Origin: a virus
DNA length: 64,000 nucleotides
Direction: 5' to 3' (one strand)
Virus record (IMG/VR): IMGVR_UViG_3300005529_000024
Location: 64,001 to 128,000 of that record
Shown: in pieces, positions 1 to 64,000 of the stretch
How the letters are laid out: the number at the start of each line of letters is the position of its first letter
How positions within the stretch are numbered: the stretch's first letter is position 1
Position numbers and translations under genes: made by a program
Notes under the pieces: model-generated
Told to the model about the DNA's origin: nothing
What the model saw: the letters and a program-made list of their open reading frames with translations, nothing else
Database searches by the model: none

Positions 1-2
1 CC

Positions 3-1406
3 ATTGTTAAGAATCTTGGCAATATTGCTGTCCAAGGCAATCTTAATGAAGCTCAGATTAAGCAATTAGGTTATGATTACACTACATTTGGGCGACTTCT
101 AAGTAGGGATATTGCTGTTGGGCTGAATAATCTTTCAGAGTCAGAAAAAGCTCTTATTGAAAAGCATAAAGTTAGTGCTAGCTCTATTTTAGCTGTAAAG
201 GGAGCGTTTGAAAAGTGGAATGTTCCCTCAGATGCTGCTGCCAAATTGACCGAGGCTATGACTGGTCATCTGGATTCATTTGTAGATATCCTAAAAAAGA
301 GTGGTGTAACTCTTACTGATAATCAGCAAAAACTTTTAAGTCAGCAAGTTGCTCAGGGTAATCTGACTGGAGCTACTAAGCTTTTAGTTGAGAATACAGA
401 TAAACTTGTTAAGTTCATGGACAGAGGTGGTCAAGCTGCAAGCGAAGTCGCTGCTGTTTTCGGTGACAACCTTGATGTATTACGTGATCAGAACTTACAT
501 TCAAAGAAACTTGCTTCCACTCTTGGTGAGCTTGAAAAAGCATTAGGCAATCAGAGTAATGAAGCCAAGACTGCTATTGATCGTGCTAGAGATATGAGCG
601 ATGCATGGGATCTTTTAGGAGAGTCACTTAAAACTACTCTCGGTCTTAAGCTTACTGACTGGACTGAGACGATTAATACATCTCTTCAGAGTGTGCGTGG
701 TTTCCTTTATGAAGTTGTAAGCGGTGCTCAGGCTATACCTACTGCTTTCGTGGCTATGACTCCAGTTATTTTAGGTGTGCTAACTAGTTGGGGATCTAAG
801 CTTAAGAATTTTGGTGGTGCTATCTGGTCTACTATAACAGGTGTCGGTAAGCAGGGTATAACAGCCGCTGCTGAACTTACACAACCTATTGTCAAAGGTC
901 TTGAGAAAGCTGCTCCGAAATTATATGATGCATATGGTCGTGTGATTGAAGAAGCAACAACTAAAGTTGCTCCAAAGGTAGCATCTAAGATTCCAATGTT
1001 AGCACGAGCAGGTAAAGTGGCTAGTGCTGCCGGTGAAGCTGTTAACCCTGTCATGTGGGGATATCTTCTTGGAAGTGTGATCCAGCATGCTCAGAAACAG
1101 ACTGGTACGCTTCTTCCTCCTCAAACGATGATCGGGGATCTTCTTGCTGAGAAATATGAGCAAAGGTTAATAGCTCAACAGGAAGCTGCTCGTAAGCCAG
1201 GTAGTCGTATACTTCCGGCTGTCGCTGCACAAGAGAGTAATTTCTTGGTCTCTTTACTTGAGCGTATGCTTGCATCTGATGATCAATTTTATAGTGCGAT
1301 TAGCGACTCTTTAAATAAAGTCGTAAATCATACAAAAACAACTGCGGAGAATACAGGTGTTCAACCCGATCCAGGGCTTGCTGCTATGGGTGGAGGAGTT
1401 CGTTAA
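3..1406 (+). CDS. Tail tape-measure protein, C-terminal part (5'-truncated by the window)
   Basis: Frame is open from nt 3 (IVKNLGNIAVQ...) through the 246..1406 ORF; Ala/Leu/Gly-rich helical composition; directly upstream of the baseplate cluster. Confidence 0.75.
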   Translation: MVKNLGNIAVQGNLNEAQIKQLGYDYTTFGRLLSRDIAVGLNNLSESEKALIEKHKVSASSILAVKGAFEKWNVPSDAAAKLTEAMTGHLDSFVDILKKSGVTLTDNQQKLLSQQVAQGNLTGATKLLVENTDKLVKFMDRGGQAASEVAAVFGDNLDVLRDQNLHSKKLASTLGELEKALGNQSNEAKTAIDRARDMSDAWDLLGESLKTTLGLKLTDWTETINTSLQSVRGFLYEVVSGAQAIPTAFVAMTPVILGVLTSWGSKLKNFGGAIWSTITGVGKQGITAAAELTQPIVKGLEKAAPKLYDAYGRVIEEATTKVAPKVASKIPMLARAGKVASAAGEAVNPVMWGYLLGSVIQHAQKQTGTLLPPQTMIGDLLAEKYEQRLIAQQEAARKPGSRILPAVAAQESNFLVSLLERMLASDDQFYSAISDSLNKVVNHTKTTAENTGVQPDPGLAAMGGGVR

Positions 1407-1409
1407 TAA

Positions 1410-2180
1410 ATGGCTACAAATCCTAATCCTTTATCGGGTACACGCCTAAGTACTCCGTTGGCTGATATTGCGTATATCGCGTTGGTTGATCCTAACGCGA
1501 TGCCTGCTGTATTTCCAAGATTCATTAAATTTCAGTATATGCCAGAAAGTATTGGCGAGAATAAATCTGCAAATTGGCAGTATATTGATATACTCGGTAG
1601 ATCAGAACCTATTCGTTTTTATTCCAGCAGCGGTCCAAGAAGTATTAATCTTTGCCTAACGTTTCATGCTTTGTCTAGTCGTATTGATGATGTCGAGCTT
1701 AAGATCAGATTTCTAAGATCTCTTGTCTATCCTGATTATCAGGCGTCTAAGTCAACAAATACTCCGTTTCCTCCTCCGGTTATTCTACTCAAAATCGGTG
1801 AGTGGCTTAAGATGCGTTCCATCGTTACGAACATATCCGTGAACAGAAGCGGACCATGGGAGCCAGATACTCTATATCCAACCTGTGCTGAAGTGTCATT
1901 AGATATACAAGAACTTAACGTAGATCCTTTCGATGCAACAGATGTATTTTTCGGTGATGATATGACAAGCTTTCCTGTCGAAAAGCAGGTCACATCATCT
2001 GCAACACCCGCTGCATCAAATGGTGGTAATCTAGCTGCTCAACAAAGTGTTCTTGGGAATATCGTTAGTGTTTTGGGTGCTGGTGCTGCTGTGGCCGCTG
2101 GTGTAGTGGGCGCTGTTGGTACTGTCTCTGCTGCTACAAACGCAATCCAAAATGCTGCTAAAGCATTAAAGAGTAAATAG
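1410..2180 (+). CDS. Tail tube initiator / baseplate protein (P2 gpU / CIS tube-like)
   Basis: FQYMPESIGENKSANW...GRSEP...SGPRSINL and PPPVILLKIG pattern; follows the tape measure. Confidence 0.7.
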   Translation: MATNPNPLSGTRLSTPLADIAYIALVDPNAMPAVFPRFIKFQYMPESIGENKSANWQYIDILGRSEPIRFYSSSGPRSINLCLTFHALSSRIDDVELKIRFLRSLVYPDYQASKSTNTPFPPPVILLKIGEWLKMRSIVTNISVNRSGPWEPDTLYPTCAEVSLDIQELNVDPFDATDVFFGDDMTSFPVEKQVTSSATPAASNGGNLAAQQSVLGNIVSVLGAGAAVAAGVVGAVGTVSAATNAIQNAAKALKSK

Positions 2181-2188
2181 GATAAACT

Positions 2189-2545
2189 ATGTCTAATCCA
2201 AGCTTACCAGAACTAAAGCCAGTACAAACGTCTCCATTTGTATCACGCGATAGTATGTTCAATAACGCAAAGCTATACGTAGACGATGGTAGTAATCAGT
2301 TTTTCTCATTCACGAAGAACATATCTTTCCCTGAATCACAGACTGATAGCTTTCATGTTGTTCAAGCTGGAGAGGTTAATAGGTTAGATATTATCTCAAA
2401 TAATTTCTACCAGACACCTAATCTATGGTGGGTTATTGCTGTAGCAAATAATATTGTCAATCCATTTTCTGATGTGTATGTTGGCAAGCCTTTGAGAATT
2501 CCTGATATCGCAATTGTCCGAGCATCAACAGCAGTACAATCATAA
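2189..2545 (+). CDS. Baseplate wedge protein, LysM-like (T4 gp53 / P2 gpX-like)
   Basis: RLDIISNNFYQTPNLWWVIAVANNIVNPF...GKPLRIP signature; synteny. Confidence 0.8.
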   Translation: MSNPSLPELKPVQTSPFVSRDSMFNNAKLYVDDGSNQFFSFTKNISFPESQTDSFHVVQAGEVNRLDIISNNFYQTPNLWWVIAVANNIVNPFSDVYVGKPLRIPDIAIVRASTAVQS

Positions 2546-2554
2546 GAGTAAATT

Positions 2555-3946
2555 ATGCCATTATCCGTAGTTCAGTTTCCAAAGATTATCGGCAAGGTTT
2601 ATAAGCCGCCTCAACCAGCACTTCCTATTGCGAAGATTGAGTTTCCCAAAGGATCGTTACTGGCACCTACGAATAGCATTATTCTTCCTGGATTACCAAA
2701 TTCTTCTATATCTGGTTCTCCACAAGGATTGGTAGATTTCCGGTATGAGGATATCGTAAACGCTGTACATCGATGTAGTTTCACATTAGAGGATGTAGAC
2801 GGTACGCTTGAATCTCTTATCATAGCAAATAGAGAAAGTATATTCATTAGCTTTGGGTATTCCGGGTTTCCAACTGATTTTTCTACGGGGTTGGACTTTA
2901 CTATCGGTAATGTCGATTTTACTCCACGTAGGGAATTTCAGATCGTTAAGTTTCAACCTACGTTCACTGGATCAACAGTTACTCTTCAGATGGAGTGTTT
3001 GTCAAAGAAGCTTGTTCCTTCTCTATTGGAAGCTGTGACTAATGAATCCTATAAGGGTCTTGAAATTTCTACGATTGTTCATGCTTTGGCTGCAAAGAAT
3101 AATTGGTTAGGTCCTGATGGACTTCCATTGTATATCGAGCCTACTAAGACACCAGCAGATAAGGTAACTTCTCCTGATGGAAGTAATACCCTATATTTTA
3201 GGAATAATGGTCTTACTGATATCGCGTTTATTAAGCAGACGCTTTTGCCTATGGCATACTCGGCGGTTGCTCAAGAGAATGGGTATATCTTTTACTTAGA
3301 TCCTGATTATGGTGTTTATTTCGCTCCAGTAGGACGCATTGTAAATCCAACAACTCATCAAGCTGTTATATCTAAGGATGGTACTGCTCCTCCGGTTCGT
3401 GTTTACACAAACCGTGGTCCTGATGCTACCATAACGAGTTGGCAACCAGATATTCGCGGGGCTGTCGAATTATACAACGGCGCGGGGCAATTGAATCTGG
3501 TTAAAGTAGATCCTTACTCTGTTCTTCAGCACGAAACTATCTCATATATTAAGCAGAGTAATCAGGGTAAGCAATCTTCTCTCCCTGGTGGGCCTGGTAG
3601 TAAGACACAATCAGATGTTGACGCCAAACGTTTTCTGCATCATACGAAATCTACGAAAGAGCGTATAGAAATATACGGACAAGCAATCTGGAGATCGATG
3701 CACGATAAAATGTGGCAAGGTACTTTACGAACGGTTCTTGATCCGAGTATCAAAGCACGTGATACGATATTCCTAATTATACGAAGACCTAATGGGGATA
3801 TTCATTATACTTCCGGGCCATATTGGATTTCTAAGGTGACTCATAGTATTAGTTCTAACGAAGCTTACTCAATCTTTGATCTATACCGTCCCGGTCTTCC
3901 ATCTGACTTTCAAGGTCAAGGTACTGAGAATATACCAACAGGATAG
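2555..3946 (+). CDS. Baseplate hub protein (gp27 / gpD-like)
   Basis: Size and position between LysM and spike genes; C-terminal DPSIKARDTI...SGPYWISKVTHSIS pattern. Confidence 0.7.
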   Translation: MPLSVVQFPKIIGKVYKPPQPALPIAKIEFPKGSLLAPTNSIILPGLPNSSISGSPQGLVDFRYEDIVNAVHRCSFTLEDVDGTLESLIIANRESIFISFGYSGFPTDFSTGLDFTIGNVDFTPRREFQIVKFQPTFTGSTVTLQMECLSKKLVPSLLEAVTNESYKGLEISTIVHALAAKNNWLGPDGLPLYIEPTKTPADKVTSPDGSNTLYFRNNGLTDIAFIKQTLLPMAYSAVAQENGYIFYLDPDYGVYFAPVGRIVNPTTHQAVISKDGTAPPVRVYTNRGPDATITSWQPDIRGAVELYNGAGQLNLVKVDPYSVLQHETISYIKQSNQGKQSSLPGGPGSKTQSDVDAKRFLHHTKSTKERIEIYGQAIWRSMHDKMWQGTLRTVLDPSIKARDTIFLIIRRPNGDIHYTSGPYWISKVTHSISSNEAYSIFDLYRPGLPSDFQGQGTENIPTG

Positions 3947-3948
3947 CG

Positions 3949-4755
3949 ATGAATATTGAAGAAGATAACAAAGGGAATAAGCGGGTTTATCAACCTAACA
4001 AAGCTTATGGATTATACCTTGGATATTGCGAGCAAAATGATGATCCGCTTGTAATGGGTCGTATAAAGGTTCGTATACCTGAGTTTCATGGTCCACGTCT
4101 TAATAATCCTGATGCACAGGAGCAAGATTCTTTACCTGTTGATGCTATTCCTTGGGCGTTACCTTGTTTCAGAAATAAAGGTGAGTATGCTATCCCAGAG
4201 GTTGGTGATCCGGTGTGGGTAGCTCCAGAAGGTACGGATATCGATAGGTGGGTATGGCTTGGTGTTATACAACCACTCTTCAATAAAGATTCTATTTTTG
4301 GTGGTAATGGAGATCAATCTACTGTACCTATCGAGGCGAAGCAATCATTACGCGCTAGCAATAAGAAGCCTCAAGTAAGGGAATTCAAAACGACTGGAGG
4401 TCATTATGTTATCCTTGATGATGCTCCTGGTAAGCAACGAATAGAGATTCACACAGCGAATGGGCATATAATCAAGCTTGATGATAACAGCGGAAAAGTC
4501 ACCATACATTCTACTGGTGATGCTGATGTAACGGTTACTGGAAAGGCTACTGTTGATGTAGGGGATGAAGCTGATATCACAGTAGGCGGTGATGTAAAGT
4601 TAGTCGCATCAGGAAATGTCGAAGTCACATCTCCATTTGTAAAGCTGCATAACTCAGTAATATTCCCTGGCAACATAGTGACAGATAATCCTGTGAACAA
4701 CGATCCCATAACCGGGATTCCGTTACAAGGAAATACTCAGAATCCTGTGGATTAA
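3949..4755 (+). CDS. Baseplate central spike (gp5 / gpV / VgrG OB-fold plus beta-helix)
   Basis: DDPLVMGRIKVRIP...WALP...IPEVGDPVWV OB-fold; GHYVILDD/GHIIKLDD and beta-helix repeats. Confidence 0.85.
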   Translation: MNIEEDNKGNKRVYQPNKAYGLYLGYCEQNDDPLVMGRIKVRIPEFHGPRLNNPDAQEQDSLPVDAIPWALPCFRNKGEYAIPEVGDPVWVAPEGTDIDRWVWLGVIQPLFNKDSIFGGNGDQSTVPIEAKQSLRASNKKPQVREFKTTGGHYVILDDAPGKQRIEIHTANGHIIKLDDNSGKVTIHSTGDADVTVTGKATVDVGDEADITVGGDVKLVASGNVEVTSPFVKLHNSVIFPGNIVTDNPVNNDPITGIPLQGNTQNPVD

Positions 4756-4757
4756 AA

Positions 4758-5366
4758 ATGGCATTAAGTGTTAGTGTTCTAGACGGATTATTACAAACGA
4801 ATTTGCAATCACGCTTAGCTCCATATAATTTTGGGGTGCCCGGTATTAGTTTTACTGACTTTACACATGCTGTAGCTTTCGGTATCGTCACAAATATTGT
4901 TGGTTCGACTTTCATAACAGTGGATACAGGGTCTGTAGCTGGTAGTGGTGTTGGTGCTGGAGTTGGTATCGTAGGTCTTAACCAAGCTGCATTGAGTAGT
5001 TTGATTTATGCAAACTGTTCCAGTTTATGGGGAACAACAGGAGTAAGACTTCAAGATTTTACCGATGCGATTGCTCAATCTGTTGTCACGCACTTATTAG
5101 CAGCAACCCTTACAAGTACACATTCTCCTGTTTATGCCGGTACTGGAGTTGTCTCGTTTGCTCTAAGTTCTATGAATCAATCTGCTATGGCATCAAGTAT
5201 TCAGAATGCAAATACATTTAATGGACCACTTTGGTCCAGATGGTGTACAGCGATAGCTAATGGCGTAGTTAGTCATATTAAATCTGTGGGCACTGGTATT
5301 GTAACGATAACAGGCTCTGGCTCTGGTGGATCTGGTAGCGGTAGTGGTACTGGAGTTGTTTCATGA
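4758..5366 (+). CDS. Putative virion/baseplate protein, Gly/Ser-rich
   Basis: Between spike and gp25-like genes; internal repeat (AVAFGIV / AIAQSVV / AIANGVV). Confidence 0.5.
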   Translation: MALSVSVLDGLLQTNLQSRLAPYNFGVPGISFTDFTHAVAFGIVTNIVGSTFITVDTGSVAGSGVGAGVGIVGLNQAALSSLIYANCSSLWGTTGVRLQDFTDAIAQSVVTHLLAATLTSTHSPVYAGTGVVSFALSSMNQSAMASSIQNANTFNGPLWSRWCTAIANGVVSHIKSVGTGIVTITGSGSGGSGSGSGTGVVS

Positions 5367-5378
5367 GGAATTTGATTT

Positions 5379-5828
5379 ATGGCAATTCGATGCCTATCTG
5401 TACAATTAGCACAGCAAACTTTTCAGTTTACAAAACAATTGGGCACACCTCCCTTTATTTATAATGGGCCTGGTTTTCCTATCACAAATAATCCGCAAGG
5501 CTTCCTTCAGTTTAAAACAGATGTAGCTTTGGTTGTCGATAGTATCACACAGATTTTGGGTACGCGAAAAGGTGAACGTTTGCGTGTTCCTACTTTCGGT
5601 TCTGTTTTAAGTCAGCTTCAGTTTGAACCTGATGATCAGGTACTCGCTGATTTAGCTGCATCCAATATAGCTGACGCGCTGCATCAATGGGAACCAAGAC
5701 TTCGTTTGCAGCAAGTAACTGCTACTGTAGTACCTGGAGAGATGCCTACATTACAGATTGTTATTTCCGGTACTCTAACGAAGCTCGCATTACCAGTTAC
5801 TCTTAGATATGAGATGAATATATCCTAG
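5379..5828 (+). CDS. Baseplate wedge / sheath initiator (gp25 / gpW family)
   Basis: SITQILGTRKGERLRVPTFGS...FEP...WEPRL signature. Confidence 0.9.
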   Translation: MAIRCLSVQLAQQTFQFTKQLGTPPFIYNGPGFPITNNPQGFLQFKTDVALVVDSITQILGTRKGERLRVPTFGSVLSQLQFEPDDQVLADLAASNIADALHQWEPRLRLQQVTATVVPGEMPTLQIVISGTLTKLALPVTLRYEMNIS

Positions 5829-5837
5829 GATTTAATA

Positions 5838-7652
5838 ATGGCTATCAACGATAAATTACTTTACACCAGCACAGATTTTTTGACTGCTAGAGCTAACATG
5901 ATCCAGATTGCTCAAGCAAACTTTCCACAATGGAATGATTTCTTTGAGAGCAATAATGGAGTTATGCTTATTGAGTTATTCGCTCACGTTCTAGATCTGT
6001 TGGCATTCTATCAGAATAGGCAGGCAAATGAAGCTTTCATTGATCGTGCTCAGATCCGGGAAAATATAGTCTCTTTAGCGGCAAACATCGGTTATCAGCT
6101 TTCTACTGCAACAGCCGCTATTGCTCTGGTTAATTTTACGCTAAACACTCCATCTCCTAATCCGATTGTTATACCTGGTAACAACCCGCTTACCAGAACC
6201 AGGATTCAAACAGCGAATGGTCTTGTATTTGAAGTTCTTGCAGATGCTACTATACCAGTTGGTAGCACGAGTATAAGTAATATACTCGTAAAACAGGTTG
6301 AGACAAACGATTTTGCTACTACGAGTGATGGATCTCCCAGACAGGCATTTACTCTACCTATCTCTCCATTTGTGAACGATGGTAGCGTAATAGTGTTGGT
6401 CAATAATGTGCCCTGGAGCCAAGTATCAAACTTTTTAAACAGCGCAAACACAAGCACTAATTTTACAGTTGAGATTGATAGTTTCAATCGCGGTATTATT
6501 GTATTCGGTGATGGTGTTAACGGATCTATACCTCCTACTGGTGCAACAATCGAAGTACAGTATCCTGTTGGCGGTGGTTCTGCTGGTAACGTCGCGCCAA
6601 ACACTATTACCCAGATTCAACAAACTATCACAGACACTCTAGGTAATCCAGTAAACATTCTTGTCACAAACCCTCTTCCTGCTGTCGGTGGTACTGATGA
6701 AGAGGATATAAATACAGCGAGGGTAAATGCTCCTGCATCTATTCGTGCGTTGTCAAGAAGCGTGACAAAGGATGACTTTAAGCTTAACTCGTTACATGTT
6801 TCTGATGTCGCAAGGGTGAATGTTCTATCCTTGGATGATATCACAGTTCAGTATAACATAGCTTTAGGAAATGGTGCTACAGTAACATTCTCCGGAACAT
6901 TACCTAATGCACCTATTCGAATTGGTACATTAACCATAGTCGCAGGGACCATATTTGCTGTAGACGCAAATGGTGATGGAATCTTCGATTCTACTACAGG
7001 TTTAATCGGTGGTACTATTAACTATAGTACCGGAGCATTTTCGATTACATATCTTGCTCCTCCGGTTACTGGTCAGCCTATCATTGCTGAATATGTAAAG
7101 CTTGTGACACCATTCATTCCAGAAGATACAGTGTTTCTTTATGTAGTGCCGATTGGAGGAGGTGAAGCTCCACAGTCTCTTCTTAATTCTGTATACAATG
7201 AAGTCACGAACGTATTTCCAAATACGATTACGCAAAGAATTATCGTTGCTACAGCGATATATAAATCTATAGATTTGGTAGGTCGTATTCATATTAGATC
7301 CGGGTTTGATTTATCGACTGTTCGCACTAATGTTGTCAATGCTCTTAACACATTCTTTAACCCGACAACATTAGACTCTTCTGGTAATTTTGTTCGTAAT
7401 TTCGGAGAGACTCTTTACCCTTCTGAGCTTATCGCTACGATTCAAGATGCTGGTGGTGTTTTAACTGTCGCATTGACTCAGATAGCTGGAGTATCCGTAA
7501 GTAGCCTAGATACACCCATTCAGTTAGATATAGATCAACTACCTATGCTTGGTAATCTTAATATAACATTCATTGATACAGCGGGTAATACTCTTGCCGT
7601 TATCGAGCCAGCTTTCAATTATGAAGCTGGTCGAGGTGGTTCTTTCGTATAA
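5838..7652 (+). CDS. Baseplate wedge protein (gp6 / Baseplate J-like)
   Basis: YTSTDF...WNDFFESNNGVMLIELFA...ANEAF, FGDGVNGSIPP, GGTDEED...RSVTKDDF motifs. Confidence 0.9.
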   Translation: MAINDKLLYTSTDFLTARANMIQIAQANFPQWNDFFESNNGVMLIELFAHVLDLLAFYQNRQANEAFIDRAQIRENIVSLAANIGYQLSTATAAIALVNFTLNTPSPNPIVIPGNNPLTRTRIQTANGLVFEVLADATIPVGSTSISNILVKQVETNDFATTSDGSPRQAFTLPISPFVNDGSVIVLVNNVPWSQVSNFLNSANTSTNFTVEIDSFNRGIIVFGDGVNGSIPPTGATIEVQYPVGGGSAGNVAPNTITQIQQTITDTLGNPVNILVTNPLPAVGGTDEEDINTARVNAPASIRALSRSVTKDDFKLNSLHVSDVARVNVLSLDDITVQYNIALGNGATVTFSGTLPNAPIRIGTLTIVAGTIFAVDANGDGIFDSTTGLIGGTINYSTGAFSITYLAPPVTGQPIIAEYVKLVTPFIPEDTVFLYVVPIGGGEAPQSLLNSVYNEVTNVFPNTITQRIIVATAIYKSIDLVGRIHIRSGFDLSTVRTNVVNALNTFFNPTTLDSSGNFVRNFGETLYPSELIATIQDAGGVLTVALTQIAGVSVSSLDTPIQLDIDQLPMLGNLNITFIDTAGNTLAVIEPAFNYEAGRGGSFV

Positions 7653-7663
7653 GGAATTAATAA

Positions 7664-8479
7664 ATGGCTTTTGATTCGGTTGTAAACTTTGGGAAAGTAA
7701 CTGTTTCTATTGGTTACGATTCTTCTGCAATTTCTATCGTCTTGAACTCAGGGGATGGTGCTAAACTTCCGTCTACTACTCCATATAACATTATTTGGTG
7801 GAACTCTACTGACTATGTAGATCCTACAGATGATCCTAACGTTGAGATTGTCCGTGTTACTGCTAGATCAACCGATACATTGACTGTTACAAGAGCACAG
7901 GAAGGTACAAGCGCCTCTAATAAGAACACAGCAGGTAAGACATATAAAATGATCTTAGCTCTTACTGCTAAGATGATAACAGATATAGATGCAGGCAAAG
8001 TATCGAGTGTAGTAGCTGGCACAAACATAACTGTTGATAGTACTGATCCTAAGAATCCTATTGTTAAAGGCTTATTCTTGCCGGGAGCAAGAGTCTTCAA
8101 TAGCGTTGATCAGTCTGTCGCCAATACAACTATCGTCGCATTCGATAGTGAGCGTTGGGATACAGACAATATTCATGATAACGTCACCAACAACTCTAGG
8201 CTGACATGTAATACACCAGGTAAGTATCTGATTACATTCCATGGTAGGTTAACAGGTGCAGCATCTTCAATGGCTTTTCAGATATATTTAAATGGTGCTA
8301 CAATTATAGCTTATTCTACTTCTCTCAACGCATCTTCTGGCGATACAATGACTATCTCTACAATATATGATCTCGCAGCAAATGACTATGTACAGATTAG
8401 AGTAGTAGGAAATGCTACAGTGACATTATCACATGCTGCTAACTATTCAGCGGAATTCATGATGCAGAGAATTGGTTAA
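7664..8479 (+). CDS. Receptor-binding / fibre-tip protein 1 (shared N-terminal domain plus C1q/TNF-like head)
   Basis: N-terminal EIVRVTARSTDTLTVTRAQEGT domain; C-terminal FDSERWDTDNIHD...SRLTCNTPGKYLI...LAANDYVQI C1q-like pattern. Confidence 0.7.
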   Translation: MAFDSVVNFGKVTVSIGYDSSAISIVLNSGDGAKLPSTTPYNIIWWNSTDYVDPTDDPNVEIVRVTARSTDTLTVTRAQEGTSASNKNTAGKTYKMILALTAKMITDIDAGKVSSVVAGTNITVDSTDPKNPIVKGLFLPGARVFNSVDQSVANTTIVAFDSERWDTDNIHDNVTNNSRLTCNTPGKYLITFHGRLTGAASSMAFQIYLNGATIIAYSTSLNASSGDTMTISTIYDLAANDYVQIRVVGNATVTLSHAANYSAEFMMQRIG

Positions 8480-8553
8480 AAATAGATTTCTAATTTTTCT
8501 TCAGCATCAAAGTTTCTGGTATGTTACGTTAATAATTTTTTGATTGGTCTACT

Positions 8554-9369
8554 ATGTTAGCAACTTATGGTTCAGCCGAACTAGGCAATCCATTACCTGG
8601 AATGGGTCAAATATTAGTGACCCAGACAAGCTCATTTAATGACGAATTCTTTAAACAATTAACAAACTCTGGATCATTTTATTATGAATTCTTAAAGCAG
8701 TTAATAAACAATAGCTCTTTTAATGATGAGTCTCATGGAGTAATAATTAGGTCCCCAATTTTTGACTACGAGTATACTCGTTTAATTCCCAATAGTAGAC
8801 TATTCAATGATGAATATAATATTAAAATAATCTTGGTATCTACATTCAATGATGAAGCACATGGCGTAATTACTTCATCGAGGATATTAGATCATGAGTT
8901 TCTGATCAAAAGAGTTATCAATTTTAATCTGATTCGTGAGAATCTAATATCTTTAAGTAATTCTAGAACTTTTGTTTATGAATTGTTACAGCGTATATTT
9001 CAGCGGGAAACTTCTACCTATGATGTCTCTAAGCTTGTTGCTGGCTTATCACAAGATGCATATGAGCATTTAAGGGCCGTACCCACTAATCGGATTTTTA
9101 ATTATTCGTTTTCAAAGCAGATAACAAAAGATATAGTATCTAATAACGAGCATACGATTATGGTTTTAAGTGGTAGCAGAGCTTTTTACTATGCATACTT
9201 TGGATCAATATCACAGAGTAAAGTTTTCGATTACGAGTTTCAGTCTTATCTTTCAAAGAGCAGAATATTCGATTATGAGTTGGGTGGATTTCTCATATCA
9301 AATAATAGGACACTGAACAATGAATCTAATATACAATTGGTCATTAAACTACCAAAATTTACAAAATAG
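8554..9369 (+). CDS. Short 14-aa-repeat scaffold protein (about 17 units)
   Basis: Tandem units such as SSFNDEFFKQLT, GSFYYEFLKQLI, RIFDYELG; same repeat as 18279..20765. Confidence 0.75.
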   Translation: MLATYGSAELGNPLPGMGQILVTQTSSFNDEFFKQLTNSGSFYYEFLKQLINNSSFNDESHGVIIRSPIFDYEYTRLIPNSRLFNDEYNIKIILVSTFNDEAHGVITSSRILDHEFLIKRVINFNLIRENLISLSNSRTFVYELLQRIFQRETSTYDVSKLVAGLSQDAYEHLRAVPTNRIFNYSFSKQITKDIVSNNEHTIMVLSGSRAFYYAYFGSISQSKVFDYEFQSYLSKSRIFDYELGGFLISNNRTLNNESNIQLVIKLPKFTK

Positions 9370-9382
9370 TTGGGAATATTAA

Positions 9383-9427
9383 ATGCCTATAGTTTCTCAG
9401 ATACTAGAATTTCCGGTGGAGTGTTAA
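9383..9427 (+). CDS. 14-codon micro-ORF MPIVSQILEFPVEC (one repeat unit)
   Basis: ATG 9383, TAA 9425-9427 abutting the ATG at 9428; aligns position-for-position with MPSVSQLSGFNSEF (N-terminus of 12172). Confidence 0.45.
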   Translation: MPIVSQILEFPVEC

Positions 9428-11128
9428 ATGTATATTGCCGTAGGTTTTCCCGGATCAATCTATACAAGTAATGATGCTTCTTCTTGGACTGCACAAACTA
9501 GTGGTGTTAGTGTATCTCTTTCTAGGGTAGCGTTTGGGGCTGGATTAATCGTAGTAGTAGGTGACGTAGGCACGATTATAACATCGTCAGATGGAGGAGT
9601 AACTTGGACACCACGAACAAGTGGAACATCTGAATTCTTAAATGATGTTACTTGGACTGGATCAGTATTTATAGCAGTTGGGAATAATGGTACTGCCATT
9701 TATTCGCCTGATGGTATTACGTGGTCTGCTTTACCAATTGTTACTTCCAATAACCTTAATGGCGTTATATATGGCGCTGGAACTTATGTAATTGTAGGTC
9801 GTGTAAATAATATCACGGCTGCAATCTATACAAGCCCTGATTTAGTTACCTGGACATTTTCTGATGGCGGTATCGGAAGAGATTTAACTGCGATTACATA
9901 TGATGCAGGTTTAGGTCTGTTTGTTGTTTGTGGTAGGCTTGGTAAAATTGCTACATCTCCTGATGCCACTACATGGACAGTCAGAACTAGTGGGACATCA
10001 AATACTCTTTATGCTGCAACATCAGATGGTTCTGGTAATCTTGTAGTCGCTGGTGATGTTGGTACACTCTTAACGAGTTCAAATGGTACATCCTGGACAA
10101 CTCGTACTAGCTTAGCTCCAGATGTTATTCTGGGATTAGGGTATGGTAATGGCATATTCCTTGAGGCTGGTACTGTCAATTTTATCGGGACATCATCAGA
10201 TGGAGGAGCAACATGGACTGATCATTCCCAACCAGGTACTGATTTTGGTGGTGTAGCTTATGGTACAACAACAGTTACTGTTACTTCTCAGAGTATATTT
10301 GATTATGAGTTTTTAAGAACAGAGTCAACTAACTTTGAGTTTAAATCGTTTCCATCTCAGGATTCTACATTTGATTATGAATTTAATGCTGAGTTTGTTA
10401 ATTATCTTTCGTCATTTAACTATGAATATGGCGTAATCCTAGCTCAACAGAGAAATATAAATTACGAGTCTTACCAGAATATTGAATATACGTTTACTAT
10501 TCTGTATGAGACTGAGCTTTGTGTTCCAACAGTACCATCTGATTTTCTGTTCCAGCTTTTACCTGAGTTGTACAAAATAGTAGACGCGAGCCAAGGGCAG
10601 AATGTCTTATATACACTTCTTGTAAGTGTAATGGGATCATTTTTTGAAGATGCGATAAACAGTATCGAGAGCTTTGCAACAATCTTTAATTTCGAAAAAT
10701 GTGATCCTCGATATTTGGATCATCTTTTGTACCAGTTAGGAAACCCATTTGATATCTCTGGATTTTCTGATAATGATAAACGAAAGATTATCTCTTTGCT
10801 TGTACAAATCTACAAGCAAAAGGGAACAAAGCAAGGAATGATTAACGCTACCCGCGTGCTTACAAACCTTGATGTAGATATTAAAGAGGATTTGAAAGAG
10901 TATTATTGGAATATTGGAATTTCCTCTCTAGATCAACCTGCTAATCTATTTCCTGTTACATTTAATCGTGTCACAGTATTTAGACGTGCTACGATGAATT
11001 ACGAATATGGCCCTGGTATAAGCAGAGGTGCAATTGTTAACTATGAGGCTGACAGATTGACATCTGGATTCTCTGAAGAAACATTCGGTGATATGGTCTT
11101 TGCCAATGGTGGATTCGGCGGGTTATAA
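9428..11128 (+). CDS. Beta-propeller plus 14-aa repeats plus N-terminal part of a P2 gpI-like baseplate wedge domain
   Basis: S-x-D-G-x-T-W (BNR-like) repeats; FDYEF/FNYEY units; LPELYK...YLDHLLYQLG...KRKII...IYKQKGTKQG gpI-like pattern. Confidence 0.75.
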   Translation: MYIAVGFPGSIYTSNDASSWTAQTSGVSVSLSRVAFGAGLIVVVGDVGTIITSSDGGVTWTPRTSGTSEFLNDVTWTGSVFIAVGNNGTAIYSPDGITWSALPIVTSNNLNGVIYGAGTYVIVGRVNNITAAIYTSPDLVTWTFSDGGIGRDLTAITYDAGLGLFVVCGRLGKIATSPDATTWTVRTSGTSNTLYAATSDGSGNLVVAGDVGTLLTSSNGTSWTTRTSLAPDVILGLGYGNGIFLEAGTVNFIGTSSDGGATWTDHSQPGTDFGGVAYGTTTVTVTSQSIFDYEFLRTESTNFEFKSFPSQDSTFDYEFNAEFVNYLSSFNYEYGVILAQQRNINYESYQNIEYTFTILYETELCVPTVPSDFLFQLLPELYKIVDASQGQNVLYTLLVSVMGSFFEDAINSIESFATIFNFEKCDPRYLDHLLYQLGNPFDISGFSDNDKRKIISLLVQIYKQKGTKQGMINATRVLTNLDVDIKEDLKEYYWNIGISSLDQPANLFPVTFNRVTVFRRATMNYEYGPGISRGAIVNYEADRLTSGFSEETFGDMVFANGGFGGL

Positions 11129-11140
11129 AAGGAGTTTTAA

Positions 11141-12172
11141 ATGTCTTTAGATCCAATTGTAAATTTCGGTGTAGTGACTACTGCTAATCTATATAACTCA
11201 GCAGCTACATCTATAGTCTTAGATGCTGGACAAGGTGCTAAGCTTCCAGCAGTAGATTCTGATAATCCAAATCCTATACCCGGATATGACCTTATTTGGT
11301 GGGATGGATTAACCTATTCTGCTCCTTCTGATGATCCTAATGTTGAGATCGTAAGAGTTACTGCTAAAGTTGGTGATACCCTTACGATTGCTCGCGCACA
11401 ACAGGGAACAGTAGCATCTAATAAAAACTCAGCGGGTAAGATCTATAAACTAGCACTTGGCCCCACGGCTAAGATGATGAGCGATATAAACAAATATATC
11501 GACTCGTTTGAGGATTGGTATACCGTTACTTGGGATTTTAATGGCGATACAACCAGCATGGATGCTAATGGTCTTCGTTTTTCTGCTGGTGGTTCTTATA
11601 CTATTACTGGTACCGGCATCAACGGGGAAATGACTATAGGTACGGATGCTAGTAGCCTTAGAGAGTGGGATATATACTCTAGGATTGTTGGCTATCCTGG
11701 TCCTGATCCCTATCCTTCTGTATTGGCATTTGGCTCTTCGCCTCATTATTGCAAGATGAGGATGACATCTGGTGATTCTACAAATACAAATAAAGTAATC
11801 GTGTTTGGGTTTTGTGGTTATCCCTATAATCTTAATCAGATGACTAATTTTACCCCTGGTGGATCTGCTAACGGTTGTTTCTTTAGGGTTAATGCTGCTG
11901 GTTCTGCTGCAAATATTTTTGCTGTTAATAAGAACGGTGTATCTGAGACTACATTTGATACTGGTATTCTAGACTCATCCTCTTATCATGTGTTTGAGAT
12001 TATAGCTACTTCATCTCAGGTGTTGTACTATATCGATGGATCATTGAGAACAACGCTCAGTACGAATATACCGACTGCTGCACAAGCTTTCCATATCGGG
12101 ATGCAGACAACCGATGCGGTAGGAAAGCTAGCTACGATTGATTGGATAAAATATACTAGACCGAGGACATAA
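11141..12172 (+). CDS. Receptor-binding / fibre-tip protein 2 (shared N-terminal domain plus lectin/ConA-like head)
   Basis: N-terminal ~120 aa paralogous to 7664; C-terminal YHVFEI...VLYYIDG...IDWIKY beta-sandwich pattern. Confidence 0.7.
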   Translation: MSLDPIVNFGVVTTANLYNSAATSIVLDAGQGAKLPAVDSDNPNPIPGYDLIWWDGLTYSAPSDDPNVEIVRVTAKVGDTLTIARAQQGTVASNKNSAGKIYKLALGPTAKMMSDINKYIDSFEDWYTVTWDFNGDTTSMDANGLRFSAGGSYTITGTGINGEMTIGTDASSLREWDIYSRIVGYPGPDPYPSVLAFGSSPHYCKMRMTSGDSTNTNKVIVFGFCGYPYNLNQMTNFTPGGSANGCFFRVNAAGSAANIFAVNKNGVSETTFDTGILDSSSYHVFEIIATSSQVLYYIDGSLRTTLSTNIPTAAQAFHIGMQTTDAVGKLATIDWIKYTRPRT

Positions 12173-12477
12173 TGCCTTCTGTATCGCAATTATCAGGATT
12201 CAACAGTGAGTTTAGACTTACTTCTCCGCTACCTCCAGCAATTGGTGTGGGTGGTAGTGCGTTATGGGAATATAACGCTAAACGTGTGATTTATTCGTTT
12301 ACCGTTGTTTTGCCTGTAGTTGTTGATTCTATAACATTAGAGAAGATTAAAGCAGTAATCGACTTTATGAAGCCTGCACATACGCATTATCGCATTGTAC
12401 AGCCGAATGAGGTTGGCGCACTAGATCATTGGCTTCTTGATATAAGTAGTTTAGATATCAATACACTATTGCATTAA
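12172..12477 (+). CDS. C-terminal part of a gpI-like baseplate wedge protein, encoded as a separate gene
   Basis: YSFTVVLP...IKAVIDFMKPAHTHY is the typical gpI C-terminal KPAHT motif. Confidence 0.7.
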   Translation: MPSVSQLSGFNSEFRLTSPLPPAIGVGGSALWEYNAKRVIYSFTVVLPVVVDSITLEKIKAVIDFMKPAHTHYRIVQPNEVGALDHWLLDISSLDINTLLH

Positions 12478-12532
12478 AGAGGGTTAAATTGGATCAAGAC
12501 AAAAAGGTTTTGAAGCAACAGCTTTATGGAGG

Positions 12533-13189
12533 ATGACTACAATCGATCATAATAATTACTACTTCCAAGACATAGCAACAGCAAGCGATCTTAATCAGAA
12601 TGAAACTGATTTAGAGAATTTCTTCGCAAAGATGATTACTGAGATTATCGGATATGGTATTGTCACAAGTGTCACTATTACTCCTAATGGTACTCCTGAT
12701 AATACTATATTAATCCCGGTTCTTACTGCATATACAAATACAGGTAATCGAGTTTATACAGCAAATCAATCTCGTATTCTTGTCTACGGTACGTTTGGTC
12801 CAGAACAAGCTCTTGATGGGTTCACTCTTACTGGTAAAAATCTTACACCTATTACGAATAATCCTCTGATTGGGAATAATACTCCTATCAATCTCCCGTC
12901 AGCAGGAAATGAGATGTGGGTTTCTTTATTCCTTTATTTTGATCGGTTAGGTTCTGATCCTCGTGTTGATGGATTCGGTAATCCAATATTCTTCAGGATA
13001 TCAGATTCTTTTAAGTTTTATCTTGTTCAGGGTACACCAGCAGCAATAGGCTTAGCGATAAAGCCTACATTGCCTGGAGATAATTCGCTTCTCTTGGGTG
13101 ATATATATCTTAGAGATACCACAACTGATATTAGCGGTCCTAATCTAGATTTTTCACGTAAACAAGGTTTCACACGTATACCTTTTTAA
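12533..13189 (+). CDS. Baseplate-proximal tail fibre attachment domain protein
   Basis: Paralogous to the N-terminus of 13386 (DLNQxETD, DPRVDGxGNPxFxRxxDSF, KPTLPGDN). Confidence 0.6.
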   Translation: MTTIDHNNYYFQDIATASDLNQNETDLENFFAKMITEIIGYGIVTSVTITPNGTPDNTILIPVLTAYTNTGNRVYTANQSRILVYGTFGPEQALDGFTLTGKNLTPITNNPLIGNNTPINLPSAGNEMWVSLFLYFDRLGSDPRVDGFGNPIFFRISDSFKFYLVQGTPAAIGLAIKPTLPGDNSLLLGDIYLRDTTTDISGPNLDFSRKQGFTRIPF

Positions 13190-13201
13190 GCTGGTTGACA
13201 A

Positions 13202-13384
13202 ATGGAAAAAGAAGAGCTTGATGCTCGTTGCTTTGCTTTATTCAGACGCATACAAGATTCAATGCAATCGATTAAAACAGAATCTATTAGCTCATTGTTA
13301 AATCCTAATTTAGAAACTCTTAACTCTATTTTATCCTCATTAGACTCTCTAAATAGATCTCTTAAAAAGAAGAAGGAGAAGTAA
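13202..13384 (+). CDS. Small hypothetical protein
   Basis: Fills the gap between two fibre genes; helical, Lys-rich tail. Confidence 0.4.
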   Translation: MEKEELDARCFALFRRIQDSMQSIKTESISSLLNPNLETLNSILSSLDSLNRSLKKKKEK

Positions 13385-13385
13385 G

Positions 13386-15050
13386 GTGAACGGTTACAAT
13401 TTTTATTTCAAGCAATTAGTCGCTCATGGTGATTTAAATCAACTTGAGACTGATATCGATAGCCAGATTAGTTCCGTTATCGCTCAACTATTCGGCGCTG
13501 GTTGGTTGAATACTCCGGTTATTACGCAGACATTAGTTCCTAGTCTAGCTGTTCTTTTACCCACATTGTTAGGATATGATGGGTCCGGAGAGCGTGTACA
13601 GACAACAGTTGGCGTAACCCTTAATCTGACTAATGATGGATTTACTCCTATTGGGGCGACTGGAACAGTCACTGGAAATGGATCTGTTATAAGCGTTCCA
13701 GGTGGTGGATTTGAGCGTTGGTTATCTATATTCGGTTATCATTCTGTTTTGCAAACAGATCCTCGTGTGGACGGCGCTGGTAATCCTCTTTTTTATCGTT
13801 TGCTTGATAGTTTCCAATTTAGAGTTATCGCTGGAACGATTGCTGCAACTGGAACAGCGGTTAAACCTACGCTTCCAGGTGATAATGGGATTTTGCTTAC
13901 TGATGTCCTACTGACTCCTACAGGCATAATTGTTAATTCTAACATAGATCAAGTACGTAGACAAGATTTGCTTACTATCGCACAAGGCGTTGCTGAAACT
14001 ATTACTGCTCGTAACTCCACGCCTAAATTGACAATCTTTCCTAATTTGAAAGCTCGTCTTGATGCCGGTGAAACAGATTTAGTTGATCATAAACAGCCTA
14101 CTCAGGATGACCATTCTAATTATCTTCTTGCTGACGCTTCTCGTGCTTTAAGTAGTGGACCATTTCTCTATGGCGCTGCTAGCCGAGAGTTTAATAAGAA
14201 ATCAACCACAGATGGTGGATTTATCCGTCAGTATACTATTGATGAGGGCGGTGGGAATAAATGGTATGAAGAGACATGGAATGCTGGACGTGTTCTAGCT
14301 AGCGGTACTCCAACATCATCTTGGAATGGCAGAGACATAGCTGCTCCATGTTATCTAGAGCGTATTGGTATTGGTTTATCAAATTATGGTTTTAAAGAGG
14401 TATGGGTAGCTGCTACTGGTATTGCTGGCTCTGTTCCATCTTTTTCTCTAGTATTAAGATTAGACGGACTGAATAGTGCGACTACAATTAACGGCTCATC
14501 ACCATCTATCGGTTTGGTTGATAGTTCTGATACTATTGCTAGCATTGTTGGTAAGAATCATGCTGGTAGCCCTAGAGTACAAGCTTCTTTCCGTAATCTC
14601 TCTGCATTATTGGGAAGGTTTACTATCGATGATGCTAGCGGTACTCCAATTTTTGGATTCGATACAGCATCAAAGAAAATGGATCTCGGTAACGTACCTA
14701 ATCCAAGAATCATTACGTTAGCATCAGGTAATGGTGGCGGTACATGTTCTTTTTCCTCTGTTGCTACTGGTGATATTATTCTAGTAGTTGGTCAAGTAAA
14801 TTTTACCACTGTAGGTTCACTCGGTACTGTTACTATCAGTCTAGTACCTGTTGGTACTGCTGGTGTAACTAATCTTGGTGGTGGTTTAAAAACTATGTAT
14901 TGCGCTGCATCATCAAGTAACATCAGTGATATGTTTGCTCTGTATTTAGTTACTTCCCCAGGAACCATGTCATTTCATAATACTGCTTCTGGTGGTAATT
15001 TTAACACTCTTTCATCTGAAACAGTATCAGCTTTAAAATTTAACGCTTAA
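13386..15050 (+). CDS. Tail fibre protein
   Basis: N-terminal attachment domain shared with 12533; Gly/Ser/Thr-rich beta C-terminus; GTG start after AGGAG. Confidence 0.7.
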   Translation: MNGYNFYFKQLVAHGDLNQLETDIDSQISSVIAQLFGAGWLNTPVITQTLVPSLAVLLPTLLGYDGSGERVQTTVGVTLNLTNDGFTPIGATGTVTGNGSVISVPGGGFERWLSIFGYHSVLQTDPRVDGAGNPLFYRLLDSFQFRVIAGTIAATGTAVKPTLPGDNGILLTDVLLTPTGIIVNSNIDQVRRQDLLTIAQGVAETITARNSTPKLTIFPNLKARLDAGETDLVDHKQPTQDDHSNYLLADASRALSSGPFLYGAASREFNKKSTTDGGFIRQYTIDEGGGNKWYEETWNAGRVLASGTPTSSWNGRDIAAPCYLERIGIGLSNYGFKEVWVAATGIAGSVPSFSLVLRLDGLNSATTINGSSPSIGLVDSSDTIASIVGKNHAGSPRVQASFRNLSALLGRFTIDDASGTPIFGFDTASKKMDLGNVPNPRIITLASGNGGGTCSFSSVATGDIILVVGQVNFTTVGSLGTVTISLVPVGTAGVTNLGGGLKTMYCAASSSNISDMFALYLVTSPGTMSFHNTASGGNFNTLSSETVSALKFNA

Positions 15051-15064
15051 TAAAGGAGCGAGAC

Positions 15065-15817
15065 ATGCCTATTAGTTCTAGTGATTTGCAACTTTATGGT
15101 TCTGCTCATATGCCAGAGGATGATCTTGTCTCTACTGTTGTAGGCGGTGCTATAAGCACAACTACGAAGTTGGAGTTCACTGATGTATCTACTCCTACGA
15201 CTGTATCAGTTTTTTCAAGCAATCCTGTGGATACGACACAGACTTTAACTATCACTGGTAGAGATACTTCAGGGAATATAGTCTCACAGATTCTGAGTTT
15301 ATCCGGTACTACGATTATAAATAGTACGCAGGTATTCGAGCGTATCCTCAAAATTGTTCTATCTGCTCCTGCTACTGGCACAGTATCTGTTGTTAGAAAC
15401 AATCCTCCTACTTATACTCCAATTGTTTCTATGCTTCCAGGAATACTCCAGGTTAGGCGTACATTTTATGCAGCTAGTTCTGGAGTATTACCAGCTACGC
15501 GATATGAGAAAGTATTTTTAAAGAATACTAATGGATCTTTTGTTCTTCAGAATGCAAAGGTTACTCTTACAGCAGATCCTTCTTCTAAGCTGTTGCTTGG
15601 TCTTGCTGCTGCTAAAAACGATTCTACATCCATTACGGGGAGACTTAATAATCCTCCTCCAGGAGTCACATTCGTTGGTCTTGGCGTTGATCAATTCTGT
15701 CCCGGTAATACTCTTGAGAATTCAGCTTATATAGGAGTGTGGATCAGTCAGACTTTACAGGCTAATGACCCTCCTGTTAAGAGTAGTGGAAATGTACGGA
15801 TTTTGGGAACGAGCTAA
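15065..15817 (+). CDS. Putative fibre/filament subunit, paralog A
   Basis: Full-length paralog of 17057 (YGSAxMPEDD, FERILKIV, RYEKxFxKNT, DPSSKLLLGLA). Confidence 0.6.
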   Translation: MPISSSDLQLYGSAHMPEDDLVSTVVGGAISTTTKLEFTDVSTPTTVSVFSSNPVDTTQTLTITGRDTSGNIVSQILSLSGTTIINSTQVFERILKIVLSAPATGTVSVVRNNPPTYTPIVSMLPGILQVRRTFYAASSGVLPATRYEKVFLKNTNGSFVLQNAKVTLTADPSSKLLLGLAAAKNDSTSITGRLNNPPPGVTFVGLGVDQFCPGNTLENSAYIGVWISQTLQANDPPVKSSGNVRILGTS

Positions 15818-15819
15818 AT

Positions 15820-16269
15820 ATGATAGTAGAGAAGCGCGGAGATATTTTTGATGTGGAGGTTGACGCATTAGTTAATCCTGTTAATTGCGTCGGTGTGATG
15901 GGTAAGGGATTAGCTTTAGAATTCAAAAAGCGATTTCCAGGAAATTACCAATCTTACAAAGCAGCATGTTCTTCTGGATATTTAAAGCCCGGTGACATGC
16001 ATATAGCTATTACAGATTGTCCTTATCCAAAGTACATAATAAATTTTCCAACAAAAGATGACTGGCGTAATCCATCAAAGCTTGAGTATATACAGACTGG
16101 ATTGACTTCTCTGATCGATTGTATAGGAAGGTTGGATATTAGATCAATCTCGCTACCGGCGCTTGGTTGTGGTAATGGTAATCTTAGTTGGGATAGTGTT
16201 CGTCCTTTATTATATAACGCTTTCTCGCAACTATCTAATGTTAATGTATACATCTACACCCCATTATAA
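15820..16269 (+). CDS. Macrodomain ADP-ribosylhydrolase, DarG-like
   Basis: VNPVNCVGVMGKGLALEFKKRFP, IINFPTKDDWR, PALGCGNGNLSW motifs. Confidence 0.85.
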   Translation: MIVEKRGDIFDVEVDALVNPVNCVGVMGKGLALEFKKRFPGNYQSYKAACSSGYLKPGDMHIAITDCPYPKYIINFPTKDDWRNPSKLEYIQTGLTSLIDCIGRLDIRSISLPALGCGNGNLSWDSVRPLLYNAFSQLSNVNVYIYTPL

Positions 16270-16281
16270 AGGAAACATAAT

Positions 16282-16548
16282 ATGGATGAAGTAACTGTCA
16301 AATTGATTTATCAGTTAGGCGCTTGGGCTGTTATCGGCGCTGCTTTTATCGTACTGATAAAATGGCTTCTTGGGCATGTTTCTAAATTAGTTGATACTAA
16401 CCGTGAATCATCCCAACATTTCGCTGAAGTAGCTCAGGGGTTTAAGGCGACTGTTGATAATCATATGCGAGACTGTACGGAGACACAACAGAAATTAGTA
16501 TCCGCTATAGAAAATATGAGCAAGCCGAAATCTAATAGGAGAAGATAA
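16282..16548 (+). CDS. Putative holin
   Basis: One N-terminal TM segment, basic C-terminus, stop overlaps the endolysin start. Confidence 0.55.
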   Translation: MDEVTVKLIYQLGAWAVIGAAFIVLIKWLLGHVSKLVDTNRESSQHFAEVAQGFKATVDNHMRDCTETQQKLVSAIENMSKPKSNRRR

Positions 16549-16967
16549 TGATTTCGTTAAACGAGATCTTAAAGGGTGTGGATTTTGATTCACTACCTGA
16601 TGAACACAAAGCAAATCTAAATATTTTACTTCCAAGATTAAATCAAGTTAGAACAGCTTGGGGGCATCCGATGATCGTAGATTCCGGCTATCGGACCATG
16701 GCTGATCATCTTCGGATTTATGCAGCAAAAGGTATTACGGATCAATCAAAGATACCCATGAAATCAAAACATCTTTCAGGTGCTGCCGCTGATATCTCAG
16801 ACCCACATGATCTACTACAGGCTTGGGTTAAGGCTAATGAAGATTGGCTTGTCTCTACTGTTGGTTTATGGTGTGAGAGATTTGATTTCACAAAGAATTG
16901 GGTACATTTCCAATGTATTCCCTATGGTTCTTGGAAACCAGGTGGGAGTATATTTTTTATACCATAG
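16548..16967 (+). CDS. Endolysin, peptidase M15 family
   Basis: SGYR, SKHLSGAAAD and WVHF zinc-peptidase motifs. Confidence 0.85.
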   Translation: MISLNEILKGVDFDSLPDEHKANLNILLPRLNQVRTAWGHPMIVDSGYRTMADHLRIYAAKGITDQSKIPMKSKHLSGAAADISDPHDLLQAWVKANEDWLVSTVGLWCERFDFTKNWVHFQCIPYGSWKPGGSIFFIP

Positions 16968-17056
16968 CTTAGTTGTAATCTAGAGAAAAGTATTATAGTA
17001 CTGTAATACTTATCAGTATGTAACATGCATGTTAAAAATAAATTAAAGGAGATTTT

Positions 17057-17809
17057 ATGTCAATTACTGCCGCAGAACTTAAAACTTACGGTTCAGCTAA
17101 TATGCCTGAAGATGATACTTCTACCTCTGGTGGTGCTATCGACACGGCAACCAAAGTTGAATTTACCGACATCTCAGCACCAGATACAGTTAATCTTGTT
17201 TCTAGTGCAGCAGGCGATACCACACAGCTTGTGACTATCACTGGTCGTGATAATACCGGCGCTATCGTTAGTGGTAGTGCTACTCTTAATGGAACTACTC
17301 CTGTTACTGTTACTCCAGGTGGTGCTGGAACCTTTGAACGTATCCTCAAGATCGTCATGGGAGCAACAGCAGTAGGTACAGTTACTGCTACCAAAACAAC
17401 TGGTGGTGCAACAATCGCAACCCTCGAACCTGGAATCACTAAAGTTCGGCGTTTGTTCTATGATTCTTTCTCTACCGCTTCACCTACTACACGGTATGAG
17501 AAGATTTTCTGGAAGAACACTGACGGTTCGTTAACACTCACAAACGCAGTTATTCAGCTTTTCGCTGATCCTTCTTCTAAGCTGTTGCTTGGTCTTGCTA
17601 CAGCAAAGAACGATTCCGGATCTGTCGCTAACCGCTTGACTGCTCCAGGTGGGGTTACATTCGTTGGGGTTGGTGTAAACCAATCTGTTCCTGGAACTAC
17701 TCTCGAAGCTGGTGCTGTAATCGGGACTTGGATTGAGCTTTCGTTGCTTGCTAACGATAGTCCTTTGAAGTCTACCGGAACAACTCAGCTACAGGGTAAC
17801 AGCGTGTAA
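17057..17809 (+). CDS. Putative major fibre/filament subunit, paralog B
   Basis: Strong RBS (AAGGAG), own downstream terminator, Thr/Gly/Ala-rich beta protein; paralog of 15065. Confidence 0.6.
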   Translation: MSITAAELKTYGSANMPEDDTSTSGGAIDTATKVEFTDISAPDTVNLVSSAAGDTTQLVTITGRDNTGAIVSGSATLNGTTPVTVTPGGAGTFERILKIVMGATAVGTVTATKTTGGATIATLEPGITKVRRLFYDSFSTASPTTRYEKIFWKNTDGSLTLTNAVIQLFADPSSKLLLGLATAKNDSGSVANRLTAPGGVTFVGVGVNQSVPGTTLEAGAVIGTWIELSLLANDSPLKSTGTTQLQGNSV

Positions 17810-17828
17810 TTGTTTTGTATTGAGATTT

Positions 17829-17874
17829 GGCGGTATGGTGCTTAATTGCATCATACCGCCTTATTTCCTTTTTT
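17829..17874 (+). terminator. Rho-independent terminator
   Basis: GGCGGTATGGTGC-TTAATT-GCATCATACCGCC followed by a T-rich tract. Confidence 0.85.
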
Positions 17875-17877
17875 ATT

Positions 17878-17907
17878 TACCCTACCTTTTGCTTTTTCGC
17901 GTCTTGC
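17878..17907 (+). promoter_or_regulatory. Phage-specific promoter-like motif, copy 1
   Basis: TACCCTACCTTTTGCTTTTTCGCGTCTTGC immediately after a terminator; recurs at 27712, 39554 and 56459. Confidence 0.7.
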
Positions 17908-17998
17908 AGTTAATAAGTACTCATATGTTTTATGTTGAGCATTGTTTTGTCATACAAACATATAAGTATTTGTATTTGTTAATATAAAGGAGAATAGA

Positions 17999-18256
17999 AT
18001 GTCAGATAAGAGTTCACGTCAGATTCAGTGGGAAGATCAAGTTATTGAAACGAGAAAGCAGATTAAGTACGTGTGTAACGGTCATCCACATCCAAGTAAC
18101 CCTATACTCAGGACTGGATGCGGCGAAGATCTCTCTGGATTTTTTCATAGCTTACCATTAGACGGTAAAGAAGGTGAATATAGATGCCCTAAATGTGGCG
18201 AAGTTCATATTTACCGAAGCCCTATTTATCCTGGTGATGATGTTTCGCTGGATTAA
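17999..18256 (+). CDS. Small Zn-ribbon-like protein
   Basis: C..H..C and CPKCG; strong RBS; first gene of the scaffold operon. Confidence 0.55.
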   Translation: MSDKSSRQIQWEDQVIETRKQIKYVCNGHPHPSNPILRTGCGEDLSGFFHSLPLDGKEGEYRCPKCGEVHIYRSPIYPGDDVSLD

Positions 18257-18278
18257 TTTAAGGATTAGGAATTCATAA

Positions 18279-20765
18279 ATGTTCTCATCAATTGTATTTG
18301 GAGCATCTGGTTATGGCATAATTCCAAGTACAAGCGTGATCTTTTTAAGTGCCACACGCTCATTTAACGATGAATTCCTATTACAGCTTTCTAGAACTCG
18401 TTCGTTTAATTATGAGTTTCTTAAGCAATTAACTTCGAGTAAGGTTCATAACTATGAGTTTTTGAAGCAACTTGTAAGTGATCGTATCTTTGATTATGAG
18501 TATTTACTCCAATTAACGAGCGATAGATCCTTTTATTACGAGCTTCTTAAGCAATTAACTACTAGTAAGACGTTTAATGACGAATTCCTTAAACAGTTGA
18601 CGGCAAGTGGAATAGATAATTATGAGTTTCTTAAGCAATTAACAAATGATCGGATTTCTAATTACGAATTTTTAAAGCAGCTAACGACAAGCAAGATTTT
18701 TTATTACGAGTTTCTTTTACAGTCTACTGCTAGCAATATCCTCAGAGATGAATGGACGCTTCAGCTTAACAAATCCAAATCTTTTAATGACGAATGGACG
18801 AAGCTTATATATGATGACCGGGATGTTTTATATGAATTAACTCTTTTAATTAGCTCAGATAGAGCAACCAATAATGAAGCCGCTGGTGTCTCAACAAGCA
18901 ATAAGTCTTTTAGCGATGAGTGGTTACTCAGCATATCAGAAGACAGATCATTTTCAGATGAGTTCGGCATCCTTTTGTCTAATTCAGAGTCTTCTCGTTA
19001 TGAGAGTCTTGCTCAATTAACACAAGATCGTAATATCCTATATGAGTTATTAAACCTCGTAATTGATGATCGTATTTTTGATTACGAGATCAGCATACGC
19101 TCAGTATCTACTCAGCGTGATGTTGAGTATGAGTTTTTACAGCGTTTAACATCTAATAGATTATTCGACTATGAGTCTAGCGTATTCCTATCACAGGTTG
19201 AATTATCAAGTTATGAGTTTCTAAAGCAAATTGATGGTCTAGAAGTATTTAATAGCGAGTACAAAGGTTATTTCAATATATCAAGGTTATTTAACTATTC
19301 AACCTCTAGAGTATTAATACGGTCTAGATCTTTCAATGATGAATACAATGTTCTCCGGCTTCTTTCCAGACGTTTTAATGATGAGTATCTTGCCTCAATT
19401 ATTAATGGCGAGTTTCGTGGTATAGCTTGGGAACATCTTAAGCAACTCACTGTTGACTCGATATCACAATATTCTTTTGGAGCTAGCAGTTTATCGTTAA
19501 AGACATTTAATGATGAGGCTTATGGACTAATTACCTCAGACAGATTGGTTCGTTATGAGTTTCTAAAGAGATTCTTTACGAGATCATCCAGTAATCTTGA
19601 GTATAATATATTACTCAATTCATCTAAGCTATATAATGCTGAGTTTTTGCAGAGGCTTACTAATAGTCGATTGTTCAACGATGAAGCTCATGGAGTAATC
19701 CTAAGATCCAGGTCTTTAAACACAGAATGGTTAAGACTATTATCAAACAGCCGTTTATCTTCATATGAGTTCCTAAAGCAGTTTTCGAATGGCAGGAGTT
19801 TTAACCAGGAATATTCTAATAGGCTTGCGAAGAATCTGTCTAATCCCTATGAATATCTGAGGAAGCTTCGCTTAGCAAGATCATTTAGATATGAGTATTC
19901 TTCTCGTGTTCTTTATAACTCAATTAGCTCCTATGAGTATCTAGCTAGCATAATTGAGAAGAGGCTCTTCCTTGACGAATTTATAAGTAGTGATAAAAAG
20001 CTTGGCACGTTCTTTACTGAGTTTTACGGTCCAGCTATTAGCTCCAGGACATTCAATGATGAATATCTTATGTCTCTTTCACGTCAGAGAGCTATCGATT
20101 ATGAGCTAACAAGATCCATAATCGAGCGTAGGGTGTTTATTTACGAATCATTGCAGCGTATATCAAGATACGCCATTTCTACTGTTGAGGCTTTACGCAG
20201 GCTCAACGTTAATAGAACCGTGAATGATGAGATTCTATCCAGCGTTGTTAATGAGTCTATCTTTCGATATGAGCTACTATTAAGATTATTGAATAACAGA
20301 GTATTCAATGATGAGGCGTATGGATTTTTCTTCGAGAGATCCATAACCAATTATGAGAGTAAGAACACAGTACATAGCAATCGTATAAGTAATGTTGAAA
20401 GTCTTGCGTCAATCAATAACCGTGAGCAGATTGTATACGAAACGTTAGAACGTCTCTATGAGACATTAAAGCTTAACAATGAGCACATCCAGCGTTTGTA
20501 TTCAAGTAGTATTTCTCGATATGAATTTTCCGGATCTCTAACAGAAATCTCCCAGAACCTATATGAGATAATCCGGACTATTCTACAGCAATCTACTGTA
20601 CATGATGAAGGAAAGGGTATTATCACAAAGCAGAGAATCGCTAACTACGAAGAGGCTAAGACATTTCCTAGCTACGCTTTGGGTCTGAGTATATTCTCTG
20701 TGCCTGCTATCTCTATCAAGGTTTCTGCATCTGTGAAAGTAACAGATGAGGAGGTTAATCCATAA
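18279..20765 (+). CDS. Long 14-aa-repeat scaffold protein (roughly 55 units)
   Basis: Tandem units RTRSFNYEFLKQLT / SSKVHNYEFLKQLV / SDRIFDYEYLLQLT...; 42-bp DNA periodicity near the 5' end. Confidence 0.8.
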   Translation: MFSSIVFGASGYGIIPSTSVIFLSATRSFNDEFLLQLSRTRSFNYEFLKQLTSSKVHNYEFLKQLVSDRIFDYEYLLQLTSDRSFYYELLKQLTTSKTFNDEFLKQLTASGIDNYEFLKQLTNDRISNYEFLKQLTTSKIFYYEFLLQSTASNILRDEWTLQLNKSKSFNDEWTKLIYDDRDVLYELTLLISSDRATNNEAAGVSTSNKSFSDEWLLSISEDRSFSDEFGILLSNSESSRYESLAQLTQDRNILYELLNLVIDDRIFDYEISIRSVSTQRDVEYEFLQRLTSNRLFDYESSVFLSQVELSSYEFLKQIDGLEVFNSEYKGYFNISRLFNYSTSRVLIRSRSFNDEYNVLRLLSRRFNDEYLASIINGEFRGIAWEHLKQLTVDSISQYSFGASSLSLKTFNDEAYGLITSDRLVRYEFLKRFFTRSSSNLEYNILLNSSKLYNAEFLQRLTNSRLFNDEAHGVILRSRSLNTEWLRLLSNSRLSSYEFLKQFSNGRSFNQEYSNRLAKNLSNPYEYLRKLRLARSFRYEYSSRVLYNSISSYEYLASIIEKRLFLDEFISSDKKLGTFFTEFYGPAISSRTFNDEYLMSLSRQRAIDYELTRSIIERRVFIYESLQRISRYAISTVEALRRLNVNRTVNDEILSSVVNESIFRYELLLRLLNNRVFNDEAYGFFFERSITNYESKNTVHSNRISNVESLASINNREQIVYETLERLYETLKLNNEHIQRLYSSSISRYEFSGSLTEISQNLYEIIRTILQQSTVHDEGKGIITKQRIANYEEAKTFPSYALGLSIFSVPAISIKVSASVKVTDEEVNP

Positions 20766-21286
20766 TGGCTAATGTTTTACAGCAATCAACATTCGGGAAT
20801 GAGGCACGTGGCTTCTCATCCCAACAGAAGTCTGCCAATTATGAATTTGCTCCAATCCTTGGTGGTTATAGTCTTTCATTGATTGTTTTTTCTAAGGATG
20901 TTCTATCAATAGAACTTTTTTCAAACAGATTCGGAGGATACACAATGCTTCCCGCTCAGTATGATATGGGGGCTACAATTCCAATTTTAGCTTCCTTTTC
21001 TTTGACACCACCCTTTGGTGAGGCTATACCATCGGATATGGATCAAGCATTAATTACTATCGTTGATCCAAACGGTACTCTTGTTATCAATGCAGCTAGC
21101 ATGACACGAGTTCCGGATGTGGCCCCAACAGACATAAATCCGAGTGGCGTTAATAATGCGGGGAATTATTTTTACGATTATAACTCCGTGATAAATCCTG
21201 TGCTTGGTGTGTACCAAGTTAAGGTGCAGGGCATTAGGGCATTAACAACAGGCATAATAAAAGAATTTCTATTCCAGCTATCTTAG
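20765..21286 (+). CDS. Two repeat units plus an Ig-like / BppU-like adaptor domain; possible internal start at 20945
   Basis: N-terminal TFGNEA and ANYEF units; C-terminal ITIVDPNG...GNYFYDY...GVYQVKV beta-sandwich; GGAGG at 20933-20937. Confidence 0.55.
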   Translation: MANVLQQSTFGNEARGFSSQQKSANYEFAPILGGYSLSLIVFSKDVLSIELFSNRFGGYTMLPAQYDMGATIPILASFSLTPPFGEAIPSDMDQALITIVDPNGTLVINAASMTRVPDVAPTDINPSGVNNAGNYFYDYNSVINPVLGVYQVKVQGIRALTTGIIKEFLFQLS

Positions 21287-21297
21287 AGAGGAACAAT

Positions 21298-22608
21298 ATG
21301 TCAAATAGCAAGATTGCGTCAGATGTCGCTACCAGACGTGCGGTACGTAAGATTTTTGAGCAAAGTCGATCTGATCAGACGGATCAACTTATTATCGAGC
21401 AAAACACTAAAGTACACCAGGATAAGTTCCTTGTAATCACGGATACTGGATCTGTTCTGCACATCGCTAAGAATCTCCTTGACGAAGGTGCCAGTGTTAT
21501 AGCTTGTATTCTTGATCCGGCCTATAAAGATGTCTATGAGGATATTGTTCCTAAGATACAGAATTATAATATCGCATTGGCTGATGGTGACAGGATTATA
21601 ATCTTCGATAGCAAGAATATCGAGTTAGCGGAAAGACTTCGGAGAGAAGATTACGCTGTTATCGGCGGTGGGTCTTTTAGTACAATGGATACCGTTAACC
21701 TGTATTCTATCTTAGAATCTGAAGGTCTCTCTCATCCAGAGATCTCCCGTTATAGCGGTTCTGATCTTCTTAAGCTTGAGAATGCATCCTTCCCTTATTC
21801 ATTTAGATCTACTGTAGACGGTCAGTCTTATTTTCTTAAAGATCGTGGCGACATATTGGAGAATGTAGCGCGGTTTGGTGAGGAGACTATCCTCAATCTC
21901 CGTAAGCATGTGGATGGTCCTGAATTAAAGATAGAGGCATGGTATGACGGCGAGAAATTCTGCTCTGATAGTGTCTCTATATTTGAAGGTCATAATTTCC
22001 TCCCTGGTGATTTGGGCGTAAATGTTGACTGTGCTTATAGCCTTACTGTGCCGGGAATATGTGATTCCTTATTCGAGAGTACTCTTAAGAAACTGGAAAA
22101 GCATCTTGGTTATGGATATGCTGGACCCGTTCAATTAACTCTTGCGATTTCGAGGGAGAATAAGACACCATATGTTATCGAGGCTTCTACCGATTGGTTG
22201 ACCTCTGGTATGCTGAGCCTTGTAAATACCTCCTTAATTAAGTTCTTTAAGTCTCTATGCGAGGGTACTCTTGACGTGCAGTTAGGTCATGCTTCACGTG
22301 CTGGAGTTCGAGTATCTATCCCTCCTTATCCGATCTTAACCGAGGGTATAGAGAATATTCCTGTTCGAGTCCCAGAAGAATCGTTTATTAACCTTAGCTT
22401 AAAGCTTCAGAATGACGTTCTTTGTACAACAGGCTCAACTGGTCTGTTAGGGGAAGTTTTTGCTGTTGATAAACAACCTTATACCGCTGTTAAGAAGATG
22501 CATGAGATTGCCAAGAACATAAAGTTGTCTCAGAAGCAGTATCGTTCTGATGCATGTGAGTCTGCACTCCGTAGGCTTACAGAGATCAAAAACATGAAAG
22601 TATTGTGA
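21298..22608 (+). CDS. PurD-like ATP-grasp protein with degenerate catalytic motifs
   Basis: AVIGG, VDGPELKIEAWYDG, FLPGDLG, GYAGPVQL, VSIPPYP and QYRSD match the PurD-like layout; the usual TGxMG and E-x-x-x-RFG motifs read VDCAY and EASTDW. Confidence 0.65.
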   Translation: MSNSKIASDVATRRAVRKIFEQSRSDQTDQLIIEQNTKVHQDKFLVITDTGSVLHIAKNLLDEGASVIACILDPAYKDVYEDIVPKIQNYNIALADGDRIIIFDSKNIELAERLRREDYAVIGGGSFSTMDTVNLYSILESEGLSHPEISRYSGSDLLKLENASFPYSFRSTVDGQSYFLKDRGDILENVARFGEETILNLRKHVDGPELKIEAWYDGEKFCSDSVSIFEGHNFLPGDLGVNVDCAYSLTVPGICDSLFESTLKKLEKHLGYGYAGPVQLTLAISRENKTPYVIEASTDWLTSGMLSLVNTSLIKFFKSLCEGTLDVQLGHASRAGVRVSIPPYPILTEGIENIPVRVPEESFINLSLKLQNDVLCTTGSTGLLGEVFAVDKQPYTAVKKMHEIAKNIKLSQKQYRSDACESALRRLTEIKNMKVL

Positions 22609-22616
22609 GGGAGAGT

Positions 22617-22943
22617 ATGAATACACTAAAAATGGCTTTTCTTTTCTTGAAGAAACATTGGTATCTTGCGATAGCTGCGTTAGTCTTTGTGGCTGGTTGG
22701 GTTCTACGAGGTAAGGATTCCGCTTCAAATAATGACTTGTACGGTAAGATCCAAGCACGTCATGATGAAGTTGACAAGAATATCCTGGTCGCACAAATTA
22801 AGAAGGATAGTCAAGTCAATGACCTTATTCAACAGAAGAACATTAAGCTTGAGGAATTAGAAAGAGAAAAGGTTCAGAAGTTAGCTGAAGTAAAATCTGA
22901 TCCGGACAAGCTTGCAGACGCATTGAATAAGCTAACAAACTAA
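22617..22943 (+). CDS. Membrane-anchored coiled-coil protein (inner-spanin-like)
   Basis: N-terminal TM (WYLAIAALVFVAGWVL) then coiled coil; ATG 22617 after GAGGGAG. Confidence 0.5.
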   Translation: MNTLKMAFLFLKKHWYLAIAALVFVAGWVLRGKDSASNNDLYGKIQARHDEVDKNILVAQIKKDSQVNDLIQQKNIKLEELEREKVQKLAEVKSDPDKLADALNKLTN

Positions 22944-22957
22944 ATAGGAGAATAACA

Positions 22958-23407
22958 TTGAAGAGATTAATTATACTTGTGTTGGTTCTTCTTATGGCTT
23001 TTCCTCCTCTCTTACTCGCTCAAGCCAAAGCTCAAGAAGTAACGCCATTTCAGAAGGATATCTACTACGGTCATAAAGGTGATGTCCTCAAATATGATTC
23101 CTATGTTGTACCTCCAGATCGGGCTGAGAAGCTCTTTGAATTGGCTAACGAGGCTGGTATTCTTGAGAGACGATACAATCTAGAGCTTGACACAGAGAAG
23201 CAGATCAATAAGATTAATACTGATTTTCTTACTCAATCTTATGAGGCTAAGCTTGCTGCTCGTAATGCGGACATTGCTGATTTGAAAAAGGCACTCAATA
23301 AAAAAGATCGGTTTTATGAGAAGAGGGAGTTTGGGTTTATTGTTGGTGTGGCTGTTACGGTGTTGTCATTCTTTCTTGCTTCATCTGCAATTAAAAGTGC
23401 TCGTTAA
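22958..23407 (+). CDS. Signal-peptide, coiled-coil, C-terminal TM protein (spanin-partner-like)
   Basis: MKRLIILVLVLL...AQA signal peptide; C-terminal FGFIVGVAVTVLSFFLA; no lipobox Cys. Confidence 0.45.
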   Translation: MKRLIILVLVLLMAFPPLLLAQAKAQEVTPFQKDIYYGHKGDVLKYDSYVVPPDRAEKLFELANEAGILERRYNLELDTEKQINKINTDFLTQSYEAKLAARNADIADLKKALNKKDRFYEKREFGFIVGVAVTVLSFFLASSAIKSAR

Positions 23408-23413
23408 AAACTT

Positions 23414-23459
23414 AATCTACACTTTATCGCTAGTCGGTAAGGTGTAGATTTTCTTTTTT
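23414..23459. terminator. Terminator between convergent gene blocks
   Basis: AATCTACACTTTATCG-CTAGT-CGGTAAGGTGTAGATT hairpin with a downstream T tract. Confidence 0.7.
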
Positions 23460-23751
23460 AAGTGTATCGATAAGCTCATCAGCAGTTCGTTTGATCTCAT
23501 AGGCCGCTACCTTTCCAACATCTCCATCAGTAAGATGTATATGCCTTGAGATTGTTTCTAACTGTTCGATCATCCATTTTTTATTGACTTCTTCCATCGG
23601 TTGACCTCAGCTATGAGTTTTTTGGTCGCCTTGATCTCTAAGCCACAATTATTACAAATCTGTGTTTTAATGTCTAAGATCCAATCGTGCCCGGATTTGA
23701 TCGGATTGCCATATTGGTCTTCACATCGTTTAATATTCATTTTGGCTCCAG

Positions 23752-24054
23752 CTAGAACGTAAGCACGAAGTAGAATCCTTCCCCTACTTCTCCTGGTCTA
23801 AATGGGTGTACACTTTCAGTAGTCTGATCATCCATGAGGATATTAAATCTCTTCTTCCCAATGGATAAAACCTCCATACTGCTTGCGAATATCATGTCCC
23901 CTTTCTTGTCTATCAGTGTACCACAGACAAGGATTTTCGGTGGATCATCGAAGAGGGTATGATATGCTTTAATCTTCTTTTTAAGAAGAGACAAATCGCT
24001 TGAGAAAAGTAATACTGTCGTCTTCGTAGGTTTGTAGGCCATGTTGTTCCCCAT
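23752..24054 (-). CDS. Hypothetical protein
   Basis: Part of a tightly packed minus-strand small-gene cluster. Confidence 0.5.
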   Translation of the reverse strand: MGNNMAYKPTKTTVLLFSSDLSLLKKKIKAYHTLFDDPPKILVCGTLIDKKGDMIFASSMEVLSIGKKRFNILMDDQTTESVHPFRPGEVGEGFYFVLTF

Positions 24055-24260
24055 TTTTATGTTGCTAAAGTAGTGGACCTTGAGTTTGTCTTGAAACGTA
24101 GAGTTCCAATCGCTTGATCTCTTGTATCAAAGCATGGATTACTTCAGAAGCGGTAAAGAGATCAAAGACATCATCCTCAACTAAAATATCCGTGACTTTC
24201 GAGACGGTTGTTCCTTCCTTAATTAATTTTCTGAGGGAATTGGAGAATTTCTCGCTCATA

Positions 24261-24557
24261 TTAATCCTCCTTTGTTTTAACATCTCTTGCACTGATAATA
24301 TCCGCTGCCATCCAGATAATTCGCATTTCATTTAATTCTCTATCCGCTAACTTTATTAACTTTTCTGAGTAATAATCGCTCTCGATTAATTCACTGTTTA
24401 AATCTTGATCGGTAATGAGATCTAACTGTCTTCGGATGTGTTGATTTTTCAATACAGCTTTCATCGCACCACTGATATGTTTGGCACCTTTGGCTTGTTC
24501 CAGTGTCATATCAATTGTGAACCTACCGAAGAATGCTGTCTTGGTTAATCCGCTCAT
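24261..24557 (-). CDS. Hypothetical protein, tandem paralog A
   Basis: AFFGRFTIDMTLEQAK...NEMRIIWMAA; start moved to the ATG at 24557 by alignment with its paralog. Confidence 0.65.
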   Translation of the reverse strand: MSGLTKTAFFGRFTIDMTLEQAKGAKHISGAMKAVLKNQHIRRQLDLITDQDLNSELIESDYYSEKLIKLADRELNEMRIIWMAADIISARDVKTKED

Positions 24558-24558
24558 C

Positions 24559-24888
24559 TTAGTCCCCATCAGGTGACAATACTGCTTGCTGTGATGTAGG
24601 TTGCCAAAACTTAAAATTAATATTGCCTGCCGCAATCCAGACGATACGCATTTCGTTGATCTCCCTATCAGTCAACTCTTCAGGAGAATAACCGCCATCT
24701 CTTAATTCGTTAATCAGATCGTCATCGTTGATGAGATCCAGTTGCTTTCGAATAGCGGGATTTTTCAACAGAGCTTTCGCGTCTTCGTCACAACGGCCAG
24801 TATGGTATGTATCTTTAGCCTGCTCTTTTGTCATCTCAATTGTGAATCTATTAAAGAATGCTGCCTCTATTTTATGCATTTTTCCCAA
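24559..24888 (-). CDS. Hypothetical protein, tandem paralog B
   Basis: AFFNRFTIEMTKEQAK...NEMRIVWIAA. Confidence 0.65.
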   Translation of the reverse strand: MGKMHKIEAAFFNRFTIEMTKEQAKDTYHTGRCDEDAKALLKNPAIRKQLDLINDDDLINELRDGGYSPEELTDREINEMRIVWIAAGNINFKFWQPTSQQAVLSPDGD

Positions 24889-24897
24889 CTCCCGTTA

Positions 24898-25236
24898 CTA
24901 TCTGATTTTATCGATCTCCTTCTGGATCTCTGCCAACTCGGATGCATATTTCAAGATTAAATCTTCTGACTCAGAACGAAACCCACTACATGCTTCACTG
25001 TTAATACTTTTGAATTGTTTGTGCTCTTTTTCTGGAATGCAGCTATTCCTCATCCAGTGACAACAATTACCACAGCGTCTTGCTGTAACAGATGATAATT
25101 GCTGTTTTACTTGTCGCTTCTTATCTTCGAGACAAACTAACTTTGAGACTTCCATGAAGCTATCGAATATCCTATCAGTTAGGCTACTCAATTTATCCTC
25201 CTTTGGCTTTTTGAAGAGCAGCTTCAGTTTTTTCAA
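24898..25236 (-). CDS. Hypothetical Cys-cluster protein
   Basis: CGNCCHW...C...CSGF motif; true start uncertain. Confidence 0.45.
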   Translation of the reverse strand: MKKLKLLFKKPKEDKLSSLTDRIFDSFMEVSKLVCLEDKKRQVKQQLSSVTARRCGNCCHWMRNSCIPEKEHKQFKSINSEACSGFRSESEDLILKYASELAEIQKEIDKIR

Positions 25237-25544
25237 TTGTTCTGATCAGGTTGCAGCAGCAGATATTGACAGAATGGTCACAGGGTCCGATTTCTTTCAG
25301 GGTAATTTTCAATTCCTCCAGGGCCATCGTCAGTGCGTCAAAAAGATCTTGTGCAGCATCAGTTAAACTATTATTTGGTTTTGGATTTTTCATTTTCATC
25401 CTCCCCTAGATCTACTGGTTGCCGACAGGTTAAGCAGTAATGTTTCCCGCTCACTAAGCGTTTGACGCCTGCCAGCAGCATAAATTTATCTTTTACTATT
25501 TTGTGCCCCAGATGCGGATTCTCTGTATCCATGAGCTTCCCTTC

Positions 25545-25853
25545 TTATTTCTTGACCGCAATGCTGAATGAGCCACAGCTATTATACACATGGAAACCGG
25601 ATAACTCATCATTTTCAAAAGCTGTAATATAATCGCGGGATCTACCGACAACCCATGCTCCAGTGATTCCGAGTGAGTGTTCCATATGCTTTTCTGTCTC
25701 AACAACTGGTTTAAATGATCTATCCTGGCTAAACACAATGCCATCTGTCATTCCATCGAACTCACTTTCATGGGCTATCAGGAGTTTGCCCTTATTCTTT
25801 TTGACAAAGCTTTTGAGTGTCGCCATCGTAGGTTTTGCCATCTCTCCCTCCAT
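25545..25853 (-). CDS. Hypothetical protein (first gene after the minus-strand promoter)
   Basis: GGAGGGAG RBS before MAKPTMATLKSF; follows the promoter at 25873-25900. Confidence 0.6.
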   Translation of the reverse strand: MEGEMAKPTMATLKSFVKKNKGKLLIAHESEFDGMTDGIVFSQDRSFKPVVETEKHMEHSLGITGAWVVGRSRDYITAFENDELSGFHVYNSCGSFSIAVKK

Positions 25854-25872
25854 TGTTTGTTTAGTTGACTAT

Positions 25873-25900
25873 AGTATATCAGCATTATTTGTTTTGTCAA
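25873..25900 (-). promoter_or_regulatory. Sigma70-type promoter (leftward)
   Basis: Minus strand TTGACA-16 bp-TATACT with extended -10 TG. Confidence 0.7.
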
Positions 25901-25929
25901 GAGCATTGCACAGATTATTATAATGTATC

Positions 25930-25958
25930 TTGACAAAGTTTCTAAAATGTGGTATAAT
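25930..25958 (+). promoter_or_regulatory. Sigma70-type promoter (rightward)
   Basis: TTGACA-17 bp-TATAAT with extended -10 TG; perfect consensus. Confidence 0.9.
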
Positions 25959-25984
25959 TCATACAAATAAAACTGGAGTATACT

Positions 25985-26194
25985 ATGGCCGCTGCTGAGA
26001 TTTATAAATCTAAAACTGAGTCGTTTTTTGTCAAGGTCACAAGTAGGTATGATGGGAAAGTTACTGTTATTTATTCACACTTTTCTAAAGACGGTACTTT
26101 CGATGGTGGTACTAAGTTTACGAGCGTTCTGGACGAAAAGAAGTTTGACGAATCTATCCAAAACGGAAAATACGCACGTGTAACGGGTGAATAA
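25985..26194 (+). CDS. Small hypothetical early protein
   Basis: GGAG RBS, directly after a consensus promoter. Confidence 0.65.
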   Translation: MAAAEIYKSKTESFFVKVTSRYDGKVTVIYSHFSKDGTFDGGTKFTSVLDEKKFDESIQNGKYARVTGE

Positions 26195-26197
26195 AAG

Positions 26198-26296
26198 ATG
26201 ATTGTCCTTACTTATTTACAACTTTTTCTTACTATTTTCACGTCTATATTCCTGGCGCTTATAGCTGCTCCGTTTATCTGGAGATTAGTCAGGTAG
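26198..26296 (+). CDS. 32-aa single-TM peptide
   Basis: MIVLTYLQLFLTIFTSIFLALIAAPFIWRLVR; starts 3 nt after the previous stop; below the ORF-track cutoff. Confidence 0.45.
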   Translation: MIVLTYLQLFLTIFTSIFLALIAAPFIWRLVR

Positions 26297-27412
26297 GATC
26301 TTTATTATCATGCAGGCATTCAGATACTAGGCGTATTGCTCTATTTGTTGCCTCATTGAATATTGAATCTTCTGGTGTTTTCGGCCTTTGTATTTTTCCT
26401 GCTTCCAGAATGATTTTTAATCTAGACAGGGACTCTTTGCATTCATCACAGAATTTGAGATTCATCTTTTCCCCATTGGCTGAGTGTGGGTAGTTCATTT
26501 TGTCCCTATTTATTTAATTCTATTTCGAGTTGGGCGATTAATAGGTTGGGTACTTCACAATAAGCAGTATTGCCATTGCAGAGTACATATTTTGGTTTGT
26601 AGTAGTGGGGTTGTATATCGATCTTCATAGAGCATAGGTTACAATGCTCTCCTCCAGATTTATCTTTCTCCCAATAATCACAGAGCATATTTTTTCCTAT
26701 CGAGTAACTTAGATAATGCTTTCATTTTTACGTAGATCTTGGCGATGATATCTGGATCTTCGATACAATCTATGCAGCGAAATCTATTATGCATTACTTC
26801 AAATAGGATCTGATCGTGCCTATGGCATCCTTGACAAAACTTATTTCTTAATATCAGCAATCTTGAATTCTCCATTAAAGTAGGTAAAGATGTACGTACT
26901 AAGGGGGGTCTAAAGACCCCCCTCAAGCATAGCTTCATCTGTATTATTAAAGTCAAGGAATTTAGGACGTTTCTCTTCTATTTCCTCAACCTCATAATGG
27001 TAGTGAGCATTCGCTGGCACATTGTCAACAATTTTCTGAAGCAGTCCTGCGTTCTCACATACTGCCATGACTGTAGTGTTACCTTCTGAATCATAACGGA
27101 TGATACCATGCTTTTGCTTGTACATTATTTGGAGACCTCCACGTTCCCCTTATAGATATAGATGACAGTGGAATCTCCAGAGACCCTTTCAGCCACTTTG
27201 TACGGAGTGCCTTTCCATGCGCGGCGCAATCCGTAGACAACCGTGGAGGGCTTATACTTCTCAGGATCAATCTCCACAATTTTAGCTCTAAAGTCCGTGG
27301 CATCCTTAAGCTCCTCACGAAGCTCAGTAGCCAATTGCTTAATAAAGCTCTTACGGTTCTTTTTGACGGTTCGGATATCGCAATCTGCTTCCTTCACTTT
27401 GATTCCTTCCAT
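26289..27412 (-). other. Cluster of five small minus-strand hypothetical genes (26289-26498, 26506-26688, 26678-26956, 26910-27125, 27125-27412)
   Basis: Abutting or overlapping ORFs, several with Cys pairs; AGGAGG RBS before 27412. Confidence 0.55.
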
Positions 27413-27551
27413 GGCTGCTTCCTCCTTGTTGGGTTTAAGTTACTTTTTGTTTTTCTTTGTTTTGTACTTTCGGTTTTGTTCTTAGTGCAATCACTATGCC
27501 CACATTTAATCTGGGCATTTCGAGCAATCTAGGGTAGGGTTATATACCCAA

Positions 27552-27698
27552 TTGACAATATATCATACTTGTATGATGTTTCTCATTACGACACAACACG
27601 ACAAAATTGTCGCAAAACCGACAAAAACGATACAATCTTGTCGTGTTCTTGGTGATTGTCATTTGTTGCGTATCGATTAATCGGTTGATCCAGGTCAA
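27552..27698. repeat. Iteron/palindrome-rich divergent intergenic region (candidate origin or regulator-binding array)
   Basis: CGACA/TGTCG repeats, CGACAA-AA-TTGTCG palindrome, 10-bp inverted repeat AACACGACAA/TTGTCGTGTT, ATCATAC-TT-GTATGAT. Confidence 0.55.
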
Positions 27699-27711
27699 TT
27701 TCAATTTTCTT

Positions 27712-27741
27712 TACCCTACCTTTTTCTTTTTTGCGTCTTGC
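27712..27741 (+). promoter_or_regulatory. Phage-specific promoter-like motif, copy 2
   Basis: TACCCTACCTTTTTCTTTTTTGCGTCTTGC upstream of the replication operon. Confidence 0.7.
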
Positions 27742-27768
27742 ATATTAAAATTTCAAAAAAGGAGATGA

Positions 27769-28053
27769 ATGGTTACAACAGTTAAATGCGCCGGTTTCGA
27801 AGGTGAGTTCGACAGTCACCTTGTTATTCATGGTCCAGATCATGACGGAGATTTCACTATATCGCAAAGTCTCTCTAAAGAAGAATCGAAGAACGACATT
27901 AAATTTAGTGTCAAAGCTTGCATTGGCATTTCAGAAGCTGCCAGATTATATGAAGCTCTAGGTAAATATCTTGTGTCAAGACGAAAGCTTGATCCACACA
28001 CAGAGCAATCGAATAAGAAAAAACTCGATCTCAAAAAATACGTTGGGCTGTAA
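27769..28053 (+). CDS. Hypothetical protein
   Basis: AAGGAG RBS; first gene of the replication operon. Confidence 0.6.
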   Translation: MVTTVKCAGFEGEFDSHLVIHGPDHDGDFTISQSLSKEESKNDIKFSVKACIGISEAARLYEALGKYLVSRRKLDPHTEQSNKKKLDLKKYVGL

Positions 28054-28062
28054 AGGATCTAT

Positions 28063-28602
28063 ATGGGCGAATTACCTATCGAAGAATTACAGAAACTTTC
28101 TGCTATTAAGAATAAACTCCTCAATCCTGTTGTTGATGAACCTGATAATAACCTACCAGAAATTGTTTGTCAAGAGGAAAATAAGGATGAATGCGAAAAA
28201 GCTATATCTGAATATAAAGCCATAGCTGACACGCATAGATTTCGGTTTGCTCCAGATGGTTACGATGAAGGTATCGTGCATAATTTTGTGTTCGTAAAAT
28301 ATTATCCTCCATTTCGCAACAAAAGCATAATAAAGCTGTTGAGAGATTACTCTATATCGATTTGGCCCTGTGTTAATGTCCATATAGTCTCTGCTCCATT
28401 TTATTTTCGGTCGTATAATTCCTCATTTAAAAATTTCTACTCTGAGGATAGTAGGCTTGCTGAACTTTTTAAACAGGATCGTTTATTACCTGGTTCAAAT
28501 AGGATCATCCATAAAGGCATCTCATATTATTTATTGCTTCCAAAAGTACTGGTTTTAGGCATTCAATTTAAAGAAGTTCAGTGGCTCTTCATAAACGAGT
28601 GA
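28063..28602 (+). CDS. Hypothetical protein
   Basis: In the operon before the helicase; AAGGA RBS. Confidence 0.55.
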   Translation: MGELPIEELQKLSAIKNKLLNPVVDEPDNNLPEIVCQEENKDECEKAISEYKAIADTHRFRFAPDGYDEGIVHNFVFVKYYPPFRNKSIIKLLRDYSISIWPCVNVHIVSAPFYFRSYNSSFKNFYSEDSRLAELFKQDRLLPGSNRIIHKGISYYLLLPKVLVLGIQFKEVQWLFINE

Positions 28603-28609
28603 GAAAATC

Positions 28610-30097
28610 GTGCTAAAGATTGAAAAGCAAACAGTGTTTTGTTTTGTCAGCGGTGAGTTTAATCTAATAAAGTCGCTAGACAAGAAACTTACGCTACCTC
28701 TCAAACCTGAAGAGGTTAGCAACTTACGCTCTTCTCCAGCTTATGATCTGAGAGGAAACAGCGTATCCCTTCTAATCAGTCCAGATAATAGATTTTTAAC
28801 TGGATTGCTTCCCCATGTTGAGAAGATCTTAAAAGGTTTGGAAATCGATTATCAAGTAGTCGATTCATCCGAGCTTAAAAAAGAAACGTCATTCTCTATT
28901 GACTATATTCAAGGTCTCAGCAACAATATACTCCCTGGAATAACTCTTTATGACTATCAACTTTCTACAATAGTAAAATCTCTAATCAAGCTACGTGGTG
29001 TTGTATCTTCTCCTACTGGATCTGGTAAGACAGAAATTTTAGCCGCATTGTGTAAGCTCTTAACAGATCTTGGTAAACGTATTCTTATTGTTGTGAATAA
29101 GAAAGCTTTGATGACTCAGACTGTAAAGCGATTTAGATCTTACGGTCTTGATGCTGGATCAGTTGGGGATAACACTAAAGATGTTGATCATTCCATTGTT
29201 GTTGGTATTTCTAATTCTCTTTATAATGCTATCGCTAAAAAAGATAAAGCAGTATTCCCTGTAATCAGAGATTTTGATGTTCTACTCCTTGATGAGTGCC
29301 ATCATTCGCCTTGTGAAACTTGGTCGATAATCGGCATAAACAGTAATGCCAGTATTAAGATTGGGGTATCAGCTACACCTTTTTCTGATTTGAATAATCC
29401 TGATTTGAATGATCTCGTTCTTATGGGTTTAACCGGCGACATAATCTGTGATATCCCTATTCGTTATCTTTATGAGCATGGATATTTAGTTAAGCCTTAT
29501 ATTTATTTCCATAATATAAATAAGCCTAATCTATGGATGAGTAAAAATTCTCAATGGACTTATGTTTATAAAAAGGCTGTTACAGACAACGACTATCGTA
29601 ACACTGAGATTGTACGTTTAGCCGAAGAGTTATTTAATCATGATAGAAAAGTTTTAATCATGACTCGACAGGTTCAGCATGGTGAGTTGTTATTAGAAAA
29701 ATTAAAAGCTAAAAATTTATCTTGTGCTTTTTATCACGGTACAGGCACAGATGGTGATGAAGATGTAGAAGCAAAGTTATCCCATGCTTTTGATAATGGG
29801 AAGAACAATATCGTGATTGCAACGACAGGAATTGGTGCAGAGGGCGTTGACATACCAGTCATTGACGCTATGATCAATGCTGCGGGAGGCGCATCAAGGA
29901 AGATTGCTATACAGATGCTTGGCCGCTCGCTTCGTTTATACAAGGGGAAGAAGAATGCAGTATTTATAGATTTTTTTGACTTGACGCATTTTTATTTGAA
30001 AAACCATTCTAGACTCAGGCATGATCTATATTCAAGTGAAGGTCATCAAATCATAGGTTCATTATCTGAGTTTTGGAACAATTGGAACCAGTTATAA
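28610..30097 (+). CDS. SF2 DNA helicase (UvsW-like)
   Basis: SPTGSGKT, LLLDECHH, SATP, EGVDIP and QMLGRSLR motifs. Confidence 0.9.
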   Translation: MLKIEKQTVFCFVSGEFNLIKSLDKKLTLPLKPEEVSNLRSSPAYDLRGNSVSLLISPDNRFLTGLLPHVEKILKGLEIDYQVVDSSELKKETSFSIDYIQGLSNNILPGITLYDYQLSTIVKSLIKLRGVVSSPTGSGKTEILAALCKLLTDLGKRILIVVNKKALMTQTVKRFRSYGLDAGSVGDNTKDVDHSIVVGISNSLYNAIAKKDKAVFPVIRDFDVLLLDECHHSPCETWSIIGINSNASIKIGVSATPFSDLNNPDLNDLVLMGLTGDIICDIPIRYLYEHGYLVKPYIYFHNINKPNLWMSKNSQWTYVYKKAVTDNDYRNTEIVRLAEELFNHDRKVLIMTRQVQHGELLLEKLKAKNLSCAFYHGTGTDGDEDVEAKLSHAFDNGKNNIVIATTGIGAEGVDIPVIDAMINAAGGASRKIAIQMLGRSLRLYKGKKNAVFIDFFDLTHFYLKNHSRLRHDLYSSEGHQIIGSLSEFWNNWNQL

Positions 30098-30111
30098 AAA
30101 GGAAGGTATAA

Positions 30112-31437
30112 ATGCCGGATACATATTCTTATAGCGATACATTTCAGCTACAGCTTTTAGCGTGTATGGCTAAAGAGCCAACTTTTATCATGACACATAA
30201 GTCTTGTCTCTCACCATATTATTTTGAGAAAGACTATTTTATCACAGTGGCTAAGATCCTCACTGAGTATTATGAGAAGTATAAAAAGATTCCTACATTG
30301 GATACCGCTCGTGAGTATCTTAATACACAATTTCCAGCCACTCATTTCCCTGAAGCTGTATTAAACAAAACGCTGGAAACACTTGATATCGTCTATAAGA
30401 CGAACACAGATGAGTTGAAATATATCTCGGATGAGGTGTTAAAGTTTGGACAGCGCCAAGCTATTAAAATGGCGATGAGCAAATCTGTTGATCTGCTTCG
30501 TTCGAGTAATGATAGATTCAATCCAGAGAATCTAGAAAAGATTAAAGCTGAGTTTGAAAAGGCTCTACGTGTAGGCAGAACATTTTCTGAGATGGTGGAG
30601 TTCTCATCTATTGCTGATGCTCTACATCTCCACATTAAAGACTTTTTCCCTGATGCGACTAGAAGAACAGTGCCCACTCCATTCCCTTCTTTAAATGATG
30701 CAATGACCTTTAAAGGAATGAGGGCTGGTGAGCTAATCGAGATCATGGGTCATCCTGGATTTGGTAAGAGTACCTTTGCAACGAATTTCGGTGTTGCAGC
30801 AGCAATGGCAGGGTTTGAGGTTGATCTTATCTCTACAGAGTTGAACGTTAGTTCATATCTATTAAAGATTGCAGCTAGACTAACAGGCATGTCTCCTTCT
30901 GAGGTTCAGGGTAAATATCCTGCTTATCAGGAGCTTATTCAACGTTACCTGCAAGAGAACAAGATGAAGTTCCGCATCATGAAAGTTCCCATGTATCAGG
31001 CTACTGTTGATGAGATTAGATCTTATTTAGCTGCTCAGAGGTCTTTGTCAAACGCAAATACTGGCCTTCTAATTGTTGATTCTCCGGATCATATCCTGCC
31101 GCGTACCATGGCTACAGAGAAATCGAGAATGGATTTTGGACTTGTGTATGGGGATCTGAAGACTCTTGGTGAAGATTATAATTGTCCAATTGTGTTGACA
31201 ACGCAAGCAAATCGTTCTAGTATGGATAAAGAAACATTCGGTATTGAGGCTGATAGCGAGAGTTGGTATAAGCCAGCAATTTGCGACGTTGTGTTGACAA
31301 TCAATCGTTCAATCGAGGAAGATAAGCAGCAACGTGCTCGTTTATTCGTTGGTAAACTGCGTGAAGGTAAGGATAAGTTTACAATCCGATTGATGCTTAG
31401 AACTGACATTGCTACAGCGAAAGAGGCAACTGATTAG
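30112..31437 (+). CDS. Replicative helicase (DnaB / gp41-like)
   Basis: GHPGFGKS Walker A, STEL, LLIVD, TTQANR and KLREG motifs. Confidence 0.9.
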   Translation: MPDTYSYSDTFQLQLLACMAKEPTFIMTHKSCLSPYYFEKDYFITVAKILTEYYEKYKKIPTLDTAREYLNTQFPATHFPEAVLNKTLETLDIVYKTNTDELKYISDEVLKFGQRQAIKMAMSKSVDLLRSSNDRFNPENLEKIKAEFEKALRVGRTFSEMVEFSSIADALHLHIKDFFPDATRRTVPTPFPSLNDAMTFKGMRAGELIEIMGHPGFGKSTFATNFGVAAAMAGFEVDLISTELNVSSYLLKIAARLTGMSPSEVQGKYPAYQELIQRYLQENKMKFRIMKVPMYQATVDEIRSYLAAQRSLSNANTGLLIVDSPDHILPRTMATEKSRMDFGLVYGDLKTLGEDYNCPIVLTTQANRSSMDKETFGIEADSESWYKPAICDVVLTINRSIEEDKQQRARLFVGKLREGKDKFTIRLMLRTDIATAKEATD

Positions 31438-31446
31438 GAGGTTGGT

Positions 31447-32379
31447 TTGAGTTGTTCTGACTCCATTGTTTTATCGTCAGTGCTGGAGTATGTCAACTCC
31501 TCGCATCATAATGAAGAGCACATTTATAAATGCCCTTTTTGCGTAACAAAGATCGGTGAGGCCGATAGTAAGGGTAAGCTCTATGTAAACTTTGTCAAAA
31601 GTAAATTCCATTGTTTCAAGTGTAGTGAATCTGGTGAACTATCTAAACTCTATGCCCTTCTTGGGTTGAGTATAGATAATTCACCAGTTTCTGTTTTTAC
31701 GCAAAAGATTGATGAGTTCTTTCATCCTGTTTCCCAACATGAAGATATAATAGAATATGACATAAATCTGGATTTCGAGCATTTCGTTCCAATTGATCCT
31801 AGCGAAGATACCTTAGCCATGCGTTATTTAAGGGAGCGTGGCATCAGTGATCTGGATGTAGAGTTATACAGCATGTATTGGGGAAAGGGTCCTTATGCTG
31901 GTCGTATCATCATCCCAATTCTTGAGGATGGTGAGCCGGTTTATTTTGTCGCTAGGACCTATACTGATCGAACTCCTCGATATAGAAATCCTAAGATCCC
32001 TAAACCATTTGTCTTCAATCTGGATGCTGCCAAGAATTATAAGCACGTTATCTTGACTGAGGGTGTTATATCATCGATAGTCACTGGTCCTGATGCAGTC
32101 GCTATCCTTGGTAAAGAAATATTACCAGAGCAGGTTGATAAAATTTTAGCTTGCAATTTTGAGGAGATTACTGTAGCATTAGATCCAGATGCGACTAAGT
32201 ATGCTGACAAGATTGCTGATTTATTCTATAATACTGGTAAAAAAGTATCACGTATCATCTACCCAGATAAAAAGCGAGATCCAGCAGAATTGGGGCGTGA
32301 GTATATGCGTCAACTTATTAATAACCGTTTGGGGCATAAATCCTATGAATATATGGCCGCAATAATAAGCCGCCTTTAA
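31447..32379 (+). CDS. DNA primase (Zn finger plus TOPRIM)
   Basis: CPFC...FHCFKC, YLRERGI, RIIIP, LTEG, ALDPDA, DPAEL. Confidence 0.9.
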   Translation: MSCSDSIVLSSVLEYVNSSHHNEEHIYKCPFCVTKIGEADSKGKLYVNFVKSKFHCFKCSESGELSKLYALLGLSIDNSPVSVFTQKIDEFFHPVSQHEDIIEYDINLDFEHFVPIDPSEDTLAMRYLRERGISDLDVELYSMYWGKGPYAGRIIIPILEDGEPVYFVARTYTDRTPRYRNPKIPKPFVFNLDAAKNYKHVILTEGVISSIVTGPDAVAILGKEILPEQVDKILACNFEEITVALDPDATKYADKIADLFYNTGKKVSRIIYPDKKRDPAELGREYMRQLINNRLGHKSYEYMAAIISRL

Positions 32380-32386
32380 AAAGTTC

Positions 32387-32415
32387 TTGACAAATTGCAA
32401 TGTTAGTTGTATAAT
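32387..32415 (+). promoter_or_regulatory. Sigma70-type promoter
   Basis: TTGACA-17 bp-TATAAT. Confidence 0.85.
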
Positions 32416-32443
32416 TTAGTCAACACTAAAGGGAGAAACGCTT

Positions 32444-32725
32444 ATGATTAAGCGTCAGCAGTATTTCAGAATCGGCAAGTATGCAGAACATATTCACAAG
32501 GGGTTTCTTACCGTGCCGGATCTTTTGACCGATGTTGACTTTATTGCTCTTGATAACGTAACAAAAGCTCAATTGCTCTCCATTTGGATGCTTTTATCCA
32601 GCAAAAATAATGACTTCGAGAAACTTCCTTACGACAGTATCACGGTCAAAAAGCTTATCTCTTCTAACCGAAAGGTTAATTTGAGAAAGCTTCTTGATCG
32701 TGGTTTTATTTCTCTAATTAAGTAG
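32444..32725 (+). CDS. Small protein resembling the N-terminal winged-helix domain of phage replication-initiator proteins
   Basis: DLLTDVDFIALD..TKAQLLSIWML...LP.D...NLRKLLDRGFI pattern, recognised by eye. Confidence 0.45.
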   Translation: MIKRQQYFRIGKYAEHIHKGFLTVPDLLTDVDFIALDNVTKAQLLSIWMLLSSKNNDFEKLPYDSITVKKLISSNRKVNLRKLLDRGFISLIK

Positions 32726-32742
32726 ATTGGCTTAGGAATAGA

Positions 32743-33474
32743 ATGGATCAGCAAGAGGTTCGATTTAACGAAGCTTTGAATAAGTTTCGTGGCTTTTTTC
32801 GGTTTCTTGGTCGTAAATATGAAATTATTCCTGCACTTGAACGTGAAGATATTGAGCAAATTTGTGCAGAGAAGTTATTCAAGATTGTATCTGAGTGCGA
32901 TTGGGATATAAACTCCATTGCATTTACAGCTTACGTTAAAGACTCAGCTAAAAATGTGGTTTTCAGTGCGATGAGATATCACTCTTCATATAAGCGGTCA
33001 CACAATAAAGAGGTACATGATATCACAGAATCGCGTGGTAATAATGACGAGCCGAGTACTATATCTGTGTTCGACATTCTGTCAGATAAGGCTCAAGAGA
33101 ATCCTGAAAATATAACCACATATGAGGATTTAAAAGAGAAGATCTGTTCTGTGTTAACAGAGGAAGAGAGATCATTATTTTATGAGATCGATCAATCAGA
33201 TACTTCTCGTGCTTGGTCATTGCTGAGTACTAAATATGCCAATAGCTGGCCCCGTCCTACTAACGCTATTTATGCTGAAGCTCTTGGAATTACACTTGGT
33301 CATTTAAAGTCAATTAAAAAGTCAATGAGAAACAAAATTATGGCGTTGTTTTTATCCTGTCCTTATTGTGGCTCTAATAATATCGCTAAATATAAACGAC
33401 AGGATGATAAATGGTTATATGCCTGTGCTAACAAATCTTGTGAAGATAAAGTTTTTACCCCATTATTTTTATAG
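32743..33474 (+). CDS. Sigma70/ECF-like factor with a C-terminal Zn ribbon
   Basis: LEREDIEQ...FTAYVKDSAKNVV region-2-like segment; HTH (YAEALGIT); CPYC...CANKSC. Confidence 0.7.
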   Translation: MDQQEVRFNEALNKFRGFFRFLGRKYEIIPALEREDIEQICAEKLFKIVSECDWDINSIAFTAYVKDSAKNVVFSAMRYHSSYKRSHNKEVHDITESRGNNDEPSTISVFDILSDKAQENPENITTYEDLKEKICSVLTEEERSLFYEIDQSDTSRAWSLLSTKYANSWPRPTNAIYAEALGITLGHLKSIKKSMRNKIMALFLSCPYCGSNNIAKYKRQDDKWLYACANKSCEDKVFTPLFL

Positions 33475-33479
33475 GAGTA

Positions 33480-33887
33480 TTGATGTATTATCGTAAGGCT
33501 CATAAGGATAAGAAAACCAACAAATGGCTTTATTGTGAAACATACCGTGAACCAGGTGCTACCAAATCGCGTTACCCAATAGGCTATTGTGCGGATCATT
33601 CTAATGATGGGCACGATACAAAATTAGATGCAGAGAAGTGCTGGCATAACTATCTTGTAGATCTGTATACTATTAACTCGTTTCCTTCTTTGAAAGATTG
33701 TTTAATTTGCAAGGAAATTTATTCAATAAAAAGAGTGGCTGAACGTGCAATATCTTTCGCAGGTTATGTTTTTCCAATCTGCGCCGAGCACATGACAAAG
33801 GAGTATGTTTCCAAGCACATAATCCTATTCTGTCCTAATATTATTGAATTGTCTTATTTATCTAGGAGTCCACAGGCTATTAAATAG
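33480..33887 (+). CDS. Hypothetical Cys/His-rich protein
   Basis: AGGAG RBS; GYC..H..GH..C, CLIC and C.EH motifs. Confidence 0.55.
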   Translation: MMYYRKAHKDKKTNKWLYCETYREPGATKSRYPIGYCADHSNDGHDTKLDAEKCWHNYLVDLYTINSFPSLKDCLICKEIYSIKRVAERAISFAGYVFPICAEHMTKEYVSKHIILFCPNIIELSYLSRSPQAIK

Positions 33888-34043
33888 CAGGAGGCAAAAT
33901 GACACAGGAAGAGAAAGATTTTTTGACAAGGCTTGCTACTGTTATAGAGAATGTAGAGAGCTTAAAGCTGCGTGTCAGCAATATTCGCTCAGAATTGGAC
34001 GAACTCAAGGTCTTTTTTGAGACGGCAAAACAAAGGCTAGGAG

Positions 34044-34646
34044 TTGACAATGAAGATAAATGAGTATCTCAAAGAAAAGGAAAAAAACTTTGTAAACGTA
34101 TTGCCGAAGACTTTTACTCGTGACTTAGAGGGTAATGATGTTGTGCAGAGTGGATATTTGATTCCTTTCGATGATTATTTTGTCATTGTAAAGCTACCTG
34201 AGTTTGAAACTGATGAATCAATCACAGAGTTTGCTTTCCCCTATAGTAACATCTGTAATCTATCTATTGCTCCCGATTGTCCCTGTCCTAATTGTATACG
34301 CGATGATGCGGAGTTCGAAGAATTCTACTTGACATATAATAAGTCTAGGCGCACATTCAAACAATATTGTGAATCTCTTCAGACTTCTTATGTTGGGTTG
34401 ATGACTACTGATCTTCATGTTAGTACTGAAGGTAAGCCATATGTCTATATTGGTACTCTAATCGTTCATGAAGATTTTGTGGTTTTCAGAAATATCGCTG
34501 GCGAGGAAAAGTTGTATCCATTCGAATCTATTTTGTCGATTACCCCGATTAAATATGATTTAATTCGTGACAGGATTGAGTTTTTTGAGAAGCGATCAGC
34601 TACACAACCCGATATACAATCATATGGAGAGAACAATGCCGATTAA
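34044..34646 (+). CDS. Tandem Sm/Hfq-like domain protein (putative)
   Basis: Two internal repeats, SGYLIPFDDYFVIVK...FPYSNICNL and IGTLIVHEDFVVFR...YPFESILSI, resembling Sm1/Sm2. Confidence 0.45.
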   Translation: MTMKINEYLKEKEKNFVNVLPKTFTRDLEGNDVVQSGYLIPFDDYFVIVKLPEFETDESITEFAFPYSNICNLSIAPDCPCPNCIRDDAEFEEFYLTYNKSRRTFKQYCESLQTSYVGLMTTDLHVSTEGKPYVYIGTLIVHEDFVVFRNIAGEEKLYPFESILSITPIKYDLIRDRIEFFEKRSATQPDIQSYGENNAD

Positions 34647-35820
34647 ACAAGAAATCACAAGTGGTAGAGTTCCCGTAAAAATATGGACAGATGCTGTTGA
34701 ATCTGAGGCTTACGGACAGCTTAAGAATGTGGCTAATCTACCGTTCGTCTTCCATCACGTGGCTGTGATGCCAGATTGCCATGTTGGGAAGGGCGCTGTA
34801 GTTGGATCTGTTGTCCCTACGGAAAATGCTATCTGTCCGGCTACTGTTGGTGTCGATATCGGTTGCGGGATGATTGCAGCGAAACTTGTTGGATTGTCAG
34901 CTAAAGATTTCTCTGATGATAAAGTTCTGCGTGAGATTCGTTTAGAGATTGAGAAGAATGTTCCTGTAGGATTTGACCGTCATGATAAGGCGAGCCAAGC
35001 TGCATGGAATTGGGATGGATGGAGAACTTTTTCTACCCTCACTGAAGGTGTTCAAGATCTTAAAGATAAAGCTATGAAGCAGTTAGGGACTCTTGGTGGA
35101 GGAAACCATTTTATTGAACTGTGCCTTGATCGTAATAATGATGCATGGGTTGTTCTCCATTCTGGATCTCGCAATATCGGTAAATCAGTTACTGAGGTGC
35201 ATATCAATAAGGCAAAGGGACTTATACAGGAGTTAGCAATCCATCTTCCTGATAAAGATCTTGCTTATTTTACAAGTGGTACGCCCGAATTTTCTGCCTA
35301 TTTGAACGATCTGTTTTGGGCACAGAATTATGCGCTGATGAACCGTGAGCTTATGCTGAAGAGCGTTTTATCATCGTTGGTTTCTGCGTTGCATCTTCCT
35401 TATCTCTATTTGGAGAACCGCATCAATTGTCACCATAATTATGTGGCTACGGAAGAGCATTTCGGTAAGTCTATCCTAATTACACGCAAAGGAGCTATTC
35501 GGGCTAAAGCTGGAGATCTGGGAGTTATTCCTGGATCGATGGGCACTAAATCTTATATCGTTAAGGGATTAGGTAATCCTGAATCGTTCGATTCTTGTTC
35601 CCATGGTGCTGGTCGTAGGATGAGCCGTGGCGCTGCAAAGAAAGTGTTTACTGTTCAAGACTTGGAAGCACAGACGGCTGGTGTCGAATGCCGAAAGGAT
35701 TCTGGAGTGATCGATGAGATTCCTGGTGCTTACAAGGATATCGATGAGGTCATGACTAATCAAGCTGATCTTGTTGAGGTTTGTTACGAGTTGAAGCAGT
35801 TTCTGTGCGTAAAGGGTTAA
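34636..35820 (+). CDS. rtcB: RNA ligase RtcB
   Basis: MPDCHVG, VGVDIGCGM, GTLGGGNHFIE, HSGSR, CHHNY, IPGSMG, SCSHGAGR, EIPGAYK; start reassigned to ATG 34636 after GGAGAG. Confidence 0.95.
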   Translation: MPIKQEITSGRVPVKIWTDAVESEAYGQLKNVANLPFVFHHVAVMPDCHVGKGAVVGSVVPTENAICPATVGVDIGCGMIAAKLVGLSAKDFSDDKVLREIRLEIEKNVPVGFDRHDKASQAAWNWDGWRTFSTLTEGVQDLKDKAMKQLGTLGGGNHFIELCLDRNNDAWVVLHSGSRNIGKSVTEVHINKAKGLIQELAIHLPDKDLAYFTSGTPEFSAYLNDLFWAQNYALMNRELMLKSVLSSLVSALHLPYLYLENRINCHHNYVATEEHFGKSILITRKGAIRAKAGDLGVIPGSMGTKSYIVKGLGNPESFDSCSHGAGRRMSRGAAKKVFTVQDLEAQTAGVECRKDSGVIDEIPGAYKDIDEVMTNQADLVEVCYELKQFLCVKG

Positions 35821-35822
35821 TT

Positions 35823-36751
35823 GTGCGTTGCGATGGTAGAAATCATAATCTGACTGCCATATACCATGACTCTGTTGGATATGACTGTGTTCATGTTGTG
35901 CGCTGGTGTACTAGATGTGGCGCTGTAGTTATCGATCTTGATACAGATGGTAGGGTTGATCCTGGCGCTATTGCAAAGATGTTATTCCCTTCGGATATTT
36001 ATGGAGGTGAAAAATGAGCCTTAAAGATCTTATTACTTCCCTCGAAATTCTCTCGAAGTATATGATAGATGAGCTTGAATCAAAAAAGTCTGTCTATCCT
36101 GTGGAGGGCATTATATACGTTTTTATTAACACTCCTATTGATAAAAACGATGATTATTACAAGCTTGTAAACTCAGAATGGGCTAACGTTGACACGTTCT
36201 GTTGGATGATTGAGCTATGAAGACACATTGGTTATATGGTTTCGGGCCAAACAAGGAAGTCAAACTCAACGTTGAGATTGATGAAGAAACAAAATGTTCA
36301 GACTGCATTCACGTTCAAGTTTGTGATTTTAATATGCGCTGGCGTTGTTCTAACTATACGTTTGGTACTTCCGAGTATTCCCTCAGTAGTTGCCAATCCT
36401 GCATAAATAGATTTACCAGGTTTGATAAGGATAAGGTCCCTTGCTTTGTCTGTCCATTTTTTGTTAAGCGGCCAGATGATTTTAAGCTAATAGAGATTAA
36501 AAGAGATTAAGTAATAAGAAAGGATTTGTATGGAAACAGATGGTTTTACATTCCAGAATTTAAGAACAAAAGAAACTCTTCCTTTGGATAAATTTGGTCC
36601 AATGAAGGAAGAATTCTGGAACAAGCTCGTTACAGCTATGAAAATGATGTATGCGCTTAATGTGCCTTTTAAGGTTGAGTTTCAAGGCACGAAAGATCCA
36701 GATTTTGATTCAAGTGATTTCGATCCATATTCCGAGATAGAGGAATTTTAA
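35823..36751 (+). other. Four small hypothetical genes between rtcB and the polymerase
   Basis: Coupled ORFs ending at 36017, 36220, 36510 and 36751; two are Cys-rich. Confidence 0.5.
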
Positions 36752-39561
36752 TGAGTTCTGGTGATTTTGATCTCTTATCCAAAATATCGGATAGGGATGA
36801 TTTTGCTAAGTATAAGCATGATCAGTTTAACAAGGGTCGTGACTTTAGCGATATCCTACGAACGTATACAAGTAAATGTCATTCTTGTGATCTATGCTTT
36901 GGCGCAAAGAATATCAAACTAGATTATCGTGGCGCATCAAACCCGAAAATTCTGATAGTGGGTGACGCTCCAGGTGCTACCGAGAACGAGCGTGGTGTTT
37001 CCTTCGTTGGTACAACAAGTGATCTCCTCGTTCGTTCATTGGGTGAAGCCGGGATAGCTTCTGCTGAGGTTGCTTTTACCAATTTGGTTCGTTGTATCCC
37101 TTGGGCACAGGATCATAAGAGCAACAGACAACCAACAGAATCTGAAATAAATGCTTGCATCGGATATCTCTATGAGGAGATAAAACTTTTAGATCCTAAA
37201 GTCATAGTCACGTTAGGCAATACCGCATATACAGCATTAACAAAAGATGCTTCCCCACTTATAATTGTTAGAGGGAATAAGCGAGAGATAACCGTAGACG
37301 GAAGAGCATATCCTCTGATACCGACTTATCATCCATCGTATATCTTTCGTGGTGGTGCTAAGGTAGCCGATCTTATTGCTGATCTTCGCATTGTGGCGAA
37401 TATGTTTGATCAGCGAACCAAAGACTATGCTTTCTTTAATACGGTCGAAGAACTGGAATCCTATGTAGATCTTGTAATAGAGGAACATAAGCAGAATAAG
37501 CTCTACGCTGGTTTTATTTCGTGCGACCTTGAATGGAAGGGAGCGAAAGATGATAGCTTCAATGCCTTTAAGAAAGAATGCATCATATCATCTATCCAGC
37601 TTTGCCATGCTCCTTATTTTGGCCGCGTCATTCTCTGGGATCATGAGCAGTCTAACTTTAAGGATGAGTTAAGTAAATCCCGTATTCGCGCTGCTTTACA
37701 GAGATTATTCGATACTGTTCCAGTAGGGAACCACAACATAAAAGCTGATTATAAGATGATGAAGTATCGCGTTGGTGTGGAAATGCGTCATGTTGTATTC
37801 TGCACCATGCTTTCACATCATTATCTTGTAGTAGACTCGGAACCTAACGATATCGAATATGTCGCTGGTAAGTATGCTGGTATGCCGAAGTGGGATCATC
37901 AGTCTGCTGGCTGGAAGAGCAAGATGGATCAATGCCCACTCGATATTCTCTTGGATTACGGCTGTTGCGACGTTGACGCAGTAATACGTGTTGCCCCCCT
38001 CATCAAAAAAGAACTTATCGATAAGGGCATGTACGATTCTTATATGCGCTTGAGTAATCGAGCGATTGTTCCTGTGGCCGATCTTGAAAGCAATGGTCTC
38101 CCTGTGGATTACCAGAAGCATAGAGAGTTGGTAGAAAAATATGAGAAAAAGTTTAATGAGTTCCTGGCTCAGATGCAGGAGTATGCTGAGGTTAAACAGA
38201 CAAGCGAATTATACGGCAAGTTTATGCCTAACTATTATCAGTGGCTTCATATTCTCTATTTTGATGTTCTAAAGTTACCTGGCTTCGAATGGAATAAGTC
38301 TAAGACTCTGTATTCCACAGATGTTGATACAAGAGAGAAATTACTTGAATATTGCAAGTCTAAAGGCGTTCTAGGCAAGGAGATGGTCATTGATAAGAAA
38401 GCTCTTGATCGTGTAGTTGATTTTGATCGTGCATTTGAGATTGTGAATCTAACACACGAATATAAGAAAATGCATGGGCTTCTTACAAAGTTTCTATATC
38501 CCTTATCGCTATATTTTTCTGATGACGGGAGTGTCCATCCAGGGTATAAAATCGCTGCTGCTCGAACCGCTAGAACTCTATCGGAAGATCCATCTGCACA
38601 TACGCTACCACCTCGAACGGATATTAAGGATATGTTTGTCTCCAGGTGGGCGACTTCTGGTGGTGTCATATTAAAGGGTGACGAATCACAGCTAGAGCTT
38701 AGAATTTTGGCTGTCTTGTCTAAAGATCCTGGTCTGAATGAAGCATTCAACGCTGGTAAAGACGTTCATAGATATGTGGCGTCTCGTGTCTTTAAATGTA
38801 AAGAAGCTGAAGTTACTAAGGATCAACGGCGTCTTTCTAAGGCAATCAGTTTTGGTATCGTCTTCCAGGGTGGTCCTGGTCTCATTGCGCTGACAACTGG
38901 ATTGACATTTGATGAAGCTAAAAAGCTGATTGATGACTTTTTCACGATGTTCCCTGCCGTTCAAGCCTTTATGCATGGATGTATCGAAACAGCACGAGAA
39001 ACAGGTATCGTAAAAATACCTATGGGTCGTTTCCGTCCTATTGATAATATGAACTCTCCGGATAATGCGAAACGAACTTATGCGGAACGTCAGTGTGGCA
39101 ATACTCCTATTCAGGGAGGTGCAGCTTTACTTGTTCTTGATTGTGCTCTGAACCTATATGAGGATGTTAAAAAATCGAATTTAAAGAGTAGATGGATTGA
39201 ATATACTCATGATTCTTCTGGCTATGATGTCTATCCAGGAGAACTTTTCCCGATCATGAAGAAGATTAAATTTCACATGCAGGAGAATGTTTCTCTGACT
39301 AATCCTTGGGTTACAGTCCCAATTTTAACAGATTTTGAACTTGGTGCCGATTGTGGGTTTATGCCTGGAATTGATAAGTTCCATATCGAAAATGATTACA
39401 ATGGCATCTTAGAGATCAAAGGCTTCCCAGAAAAAGTTCATAAGTTATTGGGAGAATTGGATGTTGTCTACAATTTAGATTATAAATTTAGTGAAAAAGA
39501 TAAAGAAGGTAACATAAAGGGTGAAGTAAAAATGGAAATGCGCGAAGAATGGATATCCTAA
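36751..39561 (+). CDS. Family A DNA polymerase with N-terminal family-4 uracil-DNA-glycosylase-like domain and 3'-5' exonuclease
   Basis: UDG: CHSCDLC, VGDAPG, TNLVRC, TYHPSY; Exo: CDLE, HNIKADY, YGCCD; Pol: DESQLELR, RRLSKAISFG, NTPIQG, THDS. Confidence 0.92.
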   Translation: MSSGDFDLLSKISDRDDFAKYKHDQFNKGRDFSDILRTYTSKCHSCDLCFGAKNIKLDYRGASNPKILIVGDAPGATENERGVSFVGTTSDLLVRSLGEAGIASAEVAFTNLVRCIPWAQDHKSNRQPTESEINACIGYLYEEIKLLDPKVIVTLGNTAYTALTKDASPLIIVRGNKREITVDGRAYPLIPTYHPSYIFRGGAKVADLIADLRIVANMFDQRTKDYAFFNTVEELESYVDLVIEEHKQNKLYAGFISCDLEWKGAKDDSFNAFKKECIISSIQLCHAPYFGRVILWDHEQSNFKDELSKSRIRAALQRLFDTVPVGNHNIKADYKMMKYRVGVEMRHVVFCTMLSHHYLVVDSEPNDIEYVAGKYAGMPKWDHQSAGWKSKMDQCPLDILLDYGCCDVDAVIRVAPLIKKELIDKGMYDSYMRLSNRAIVPVADLESNGLPVDYQKHRELVEKYEKKFNEFLAQMQEYAEVKQTSELYGKFMPNYYQWLHILYFDVLKLPGFEWNKSKTLYSTDVDTREKLLEYCKSKGVLGKEMVIDKKALDRVVDFDRAFEIVNLTHEYKKMHGLLTKFLYPLSLYFSDDGSVHPGYKIAAARTARTLSEDPSAHTLPPRTDIKDMFVSRWATSGGVILKGDESQLELRILAVLSKDPGLNEAFNAGKDVHRYVASRVFKCKEAEVTKDQRRLSKAISFGIVFQGGPGLIALTTGLTFDEAKKLIDDFFTMFPAVQAFMHGCIETARETGIVKIPMGRFRPIDNMNSPDNAKRTYAERQCGNTPIQGGAALLVLDCALNLYEDVKKSNLKSRWIEYTHDSSGYDVYPGELFPIMKKIKFHMQENVSLTNPWVTVPILTDFELGADCGFMPGIDKFHIENDYNGILEIKGFPEKVHKLLGELDVVYNLDYKFSEKDKEGNIKGEVKMEMREEWIS

Positions 39562-39583
39562 CTTCTAACTTTTCGCGTCTTGG
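39554..39583 (+). promoter_or_regulatory. Phage-specific promoter-like motif, copy 3 (divergent spacer)
   Basis: TATCCTAACTTCTAACTTTTCGCGTCTTGG aligns without gaps to the other three copies. Confidence 0.55.
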
Positions 39584-39606
39584 AAGATAAACTAGGAGTG
39601 TGTAGA

Positions 39607-40056
39607 ATGCTTAATGATATTTTAGATTTTGTTAGACATGAGGTTGTTTCCAACCCAAGTATCTCAGATGTCTCTTCAAAGAATCTGCTGAGCTTTCTTG
39701 AGTTAATTAAGATCAACGAGTTTACCAAAGATAGCTTGAATGATGTTTTGCGGACACATTCTGAATTAGTCGTTGCCACTGGATGGATTTATGATCAATG
39801 GGTTGCACGAAGAGAGAAACTTCATGCTGATCTGTATAAGAGATTTAATGTTGAACTGAGGAATAGTAACTCAGGCAGAGTTACAGAAGCAGCTATCGAA
39901 GCTGAGATCATGTCAGAAACTTCTTACGTTGAGGCGTTTTTATTGTCGCGTTTATATGATCGTTTAAAAGATGCAGTCACTGTGCGTGGAAAAATGCTCG
40001 AACAGTTGTCTAATAATACTAGACAGGAAAATAGGGACTTAGAGAAAAATGCTTGA
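39607..40056 (+). CDS. Putative recombination mediator (UvsY-like)
   Basis: Helical; RVTEAAIEAEI...RGKMLEQL; precedes SSB and RecA; start moved to the ATG after AGGAG. Confidence 0.45.
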   Translation: MLNDILDFVRHEVVSNPSISDVSSKNLLSFLELIKINEFTKDSLNDVLRTHSELVVATGWIYDQWVARREKLHADLYKRFNVELRNSNSGRVTEAAIEAEIMSETSYVEAFLLSRLYDRLKDAVTVRGKMLEQLSNNTRQENRDLEKNA

Positions 40057-40603
40057 TATCTTAACACTTTTAAATTGTATTAGCGATGCTGACTTAAGGT
40101 CAAAGTATGTCAAGCTTTATATGGAGAATAAGCATTTATTCACAGAGTATCCGGCATCAACCAAATATCATCATAGCTGGAAATGTGGGCTGGATGAGCA
40201 TACAAAAGAGGTAATGAACCTTTGTGTTCAGTTTTTCAAGGTGTTCAATGCTGATATGCAGTCTAAAGGCATCACAGCCGATGACGCAATTATTTGTGGA
40301 TTCATTCATGATTTGGATAAGCTAGGTAAATATGCACCTAACAGTGTCCCTCCTGAATCCGCAAAGCAAGAGTTTGTATACAACAATAATAGATTGGATG
40401 CAAGCTCAGTAGGTAGGACAGTTAATATCTTGTCAAAATATGGCATTACTCTAACTGATGCCCAATTGAATGCGTTGACTTTTACTGAGGGTGGATGGAG
40501 TGTTGAATCTAAAGCAAGATCAAACTCAAAACCCGAACCACTGGCTGTCTTAGTACACATGGCCGATTTATATTCAACTTATTTTTGGGGCTATAAAAAA
40601 TAA
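40049..40603 (+). CDS. HD-domain phosphohydrolase
   Basis: PASTKYHH...GLDEHT, IHDLDK, HMADL. Confidence 0.85.
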   Translation: MLDILTLLNCISDADLRSKYVKLYMENKHLFTEYPASTKYHHSWKCGLDEHTKEVMNLCVQFFKVFNADMQSKGITADDAIICGFIHDLDKLGKYAPNSVPPESAKQEFVYNNNRLDASSVGRTVNILSKYGITLTDAQLNALTFTEGGWSVESKARSNSKPEPLAVLVHMADLYSTYFWGYKK

Positions 40604-40614
40604 CGGAGGAAATA

Positions 40615-41619
40615 ATGGAAGAATTTACTATCGATATGAACAAAGCGAAGGCGAATGCTCAGGAAATTAAAAAGAGTGAAGAGGAGCGTTCACAAGGTAA
40701 GTCTGATACTCGTTGGTATTCCTTGACACAAGGCATGCACATTCTGAGGTTTATGCCGCCTTGGTCTCGTGAGATGGCCGCTGAAGCAAAATTTGATATC
40801 CCGGTTTATCAACATGGGAATATTCCAAATCATGACGATAAGTCAACATATAAATCCTGGACCTATACCTGTCCTACTTGGACATTCCCTGATCTTCGTG
40901 TTGAGTGTCCTATTTGTAAAATTATCGAGCAATTAAAACAGCAGTCTCCAGCGGATTTTAAGCGATTTGAGGCAAGGCCAAAATATCTCGCTAATGTTTT
41001 CCCGCGTCAAGCTGAAACAAAGACTGATCTAGCAAAAAAGGGATTCGCTCTTAATTCCGGATGGTGGTATCCAGTTAATTCCCTTATTTATGTTGTCGGT
41101 TATCCTCCTACTATTCATAATGCTCTGGCGAAACTATTGGATAATCCTGCCGTAGGTAATTTCCTATCGGCTAACGAGGGTGTTGATATTGTAATCACAC
41201 GTGGCCCTGAAGGATCTAATCCTCTGTATACAGTCACCAATGCTGCTCAAAGAAGCAAACTCCATGATGACCCTGTTACCGCTTCTGCGCTGTTAAATGG
41301 CATGTATGATATTAATAAGCTCAGCATTTTGAAGAAGCCGGATGATGCTTATCTTGAAAATCTTAAGAAGGCCGCTATTAAGCTTGCAGCTATCTATTCT
41401 CTTCCTGTAGCTAATCCTCCTGGTGGTCAGCATTCTGGTACTCAGCAACCTTCTACTCAACAGGCACCTCCACCTTTGTTTCCTCCAGCTTCAGCTACCA
41501 ATACAAAGAAGTGTCCTGATGGTCAAGACAGTTTCGGCAAGTACCGTAGTGCGGGTGTTTGTATGCCTTGCCCTTGGGAAATGGAATGCAAATCTATAAC
41601 TAACGCTAATAGGAAATAA
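40615..41619 (+). CDS. Single-stranded DNA-binding protein (gp32-like)
   Basis: LRFMPPW, H...CP...CPIC, GVDIVITR; next to RecA. Confidence 0.75.
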   Translation: MEEFTIDMNKAKANAQEIKKSEEERSQGKSDTRWYSLTQGMHILRFMPPWSREMAAEAKFDIPVYQHGNIPNHDDKSTYKSWTYTCPTWTFPDLRVECPICKIIEQLKQQSPADFKRFEARPKYLANVFPRQAETKTDLAKKGFALNSGWWYPVNSLIYVVGYPPTIHNALAKLLDNPAVGNFLSANEGVDIVITRGPEGSNPLYTVTNAAQRSKLHDDPVTASALLNGMYDINKLSILKKPDDAYLENLKKAAIKLAAIYSLPVANPPGGQHSGTQQPSTQQAPPPLFPPASATNTKKCPDGQDSFGKYRSAGVCMPCPWEMECKSITNANRK

Positions 41620-41629
41620 AGGGGCGACA

Positions 41630-42673
41630 ATGGCTTTAACACCTAAAGAAGTTATTGAAGCAATTAACAAGGCAATGAAGACTGAGGTAACTCAGATCGG
41701 TACGGAGCATCTGCTTTCAGATGTTCCGTATTTTATTTCTACTAGTTCTACCCTTCTTGATCTCGCATTGGGAGGAGGTATTGCTGGTAGACGTATCGTA
41801 GAACTTTATGCGTCCGAGTCAGAAGGTAAATCCACAATAGCCACACATATTCTTGCCAATGTGCAGAAGGCCGGTGGGCTGGCTATGTTGATCGATTCCG
41901 AAACTACAATCGAGCGTAGTAGATCAGAACGTATTGGTCTGGATATGTCTCAGGTCATCATGAACTATGCTTCTACTGTGGAAGATGGTTTTGATTCAAT
42001 CCGTGTTCTTCTGGAGAAGATTGCAGCGTCACCTAAACGTGCAGAAGATCCGACACAGCCTGTTGTAATCGTGTGGGATACTATTGCTGCCGTTCCAACA
42101 ATCGCTGAAAAGGAAAAAGGTAAGTTCGGTGGTGGGCAAGCGGAACGTCCCCGTATTATTCGTGGTGGACTGCGCTTAATCAGTATGCCGTTAGCAAAAG
42201 CTAATGCTGTTCTGATCCTTAATAACCATCTGATCTCTTCTCTCAATCCTTATTCTCCGGTTACTACTCCAGGAGGTACTGGTCCTAAACTCTTTGCGAC
42301 TCATCGAATCTGGTTAAAGAGATCTGGACTATGGAAAGACCCTGTTACTGATGTTGAGAAGGGTATTATTGTCCGGGCTAAGATTATGAAAAACAAACTT
42401 GGTCCCCCGTTAAAAGAACCTGAGATCGTCATCATGTTCGAGAACGGTATTGATGATAACTGGAGTCTTTTCACTTATGCCTCTGATGATGAAGTAAAGA
42501 TCATTGAGCGTGGTGGGGCTTGGTATTCATTTAACTTCCCAGATGAGAAGGGGAACATTATTACCAAGAAGTTCCATCAAAAAGACTTTCCTAAGCTTTG
42601 TATTGATCATCCAGGATTGATTCCTCAGTTGAAGAAGAGAGTGACGGATTATTGGAATGGCAATGGAGTTTGA
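41630..42673 (+). CDS. recA: RecA/UvsX-like recombinase
   Basis: LDLALGGGI..RIVELY.SESEGKST, IDSE, VWDTIAA, TPGG, KNKLGPP, GAWY. Confidence 0.9.
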   Translation: MALTPKEVIEAINKAMKTEVTQIGTEHLLSDVPYFISTSSTLLDLALGGGIAGRRIVELYASESEGKSTIATHILANVQKAGGLAMLIDSETTIERSRSERIGLDMSQVIMNYASTVEDGFDSIRVLLEKIAASPKRAEDPTQPVVIVWDTIAAVPTIAEKEKGKFGGGQAERPRIIRGGLRLISMPLAKANAVLILNNHLISSLNPYSPVTTPGGTGPKLFATHRIWLKRSGLWKDPVTDVEKGIIVRAKIMKNKLGPPLKEPEIVIMFENGIDDNWSLFTYASDDEVKIIERGGAWYSFNFPDEKGNIITKKFHQKDFPKLCIDHPGLIPQLKKRVTDYWNGNGV

Positions 42674-43715
42674 TAAGGTAGTATCTGCTTTCAGTAGTGA
42701 GCCTGCAAAGCTTCTAATATTCGACGGAAACGCTGCGTTACATCGTGTCCTGCATATTCCAGCGTTATTGGGTATGCGTGTTGAGGATGTCCCTACAGGC
42801 GGTATCAATGGCATGATGAAGGTCATAAGAAAGGAGTTATCCCTCTTTGATCCTCATCATGCCATATTCGTTTGGGATTCCAGTAGCCTGAGTAAGCGTC
42901 GTTTATCTCTTTATCCAGACTACAAAGCAACACGTCCTGGTAGGAGTGAGCCAAAGACATTAGAGGAAGCAGAAAAGCGAGCAGAATATTCAGCTTTATT
43001 TTCATGCCAGAAATCCAGGATTGATTGTATGTTAAACGATCTTGGCATTTACAGCGTATCTTTAGATGGGTACGAGGCTGACGATATAATTGCTTTTTTG
43101 GCACGTGAGTTCTCTGCCAGTATGCAGGTATGCATTGTAAGCGATGACTTTGACATGTGTATGCTGATCGATAAGAATATTTCTGTGCATAGGCCGATTA
43201 ATGAGGAGCTTATTTCTATCGATAACGCTAAGGAGAAGTTAACTGTAACCCCAGAGATGTACATGTTTATAAAGGTACTGTGTGGGGATAAATCCGATAA
43301 TCTTGATGGAGTGCCGAAGGTTGGACCAAGTACGGCTGAATATATAGTCTCAAAAATGACAGCACCTACTATTGAGAATCTTGTGTCTACTTGTAACGAT
43401 ATCATAAGCTCTTCTGTCGAGGCTACATCCCAGGTTAAAAAACGTGTCCACTCAGTTTTAGGTAATCTGGATATAGTTAAACGCAATGTTGATATGATTG
43501 ATCTATCGAAGGAGTATTTCAGCGAAGCAGATATTAATAAGATCGGATCTATACTGAGTTTTCCTGTTAAAGCAAATGAGCGCAATATAGAGATGATTTT
43601 TAATAAATATCAGTTTAATGCGCTGACACAGTTTTTCCGAAATTGGTTTACTCCTTTTCTACGTTTGAAGCCACTTGAGGTAGGGTTGATGCATGGAAGA
43701 ACATTTATCAGATAG
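42657..43715 (+). CDS. 5'-3' exonuclease / flap endonuclease (RNase H-like)
   Basis: FDGN, YPDYKATR, YEADDII, SDDFD, GDKSDNLDGVPKVGP. Confidence 0.9.
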   Translation: MAMEFDKVVSAFSSEPAKLLIFDGNAALHRVLHIPALLGMRVEDVPTGGINGMMKVIRKELSLFDPHHAIFVWDSSSLSKRRLSLYPDYKATRPGRSEPKTLEEAEKRAEYSALFSCQKSRIDCMLNDLGIYSVSLDGYEADDIIAFLAREFSASMQVCIVSDDFDMCMLIDKNISVHRPINEELISIDNAKEKLTVTPEMYMFIKVLCGDKSDNLDGVPKVGPSTAEYIVSKMTAPTIENLVSTCNDIISSSVEATSQVKKRVHSVLGNLDIVKRNVDMIDLSKEYFSEADINKIGSILSFPVKANERNIEMIFNKYQFNALTQFFRNWFTPFLRLKPLEVGLMHGRTFIR

Positions 43716-44397
43716 TTGTATAAATTGGGATAACGTGAACGTTCTTGTTTTCTCGGAATGTAACAATATCGATCTCTATTTTTCAAATGCTAGAAAATTT
43801 GTTGAGAATAATTATCTTGATCAATTAAATTATTTTAGGGGATTGCGCCCTGAGCATATTACAGAGAATAAATTCATAGACGAATATGTGTGGGTTGTAT
43901 ATGCAAGCGGGTTTAACGCATCTGTATTAAGTAAGAAATGGGACAAACTAAAGTCGATATATTCACAGATATACATAGATCTAGGATTTACATCGCTTTT
44001 TTCATATGATATCGAGAAATCATTAAAAGAGGCTTGCGAATTAATCAATAGGAGGGATAAGGCTGGTTCTATTGTTCGCGTTTTAACCGAGCTAGATAGT
44101 ATTGGATATGCCGCGTTTAGAAATAAATATCTCTCTAATCTTGATTCTATGATGGACTTACCATTTATTGGTCCTACTACTAAATATCATCTTGGGCGTA
44201 ATCTTGGTATAGATTGTGTGAAGCCCGATGTGCATCTAGTTAGAATGGCAGAATATTTTGGATTTTCTACACCCTTGGCAATGTGTGAATATCTAGGTAC
44301 GAATTATAATGAGCGTATTGGAGTTGTGGACTTGATCCTCTGGTATGCTGCTTCAACATTCGGTACACAGCATATGAGGAGTATGCAGTTAAAATGA
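43693..44397 (+). CDS. HhH-superfamily DNA glycosylase-like protein
   Basis: LPFIGPTTKYHLGRNLG..VKPDVHL helix-hairpin-helix with the downstream conserved Asp. Confidence 0.65.
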   Translation: MEEHLSDSCINWDNVNVLVFSECNNIDLYFSNARKFVENNYLDQLNYFRGLRPEHITENKFIDEYVWVVYASGFNASVLSKKWDKLKSIYSQIYIDLGFTSLFSYDIEKSLKEACELINRRDKAGSIVRVLTELDSIGYAAFRNKYLSNLDSMMDLPFIGPTTKYHLGRNLGIDCVKPDVHLVRMAEYFGFSTPLAMCEYLGTNYNERIGVVDLILWYAASTFGTQHMRSMQLK

Positions 44398-45428
44398 AGC
44401 TTTTAATTTATTCTGATGTGCATGTCAGTCCATATGGGGAGTTCTCAAAACCGTCTCCTAACTATTACACTCCACGGATGGGGCATCTTTTAAATACAGC
44501 ATCTTGGATTGCTGAGCGCATTATCAGTGAGAAGCCAGATTTCGTTATCAATGCTGGAGACTTCTTTAATTCAGCGCATCAACTTGATCCGCTTAGTATC
44601 TACACTGGTTGTGAGTTTATATCTCGTGTATCGGATGCTTGCTCTTCTGTAAAGGCACAGCACATAATAATATATGGGAACCATGACTCGATAGCTGATT
44701 CTGTTCACTGTCTCCATCCTTTCAAGATTCAAGCTACTGTTGTAGAGGATGCTAAACAGATAGATGACATCTTGTTTATATCAAACACACGTAATCTTGA
44801 TAATGTCCGAGAAGTTTTTAAGAAACATGGAACAGCTAGATATGCTGTAGTACACCAGGATATAAAAAATGGGTGGATGAATGCTGGCATAAAGTCATCT
44901 GGTGGATTGGATGAGTCTTATTTCGGGGATAATATAGAGCGTGTCTATTCAGGACATTATCATCATCCACAGCAGGTAGGTCGTATAACAGTAGTCGGAA
45001 GTGTAATGCATCATAACTTCAATGATGATTTCAAGATTGATCGTGGTATTGTCGTAGCTGATGATACAAAATATGAGCTTATAAAAAATCCTTGCTCTCC
45101 TTTGTATAGAAAAGTTGATATCGATGATCTATATAAACTTCAGTCATGCATTACATCTGAAAAAGCTGATGAAGAGGTTTACTATTGGATAAGGTGTTCC
45201 TCCAGCATAAAGAGAGATGTGATGGATAAACTCTCCGGTGAGGGCAACATAAGAATTACAGAGATACCAGAAGATTCTACTGTTAAGGTCATAGAGTCAG
45301 ATCATAGAACAGATCCGTATGAAGCTCTTAGGGAGAAGGTTGATCGTGACATAAACATAATCCAGGATCTAGATAAAGAAAAAGTATTATCAATAGGAAA
45401 GAGTATTATAAACTCAAGTGGGAATTAG
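44394..45428 (+). CDS. Mre11/SbcD-like nuclease (gp47-like)
   Basis: SDVH, AGDFF, GNHD, HQ, SGHYH motifs. Confidence 0.9.
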   Translation: MKLLIYSDVHVSPYGEFSKPSPNYYTPRMGHLLNTASWIAERIISEKPDFVINAGDFFNSAHQLDPLSIYTGCEFISRVSDACSSVKAQHIIIYGNHDSIADSVHCLHPFKIQATVVEDAKQIDDILFISNTRNLDNVREVFKKHGTARYAVVHQDIKNGWMNAGIKSSGGLDESYFGDNIERVYSGHYHHPQQVGRITVVGSVMHHNFNDDFKIDRGIVVADDTKYELIKNPCSPLYRKVDIDDLYKLQSCITSEKADEEVYYWIRCSSSIKRDVMDKLSGEGNIRITEIPEDSTVKVIESDHRTDPYEALREKVDRDINIIQDLDKEKVLSIGKSIINSSGN

Positions 45429-45429
45429 A

Positions 45430-45579
45430 ATGTTTTTACCTAAAAACTGGTTCATATTTTTTGGTTCTCTTTCTATGTTTAGCGGATCTATTTTTGAGTT
45501 TTATCGCGGTAATTATAGACTATCCACTGTTTATTTGTGTTATTCAACAGCTAACGCAATATTATCTTATATGGATTAG
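45430..45579 (+). CDS. 49-aa putative membrane protein
   Basis: MFLPKNWFIFFGSLSMFSGSIFEFYRGNYRLSTVYLCYSTANAILSYMD fills the sbcD-sbcC gap without overlap. Confidence 0.4.
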   Translation: MFLPKNWFIFFGSLSMFSGSIFEFYRGNYRLSTVYLCYSTANAILSYMD

Positions 45580-45588
45580 GATCAGGCA

Positions 45589-47325
45589 ATGTATTGTAAG
45601 ACTCTTAATGTCAAGAACTTCTTATCCATCTCTGAAGCGTCTCTTAATCTGGAAAACAGGAAGCTTGTTCTAATCGAGGGAGTGATAGAGGGTAGTAGCT
45701 CCATTGTTAGTAATGGTGCAGGGAAATCTTCTTTATTCGAAGCCATTTATTGGGTATTATTCGATACAACAAGTCGTGGCGTTAGTAAGGATCATGTTGT
45801 GAACAACGTGATCGGTAAGGATTGCGAAGTTGAACTTGTGTTCGATGAAGGGGGTAGCGAATATAAAGTAACCCGCACAAGAAAGCATGGTACAAAAGGC
45901 AATACGCTGGAGATTTATTGCGACGGTAAAAATATTTCCGGGTCTACATCATCCAATTCCCAGAAAGTTTTAAACTCTATTTTGCCATTCGACATGCTGC
46001 TTTTTGATAGTATAGTTTATCTATCACAAGGTATGCACAGTAAATTTATGTCGCGTAGTGACCTAGAAAAGAAGTCTATCATAGAGCAGATTCTTAATTC
46101 TCTTGTGTATGAAAAGTGTATAGCGATAACAAAGGAAAAGCTTTCTGCGTTCAAAAAATTTATCGATTCAAAGACGCAGGAACTTTCCAACGCGAAGAGA
46201 ACTCTGGAGCTTCGTAAGAATAACTATAACGCCAAGCTGACTGAGATTACCACAATCGAGAAGGATACACTTGAGAAAATCAAAGATGTTGAGTCTAGAA
46301 CTGTAGAACTGAATGGGCATCTCTTACAGCAAGAGGAGAAGGTTAAAAGTCTTTCCAATTCATATCAGGAGCAGTCAACCAAGCTGTCAGTAGCCAAAGA
46401 GGAATGTAAGAAAGCTTTAATTGCCTTGAAGGAATTAGAGTCTCTGGTGAAGCAGCATGAAAATAAGAAGTGTTCCGTGCATTGTCCTGAGTGTGGTGTT
46501 CATGTCTATGGTCAAAACACAGGGAGTGAAAAAGAGAATTATTGGAAGGTACAAAAGGAATATAATTTATTACGGGATAAGGAGGTCGAAGAGGATAAAT
46601 TATTTAATACAATTAGCTCTGAAATCAAACATACAAATTCACAAATAGATGCAATCAAGCGTAAGATCGTGTATCAGGATGAAATCATTGCTGGTCATAA
46701 AAAGTACATAGCACAGAGTTCAAGTATTTTAAAAGAAGCTGAGGAGGAACTGCGGTTATCAGATAACCTTTATAACTCGATTGATCAAGAGATTAGATCT
46801 TGTGAAGAGAATACAAAGTATTTCGAGTACCTAAATAAGGCATTCTTCGATATCAGGTCATTGGTATTAACTGATGCGCTTGATTGTGTGAACCAATCCT
46901 TGCAGGGTTATGTAGATGAATTATTTGGTTCTGGACTGAAGATTAAGGTACAGCCTATCAAGGAGAGCTTGACCGGCGAGATAACATCTAAGTTTTCTAT
47001 TCTCCTTATCGACAATGAGAACCGTACACGTGATTATGCATCTTTCAGCGAGGGAGAGCGGCGTAGAATAGATTTAGCTTTGCACATATCGCTGATAGAT
47101 CTATCCAGGAAATATAGTTCTTTCCGATGCAATATCCTCCTATTAGATGAAGTTTGCGAGAACTTGGACACCCAAGGAATGCTCAGTTTGGTCAATATCT
47201 TGAAACGTAAGCTTGAGCATACAGATACTATAATGCTGATAACTCATATACCATATTTAAAATCATTGATTCAAAATTCAATCACGATTGTAAAGAAAAA
47301 CGATTTATCTTATCTTAAAAATTAA
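45589..47325 (+). CDS. Rad50/SbcC-like ATPase (gp46-like)
   Basis: NGAGKSS, coiled coil with CPEC hook, FSEGERRR, LLLDE, ITH. Confidence 0.92.
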   Translation: MYCKTLNVKNFLSISEASLNLENRKLVLIEGVIEGSSSIVSNGAGKSSLFEAIYWVLFDTTSRGVSKDHVVNNVIGKDCEVELVFDEGGSEYKVTRTRKHGTKGNTLEIYCDGKNISGSTSSNSQKVLNSILPFDMLLFDSIVYLSQGMHSKFMSRSDLEKKSIIEQILNSLVYEKCIAITKEKLSAFKKFIDSKTQELSNAKRTLELRKNNYNAKLTEITTIEKDTLEKIKDVESRTVELNGHLLQQEEKVKSLSNSYQEQSTKLSVAKEECKKALIALKELESLVKQHENKKCSVHCPECGVHVYGQNTGSEKENYWKVQKEYNLLRDKEVEEDKLFNTISSEIKHTNSQIDAIKRKIVYQDEIIAGHKKYIAQSSSILKEAEEELRLSDNLYNSIDQEIRSCEENTKYFEYLNKAFFDIRSLVLTDALDCVNQSLQGYVDELFGSGLKIKVQPIKESLTGEITSKFSILLIDNENRTRDYASFSEGERRRIDLALHISLIDLSRKYSSFRCNILLLDEVCENLDTQGMLSLVNILKRKLEHTDTIMLITHIPYLKSLIQNSITIVKKNDLSYLKN

Positions 47326-49568
47326 TGGGGAAAGTAATGAAAGTACAGTCAGTTAGAAAACGTGATGGGAGAACAATCCCGTTCGATAAAAATAGGATTG
47401 TCAAGGCTATTACAAAATGTCTAGCAGCTACTAAAGAAGGCAATTCTGATGATGCGCTTAAATTAGCGAATAAGGTAGTGCGCGAGATCAATCAGAAGGA
47501 AGCGGAAGTTATAACCGTGGAAGAGATACAGGACATTGTAGAGAATACTCTGATCTTGTCTGATTTTGTTGTCACAGCTAAAGCCTATATCCTATACAGG
47601 CAGAAACGCGCTATCGTTCGAAAGAAGTCTAAGGATATACCTCAAAATGTCAAAGATCTTGTAAACGAAAGCAAGAAATATTTCAAGTCTCCATATTCAG
47701 AGTTTATTTATTATCGCTCTTATTCTAGGTGGATTCCCTCTGAGAACAGAAGAGAGACATGGATTGAGACGGTTGATCGGTATGTAAATTTTATGCGTCA
47801 GAATCTTGCGGATAAACTGACTGAGCAAGAGTATACCGATATCAGAAATGCAATCTTGAACCAGGAAGTAATGCCGTCTATGCGTCTTTTCTGGAGTGCT
47901 GGTGAAGCTGCTTCGAAGACTAATACTACTGTGTTCAATTGTAGTTTTACGACAGTATCCAGTATTCGAGATTTTTGCGACATCCTCTATATTCTTATGT
48001 GCGGTTGCGGAGTAGGATTTAGCGTAGAACAGCAGCATATTCACAAACTACCTCAAATTGAGTGGCAGAAGAATGGCGAGGTACAGACTCATGTGGTTGA
48101 TGATAGTAAAGAGGGATGGGCTAATGCATTTGAGGTTGGCCTAAAATGTTGGTTCTCTGGTGAGGATGTGGAATTTGATTTCTCTCAGGTAAGGCCAAAT
48201 GGGACTCGTTTGAAGACCATGGGAGGTAAGGCTTCTGGTCCTGCACCATTGAAGTCTCTATTCTCTTTCACACGTAGTAAAATCCTTTCTAAACAGGGTC
48301 GTAGATTATCGTCTCTTGATGTGCATGACATTGTGTGTAAGATTGGGGAGATTGTTGTTACTGGAGGTGTACGAAGATCTGCGCTTCTATCCCTCTCTGA
48401 TTTAGATGATCAGGAAATGCGTGTGGCGAAATCTGGTCAGTTTTATCTGACGGCGAGCCATAGATCATTTGCCAATAACTCTGTCGCATATAATTATAAA
48501 CCCTCGACTACAGAGTTCATGGATGAATGGATCGCACTTGCTAAAAGCGGTACTGGAGAGCGCGGTATTTTCAATCGTGGTAGTCTTCAAAAGCAAATGC
48601 CACAGCGTAGATGGAAGGGATTTAAAAAGGGTCTCTATAGTTCTGGTGTCAATCCTTGTGGTGAGATCATCCTAAAGTCAAAGGAAATGTGCAATCTCTC
48701 TGAGGTTGTAGCCAAGCCAGATGATACTTTTGATAGCTTACTTTATAAGATTCGCTTGGCTACCATTGTCGGTACTTATCAGAGTACTTTAACAGACTTC
48801 AAATATATCTCTCCAGAGTGGAAGAAGAACTGTGATGAAGAGCGTCTGTTGGGTGTTTCAATAACCGGACAATTCGATTGTGCTGTTCTTCGTGATGCTG
48901 AGGTTCTGAAGAATCTTCGTGAGACTGCTATTGAGGTGAACAAAGAATATGCAAAGCGTTTTGGTATTAACGAATCTGTTGCGATTACAGCCATAAAACC
49001 ATCTGGTAGCGTTAGTAGTCTTGTCGATGCGTCTTCAGGAATGCATCCACGTTACGCTAAATATTATATCCGGCGAGTTCGTATTGCTTCTACTGACAGC
49101 TTGCTTAAGATGCTCCAGGATCAGGGATTCCCTGTCTTCCCGGATGTCGGCCAGAATCCAGAGACTTGTACTACCTATGTTCTTGAGTTTCCGATGAAGG
49201 CACCAGAAGGATCTGTTACTCGTAACGATCTTACTGCTATCCAGCAGCTTGAATATTGGAAAATGCTGAAGGTTAACTATACAGAACATAATCCTAGCGT
49301 TACGATTCTCGTTTCTTCTAACGAGTGGATTGAGGTTGCTAATTGGGTGTATAATAATTGGGATATTATTGGTGGGGTGTCTTTCCTACCACGAGAGGAG
49401 CATAACTATATCCTTGCTCCCTATGAGGAAATTACAGAGGAGAAGTATAATGAGATGCTTCAGACTCTTCCTCAAGTAGATTTTTCCCAGATTCTGTTAT
49501 ATGAACAGGAAGATGAGACAGAAGGTCATAGAGAATTAGCCTGTGTCTCCGGTGTTTGTGAACTTTAA
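47325..49568 (+). CDS. nrdJ: Class II (B12-dependent) ribonucleotide reductase with ATP cone
   Basis: VRKRDG ATP cone, FNCSF, GGVRRSA, NPCGEI, IKPSGS, C-terminal ACVSGVC; no beta-subunit gene nearby. Confidence 0.9.
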   Translation: MGKVMKVQSVRKRDGRTIPFDKNRIVKAITKCLAATKEGNSDDALKLANKVVREINQKEAEVITVEEIQDIVENTLILSDFVVTAKAYILYRQKRAIVRKKSKDIPQNVKDLVNESKKYFKSPYSEFIYYRSYSRWIPSENRRETWIETVDRYVNFMRQNLADKLTEQEYTDIRNAILNQEVMPSMRLFWSAGEAASKTNTTVFNCSFTTVSSIRDFCDILYILMCGCGVGFSVEQQHIHKLPQIEWQKNGEVQTHVVDDSKEGWANAFEVGLKCWFSGEDVEFDFSQVRPNGTRLKTMGGKASGPAPLKSLFSFTRSKILSKQGRRLSSLDVHDIVCKIGEIVVTGGVRRSALLSLSDLDDQEMRVAKSGQFYLTASHRSFANNSVAYNYKPSTTEFMDEWIALAKSGTGERGIFNRGSLQKQMPQRRWKGFKKGLYSSGVNPCGEIILKSKEMCNLSEVVAKPDDTFDSLLYKIRLATIVGTYQSTLTDFKYISPEWKKNCDEERLLGVSITGQFDCAVLRDAEVLKNLRETAIEVNKEYAKRFGINESVAITAIKPSGSVSSLVDASSGMHPRYAKYYIRRVRIASTDSLLKMLQDQGFPVFPDVGQNPETCTTYVLEFPMKAPEGSVTRNDLTAIQQLEYWKMLKVNYTEHNPSVTILVSSNEWIEVANWVYNNWDIIGGVSFLPREEHNYILAPYEEITEEKYNEMLQTLPQVDFSQILLYEQEDETEGHRELACVSGVCEL

Positions 49569-49580
49569 AACGAGGCAGAT

Positions 49581-50456
49581 ATGTACAGTGTGAAGATTTT
49601 AGCAGACAGTATAGCACCAAACGGTCAACGTCTTACAACTTGGGAACTTACTTATCCTAGATTTGTTCATTCAGAGCTTATGACGCATAGGCTATTTAGT
49701 CGTAATTCGGCAAGTAGTCGTGCGATTCCTACTGCTAAGCTCATCAATCGTGTAATGACTGATCCTGCATTGCCGGTTTGGTGGGGCAAGAATCAGACGG
49801 GTATGCAAGCCCTTGAGGAATTAGATCCTGATGCAAAGGAGAAGGCTATTGAGGTCTGGCTCAAGGCAAGAGATACAATGGTAGGAGTTGCTGAGGAGCT
49901 AAACAAGATCGGGCTTCATAAGCAGATTGCTAATCGTGTGATCGAACCTTGGATGTTCATTACCGTCATCGTATCAGCTACATGTTATGAAAATTTCTTC
50001 CATTTAAGATGTCATCCTGACGCTCAGCCTGAAATTGGTAAAATTGCTAAAATGATGTTCGAAACATACATCTCGCATGTACCAACACCTTTAGCTTCTG
50101 GAGAATGGCATGTGCCTCTAATTGACAACGAGGATATCGTTAGATGTTTCGTCAAGGCAAATGGTATCTCTCCTGATGGGATGTCCACAAAAGAGGAATG
50201 GGCTAATGCAACATATCTAATCAGGAAGGTTTCTGTAGGTCGTTGTGCTCGTGTATCTTATTTGACACATGATGGTATTCGTGATATCAATCAAGATATT
50301 GAGTTGCATGATAAGCTTAAAAACAGCGGTCACTGGTCTCCATTTGAGCATGTTGCTATGGCTTTGGATCAACCAGACCGGATTGGAAACTTCATTGGAT
50401 GGCTTCAATATCGCAAGTGTTTTGAGAATGAGCATTACGGCGGGTTAATGCCATAA
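49581..50456 (+). CDS. thyX: Flavin-dependent thymidylate synthase
   Basis: ELMTHRLFSRNSASSRAIP, HKQIANR, AQPEI, CARVSY, HWSPFEH. Confidence 0.85.
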   Translation: MYSVKILADSIAPNGQRLTTWELTYPRFVHSELMTHRLFSRNSASSRAIPTAKLINRVMTDPALPVWWGKNQTGMQALEELDPDAKEKAIEVWLKARDTMVGVAEELNKIGLHKQIANRVIEPWMFITVIVSATCYENFFHLRCHPDAQPEIGKIAKMMFETYISHVPTPLASGEWHVPLIDNEDIVRCFVKANGISPDGMSTKEEWANATYLIRKVSVGRCARVSYLTHDGIRDINQDIELHDKLKNSGHWSPFEHVAMALDQPDRIGNFIGWLQYRKCFENEHYGGLMP

Positions 50457-50465
50457 TCTATTAAG

Positions 50466-50510
50466 ATAGCCAATAATTTGTCTTAAATGACGATTATTGG
50501 CTATTTTTAT
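50466..50510 (+). terminator. Rho-independent terminator
   Basis: ATAGCCAATAAT...ATTATTGGCTAT hairpin plus T tract after thyX. Confidence 0.8.
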
Positions 50511-50524
50511 GCCTACATTTGATC

Positions 50525-50553
50525 TTGACAAATATACTGTTAAAAGGTATAAT
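50525..50553 (+). promoter_or_regulatory. Sigma70-type promoter for the tRNA
   Basis: TTGACA-17 bp-TATAAT; tRNA nucleotide 1 lies 7 nt after the -10 box. Confidence 0.9.
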
Positions 50554-50559
50554 ACTTAT

Positions 50560-50651
50560 AGGCCCTTAGTTTAACGGCAAAATCCTGGACTTATAATCCA
50601 GAAGCTCTAGATTGGAGCGCGATACGGGTTCGAATCCCGTAGGGCCTACCA
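50560..50651 (+). tRNA. tRNA with UAU anticodon (Ile) and long variable arm, CCA encoded
   Basis: Acceptor AGGCCCT/AGGGCCT-A-CCA; anticodon arm CTGGA-CTTATAA-TCCAG; variable stem GCTCTA-GAT-TGGAGC; T arm ACGGG-TTCGAAT-CCCGT. Confidence 0.92.
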
Positions 50652-50838
50652 ATTTTAAACACAAGGATCTAAAATGACTAAAGAGGAATACGAGAAAAGC
50701 GTTAAGGAAACTATGATCCGTGACATGCTTTGTATGTATCAAAATGAGAAACTTGGTTATACTCCAGCTTGGATCTCTATGCTTGTTGATCGTCTCTATA
50801 ATGAAGGGTGGAGAAAGACTAACGAACGACCATAGGAG

Positions 50839-51463
50839 GTGGATATGGAGTTTTCAGTCGGTGATTTCGTAAAAGTGAAAGAGATCAGCTATCTTAAGAA
50901 GGATCTCCATGGGAAGATCGGTAAAGTTGTTGGATCTCATGAAAACGATATTTATAGTGTTGAAATCGATGGTATACAGTATGGCTTGCTGGTAGACATG
51001 ATCGAGCTTGCCAATGTGAGCACAATGAAGTTAGAGGTTCTTCCTCCTATTCCAGCAGGAGAGAGTCCATTTATTCATGATGCGTATCACATGGGAGCAC
51101 AGGTCGCTTCCAATGTGTATATCATGCATGAGACGCATAAAACCCAGAAAGCGAAATATATCATCGTTGTGAATACAGAGACAGGTGAGCGTTCAAGAAT
51201 CTGGCTCTAAAGGAGAGGAGGTTGATATGAATGCAATCAAAGGTGATGTTCTCTTGACAAGGGAATTGATCGATGTTCTGACTCCTGAGCATGATCGTAC
51301 AAGCTGTGATGATACCGATCTTGCCAATGCATATGTGGTCTCAAATTCATACGTCCGATGTGTACGTTGCCATCTGCTGGATAATGTCGGGATGTATGTT
51401 CGTGATCTCGGTATCCAACTTGTTGTTTCACAAGAAGCTAAACCAGACACCCCGACTCCATAA
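50839..51463 (+). other. Two small hypothetical genes (50839-51210 with a KOW/SH3-like N-terminus; 51227-51463 Cys-containing)
   Basis: Strong AGGAGG RBSs; FSVGDFVKVK...GKIGKVV pattern. Confidence 0.55.
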
Positions 51464-51472
51464 GGAGATAGA

Positions 51473-52417
51473 ATGAACATTTTGATTAAAATGATTTTTG
51501 GTAGTTACCTTTATGGAACTGCAATTGAGGGCGTGAGCGATAAAGACTTCAAGGGCGTGTTCATGCCAGAGTTCTCTGATATCCTGCTGGCTAGGGTTAG
51601 CAAATCATATCAGACTTCTACCAAGAATGGCGACGGCAAGAATACTACCTCAGATGTCGATTCTGAGTTTTATTCCTTGCATTATTTTATCGAACTGGCT
51701 TGTCAAGGGCAGACTGTTGCCTTGGATATGCTTCACGCTCCAGAGTCCATGTGTTTAATATCGAGCCATATCTGGAGGGATATCGTTGCCCAAAGACATC
51801 TGTTTTATACTCGTAATCTGGACTCTTTTATCGGATATGCGCGTAGGCAAGCATCTAAGTATGGCATTAAGGGTAGCCGTCTTTCCGCTGCCAGTAGCGT
51901 TATCGATTTCCTTAAGAGGTGCTCTCCCTTTGAAACATTGGGCTACTATTGGGAGGAGCTTCCTCTTAGTGAGCATATCTTTAAGCATCCAGGGCAGGCT
52001 ACCAATAACAATCTGAGGGAGTATGAAGTCTGCGGTAGAAAGTTCCAGGAAACCGCTTCTATTTCCTATGTCTTGCCGATCATCGAAAAGTTTTATGCCA
52101 ATTATGGGGATAGGGCAAGACAAGCAGCGGAAAATAAAAATATTGACTGGAAAGCGATTAGCCATGCATACAGAGCAGCATTGCAGGTTAAGCAAATTCT
52201 GACTGAAAAGACGATTACTTTCCCCTTGCCACAGGCCGCTTATCTGAGGGATATCAAGACCGGAAAGCTGGATTATTCTACTGTGGTTGCCCCTGAGCTT
52301 GAAAAATTAATGGCTGAGGTAGAGGCGTTATCATTGAAAAGTGATTTGCCGGAAAGAGTTGATCGGGCTTATTGGGATTATTTTATCAAGGAAGCTATCA
52401 GGCGTTATTACTGGTAG
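51473..52417 (+). CDS. Pol-beta superfamily nucleotidyltransferase (RlaP / NrdC.11-like)
   Basis: FGSYLYGT...SDKDFKGVF, DWKAISHAYR motifs. Confidence 0.8.
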   Translation: MNILIKMIFGSYLYGTAIEGVSDKDFKGVFMPEFSDILLARVSKSYQTSTKNGDGKNTTSDVDSEFYSLHYFIELACQGQTVALDMLHAPESMCLISSHIWRDIVAQRHLFYTRNLDSFIGYARRQASKYGIKGSRLSAASSVIDFLKRCSPFETLGYYWEELPLSEHIFKHPGQATNNNLREYEVCGRKFQETASISYVLPIIEKFYANYGDRARQAAENKNIDWKAISHAYRAALQVKQILTEKTITFPLPQAAYLRDIKTGKLDYSTVVAPELEKLMAEVEALSLKSDLPERVDRAYWDYFIKEAIRRYYW

Positions 52418-52426
52418 AATCAATCC

Positions 52427-52458
52427 TTGACATGAGTATTAAATAATGGTATACTCAT
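52427..52458 (+). promoter_or_regulatory. Sigma70-type promoter overlapped by a palindromic operator
   Basis: TTGACA-17 bp-TATACT; ATGAGTAT (52432-39) and ATACTCAT (52451-58) inverted repeat. Confidence 0.8.
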
Positions 52459-52476
52459 ATGTAGGGAGGATCTCAA

Positions 52477-52992
52477 ATGGCTAAATATGAAGACATACGG
52501 CAAATCTCCAATGCGAATTATGTTGTTAATATACCTTGGGATTATTTAGAAGAATGGCTTGATACCAATGAGCATAGATCTTATGGTATCGAGGTTGAGC
52601 CTGATTTTCAGAGAGCGCATGTCTGGGATGATGCCAAGCGTATCAAATATGTTGAGTTTTGTCTTCGTGGTGGAAGATCCAGCCTGAATATCTATTGGAA
52701 TTGTCCAGGTTGGATGATCGACTTTAAAGGCCCTTTGCAATTGGTTGATGGGCTGCAAAGGTTGACCGCTGTGAGGAAATTTTTGAGCAATGAAATTCCT
52801 GCATTCGGACATTTTCATGATGAGTATACAGATAAGCTGAGTATGACTCGTTGTTATTTCCTTTTTTATATAAACGATCTTGCTTCACGAAAAGATATCC
52901 TTCAGTGGTACTTAGATCTTAATGATGGTGGTGTTGTCCACACCACGGAGGAGCTTGAAAGGGTTAAGAAGCTATTGAGTGAAGCAAAGTAA
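52477..52992 (+). CDS. Stand-alone DUF262 (ParB/Srx-fold, GmrS-like) protein
   Basis: PDFQRAHVW and LVDGLQRLTA motifs, ending in LNDGG. Confidence 0.8.
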   Translation: MAKYEDIRQISNANYVVNIPWDYLEEWLDTNEHRSYGIEVEPDFQRAHVWDDAKRIKYVEFCLRGGRSSLNIYWNCPGWMIDFKGPLQLVDGLQRLTAVRKFLSNEIPAFGHFHDEYTDKLSMTRCYFLFYINDLASRKDILQWYLDLNDGGVVHTTEELERVKKLLSEAK

Positions 52993-53006
52993 CAAAAGGA
53001 GGCTTT

Positions 53007-53600
53007 ATGAAGAAGCTTTTACTTCTTTTTGTTTTATTTATTGCTCTTGGTCAGTCTCTTATGTTTTTAAAGCAGCAATGGATGGACAGGATTATCGCTG
53101 AGTGTGAAGTTCGGGAAGCAGCATTGCGTTCTGAATATAACTCTCGAATTGAGAATTTGACTCGTGTTCACAAACTGTCTAATAAGATCAAGACTGTTAA
53201 TGCTGAATTGAGCGATGAGTATGCCTTGTATCTCGCTTCCATTATCAATAATCGGGCTAAAGATCCAGAGCTTATTGTCGCTTTGACGACAGTTGAGAGC
53301 CGGTTCGTTTCTGATCTTGTTGGGCGACATCAGGATACGGGGTATATGCAGATTCTTCCCTCAACAGCCAAAGCATTGGGCTATGAGGATGCTGATTTGC
53401 GTGATCCAGAAGATAATTTCTCAATCGGTATCCCGTACCTTGAATCGTTAATTGCTAAATATGGTCTGGAAGAAGGTGTTTCACGTTACCGCTGCGGTCA
53501 GAAGAAAGATTGTGTTAAAACCAAGCTTTCTAAGACTTATGTACAGCGTGTTATGAGTCTTTATTCTAAGCTGCAAGAAAACAAAAACAGTAAAATGTAA
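53007..53600 (+). CDS. Membrane-anchored lytic transglycosylase (SLT family)
   Basis: N-terminal hydrophobic segment; VESRF, GYMQILPSTA, DPEDN...YL, TYVQRV. Confidence 0.85.
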   Translation: MKKLLLLFVLFIALGQSLMFLKQQWMDRIIAECEVREAALRSEYNSRIENLTRVHKLSNKIKTVNAELSDEYALYLASIINNRAKDPELIVALTTVESRFVSDLVGRHQDTGYMQILPSTAKALGYEDADLRDPEDNFSIGIPYLESLIAKYGLEEGVSRYRCGQKKDCVKTKLSKTYVQRVMSLYSKLQENKNSKM

Positions 53601-53609
53601 GGAGAAAGA

Positions 53610-54666
53610 ATGGAAAAGATTGTGTTGGAAAGTATCCGGCGTGTTGATGCTGCAATAAACACTCATTATGAGGAAGACTTTAAGCAGCGTATAATAGCTT
53701 ATGCTACTCCGAAAGGATATCATTTAATCGAGCCGTTAATTGATATATTTAATAATGACGGTGTTGACGCACTTCTGGAGGCAGTTAAACCTTTACAGAG
53801 GGATCGATCTTTTGCTCCAGGTATTTATCGTGAACTGCTTGTGTTAGAGTCTCGCGTTCATGCTGATTATAAAAATCAATTTCTGACTGAGAAGAAGGAG
53901 CCTAAAAAGCGAAAGAAGAAACGTGCTCCAGAAGGTCAAGAGCGGGAGCCGTTATCCCAGAAGAATCCTTTCGCCTCACATACACAGGGGCACGTGTTTC
54001 ACGCAATTTTTGAGAAGGGACCGTATTCTGTCGAGGAAGCTGTAAAGATAGCAGCAGAGTCTGGTCTCAAGCTTACTTTTGCTCGTGCGAAGCAATTACC
54101 GTATGAATATCAACGTGGTGATATCGCCGGATTTACAATTGAACAGTCTTATGATGGCGACGTACTGAAATGGAAAGTTGTGCCTGCTCAATCTACAGTG
54201 GGTGTGTCTTAAGATGGAATCAAAACGTGGTTTAGAATCCATTCCAGAGCTACAGTTTATTACGAACTGTGATAAGGATCATGAGATGCCACATGTAGCA
54301 ATCTGGACTAAGGAAGGTCCATTGCACTTCTTCTGGTGTCATAAATGTAAGCAGGCAAAATTTGTTATTGAACCAGACAGAGTGAAATGGGAAAAGCATA
54401 AATCCAGACTTATCGTAAGATTCTTTGATTGGCTTTTTAATGTCTGGTGAGGAGGAAGTATGAGAGGATACAGCACGAGCGAGACAAAAAGGATGGTAAG
54501 AAAGATATTCTTTGGTCGTGCTACCAAAGAGGAAGTATATAAGTTCAAATCTTTCTGTCTCTGCATGGTCAAAAAGGAGTTTCATCCAGTTAAGAGGGAT
54601 TTGTATAATCAGGTTGTCTCAGATAACCTTGAGGTCGCTTATTCCCTTCAGAAGGAACTGCGATGA
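53610..54666 (+). other. Three hypothetical genes (53610-54212, 54214-54450, 54460-54666)
   Basis: Coupled ORFs with RBSs; the first has a basic KKRKKKR linker. Confidence 0.5.
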
Positions 54667-55193
54667 TATTCTTTACGAGCGATACACATTTTTATCATAA
54701 GAATGTAATCAGATACTCTAATCGTCCGTTTTCCTCAGTAGAAGAGATGAATGAGGCACTGATCGAAAAGTGGAACTCTACTGTATCTGTTAAGGATGAA
54801 GTGTATCACCTTGGCGATGTGTCTTTCTCCAGTCTAGGTAATACTCTTTCTATCTTGGATAGATTGAATGGTAGAAAGAAACTGATCCTGGGCAACCATG
54901 ATAGAACTCTTTCAAAGAAATCTGATTTCAAGTCGAGGTTCGAGTGGATCAAAGATTATTATCTTCTTAAAGTCAATGATCCGGATGCGCCTGATGGCGT
55001 TCAGCAAATAGTTCTTTTCCACTATGCGCTTAGGACTTGGGAAAAGATACACTATGGATCTTGGAATCTTTTTGGTCATAGCCATGGTACTCTACCCGAT
55101 AATATATACCTTAAGGCTATGGATGTTGGCGTAGATTGTAATAATTATAAACCTATAAGCTATGAGAGAGTAAAAGATATTATGCGTGTGTGA
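54663..55193 (+). CDS. Calcineurin-like metallophosphoesterase
   Basis: SDTHF, HLGD, GNHD, FHY, GHSHG, DVGVD. Confidence 0.9.
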   Translation: MIFFTSDTHFYHKNVIRYSNRPFSSVEEMNEALIEKWNSTVSVKDEVYHLGDVSFSSLGNTLSILDRLNGRKKLILGNHDRTLSKKSDFKSRFEWIKDYYLLKVNDPDAPDGVQQIVLFHYALRTWEKIHYGSWNLFGHSHGTLPDNIYLKAMDVGVDCNNYKPISYERVKDIMRV

Positions 55194-55339
55194 GTCTCCT
55201 GGGCTACAGGACAGTGCATTACGAAATAGAAGTAATGAGCACACTAGTCCAAAGTAAGGATAAAGACAAGAGGCGTTATTGTTGGCCTAGCTACGGCAGA
55301 GCGTAAGAGGCCCTTGAGGGTAGCGCGTCCCTCTCACAC
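55188..55339 (+). ncRNA. Putative structured non-coding RNA (~150 nt), unassigned
   Basis: GC-richer intergenic segment closed by GTGTGA(G)/(C)TCACAC, with several internal stems and a 3' GAGGG-TAGCGCGT-CCCTC hairpin. Confidence 0.55.
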
Positions 55340-55368
55340 TTATATATAAGCAAAATAGGAGATTAAAG

Positions 55369-55611
55369 ATGAAATTTATTCTTGAGGAAGATAAAGAAGA
55401 TCAGATTCTTTTAAAGCTTGTGAGGTATGGTGATAGTATTGGACTTGTAGCTTCTAGAAAGGGTGATTTGGACTGGTATATCCTTTTCATCAGTAATGAT
55501 GGTACTCTATTTCTTCCTAAAGAGCTTGATGAGGGTTTAGGATTCCGGCTTGACGAAAAAGGCCGTATTAAGGTAGTTGATAAGTGGAGTGAGACGAAAA
55601 CTAATCCTTGA
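55369..55611 (+). CDS. Hypothetical protein
   Basis: AGGAG RBS. Confidence 0.55.
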   Translation: MKFILEEDKEDQILLKLVRYGDSIGLVASRKGDLDWYILFISNDGTLFLPKELDEGLGFRLDEKGRIKVVDKWSETKTNP

Positions 55612-55635
55612 CAAAATAAATAATACTGCTATAAT
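55608..55635 (+). promoter_or_regulatory. Sigma70-type promoter
   Basis: TTGACA-16 bp-TATAAT with extended -10 TG. Confidence 0.75.
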
Positions 55636-55672
55636 TATCTATGAATAGGGTGAACAGGTTTAAACTCTAAAC

Positions 55673-56083
55673 ATGGAGGTTAAAATGCTGGTATCTTATA
55701 CGATTAAACTCAATAGAGATGGTCTCAGCAAAGACGATTTTATTCTAGCTATCAAACATTTACGTAACTATATTACTGGTCTGTCTCTTGCGGTTTCTAA
55801 ACAGGCTGTTGAAGAGGTTCTTCAGAATGGTCAAACTGTTATCACCAATGAAGAATCTCCGGTTCTCTTCGACAATACCGATTATGGCAAGAGGAATCGT
55901 GATACTCTGCGTGGTTCTGCGCTTGCTGCTCTGGAACTTATGGGCTTTTCAATCGCATCCCATAATCCGAAGCTTACCGATACTATTGATTCTCTTAAGC
56001 GCACTGTCCATACAGCGATTGAAAATGGAGAATATTCATTGGCGATTTCATTAATCAACGTTCTTATCGAGAATTCCAAATGA
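55673..56083 (+). CDS. Protein with a ribosomal bL12 C-terminal-domain-like motif
   Basis: ILAIKHLRNYITGLSLAVSKQAVE resembles bL12 KIxVIKxVRxxTGLGLKEAKDLVE; real start may be ATG 55685. Confidence 0.5.
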   Translation: MEVKMLVSYTIKLNRDGLSKDDFILAIKHLRNYITGLSLAVSKQAVEEVLQNGQTVITNEESPVLFDNTDYGKRNRDTLRGSALAALELMGFSIASHNPKLTDTIDSLKRTVHTAIENGEYSLAISLINVLIENSK

Positions 56084-56451
56084 TTACAAGGGTTTCTATA
56101 CCTGTAACTGGCTGTTACGATGACGAATTAGTGTTTTTTAGCTTATATTTTGAGGGTCATCGATCCCCTTGTAAAAAGGATGTCTTGGATGTCCTCAAAG
56201 ATACCATTGATACTTATTCAGATCTTCCAGAAGCTGTTGTTTCTTTCGAGATGAGTAAGGAAGCTTATGAAATCACACAGTCTGTACATGACTGGCAATA
56301 TGTCAACGATCATTCCATTGTTGAGACAAACACATTTGTAGAACATCCTAAATGGGGTCGTCAACCCTATTCCTGGCGTATTCTCGATATCCATAATCTA
56401 GACAGGCTCACAATTCGTCGTCTCAACAAGGAGTTGGGCCGGGAAGATTAG
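56080..56451 (+). CDS. Hypothetical protein
   Basis: ATGA overlap with the upstream gene. Confidence 0.5.
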   Translation: MITRVSIPVTGCYDDELVFFSLYFEGHRSPCKKDVLDVLKDTIDTYSDLPEAVVSFEMSKEAYEITQSVHDWQYVNDHSIVETNTFVEHPKWGRQPYSWRILDIHNLDRLTIRRLNKELGRED

Positions 56452-56458
56452 AAATCCT

Positions 56459-56488
56459 TATCCTACCTTTTGCTTTTTCGCGTCTTGC
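56459..56488 (+). promoter_or_regulatory. Phage-specific promoter-like motif, copy 4
   Basis: TATCCTACCTTTTGCTTTTTCGCGTCTTGC heading the operon that leads to terminase and portal. Confidence 0.7.
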
Positions 56489-56528
56489 CTACTAAAGATC
56501 CAAATTAATAAAAACTAAGGAAAATAAT

Positions 56529-56885
56529 ATGAAATCCTGCATCTTTACTGATAATGATGCTGTTAACTCTCTGTTTTCATTAGAGAATCAGAAATTGTGC
56601 CCATGTGATGGTATGATTATGTTCCGAAGGCGTAATTATCTGGCTACCCGTCCGGATGTACGAGCTAAGTATGGGTTTGATTTACTGGTCTGTAACGCAC
56701 ATTCTAACCTTCTCAAGGAAATTGAGCCACAGCTTACTCTTGAGCAGTTTATACGACAAATTGGGCCAAATTACGAGGCTTTATGCCCATCCTGCAATAT
56801 GTGGGTGGTTCTGGACCATTTTAAGTTTAATACCCATGGTACAGGTCGTAGTGGTATTTGTCGATTGAGCGACAACGATGTTTAA
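56529..56885 (+). CDS. Hypothetical Cys/His protein
   Basis: AAGGA RBS; CPC, CNAH, CPSC. Confidence 0.55.
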   Translation: MKSCIFTDNDAVNSLFSLENQKLCPCDGMIMFRRRNYLATRPDVRAKYGFDLLVCNAHSNLLKEIEPQLTLEQFIRQIGPNYEALCPSCNMWVVLDHFKFNTHGTGRSGICRLSDNDV

Positions 56886-56917
56886 TCCTGCCTTTATTCC
56901 TGTTTTTATCGGTGAGT

Positions 56918-58519
56918 ATGAAAAATAAATTAACAAAGTCTCAGAAAAGAATTTTATCCATATACATAAAGCTTTCTAAAAAGAATGGCGTCTATCCATC
57001 CAGATCTGAACTTCTGCGCGAGGGTGTGAGCCGTGATCAAGTACGTTCTGCATTCGGGTCTTTGTCTCAATTAAAGAACGTGGCGTTTACTACATATCCG
57101 GATGTCTTTAAGGGCATTATCGATGAAACCTTGGTATCAGATGATGCGATCCAAAATTTAAAACAAGAAGTAAGGGGTTATAATAAATTTGTTATAACCA
57201 CAGCAATTGGTGGTGGTAAAGTTCATTCCAAGTTTCATTCGAGTCTGAAAAAGTATTGCGAGTTAAACAATGCAAAGCTCTTGATTCTGATGGCTGAAGA
57301 TCCGGCATCGATCAGGAAATTTAAGATTCCAAATGGTCTTGAAGAAGAGCAGTTTGTTTTCTCTGATATCAAATTAAATTCAAATATCTTCATCTCTACA
57401 ATTAAATTATCTGCTAAGCAAATCGATCCTATGACTGGATTGTCCAGGTTAGGAAAGCGCGAGGGATCGTTTATTTATGCATCTCCGAAGCAACGATTAG
57501 TCTTCGTCCCGATAGGCTCTACTCTTCCTCACGCGATCATGACTACAGGAGCTATCACTCTCCCTGATTATCAGACTGAGCATTACATGAGCGAGCGTAC
57601 AGCTTGGATTGCAAAACAAGACCATGTAATGGGCGCTGTAATTGTCGAGGTCGAGGATGAGGAGATCTACCACTTTAGACAGATTCAAGCAGAAAAGAAT
57701 GGATCTTTTATAGATCTTGGGAAACAATACACAGAGAATGGCGTTATTGATGTAAGACCATCTGCGTTCATTCTTGGTGATTGGCATTCTGGTGAAACCG
57801 ATCCAACAGCGAAAACTTCTTGGAAAGAAGTTGTTGATGCTGTAAAACCCAGAATCCTCGTTCTTCATGATGCTTTCAATGGTAAATCAATAAATCATCA
57901 TGAGAAGGGTCGTAAGATCAAGCGAGCGAAATTTTATCGTGATAATTTACTGTCGCTTAAAGATGAACTTAAAAAGTTTGCTGAAGATTTAAACGAACTG
58001 TCAACATGGGCTGATCAGGTAGTGATAGTTAAATCAAATCATGATGAGTTCTTAGAAGAGATTCTAGAAGATGGTCGGTATATAAACGATCCGATAAACT
58101 TCGAAATTTGTACGAAACTAGCTTTAGCTATGCTGAATGGTTCATCACCATTACGAATTGGTGCTGAGATATCAGGCTTGTCAGCGACTAATATAGTGTG
58201 GCTCAAAAGGGATGATGATTTTGAAATCGCTCGTATCCAGTTAGGGGCACATGGAGATAAGGGGCCAAATGGAGCGAGAGGGAGTATAAAGAATCTTGAG
58301 TCATCCTATGGTAATTGTGTAATTGGTCACTCACATTCTCCTGGTATTCTAAGAGGATGCTGGCAAGTTGGAACAAGTAGTCTTTTTAATTTGGGATATA
58401 ACGTTGGTCCGTCATCCTGGTTGCATACAAGCTGTCTGTTGTACCATACAGGAGCACGTCAGTTAATACATTCTATTGAAGGTAGATGGAGATCTAAAAA
58501 TGGAAATAAAGCTAGTTAA
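56918..58519 (+). CDS. T5 A1-like protein (metallophosphoesterase-fold nuclease)
   Basis: FVITTA, DPMTGL, MTTGAIT..DY, GAVIVE...FRQ, GDWH, SNHD, HGDKGPNGARG, GHSHSP. Confidence 0.75.
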   Translation: MKNKLTKSQKRILSIYIKLSKKNGVYPSRSELLREGVSRDQVRSAFGSLSQLKNVAFTTYPDVFKGIIDETLVSDDAIQNLKQEVRGYNKFVITTAIGGGKVHSKFHSSLKKYCELNNAKLLILMAEDPASIRKFKIPNGLEEEQFVFSDIKLNSNIFISTIKLSAKQIDPMTGLSRLGKREGSFIYASPKQRLVFVPIGSTLPHAIMTTGAITLPDYQTEHYMSERTAWIAKQDHVMGAVIVEVEDEEIYHFRQIQAEKNGSFIDLGKQYTENGVIDVRPSAFILGDWHSGETDPTAKTSWKEVVDAVKPRILVLHDAFNGKSINHHEKGRKIKRAKFYRDNLLSLKDELKKFAEDLNELSTWADQVVIVKSNHDEFLEEILEDGRYINDPINFEICTKLALAMLNGSSPLRIGAEISGLSATNIVWLKRDDDFEIARIQLGAHGDKGPNGARGSIKNLESSYGNCVIGHSHSPGILRGCWQVGTSSLFNLGYNVGPSSWLHTSCLLYHTGARQLIHSIEGRWRSKNGNKAS

Positions 58520-59022
58520 GCAGTTTAAGCGAGGTCCGTATATCATAAAGCACGAAATCTGGAGCTTAGATGGTAATCCGGATACATTTATGAAGGCCGC
58601 GTATTCAGTTGATGGCGTATATATTGGTCTTACAAAAGATGCACATCATCTTTATAAAACTTTTGGCATAGAAGAGTTTTATGGGCGCACACCTCAATCT
58701 GTAGTATGTACCATCGGCTATTCACCTAAAAATAAGAAATGGTATGGGTGGAGCCATAGAGCTATTCATGGATTCAAGACAAAACGTGCGGCTATAAATT
58801 TTGCAGAGAAGGTATCTTAGGAGAATACGGATGTTAGATGATAGCGAGGGCGAGTATCCTCCAGGACATCCTAAAGCTCAAGTTTTGGGGTGTATGTGTG
58901 ATCCAATAAAGAATCGTTGTGGCGTTGGAAGTAGATTATTTCCAGGAGCATTTTTTCGGGTCACAACATGGATAATATCAAAAGATTGTCCAATTCATCG
59001 TTTAAGTAAGGAAGAAGTATGA
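58500..59022 (+). other. Two small hypothetical genes (58500-58820 and about 58830-59022)
   Basis: WYGWSHRAIHGF motif; PG.P.A...GC.C...CPIH motif. Confidence 0.5.
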
Positions 59023-59267
59023 CGTTTCATGAATATCTGAAAAATCTAGAAACATGCTATGCTCTTTTATTTTTGCGCCGATCTGGTCCTGAAGAAGCTC
59101 CTCTTTGTGTGCTTGGTACAATCATAGTACACGATGACTTCGTTTTAATTCGGGATGTGGACAACAAAGAGTGTGCATATCTATGTACAGAGATTGTCGG
59201 TGTCGCTCGAATGAGTGCGGAAGAATATGAATTAGCTAAAGCAGAAACAGAGGCTTTAGAAGAGTGA
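59019..59267 (+). CDS. Single Sm/Hfq-like domain protein (paralog of the 34044 repeats)
   Basis: TFHEYLKNL...LGTIIVHDDFVLIR...Y aligns with TFKQYCESL...IGTLIVHEDFVVFR...Y. Confidence 0.5.
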   Translation: MTFHEYLKNLETCYALLFLRRSGPEEAPLCVLGTIIVHDDFVLIRDVDNKECAYLCTEIVGVARMSAEEYELAKAETEALEE

Positions 59268-59860
59268 AGAAATCATCTCGTTCCGGCAAACGTAAATGTA
59301 AGCGATGTAAGGAGCTTTTTCTCAGGAAGAAGGGTGATCCATTACTCTGTGAGAGATGTAGATTCCATTGCTCCAGATGTGATTCCTTATTAACGCTGGA
59401 TGAGATAAAAGATAAACAGACTCATTGTAATAACTGTTCTCAAGAAGTCGCCATAAACAAAGAGAACAATGTCCACAATAAGGATTACGCCTTATTAAGA
59501 ACATACGGCATTACATACAATGAATACCTAAAGTTACTCGAAGATCAAAATGGCCTTTGCTGGATATGCCGAAAACCTCCAATGAATATCTCATTGAGTG
59601 TTGACCATAAGCATGAAGCAGGGGAGAACAAGAAGAATCCTAGAAGAAAGAGACATCGCGTAAGGGGTCTTTTATGCTGGCTGTGCAATACAGCGTTAAG
59701 ACATTATTTCGATGATCCAATTCTCCTAAGAAGAGCAGCAGAATATTTGGAAGTTCTACCAGCACAAAAAGTCTTATATCCGGAACACAGAATATTAGTA
59801 GACAATGGTGGATCTATTCTGCCGAATATTAACCAGAAGGAAAACAGGGATTGTACTTAA
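59264..59860 (+). CDS. Endonuclease VII-like (resolvase / HNH-fold) protein
   Basis: YGIT..EY...QNGLCWIC...VDHKH...VRGLLCWLCN...AAEYL. Confidence 0.85.
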   Translation: MKKSSRSGKRKCKRCKELFLRKKGDPLLCERCRFHCSRCDSLLTLDEIKDKQTHCNNCSQEVAINKENNVHNKDYALLRTYGITYNEYLKLLEDQNGLCWICRKPPMNISLSVDHKHEAGENKKNPRRKRHRVRGLLCWLCNTALRHYFDDPILLRRAAEYLEVLPAQKVLYPEHRILVDNGGSILPNINQKENRDCT

Positions 59861-59866
59861 CTTAAG

Positions 59867-60592
59867 ATGTCGAAGAACGTGAAAGAAAAAATTATACCTA
59901 TTGACTCGCATACCCAAGAAAGTTTTAATGCTCGCGTATTACCGTTGTATTTAGCGCGGCGTTCAGGTGTTGATAACTCTATCGAGCTATTTGATTTACT
60001 AAGTCATATCGTTAATATCGTAGCTCCCAGATCGTTTCCATCTGTATCAGAATTTGATGCAGACGATTTGAAATCAAGAGGTAGAGAGTACCTGTGGAAG
60101 AAGATTAAGAATAATGATCTTCCAGATATAGAATCAGGGTTCTTCAATTATTTCTATGAATGTATTAAGAATGAAATGCTTCGTGAGTTAAAGGGTATCA
60201 ATCAGCAGATATTCGAGTCTGGTAACGCTTCTGTTGAATGCCCGTCTATGTCAAAGCTATACACGGTTGATAATGTCGAGAATTACATTACAGCTTACGA
60301 GGTATTGCAGAACCTGTATATGGAGATCGTTGCTGAGATTAGATTCGGGGATAATGAGTTCCTTCTTTGCAAATATATTCTATCTCGCATATTGATTTCT
60401 GAGGTCATCTCTCCACGTCATATAAAACGTGCTTATGGTATACAAAATTACAAATTCTACGTGGATTATATCCAAGTAAAAATAAAGTCTAAGCTTTATA
60501 AATATAGAGACATATTAACCAAGATGGGTTGCAACATAGCAGAGATCTCCCAACAATATTTATTGGAGCCAGAAAATAATGCGGATCTATGA
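59867..60592 (+). CDS. Second sigma-like transcription factor
   Basis: DADDLKSRG...FFNYFYECIKNEMLREL region-2-like segment. Confidence 0.55.
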   Translation: MSKNVKEKIIPIDSHTQESFNARVLPLYLARRSGVDNSIELFDLLSHIVNIVAPRSFPSVSEFDADDLKSRGREYLWKKIKNNDLPDIESGFFNYFYECIKNEMLRELKGINQQIFESGNASVECPSMSKLYTVDNVENYITAYEVLQNLYMEIVAEIRFGDNEFLLCKYILSRILISEVISPRHIKRAYGIQNYKFYVDYIQVKIKSKLYKYRDILTKMGCNIAEISQQYLLEPENNADL

Positions 60593-60950
60593 TGACGTAA
60601 AGATATTCGAAAAATATTCTGGTGGAATTATTGATCCTGTTGAGCTTCTATTGCTGTATTCTTCCCGGATGACTTTACTACCTGAGCTATATGATGCTTT
60701 GGGTAGAGAGTATGCACTTAGATTCCTGGACATATTCTCTGGTCGTACTATCAGTATCCCGTCTCAGGAAGCGATGAATCGTGATTTACGCGATGTTGCT
60801 ATCTTTCTGAGAATTCATAAGAACGATACGCCAGAGCGTAGAAAAGAGATTGCTCAGAAATATGACATCACGTTAGAGAACCTTGATCGTATTTACAAGG
60901 CAGTAAATGATGTTGTTTCTAATGTTGCTAAATTCAAGTTTAATGGTTAG
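60579..60950 (+). CDS. Mor/C-like transcription activator
   Basis: LGREYALRFLDIFSGRTISIP...RDVAIF...EIAQKYDIT...LDRI. Confidence 0.7.
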   Translation: MRIYDDVKIFEKYSGGIIDPVELLLLYSSRMTLLPELYDALGREYALRFLDIFSGRTISIPSQEAMNRDLRDVAIFLRIHKNDTPERRKEIAQKYDITLENLDRIYKAVNDVVSNVAKFKFNG

Positions 60951-60956
60951 AGGTTT

Positions 60957-61457
60957 ATGGAAGACGATACTACGCGAGATCTAGATAAAGCTTTAGATAC
61001 GATACGAGCTATATGTACAACGAAAGCGACAGAAGCATTAGCCAAAGAAGAAGTTGAGAAGATCCTATCTGACCATCAACTAAAGTTAAAGTTATTCATG
61101 GCTGCGTTTTCTCTTAAGCGCGTTAATAGTATTATCCGTGTCGCTAAGATGCAGGATTTCATCGAAGAGAAGCTACTTGATCCTGAACGTTGGAAAAATG
61201 CCAGTAATAAAGATTTGCTCAAGCTTCTTGTTAAGCTTAATGACATTGTTGCTCAGAATATGGATTACTTCAGTCAGATTCTTGGCGGTGACACACAGTT
61301 TGATCCGAATCTATTAGTTGTTCTTCTCGGTGACAAATCCAAAGCAGAGGATAAGGAAAAGACAGTCAAGAGGTTGGAAGATCTTTCTCCTGAATCACGA
61401 GAGAAGATTCGATCTAAATTTTCTGATTTGCTTGGCTCATTAAAGAATGATGGATGA
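60957..61457 (+). CDS. Putative terminase small subunit
   Basis: Helical protein overlapping the start of the large terminase. Confidence 0.45.
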   Translation: MEDDTTRDLDKALDTIRAICTTKATEALAKEEVEKILSDHQLKLKLFMAAFSLKRVNSIIRVAKMQDFIEEKLLDPERWKNASNKDLLKLLVKLNDIVAQNMDYFSQILGGDTQFDPNLLVVLLGDKSKAEDKEKTVKRLEDLSPESREKIRSKFSDLLGSLKNDG

Positions 61458-63462
61458 TAAAAAACTAACGAAAGAAGAAGAGAACTTACTTAAAAAATTA
61501 AGCGATGACTCTAATAATGACACGAGAGAATTTTTCGATTCGTTATCTCTTCATGAACGTGAAGTTGCCTTACAGATTATCAAAGAGATGGAGAGTACTG
61601 GAAAGTCTGATACCTATGACCTTCTTTGGGAAACAGACTTTGTGCGGAAACCAGCTACTCCAAAAGAGTTTTTAGAAGATCATGCTTATCTAGGTAAGGA
61701 TATCACGAGCAAGCTCTATGATCCTTGGAAGGAAGTCTTATGCACAGCGTTGGATGCCAAGAATGAGATCAATGAGTTAGTGTTATCTGGGGCTATCGGT
61801 ATCGGTAAGTCTACTGTGGCGAATGTGGCTATGATGTATAAGCTATATTCGTTGTCTTGTCTTAAAAACCCACAGAAGTACTACCATAAGATGGAGCACA
61901 TAACAATCACCTTTGCCTTGTTCAGTGCCACATTGCAGGTGATCTCCAATACAACATTCTCCGATCTTCTCGGTATGTTCAATGCAAGTCCATATTTTAA
62001 CGAGTTCTATAACTCCAAAGACGCAAAGAAAATCGTACTCCAGGATAAGCGCGTTGACGTGAAACTCGGTAGCCAAGAGTTGCACGAACAGGGATTGCAT
62101 GTCTTTGCTTGCGTATTGGATGAAACAAACTACATGCGTCAAGCTGGAGAATATCAGCGAGCATTCAACATCTATAGTCAGTTGATGTCTCGTATGAAGT
62201 CCCGGTTCATGTACAAAGGTAAAATACCTGGACTCCTCTGTCTCGTTTCGTCTTCGAAGAGTACAGCCGACTATATCGATGACCATATTTCTAAGGTTAA
62301 AAACAATAAGAATGCTTTGGTAAAGAGCTTTCCTATTTGGGTTGTTCGTGGATTTAAGAAGGGCGTTTCATCTGAAGTTTATTGCGGGGATACATTCAAG
62401 GTTGATTCTGGTGATCAGTTTCATTCACCAAAGATTATTACAGAAGATTCTCCTAGTGTGTCTGGAGAAGAGAATGTAATTGAGATTCCTGTTGAATACC
62501 ATTCTGAGTTTGAACGTGATATCTATACGGCTTTAAGGGATGTTGCTGGTCGATCCAGTCAACCTAATAATCCTCTTATCCCGAATAAACTATTGATAGC
62601 AGCTTGTAGGGATATCACACGTAAACATCCATTTAGTGTTGAATCAGCTATCATCGATATGTCCGATGAGAGTAAGACCATCCAAGATTATTTCCTGGTG
62701 GATGAACTCTTCGTCCGGGAGTTTGGCAATTATCGGTTAAAAGTCAATCCTAGTACGTTTAGGTACGCTCACATAGATATCGGGTTGAGGGGTCCAAGTA
62801 ATGATGGGGACCCTGCTGCTATGTCTGTCGGGCATTATGCTGGTACGAAATCAGTTATAAGATACTTGCCTGATGGTCGGCCTTATAGCATTCCTGCTGT
62901 GCAGATCTATATTGACTTTATGATCCAGATGAAGCCACAGAAGGGATCTAAACTTGATATCTCTAAGATCCTGGAATTCATCTTTTTCCTTGAGAACATG
63001 GGCATGAATTTCGCTCGTGTTACATATGATACTTTCCAATCTGAGAGCAGTCTACAGACATTACAGAAGCTTAAGATTGAATCAGGGATTCTATCAACGG
63101 TAAGAGATGACCATGCATATCTAGAGCTACGAAGTTGTTATACGGAACAGCGTATAAGCGTTTATGAATATCCTCTGTATGAGGAGGAGTTAGCAAGGCT
63201 TGAGCATACTCCAGCCAAGAAGAAAGTTGACCATCCTCCCAGAGGTAGTAAGGATATAACCGATACCGTTGCTGGTGTCGTTGAAAACATAATCATGCAC
63301 GAGAATACAAGTATTACTGAACGAGAAATTATTGATTCTGAAGAGATGTTAAAACTTCAAGACCTTCAGAACAGAAGAGATAATGAAGACATGTTCATTC
63401 TAAACGATTACGAGCGGAATCTAGGCGAATTCGATGATCGTGAGATGACAGATTTGATATAA
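61447..63462 (+). CDS. terL: Terminase large subunit
   Basis: SGAIGIGKST, VLDE, LVSS; nuclease HIDIG, TYDTFQS, KVDHPP.GSKDITD. Confidence 0.9.
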   Translation: MMDDKKLTKEEENLLKKLSDDSNNDTREFFDSLSLHEREVALQIIKEMESTGKSDTYDLLWETDFVRKPATPKEFLEDHAYLGKDITSKLYDPWKEVLCTALDAKNEINELVLSGAIGIGKSTVANVAMMYKLYSLSCLKNPQKYYHKMEHITITFALFSATLQVISNTTFSDLLGMFNASPYFNEFYNSKDAKKIVLQDKRVDVKLGSQELHEQGLHVFACVLDETNYMRQAGEYQRAFNIYSQLMSRMKSRFMYKGKIPGLLCLVSSSKSTADYIDDHISKVKNNKNALVKSFPIWVVRGFKKGVSSEVYCGDTFKVDSGDQFHSPKIITEDSPSVSGEENVIEIPVEYHSEFERDIYTALRDVAGRSSQPNNPLIPNKLLIAACRDITRKHPFSVESAIIDMSDESKTIQDYFLVDELFVREFGNYRLKVNPSTFRYAHIDIGLRGPSNDGDPAAMSVGHYAGTKSVIRYLPDGRPYSIPAVQIYIDFMIQMKPQKGSKLDISKILEFIFFLENMGMNFARVTYDTFQSESSLQTLQKLKIESGILSTVRDDHAYLELRSCYTEQRISVYEYPLYEEELARLEHTPAKKKVDHPPRGSKDITDTVAGVVENIIMHENTSITEREIIDSEEMLKLQDLQNRRDNEDMFILNDYERNLGEFDDREMTDLI

Positions 63463-63477
63463 ACAAAAGGGATCAAA

Positions 63478-64000
63478 ATGGGAATTAGGGCTAGTGTTTC
63501 TGAATTAGTACAAAAATATTTTGGGTACTCCTTACCAAGCTATGTGACTTCTGATCAGACTTCAAAGGAAGATTGGCAGACACCTACATATGAATGGTAT
63601 TTGGATGCTATTAAGATCGGGCATTCAAGGCAATTACTCTATACTGATGTCGAGGAAATGGATAACTACTCTGACATTTGCGCTGCTTTGGATATTTACT
63701 CCGATGATGCCTGTCAACATGACTACCAGACAAGTAGAACAATATGGGTGGATTCTGCGGATAATTTTATTTCTGACACCTTAAATGAGATGTTTGATAA
63801 TCTTCAATTCGAGGATTATATCTGGGGCTTCTCTCGTTCTCTTGCCAAATATGGCGATCTCTTCTTGAGAAACTATATTAAGGAAGATGACGGCATTGTT
63901 CATCTGGAATGGTGTGATCCTAAGATTGTCTCCAGGGATGAGGATAAGTTCAGGGTCCTGCGTGGATATCAGATCTCTTCTAAGACTTCATCAAAGAATC
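63478..64000 (+). CDS. Portal protein, N-terminal part (3'-truncated; T4 gp20-like)
   Basis: Open frame from ATG 63478: ...YTDVEEMDNYSDICAALDIYSDD...WGFSRSLAKYGDLF; follows terL; missing from the ORF track because there is no stop. Confidence 0.85.
   Translation, partial: MGIRASVSELVQKYFGYSLPSYVTSDQTSKEDWQTPTYEWYLDAIKIGHSRQLLYTDVEEMDNYSDICAALDIYSDDACQHDYQTSRTIWVDSADNFISDTLNEMFDNLQFEDYIWGFSRSLAKYGDLFLRNYIKEDDGIVHLEWCDPKIVSRDEDKFRVLRGYQISSKTSSKN

Follow-up and report, generated by a model that had tools for sequence, protein, structure and literature searches.

A 14-codon open reading frame between two tail genes of a phage most likely arose as a side effect of the shuffling of tail genes; it is probably not a novel free peptide. 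Specifically, we favour, at somewhat better than even confidence, the reading that this micro-ORF, which starts at position 9383, is a relic of the 5′ end of an ancestral gpI-like gene, comprising its ribosome-binding region and first 14 codons. The window that was analysed is 64,000 nucleotides long and represents bases 64001–128000 of one 174,395-bp phage contig; coordinates below are those of the window unless stated otherwise. The region around the micro-ORF is a contractile-tail baseplate and fibre module.

Gene order at the locus and in a relative

Upstream of the micro-ORF lie a gp25-like gene (5379–5828), baseplate J (5838–7652, plus strand; Pfam Baseplate_J), a fibre gene with a C1q/BclA-type head (7664–8479) and the gene at 8554 (8554–9369, plus strand). 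The last of these encodes a 271-aa protein of about 17 units of a 14-aa repeat, ending F-T-K-TAG; J carries a single C-terminal unit, FNYEA (7614–7628). Between 8554 and 9428 is a gap of 58 nt in which the sole ATG is that at 9383. Reading the sequence confirmed that this ATG opens a frame of 14 codons that ends at TAA 9425–9427 and encodes MPIVSQILEFPVEC (9383–9427, plus strand), as the first-pass annotation had it; we read these as stranded gpI-like 5′ codons. Downstream are the 9428 gene, for a 566-aa protein (9428–11128), a second fibre gene (11141–12172) and the 12172 gene (12172–12477, plus strand), whose 101-aa product begins with the unit MPSVSQLSGFNSEF (12172–12213). Farther along, an 828-aa protein with about 58 units (18279–20765) is followed by a 173-aa protein (20765–21286, plus strand) with the N-terminal unit MANVLQQSTFGNEA (20765–20806).

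Some features of the surroundings are recorded here for their own sake. The 8554 gene is preceded by a 74-nt gap (8480–8553) with no recognisable Shine-Dalgarno (SD) sequence (−2.2 kcal/mol), and an AlphaFold2 run without an alignment gave its product a pLDDT of 29.7, too low for use. Between the fibre genes and the gene at 17057 are a stand-alone Macro domain protein (15820–16269; Pfam E 3e-19) and a Peptidase_M15 endolysin-type protein (16548–16967).

The only moderately diverged relative found is L002, a 3.5-kb contig recovered through its protein P0206 in a word search with baseplate J. Its genes run GPW_gp25, J, a gpI-like gene and a 77-aa gene, with the gpI-like gene downstream of gp25-like and J genes as expected; the window has the same order plus inserted genes. 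The J proteins of the two phages are 45% identical end to end, terminal unit included (FNYEA in the window, INYES in L002). The 215-aa gpI-like gene of L002 begins 23 nt after J, and neither a propeller, nor an 8554-like gene, nor intervening fibre genes are present in L002 at these positions. Residues 61–215 of its product align with residues 347–503 of the 9428 protein (44% identity, E 7e-36), and the 77-aa gene that follows is an orthologue of the body of 12172 (46% identity, E 4e-20).

The L002 gpI-like protein starts with MPPVSNDFIVNKEY; a Gly-rich linker comes next, and then three further units and the gpI core. M1, P2, V4, S5 and E13 of this start recur in the micro-ORF, whose position 14 is one base away from Tyr or Phe. 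The micro-ORF thus has a gpI-type start (M-P-x-V-S ... E-[YF]) in the syntenic place, the likeness being modest against L002 alone. The upstream bases are also similar, GGGAATATT-AA-ATG in the window and GGTAATATTCAATATG in L002. Together, the synteny and the shared start place the micro-ORF, in frame, where the ancestral gpI-like gene should begin. They do not bear out a conserved, separate 14-codon ORF: the counterpart codons in L002 open an intact 215-aa gene.

We interpret this to indicate the following history. The ancestral layout, kept in L002, would have been a gp25-like gene, J, a gpI-like gene and a small downstream gene, and the ancestral gpI-like protein would have opened with one unit (M-P-x-V-S ... 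E-[YF]), continuing through a Gly-rich linker and further units to the gpI core. Three blocks would have been added to this. A fibre gene and the repeat gene 8554 would have entered between J and the old start, a 7-blade BNR propeller would have been placed immediately after codon 14, and a second fibre gene would have come to separate the gpI core from the small downstream gene. Since the propeller part would bring the usual initiation module with it, the 566-aa protein would be made from 9428 and the old 14 codons left as a stub. We infer this order of events, and its direction (insertion here as opposed to loss in L002) from one comparison of sequences. Low-level translation of the stub may persist from its original weak SD, and the stub would no longer have a peptide role; the equivalent unit would now be on 12172, whose N-terminus appears to be the closest copy of the ancestral gpI start.

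The first-pass annotation had offered, as one of its explanations, a scaffold gene fragmenting by nonsense changes. The idea of a broken gene comes near our preferred reading. The source of the stub, though, would be the gpI-like gene and not the repeat gene 8554, given the intact MPPVS...E-Y gene that follows J in L002, and the break looks less like a simple nonsense change than like a propeller module, with its SD-TAA-ATG start, placed behind codon 14.

The first 30 residues of 12172 (12172–12260; the unit and then PPAIGVGGSA) are similar to the beginning of the L002 gpI-like protein (2617–2720 of that contig; the unit and then GAFGGGPFGGGPFG), and the L002 orthologue of 12172 is without this N-terminal unit extension. 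Because a better copy heads 12172 here, the stub may be redundant. We also asked whether 12172 could be a C-terminal part of gpI; it showed no significant BLASTP similarity to a contiguous gpI-like protein and had no Pfam match. In L002 (2617–3506) the gpI-like and small downstream genes are likewise separate, with an 8-nt spacer and in different frames, so any gpI 'split' predates insertion of the fibre gene at 11141.

Other relatives found through J (L003–L005) have an ordinary gpI without units, L003 having J and then Tail_P2_I. Searches with blastn and tblastn against phages returned no relatives, only propeller-only matches and a weak match to Bacillus phage BCD7; searches of viral, metagenome and genome contigs gave no further relatives, and a word search with the gpI half recovered only a near-identical strain. 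The relic reading has one informative relative behind it, L002.

The 9428 protein and its probable start

The 566-aa protein is a composite. Residues 1–286 (9428–10285, plus strand) form a 7-blade BNR/Ycf48-like beta-propeller with seven SxDxxxW[TS] blades, hundreds of homologues and weak Pfam BNR/PSII_BNR matches. Between the propeller and the gpI-like baseplate core (residues 347–503; 10466–10936, plus strand) is a stalk of about five repeat units, SIFDYEF, TNFEF, TFDYEF, SFNYEY and INYES (10286–10465, plus strand). A C-terminal extension with the units MNYEY and VNYEA and a Gly-rich end (10937–11128, plus strand) is absent from L002. Pfam PF09684 Tail_P2_I matches residues 416–494 at 21.6 bits against a cut-off of 20.6 (E 2.1e-4), spanning only profile positions 26–97 of 139; the L002 gpI-like orthologue scores only 12.1 bits on the same profile.

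Where the propeller begins bears on the idea that the micro-ORF and 9428 are one gene, with TAA 9425 a sequencing error or read through and the protein starting MPIVSQ... with its unit on the propeller. The frame is shared with 9428, and the hydrophobic pattern I-x-x-F-x-V before YIAVG loosely fits the first strand of a blade. We nevertheless consider this very improbable. Propeller homology begins at residues 15–18 of the read-through translation, which is to say at the Met of 9428, in 62 of the 119 homologues, and the homologue alignments do not run into the stub. The propeller is, moreover, already closed by the C-terminal strand FGGVAY; as this supplies the strand and the alignments start at the Met, we rejected the stub as the missing first strand of blade 1. 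A second strain, about 99% identical, has a 9428 product with the same first residues, MYIAVG (P0001), and an 8554 product that is also 271 aa (P0123), and these matching boundaries argue weakly against sequencing error. Finally, the code is standard. Long plus-strand ORFs end in TAA (108), TGA (38) and TAG (37), so that all three stops are in normal use; with no terminator avoided genome-wide and TAA the commonest, stop-codon recoding or read-through was rejected.

The second strain differs elsewhere in ways that concern the repeats and the fibre. P0001 is without exactly 28 aa, or two 14-aa units, at about residues 291–320 of the 9428 protein (10298–10384), which indicates that unit number varies between strains. 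The fibre P0127 (326 aa), corresponding to 11141–12172 of the window, has 17 aa missing in its head domain and is otherwise identical.

Sequence likeness and start modules of the micro-ORF

The pattern M-x-x-V-x-Q-x-x-x-F-x-x-E is indeed common to the starts of 9383, 12172 and 20765. The further claim that the micro-ORF encodes exactly one repeat unit does not survive scoring. On a position-specific matrix built from 49 units (x-x-S-R-x-F-N-[DY]-E-[FY]-L-x-Q), the micro-ORF scores −3.0 bits, a level that 1.75% of random six-frame 11-mers also reach; 12172 and 20765 have +8.9 and +7.3 bits at their N-termini, which puts both in the top 0.04–0.06%. The micro-ORF has F-P-V-E-C where the consensus is F-N-[DY]-E-[FY], three mismatches that fall precisely on the SD of 9428.

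Its likeness to the paralogous N-termini is nonetheless above background. The whole genome, both strands counted, has 3662 stop-free 14-mers that begin with ATG. Of these, 9383 shares the top BLOSUM score against the N-terminus of 12172, its closest paralogue, and has the most identities (7). Against three reference N-termini together it comes first among non-reference 14-mers, narrowly (28 against 27 and 26). Against the L002 gpI N-terminus alone it ranks 86th (p about 0.02), and the 12172 N-terminus ranks 4th. Given that rank, what carries the relic case is position, together with the indirect connection via 12172. The V, S, Q and F shared with 12172 use different synonymous codons, which places the likeness at the protein level.

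These ranks also frame the possibility that the micro-ORF is a chance ORF, an ATG and 14 open codons in an AT-rich 58-nt spacer whose resemblance to 12172 and L002 is coincidental. Such ORFs are not rare, as micro-ORFs of at least 8 codons occur in 11 of the 37 intergenic gaps of 30–150 nt, and both the small margin over the next-best 14-mers and the rank against L002 alone are what chance would allow. Yet it is the single ATG of its gap that reaches the tied top place against 12172 and the first place against the three references, and it stands exactly at the ancestral start expected from synteny. We hold coincidence to be unlikely.

The resemblance to 12172 is uneven, with 5 of 7 residues identical in the 5′ half and 2 of 7 in the 3′ half, and the 3′ half coincides with the SD and TAA of 9428. 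The 9428 start module (9415–9430, plus strand) consists of the SD GGTGGAG (9415–9421), a spacer, TAA (9425–9427) and ATG (9428–9430). It overlaps the micro-ORF codons P-V-E-C-stop, the P-V-E codons making up the SD, so that the 'anchor' Glu codon is inseparable from the ribosome-binding site of 9428. The poor 3′ half would fit remodelling into that ribosome-binding site.

The micro-ORF's own start module, GGGAATATTAA, directly 5′ of its ATG (9372–9382, plus strand), combines a weak SD with an in-frame TAA. It resembles those of 7664 and 18279 (GGAAT-N6-ATG), as well as the bases 5′ of the L002 gpI-like ATG (GGTAATATTCAAT). The SD/anti-SD duplex is −4.2 kcal/mol against a gene median of −5.9, weaker than in 65% of genes and equalled by 19% of random ATGs. 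The SD of 9428 is of median strength (−6.1 kcal/mol), and its module is identical to that of 11141 at 12 of 13 bases from GGAG to ATG. A free single-unit peptide occupying a docking groove, as had been proposed, gains no support from these features: the unit is poor, its 3′ half is the ribosome-binding site of 9428 and its own SD falls below the gene median.

What had been described as a chain of three ORFs is real as a matter of sequence, in that 9320, 9383 and 9428 lie in a common frame, each joined to the next by TAAATG. It is not a special feature. An in-frame stop stands directly before the ATG in 24 of 235 genes, mostly as TAAATG, and SD-spacer-TAAATG is a recurrent start module of this phage, found also at 7664, 11141 and 18279. 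The first member, 9320 (20 codons, MNLIYNWSLNYQNLQNSWEY; 9320–9382, plus strand, in the frame of 9428), is mostly an off-frame overlap (9320–9369) of the 3′ end of 8554; it has no support and is probably not a gene. As to the observation that 8554 stops where the next Glu is expected, the product does end F-T-K-TAG with the stop at the Glu position of F-x-x-E, but this is one codon off strict 14-residue periodicity counted from E257.

The junctions nevertheless suggest another role, in which translation of the stub matters and not its peptide. Ribosomes would stop at TAG 9369, restart 14 nt on at 9383, stop at TAA and restart at ATG 9428, which would couple 9428 output to 8554 output. The TAAATG overlap would suit such coupling, as would the closeness of ATG 9383 to the 8554 stop and the arrangement of all three on one strand with no promoter or terminator between 8554, 9383 and 9428. 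Counter to this, 9428 has its own SD, TAAATG is common without any upstream ORF, and the RNA at the site has no stable fold and none that sequesters the 9428 SD (z +0.74). We regard coupling as unlikely. There was also no Rfam match and no tandem DNA repeat at the micro-ORF site.

A different possibility is that the phage still produces the 14-aa peptide, which would take up in trans the place of the ancestral gpI N-terminal unit in the baseplate, the stop-start junction allowing a small docking unit and a bulky propeller to coexist. Arguing for such a split protein, the micro-ORF has kept its ATG and a start module of the 7664 and 18279 kind, preserves M-P-x-V-S-Q despite synonymous codon differences from 12172 and is in frame with 9428. 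Terminal units also seem constrained elsewhere, the C-terminal unit of J being kept at 45% overall identity. The off-consensus F-P-V-E-C and negative unit score count against it, as do the weak SD and the much better N-terminal unit on 12172, and no relative found keeps a separate 14-codon ORF. We judge it improbable that such a peptide is made and used, docking for instance next to the conserved C-terminal units that both J copies carry. Were it so, the virion would have a component of only 14 residues made from its own ORF, a working gene fission, and the phage could have added a bulky propeller to gpI while keeping the ancestral contact. The relic reading remains our preference, although the intact ATG, the gene-like start module and the frame of 9428 would also fit a product still in use. 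For annotation, 9320 and 9383 should not be called genes without expression data.

The repeat system and known phage systems

The more interesting lead is the repeat-unit system rather than the micro-ORF. A HMMER search with the 828-aa protein gave 76 matches. Tail modules of other phages account for some of them with clear YEFL-type arrays of 14 aa (such as P0170 in L001), and these arrays are covered by no Pfam family. Single terminal units occur on J of both phages, the gpI-like protein, 12172, 20765 and the protein encoded just before the sheath gene. Since L002 also has units, the single terminal ones on J, gpI and the small downstream protein predate this phage.

Several observations extend this picture. 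The protein just upstream of the sheath gene (57720–58513 of the genome, 6281 to 5487 bases before the window) ends in three units, IPTYEF, VADYEN and VLQQSTFNSEFHQ-stop, the last closely resembling the N-terminus of 20765. The 250-aa protein at 17057–17809 has a 46%-identical homologue (E 5e-61) in the siphovirus-type tail module of L001 (2310–3053), two genes before P0170 (379 aa, with an N-terminal NQYEFLQG 14-aa repeat array); the family and the repeat thus occur together in tails that are unrelated. The exact 828-aa product (18279–20765) is absent from a 15-billion-protein collection in which its neighbours are present, which may reflect different gene calling or repeat-array differences between strains.

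Considering the locus as a whole, it offers a concrete, datable example of baseplate gene rebuilding, with a receptor-type propeller and two fibre cassettes placed around a conserved J–gpI core. The core compares with wedge proteins of the P2 gpI, Mu gp48 and T4 gp7 type (Tail_P2_I), with which it shares the order gp25-like, J, I and a Pfam match above the cut-off. Unlike these, the gene here encodes a propeller at its N-terminus as well as flanking 14-aa units, is preceded by a stranded stub of 14 codons and is accompanied by 12172, a small separate ORF downstream. A similar BNR propeller is found on the 'baseplate wedge initiator' proteins of T4-like cyanophages (S-CAM9, 37% identity over residues 1–129), which provide a precedent for a propeller on a gpI-class protein.

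For the stub itself there are two points of reference. Upstream ORFs with termination-reinitiation coupling use UAAUG-type overlaps, and the stop of a short ORF overlaps the start of the next gene here as well; unlike in those systems, 9428 has an SD of its own and no sequestering structure, and the overlap is common in this phage regardless of upstream ORFs. Gene-start remnants beside exchanged tail modules, on the other hand, are an ordinary product of phage mosaicism. The likeness to these lies in a short ORF that has the same place as the 5′ end of an orthologue of the neighbouring gene and resembles it in sequence, beside blocks absent from the relative. It differs in being in frame and abutting the new start by TAAATG, and in also corresponding to one copy of a repeat motif used on many virion proteins of the phage. 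On this comparison, the micro-ORF would be a clean example of a gene-start remnant, with an unusual in-frame TAAATG abutment.

Follow-up and report, generated by a model that had tools for sequence, protein, structure and literature searches.

The window, by which we mean the whole stretch of 64,000 nucleotides that we analysed, is bases 64001-128000 of an IMG/VR virus record (IMGVR_UViG_3300005529_000024) that is 174,395 bp long, has 38.9% GC and is about 82% complete. Nearly all genes of the record lie on the + strand, and the gene set is that of a large tailed phage, with a baseplate wedge protein, a PolA-type DNA polymerase, a DnaB-like helicase, a UvsX-like recombinase, an SbcCD-like nuclease, a class II ribonucleotide reductase and ThyX. 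The polymerase is a continuous 936-aa ORF at window positions 36751-39561; in a public protein collection the same ORF is represented by two 100%-identical products of 520 and 395 aa with overlapping query ranges (P0001 and P0021). ARAGORN called a single tRNA gene, at 50560-50651 (+), as Ile with anticodon tat and a length of 92 nt. The preliminary description of this DNA, made from the letters alone, had it as the only tRNA in the window, which is right and is also true of the whole record. A search of the phage record for class Ia synthetase genes (PF00133, the Pfam family to which IleRS belongs) found none, so the tRNA has to rely on host enzymes.

Upstream of the tRNA, directly 3' of thyX, we read from the sequence an AT-rich hairpin, CCAATAAT...ATTATTGG, followed by a T run, at 50470..50509 (+). 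The terminator scan did not call this hairpin because it has only 2 G-C pairs. It is possibly the thyX terminator, in which case it would insulate the promoter of the tRNA. That promoter, found with a promoter scan at 50525..50553 (+), is a sigma-70 promoter of the form TTGACA-17-TATAAT and matches at 12/12 positions. Its -10 hexamer ends 6 nt before nucleotide 1 of the tRNA, so transcription may start at or next to A1. The tRNA may then be leaderless, with the 5' triphosphate on its mature end and no need for RNase P.

Perfect promoters of this kind (TTGACA-N16-18-TATAAT) occur nine times in the whole 174-kb genome, at record positions 7198, 89930, 96387, 114525, 119608, 130158, 130683, 132363 and 152633, all of them on the +, coding strand, and about 0.06 would be expected by chance. 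From this pattern we consider the nine to be real host-polymerase promoters, one of which is the tRNA's own. Eight of the nine have the extension TTGACAA, and together they look like a clean early or middle set for the host sigma-70.

The first ORF downstream of the tRNA (50674..50835, +) encodes 53 aa and has an AAGGA ribosome-binding site. The terminator scan found no terminator between the tRNA and this ORF, so the tRNA probably heads a polycistronic transcript. A gene for an RlaP-like nucleotidyltransferase, of the RNA-repair pathway, lies 0.8 kb downstream of the tRNA at window positions 51473-52417. We also looked at 39 IMG/VR loci around thyX homologues (at most 59% identity), and none of them had a tRNA at the matching position. 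These loci come from phages of 62-66% GC that have few genes in common with this one, so they do not offer a close relative with or without the arm for comparison.

The tRNA itself was well supported. Rfam model RF00005 matched 50560-50648 with 62.8 bits (E 3e-11, model positions 1-71), where the gathering score is 29; A73 is at 50648 and an encoded CCA follows at 50649-50651. The acceptor stem (AGGCCCU/AGGGCCU) has 7 bp, with A1-U72 and with C4 (50563) paired to G69, and is followed by U8 and A9. The D arm has a 4-bp stem, GUUU/AAAU, which includes a U12-A23 pair, and a 7-nt loop, AACGGCA. Position 26 is C, and the T arm, ACGGG/UUCGAAU/CCCGU, is at 50624..50640 (+). These calls and our direct reading confirmed the 92-nt cloverleaf, the TAT anticodon, A1-U72 and the discriminator A of the preliminary description. 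We consider the tRNA to be genuine and predict that it is able to be expressed from its own 12/12 promoter.

Between the D arm and the T arm there are two anticodon-type arms. The first, CUGGA/CUUAUAA/UCCAG at 50585..50601 (+), carries the anticodon UAU at 50592-50594. A single nucleotide separates it from the D stem, as is canonical, its loop is canonical with C32 U33 ... A37 A38, and its helix covaries in 117 relatives that we describe below. The second is within the variable region, which has 22 nt and can be written AA-GCUC-UAGAUUG-GAGC-GCGAU. This arm, GCUC/UAGAUUG/GAGC at 50604..50618 (+), presents GAU at 50610-50612, and its third pair from the loop is C-G, equivalent to C29-G41. The 5-nt linker GCGAU at 50619..50623 (+), which joins the arm to the T stem, behaves as if it were position 43 followed by a class I variable loop of 4 nt. 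The U at its end is able to make an A15-U48 Levitt pair, and the second loop is 9 nt (4 + 5) from the T stem, the canonical distance for an anticodon arm.

The variable arm had earlier been given a 6-bp stem. This is a legitimate reading of the single sequence, as it is also the MFE fold of the arm: six pairs, GCUCUA/UGGAGC, around a GAU triloop, where A2-U6 and U1-G7 are able to close the loop. In the relatives only four of the pairs covary, and the conserved unit is the 7-nt loop. We also considered an alternative cloverleaf in which the second hairpin is the sole anticodon arm and rejected it as a decoding state, as the loop has neither U33 nor a purine at 37.

We searched for relatives in several ways. 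Exact-pattern scans of viral contigs with the anticodon arm or the 3' end of this tRNA gave no matches, and blastn against 50,697 deposited phage records gave matches at the level of the T arm only. A scan which fixed just an Ile2-like 5' end, a UAU loop, a long gap and a T loop, and left the arm unconstrained, gave nine viral matches, and eight of these had AGAUU in the extra arm. With the motif included, scans found members in at least 120 viral contigs and in 71 prokaryote contigs, the latter mostly Acidobacteria MAGs along with Rhodobacteraceae, Nostoc and Acidithiobacillus. All fetched loci taken together held 215 unique long tRNA(UAU) genes, and 200 of them had an NNGAUNN hairpin.

Among these 200 members the second loop is CAGAUUA in 152, UAGAUUG as in this tRNA in 14 (the second commonest form), and UAGAUUU in 11. 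The first loop of this tRNA, CUUAUAA, is the commonest form in the family (149/200), and A73 is present in 199/200. Most of our scan patterns required AGATT or CAGATTA, so part of the loop conservation is by construction, and two scans were free of the motif. The scan for UAU, a long gap and a T arm also gave the second loops CAGAUAA, UAGAUCG, UAGAUAA, CUGAUUA, CCGAUUA, CUGAUUU and a single canonical CUGAUAA. Since the variants found without an imposed loop motif all keep GAU, the constant core is GAU and not the motif that we imposed.

For covariation we aligned 117 members whose D arms are ordinary. Pairing over the cloverleaf and the extra helix together was 94%, compared with 60% in shuffles and 33-49% when the partners were slid. 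The extra helix (helix 4) was 96.6% paired, with double (compensatory) changes at all 4 pairs, in members that otherwise have about 67% mean column identity. At the level of sequence, this establishes that the tRNA belongs to the family and that the stem of its second arm covaries. In many family members the D arms are shrunken.

With the family in hand we could compare the second arm to the arms of class II tRNAs (Leu, Ser, Tyr, Sec), which are likewise about 90 nt long and in which a hairpin separates the anticodon arm from the T arm. Class II tRNAs combine a 3-bp D stem with a large D loop, whereas here the D stem counts 4 bp and its loop 7 nt. In the same loci, the loops of class II arms measure 3-4 nt, mostly 4, and their 3' linkers are mostly 1-2 nt for Leu and Ser and about 3 nt for Tyr. 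The second arm is not a class II variable arm. The earlier label of a class II long variable arm therefore stands for the size of the arm and not for its kind, given the 7-nt loop, the 5-nt 3' linker and the class I D arm. Nor is the arm a mark of Leu, Ser, Tyr or Sec; it is instead a different kind of conserved structure, in which features of the anticodon arm of tRNAIle(GAU) recur.

We next asked how closely the arm goes with the anticodon. A scan of viral contigs that was free of the anticodon (CAGATTA plus a T arm) gave 76 matches in newly fetched loci, a set biased against the CTTATAA loop used in the earlier scans, and 58 of these were long tRNA(UAU) genes. Ten of the 76 were not called by ARAGORN, several of them visibly with UAU. 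The remaining viral matches were chance, inside Arg(ACG) anticodon arms or ordinary Leu arms. The same scan of bacterial contigs was mostly noise: 99/116 matches had no hairpin and no UAU loop. As these are chance matches, only the hairpin-forming ones (at least 4 bp) are informative, and in this small sample 10/11 lay downstream of a UAU loop. The same loci also provide an internal control. The NNGAUNN hairpin was present in 3 of 2,429 other unique tRNAs, which include 210 with CAU and 86 with GAU, versus 200 of 225 UAU tRNAs. These counts show that the second arm is tied to UAU.

The next point is what AUA means in this phage. In 194 crude ORFs ATA made up 737 of 3,007 Ile codons (25%; 17.3 per 1000 codons), which bears out the earlier impression that ATA is frequent. 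Its use across the whole record is very uneven between genes. Several large genes, including that for the DnaB-like helicase, have 0 ATA among 24-34 Ile codons, and the SbcD-like gene has 21 among 36; an example of the contrast is window 30112-31437 against 44394-45428. This unevenness may reflect expression level, timing or gene origin.

With the DNA polymerase and SbcD-like protein as queries, word-based searches returned fewer homologues than a test of the ATA codons needs. We therefore aligned the 936-residue DNA polymerase with 148 homologues from an exhaustive HMMER search. At its 14 ATA columns the homologues had I 0.309, L 0.187 and V 0.120, with Ser at 0.047; ATT/ATC columns had I 0.233, L 0.191 and V 0.181, and Leu-codon columns had I 0.149 and L 0.341. 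Ile ranked first in 7 of the 14 ATA columns, two of which had it in 111/145 and 108/144 sequences. A smaller set from tblastn against distant phages, with HSPs from up to 13 ORFs, gave 97 aligned ATA residues with I 0.35, V 0.23 and L 0.10. The ATA columns are Ile-type, so recoding to Leu or Ser is not supported, and these alignments support decoding of AUA as Ile. The preliminary description had proposed an AUA decoder, in agreement with this heavy use of ATA at Ile-type columns. It had also raised charging with Leu and recoding of AUA, and had named in advance an alignment of ATA codons as the check; the Ile-dominated columns go against recoding, as does the lack of a class II core (4-bp D stem, 7-nt D loop, 5-nt 3' linker).

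The same alignments bear on a more general alternative, that this is a class II-like missense tRNA which is charged with Leu or Ser and partly recodes AUA. There are precedents for this. The nematode nev-tRNAIle(UAU), which like this one is a tRNA with a variable arm and UAU, is a class II tRNA that is leucylated in vitro and is nematode-specific (PMC3333845, PMC4300185). UAU is a predominant anticodon of allo-tRNAs, which have 8/4 or 9/3 acceptor/T branches and Ser identity through the arm and G73 (Mukai et al. 2017, PMC5389517); allo-tRNA(UAU) resembles our case in that UAU is on a long-armed bacterial or phage tRNA and soil Acidobacteria are among the carriers (PMC5389517). In addition, this tRNA has A73, a large variable region and a possible A15-U48 pair, all part of the bacterial Leu identity set (PMC9976931), and bacterial MAGs do contain Ser-type tRNA(UAU) genes with G73. 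We nonetheless find missense charging very unlikely. The nev-tRNA is class II and Leu-charged. In our case the residues at ATA columns are those of Ile positions and not of Leu or Ser positions, and the arm differs from the Leu type: its 7-nt loop and 5-nt 3' linker are unlike those of Leu, Ser and Tyr arms, and it goes with a class I D arm (4-bp stem, 7-nt loop). This tRNA has a 7/5 arrangement of acceptor and T branches, A73 and a GAU loop, where an allo-tRNA has 8/4 or 9/3 and G73, so we do not class it as an allo-tRNA. The Ser-type UAU tRNAs lack all features of the GAU-arm family.

The second arm looks like the anticodon arm of tRNAIle(GAU). The two are alike in having GAU central in a 7-nt loop, a Y...R loop frame, a C29-G41 equivalent and the canonical spacing from the T stem. 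A C-G pair at the equivalent of 29-41 occurs in 93% of second arms and in 64% of tRNAIle(GAU) anticodon arms, the highest share of any isotype in the same loci; among other tRNAs it occurs in 12%, and among the UAU arms of the family in 28%. The end of the second loop is 9 nt from the T stem in 109 of the 200 members and 10 nt in 90. Anticodon loop and T stem of 2,027 class I tRNAs are spaced in a similar way, by 9 nt in 34% and by 10 nt in 59%. While the 3' linker in the family is 5-6 nt, the 5' linker varies from 1 to 6 nt. Measured from the D arm, it is the UAU arm that has the canonical place; measured from the T arm, it is the GAU arm. The last base of the linker covaries with position 15, as A15-U48 in 86 members and G15-C48 in 10.

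The second arm is also unlike that of tRNAIle(GAU) in some respects: it has A for U33 and U for A37, 4 pairs and not 5, and another complete anticodon arm upstream. These deviations are conserved, as position 2 of the loop is A in 194/200 members and position 6 is U in 183/200; the canonical CUGAUAA occurs once in the family. The modified base t6A37 is a determinant used by bacterial IleRS, and with U at position 6 the second loop cannot carry it.

The bacterial Ile identity set consists of A73, C4-G69, U12-A23, G16/U20/U21, C29-G41, G34 (or lysidine), A35, U36, A37 and A38 (PMC9976931). In the body of this tRNA A73, C4-G69 and U12-A23 are present, and G16, U20 and U21 are absent from the D loop (AACGGCA). 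The UAU arm has A35, U36, A37 and A38, with U34 for G34 and G29-C41 for C29-G41. The second arm has the equivalents of G34, A35, U36 and C29-G41, with U and G in place of A37 and A38. C4-G69, present here, is found in about 37% of the family. We had described the body as tRNAIle2-like and dropped this. When the body without its second arm was compared over its full length with about 2,000 class I tRNAs from the fetched loci, no isotype stood out (all scored 0.70-0.76), and we kept only the specific identity pairs.

One could also take the second arm to be a neutral relic of an anticodon-arm duplication or fusion, or the whole gene to be decaying and unused. It is the single tRNA in the record, none of the 39 related thyX loci has a tRNA at this position, and whole-body similarity fails to identify an isotype, which would all fit. 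Against this, in members whose mean column identity is otherwise about 67%, GAU is constant and the stems fully covary. The spacing from the T stem is also strictly conserved, and the gene has a perfect promoter, an intact cloverleaf and an encoded CCA. We believe this to be the least probable of the explanations that we considered.

AUA is a hard codon for bacteria. It is normally read after C34 is converted to lysidine; with a plain UAU anticodon, acceptance by a typical IleRS is poor and AUG can be misread. For E. coli IleRS in particular, charging of a UAU anticodon is reported to be inefficient (PMC3575796). We believe, with a probability of roughly 50%, that the second arm is a surrogate recognition element for IleRS that makes up for the poorly charged UAU anticodon. 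Host RNA polymerase would transcribe the tRNA from its own consensus promoter, which is what predicts expression, and the tRNA would supply an Ile decoder for AUA, a codon that the phage uses heavily. The first arm, with UAU in a canonical loop and at a canonical position relative to the D arm, would do the decoding. The second arm would reproduce the anticodon-branch identity elements of the major tRNAIle(GAU) and would give the host IleRS the features that the UAU arm lacks, G34 and C29-G41. In this way the host IleRS would load Ile without TilS; the Ile-type columns of the ATA codons are indirect evidence for such charging. IleRS might read the second arm directly, or by way of an alternative L-shape in which the GAU arm is stacked under the D stem.

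There are points against this recognition model. Plain mimicry is at odds with the A for U33 and the U for A37 in the second loop, and in this tRNA the GAU triloop could close. The D-loop determinants are absent, C4-G69 is in only about 37% of the family, and the similarity of the body is not specific for Ile. IleRS is a monomer, and an arm at the position of the variable arm is far from its anticodon-binding domain unless the tRNA refolds; an alternative stacking of the two arms would probably be needed. One form of this is a two-state adaptor. The GAU arm would be under the D stem for IleRS, and in the other L-shape the UAU arm would decode while the GAU arm swings out. We regard this specific version as rather doubtful. 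Were it true, identity and decoding would be read from two different anticodon arms of one tRNA.

It is also possible, at odds clearly below those of the recognition model, that the tRNA is a functional Ile decoder of AUA and that the second arm has a job other than recognition by IleRS. The arm might be a handle for a modification enzyme or for another host or phage protein, might protect against a host tRNA nuclease, might tune decoding so that U34 skips AUG, or might stabilise a core with a small AU-rich D arm. The conserved deviations of the loop (A at 2, U at 6) suggest selection beyond plain mimicry, D arms are shrunken in many family members, and the RlaP-like gene of RNA-repair type 0.8 kb downstream would fit an arms race over RNA damage. 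On the other hand, another job leaves unexplained the exact constancy of GAU, the C-G at the 29-41 equivalent and the occurrence only with UAU, and for nuclease protection in particular, we know of no anticodon nuclease specific for tRNAIle.

The recognition model can be set beside two other cases where AUA is read with UAU. In Mycoplasma mobile a TilS-independent class I tRNAIle(UAU) is charged by an adapted IleRS, with Arg865, according to Taniguchi et al. 2013 (PMC3575796), and lactobacilli have a TilS-independent class I tRNAIle(UAU) as cited in PMC9976931. Their tRNAs and this one are alike in UAU, an Ile-type acceptor with A73, and reading of AUA without lysidine. They differ in that the M. 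mobile and lactobacilli tRNAs have an ordinary 5-nt variable loop and rely on an adapted IleRS, whereas here the tRNA itself bears the extra GAU arm. They also differ in the cells that carry them: those routes are described as TilS-independent, whereas all five bacterial genomes carrying a family member have TilS. We had considered that bacterial carriers might be without TilS and rejected this with the 5/5 result. Because the carriers keep TilS, in cells the design is an addition to the lysidine route, not a substitute for it. The suggestion in the preliminary description that the tRNA is TilS-independent is right for the chemistry of this tRNA, as UAU needs no lysidine, and does not extend to the bacterial genomes that carry the family.

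To judge from the contigs, the GAU-arm design occurs in hundreds of phage and some bacterial sequences, and we found no published account of it. In our literature search no text described a second arm with GAU on a tRNA(UAU); this is absence from the searchable literature and not proof. If the recognition model is right, this would be a new solution to the AUA problem, a normal Ile anticodon arm beside a UAU arm, in a design that is widespread among phages and mobile elements. Synthetase and ribosome would then read physically separate elements of the tRNA, which is rare in nature. Such a tRNA would account for the translation of a 39%-GC genome with 17 ATA per 1000 codons by a phage with one tRNA gene of its own, and it bears on how phages escape dependence on host TilS and rare tRNAs, and on the design of orthogonal tRNAs. 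It also bears on tRNA annotation, where such genes are called class II or are missed.

The fetched loci contain other unusual tRNAs. In the scan for UAU, a long gap and a T arm (loci L375-L457), two further recurrent layouts were missed by ARAGORN. These have a UAU-type loop and a T arm with the D arm rewired or missing; examples are L404, L421 and L449, and L396, L397 and L432. Phage tRNA(UAU) genes thus come in several non-canonical designs. Loci with family members also have many calls of tRNA-Leu (taa, caa, tag) that are 73-76 nt long and without a long variable arm (169/3,024 tRNAs), such as those in L235 (Acidithiobacillus), L259, L236 and L044. Lastly, an 88-nt tRNA at L043:1109-1196 (IMGVR_UViG_3300043642_000037, 66% GC) matches RF00005 with 46.8 bits and has an anticodon stem that encloses 25 nt and not 7. 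ARAGORN forces it to Gly(gcc) with a poor stem. An intron-like insertion is one possible explanation, and a further unusual kind of phage tRNA is another.
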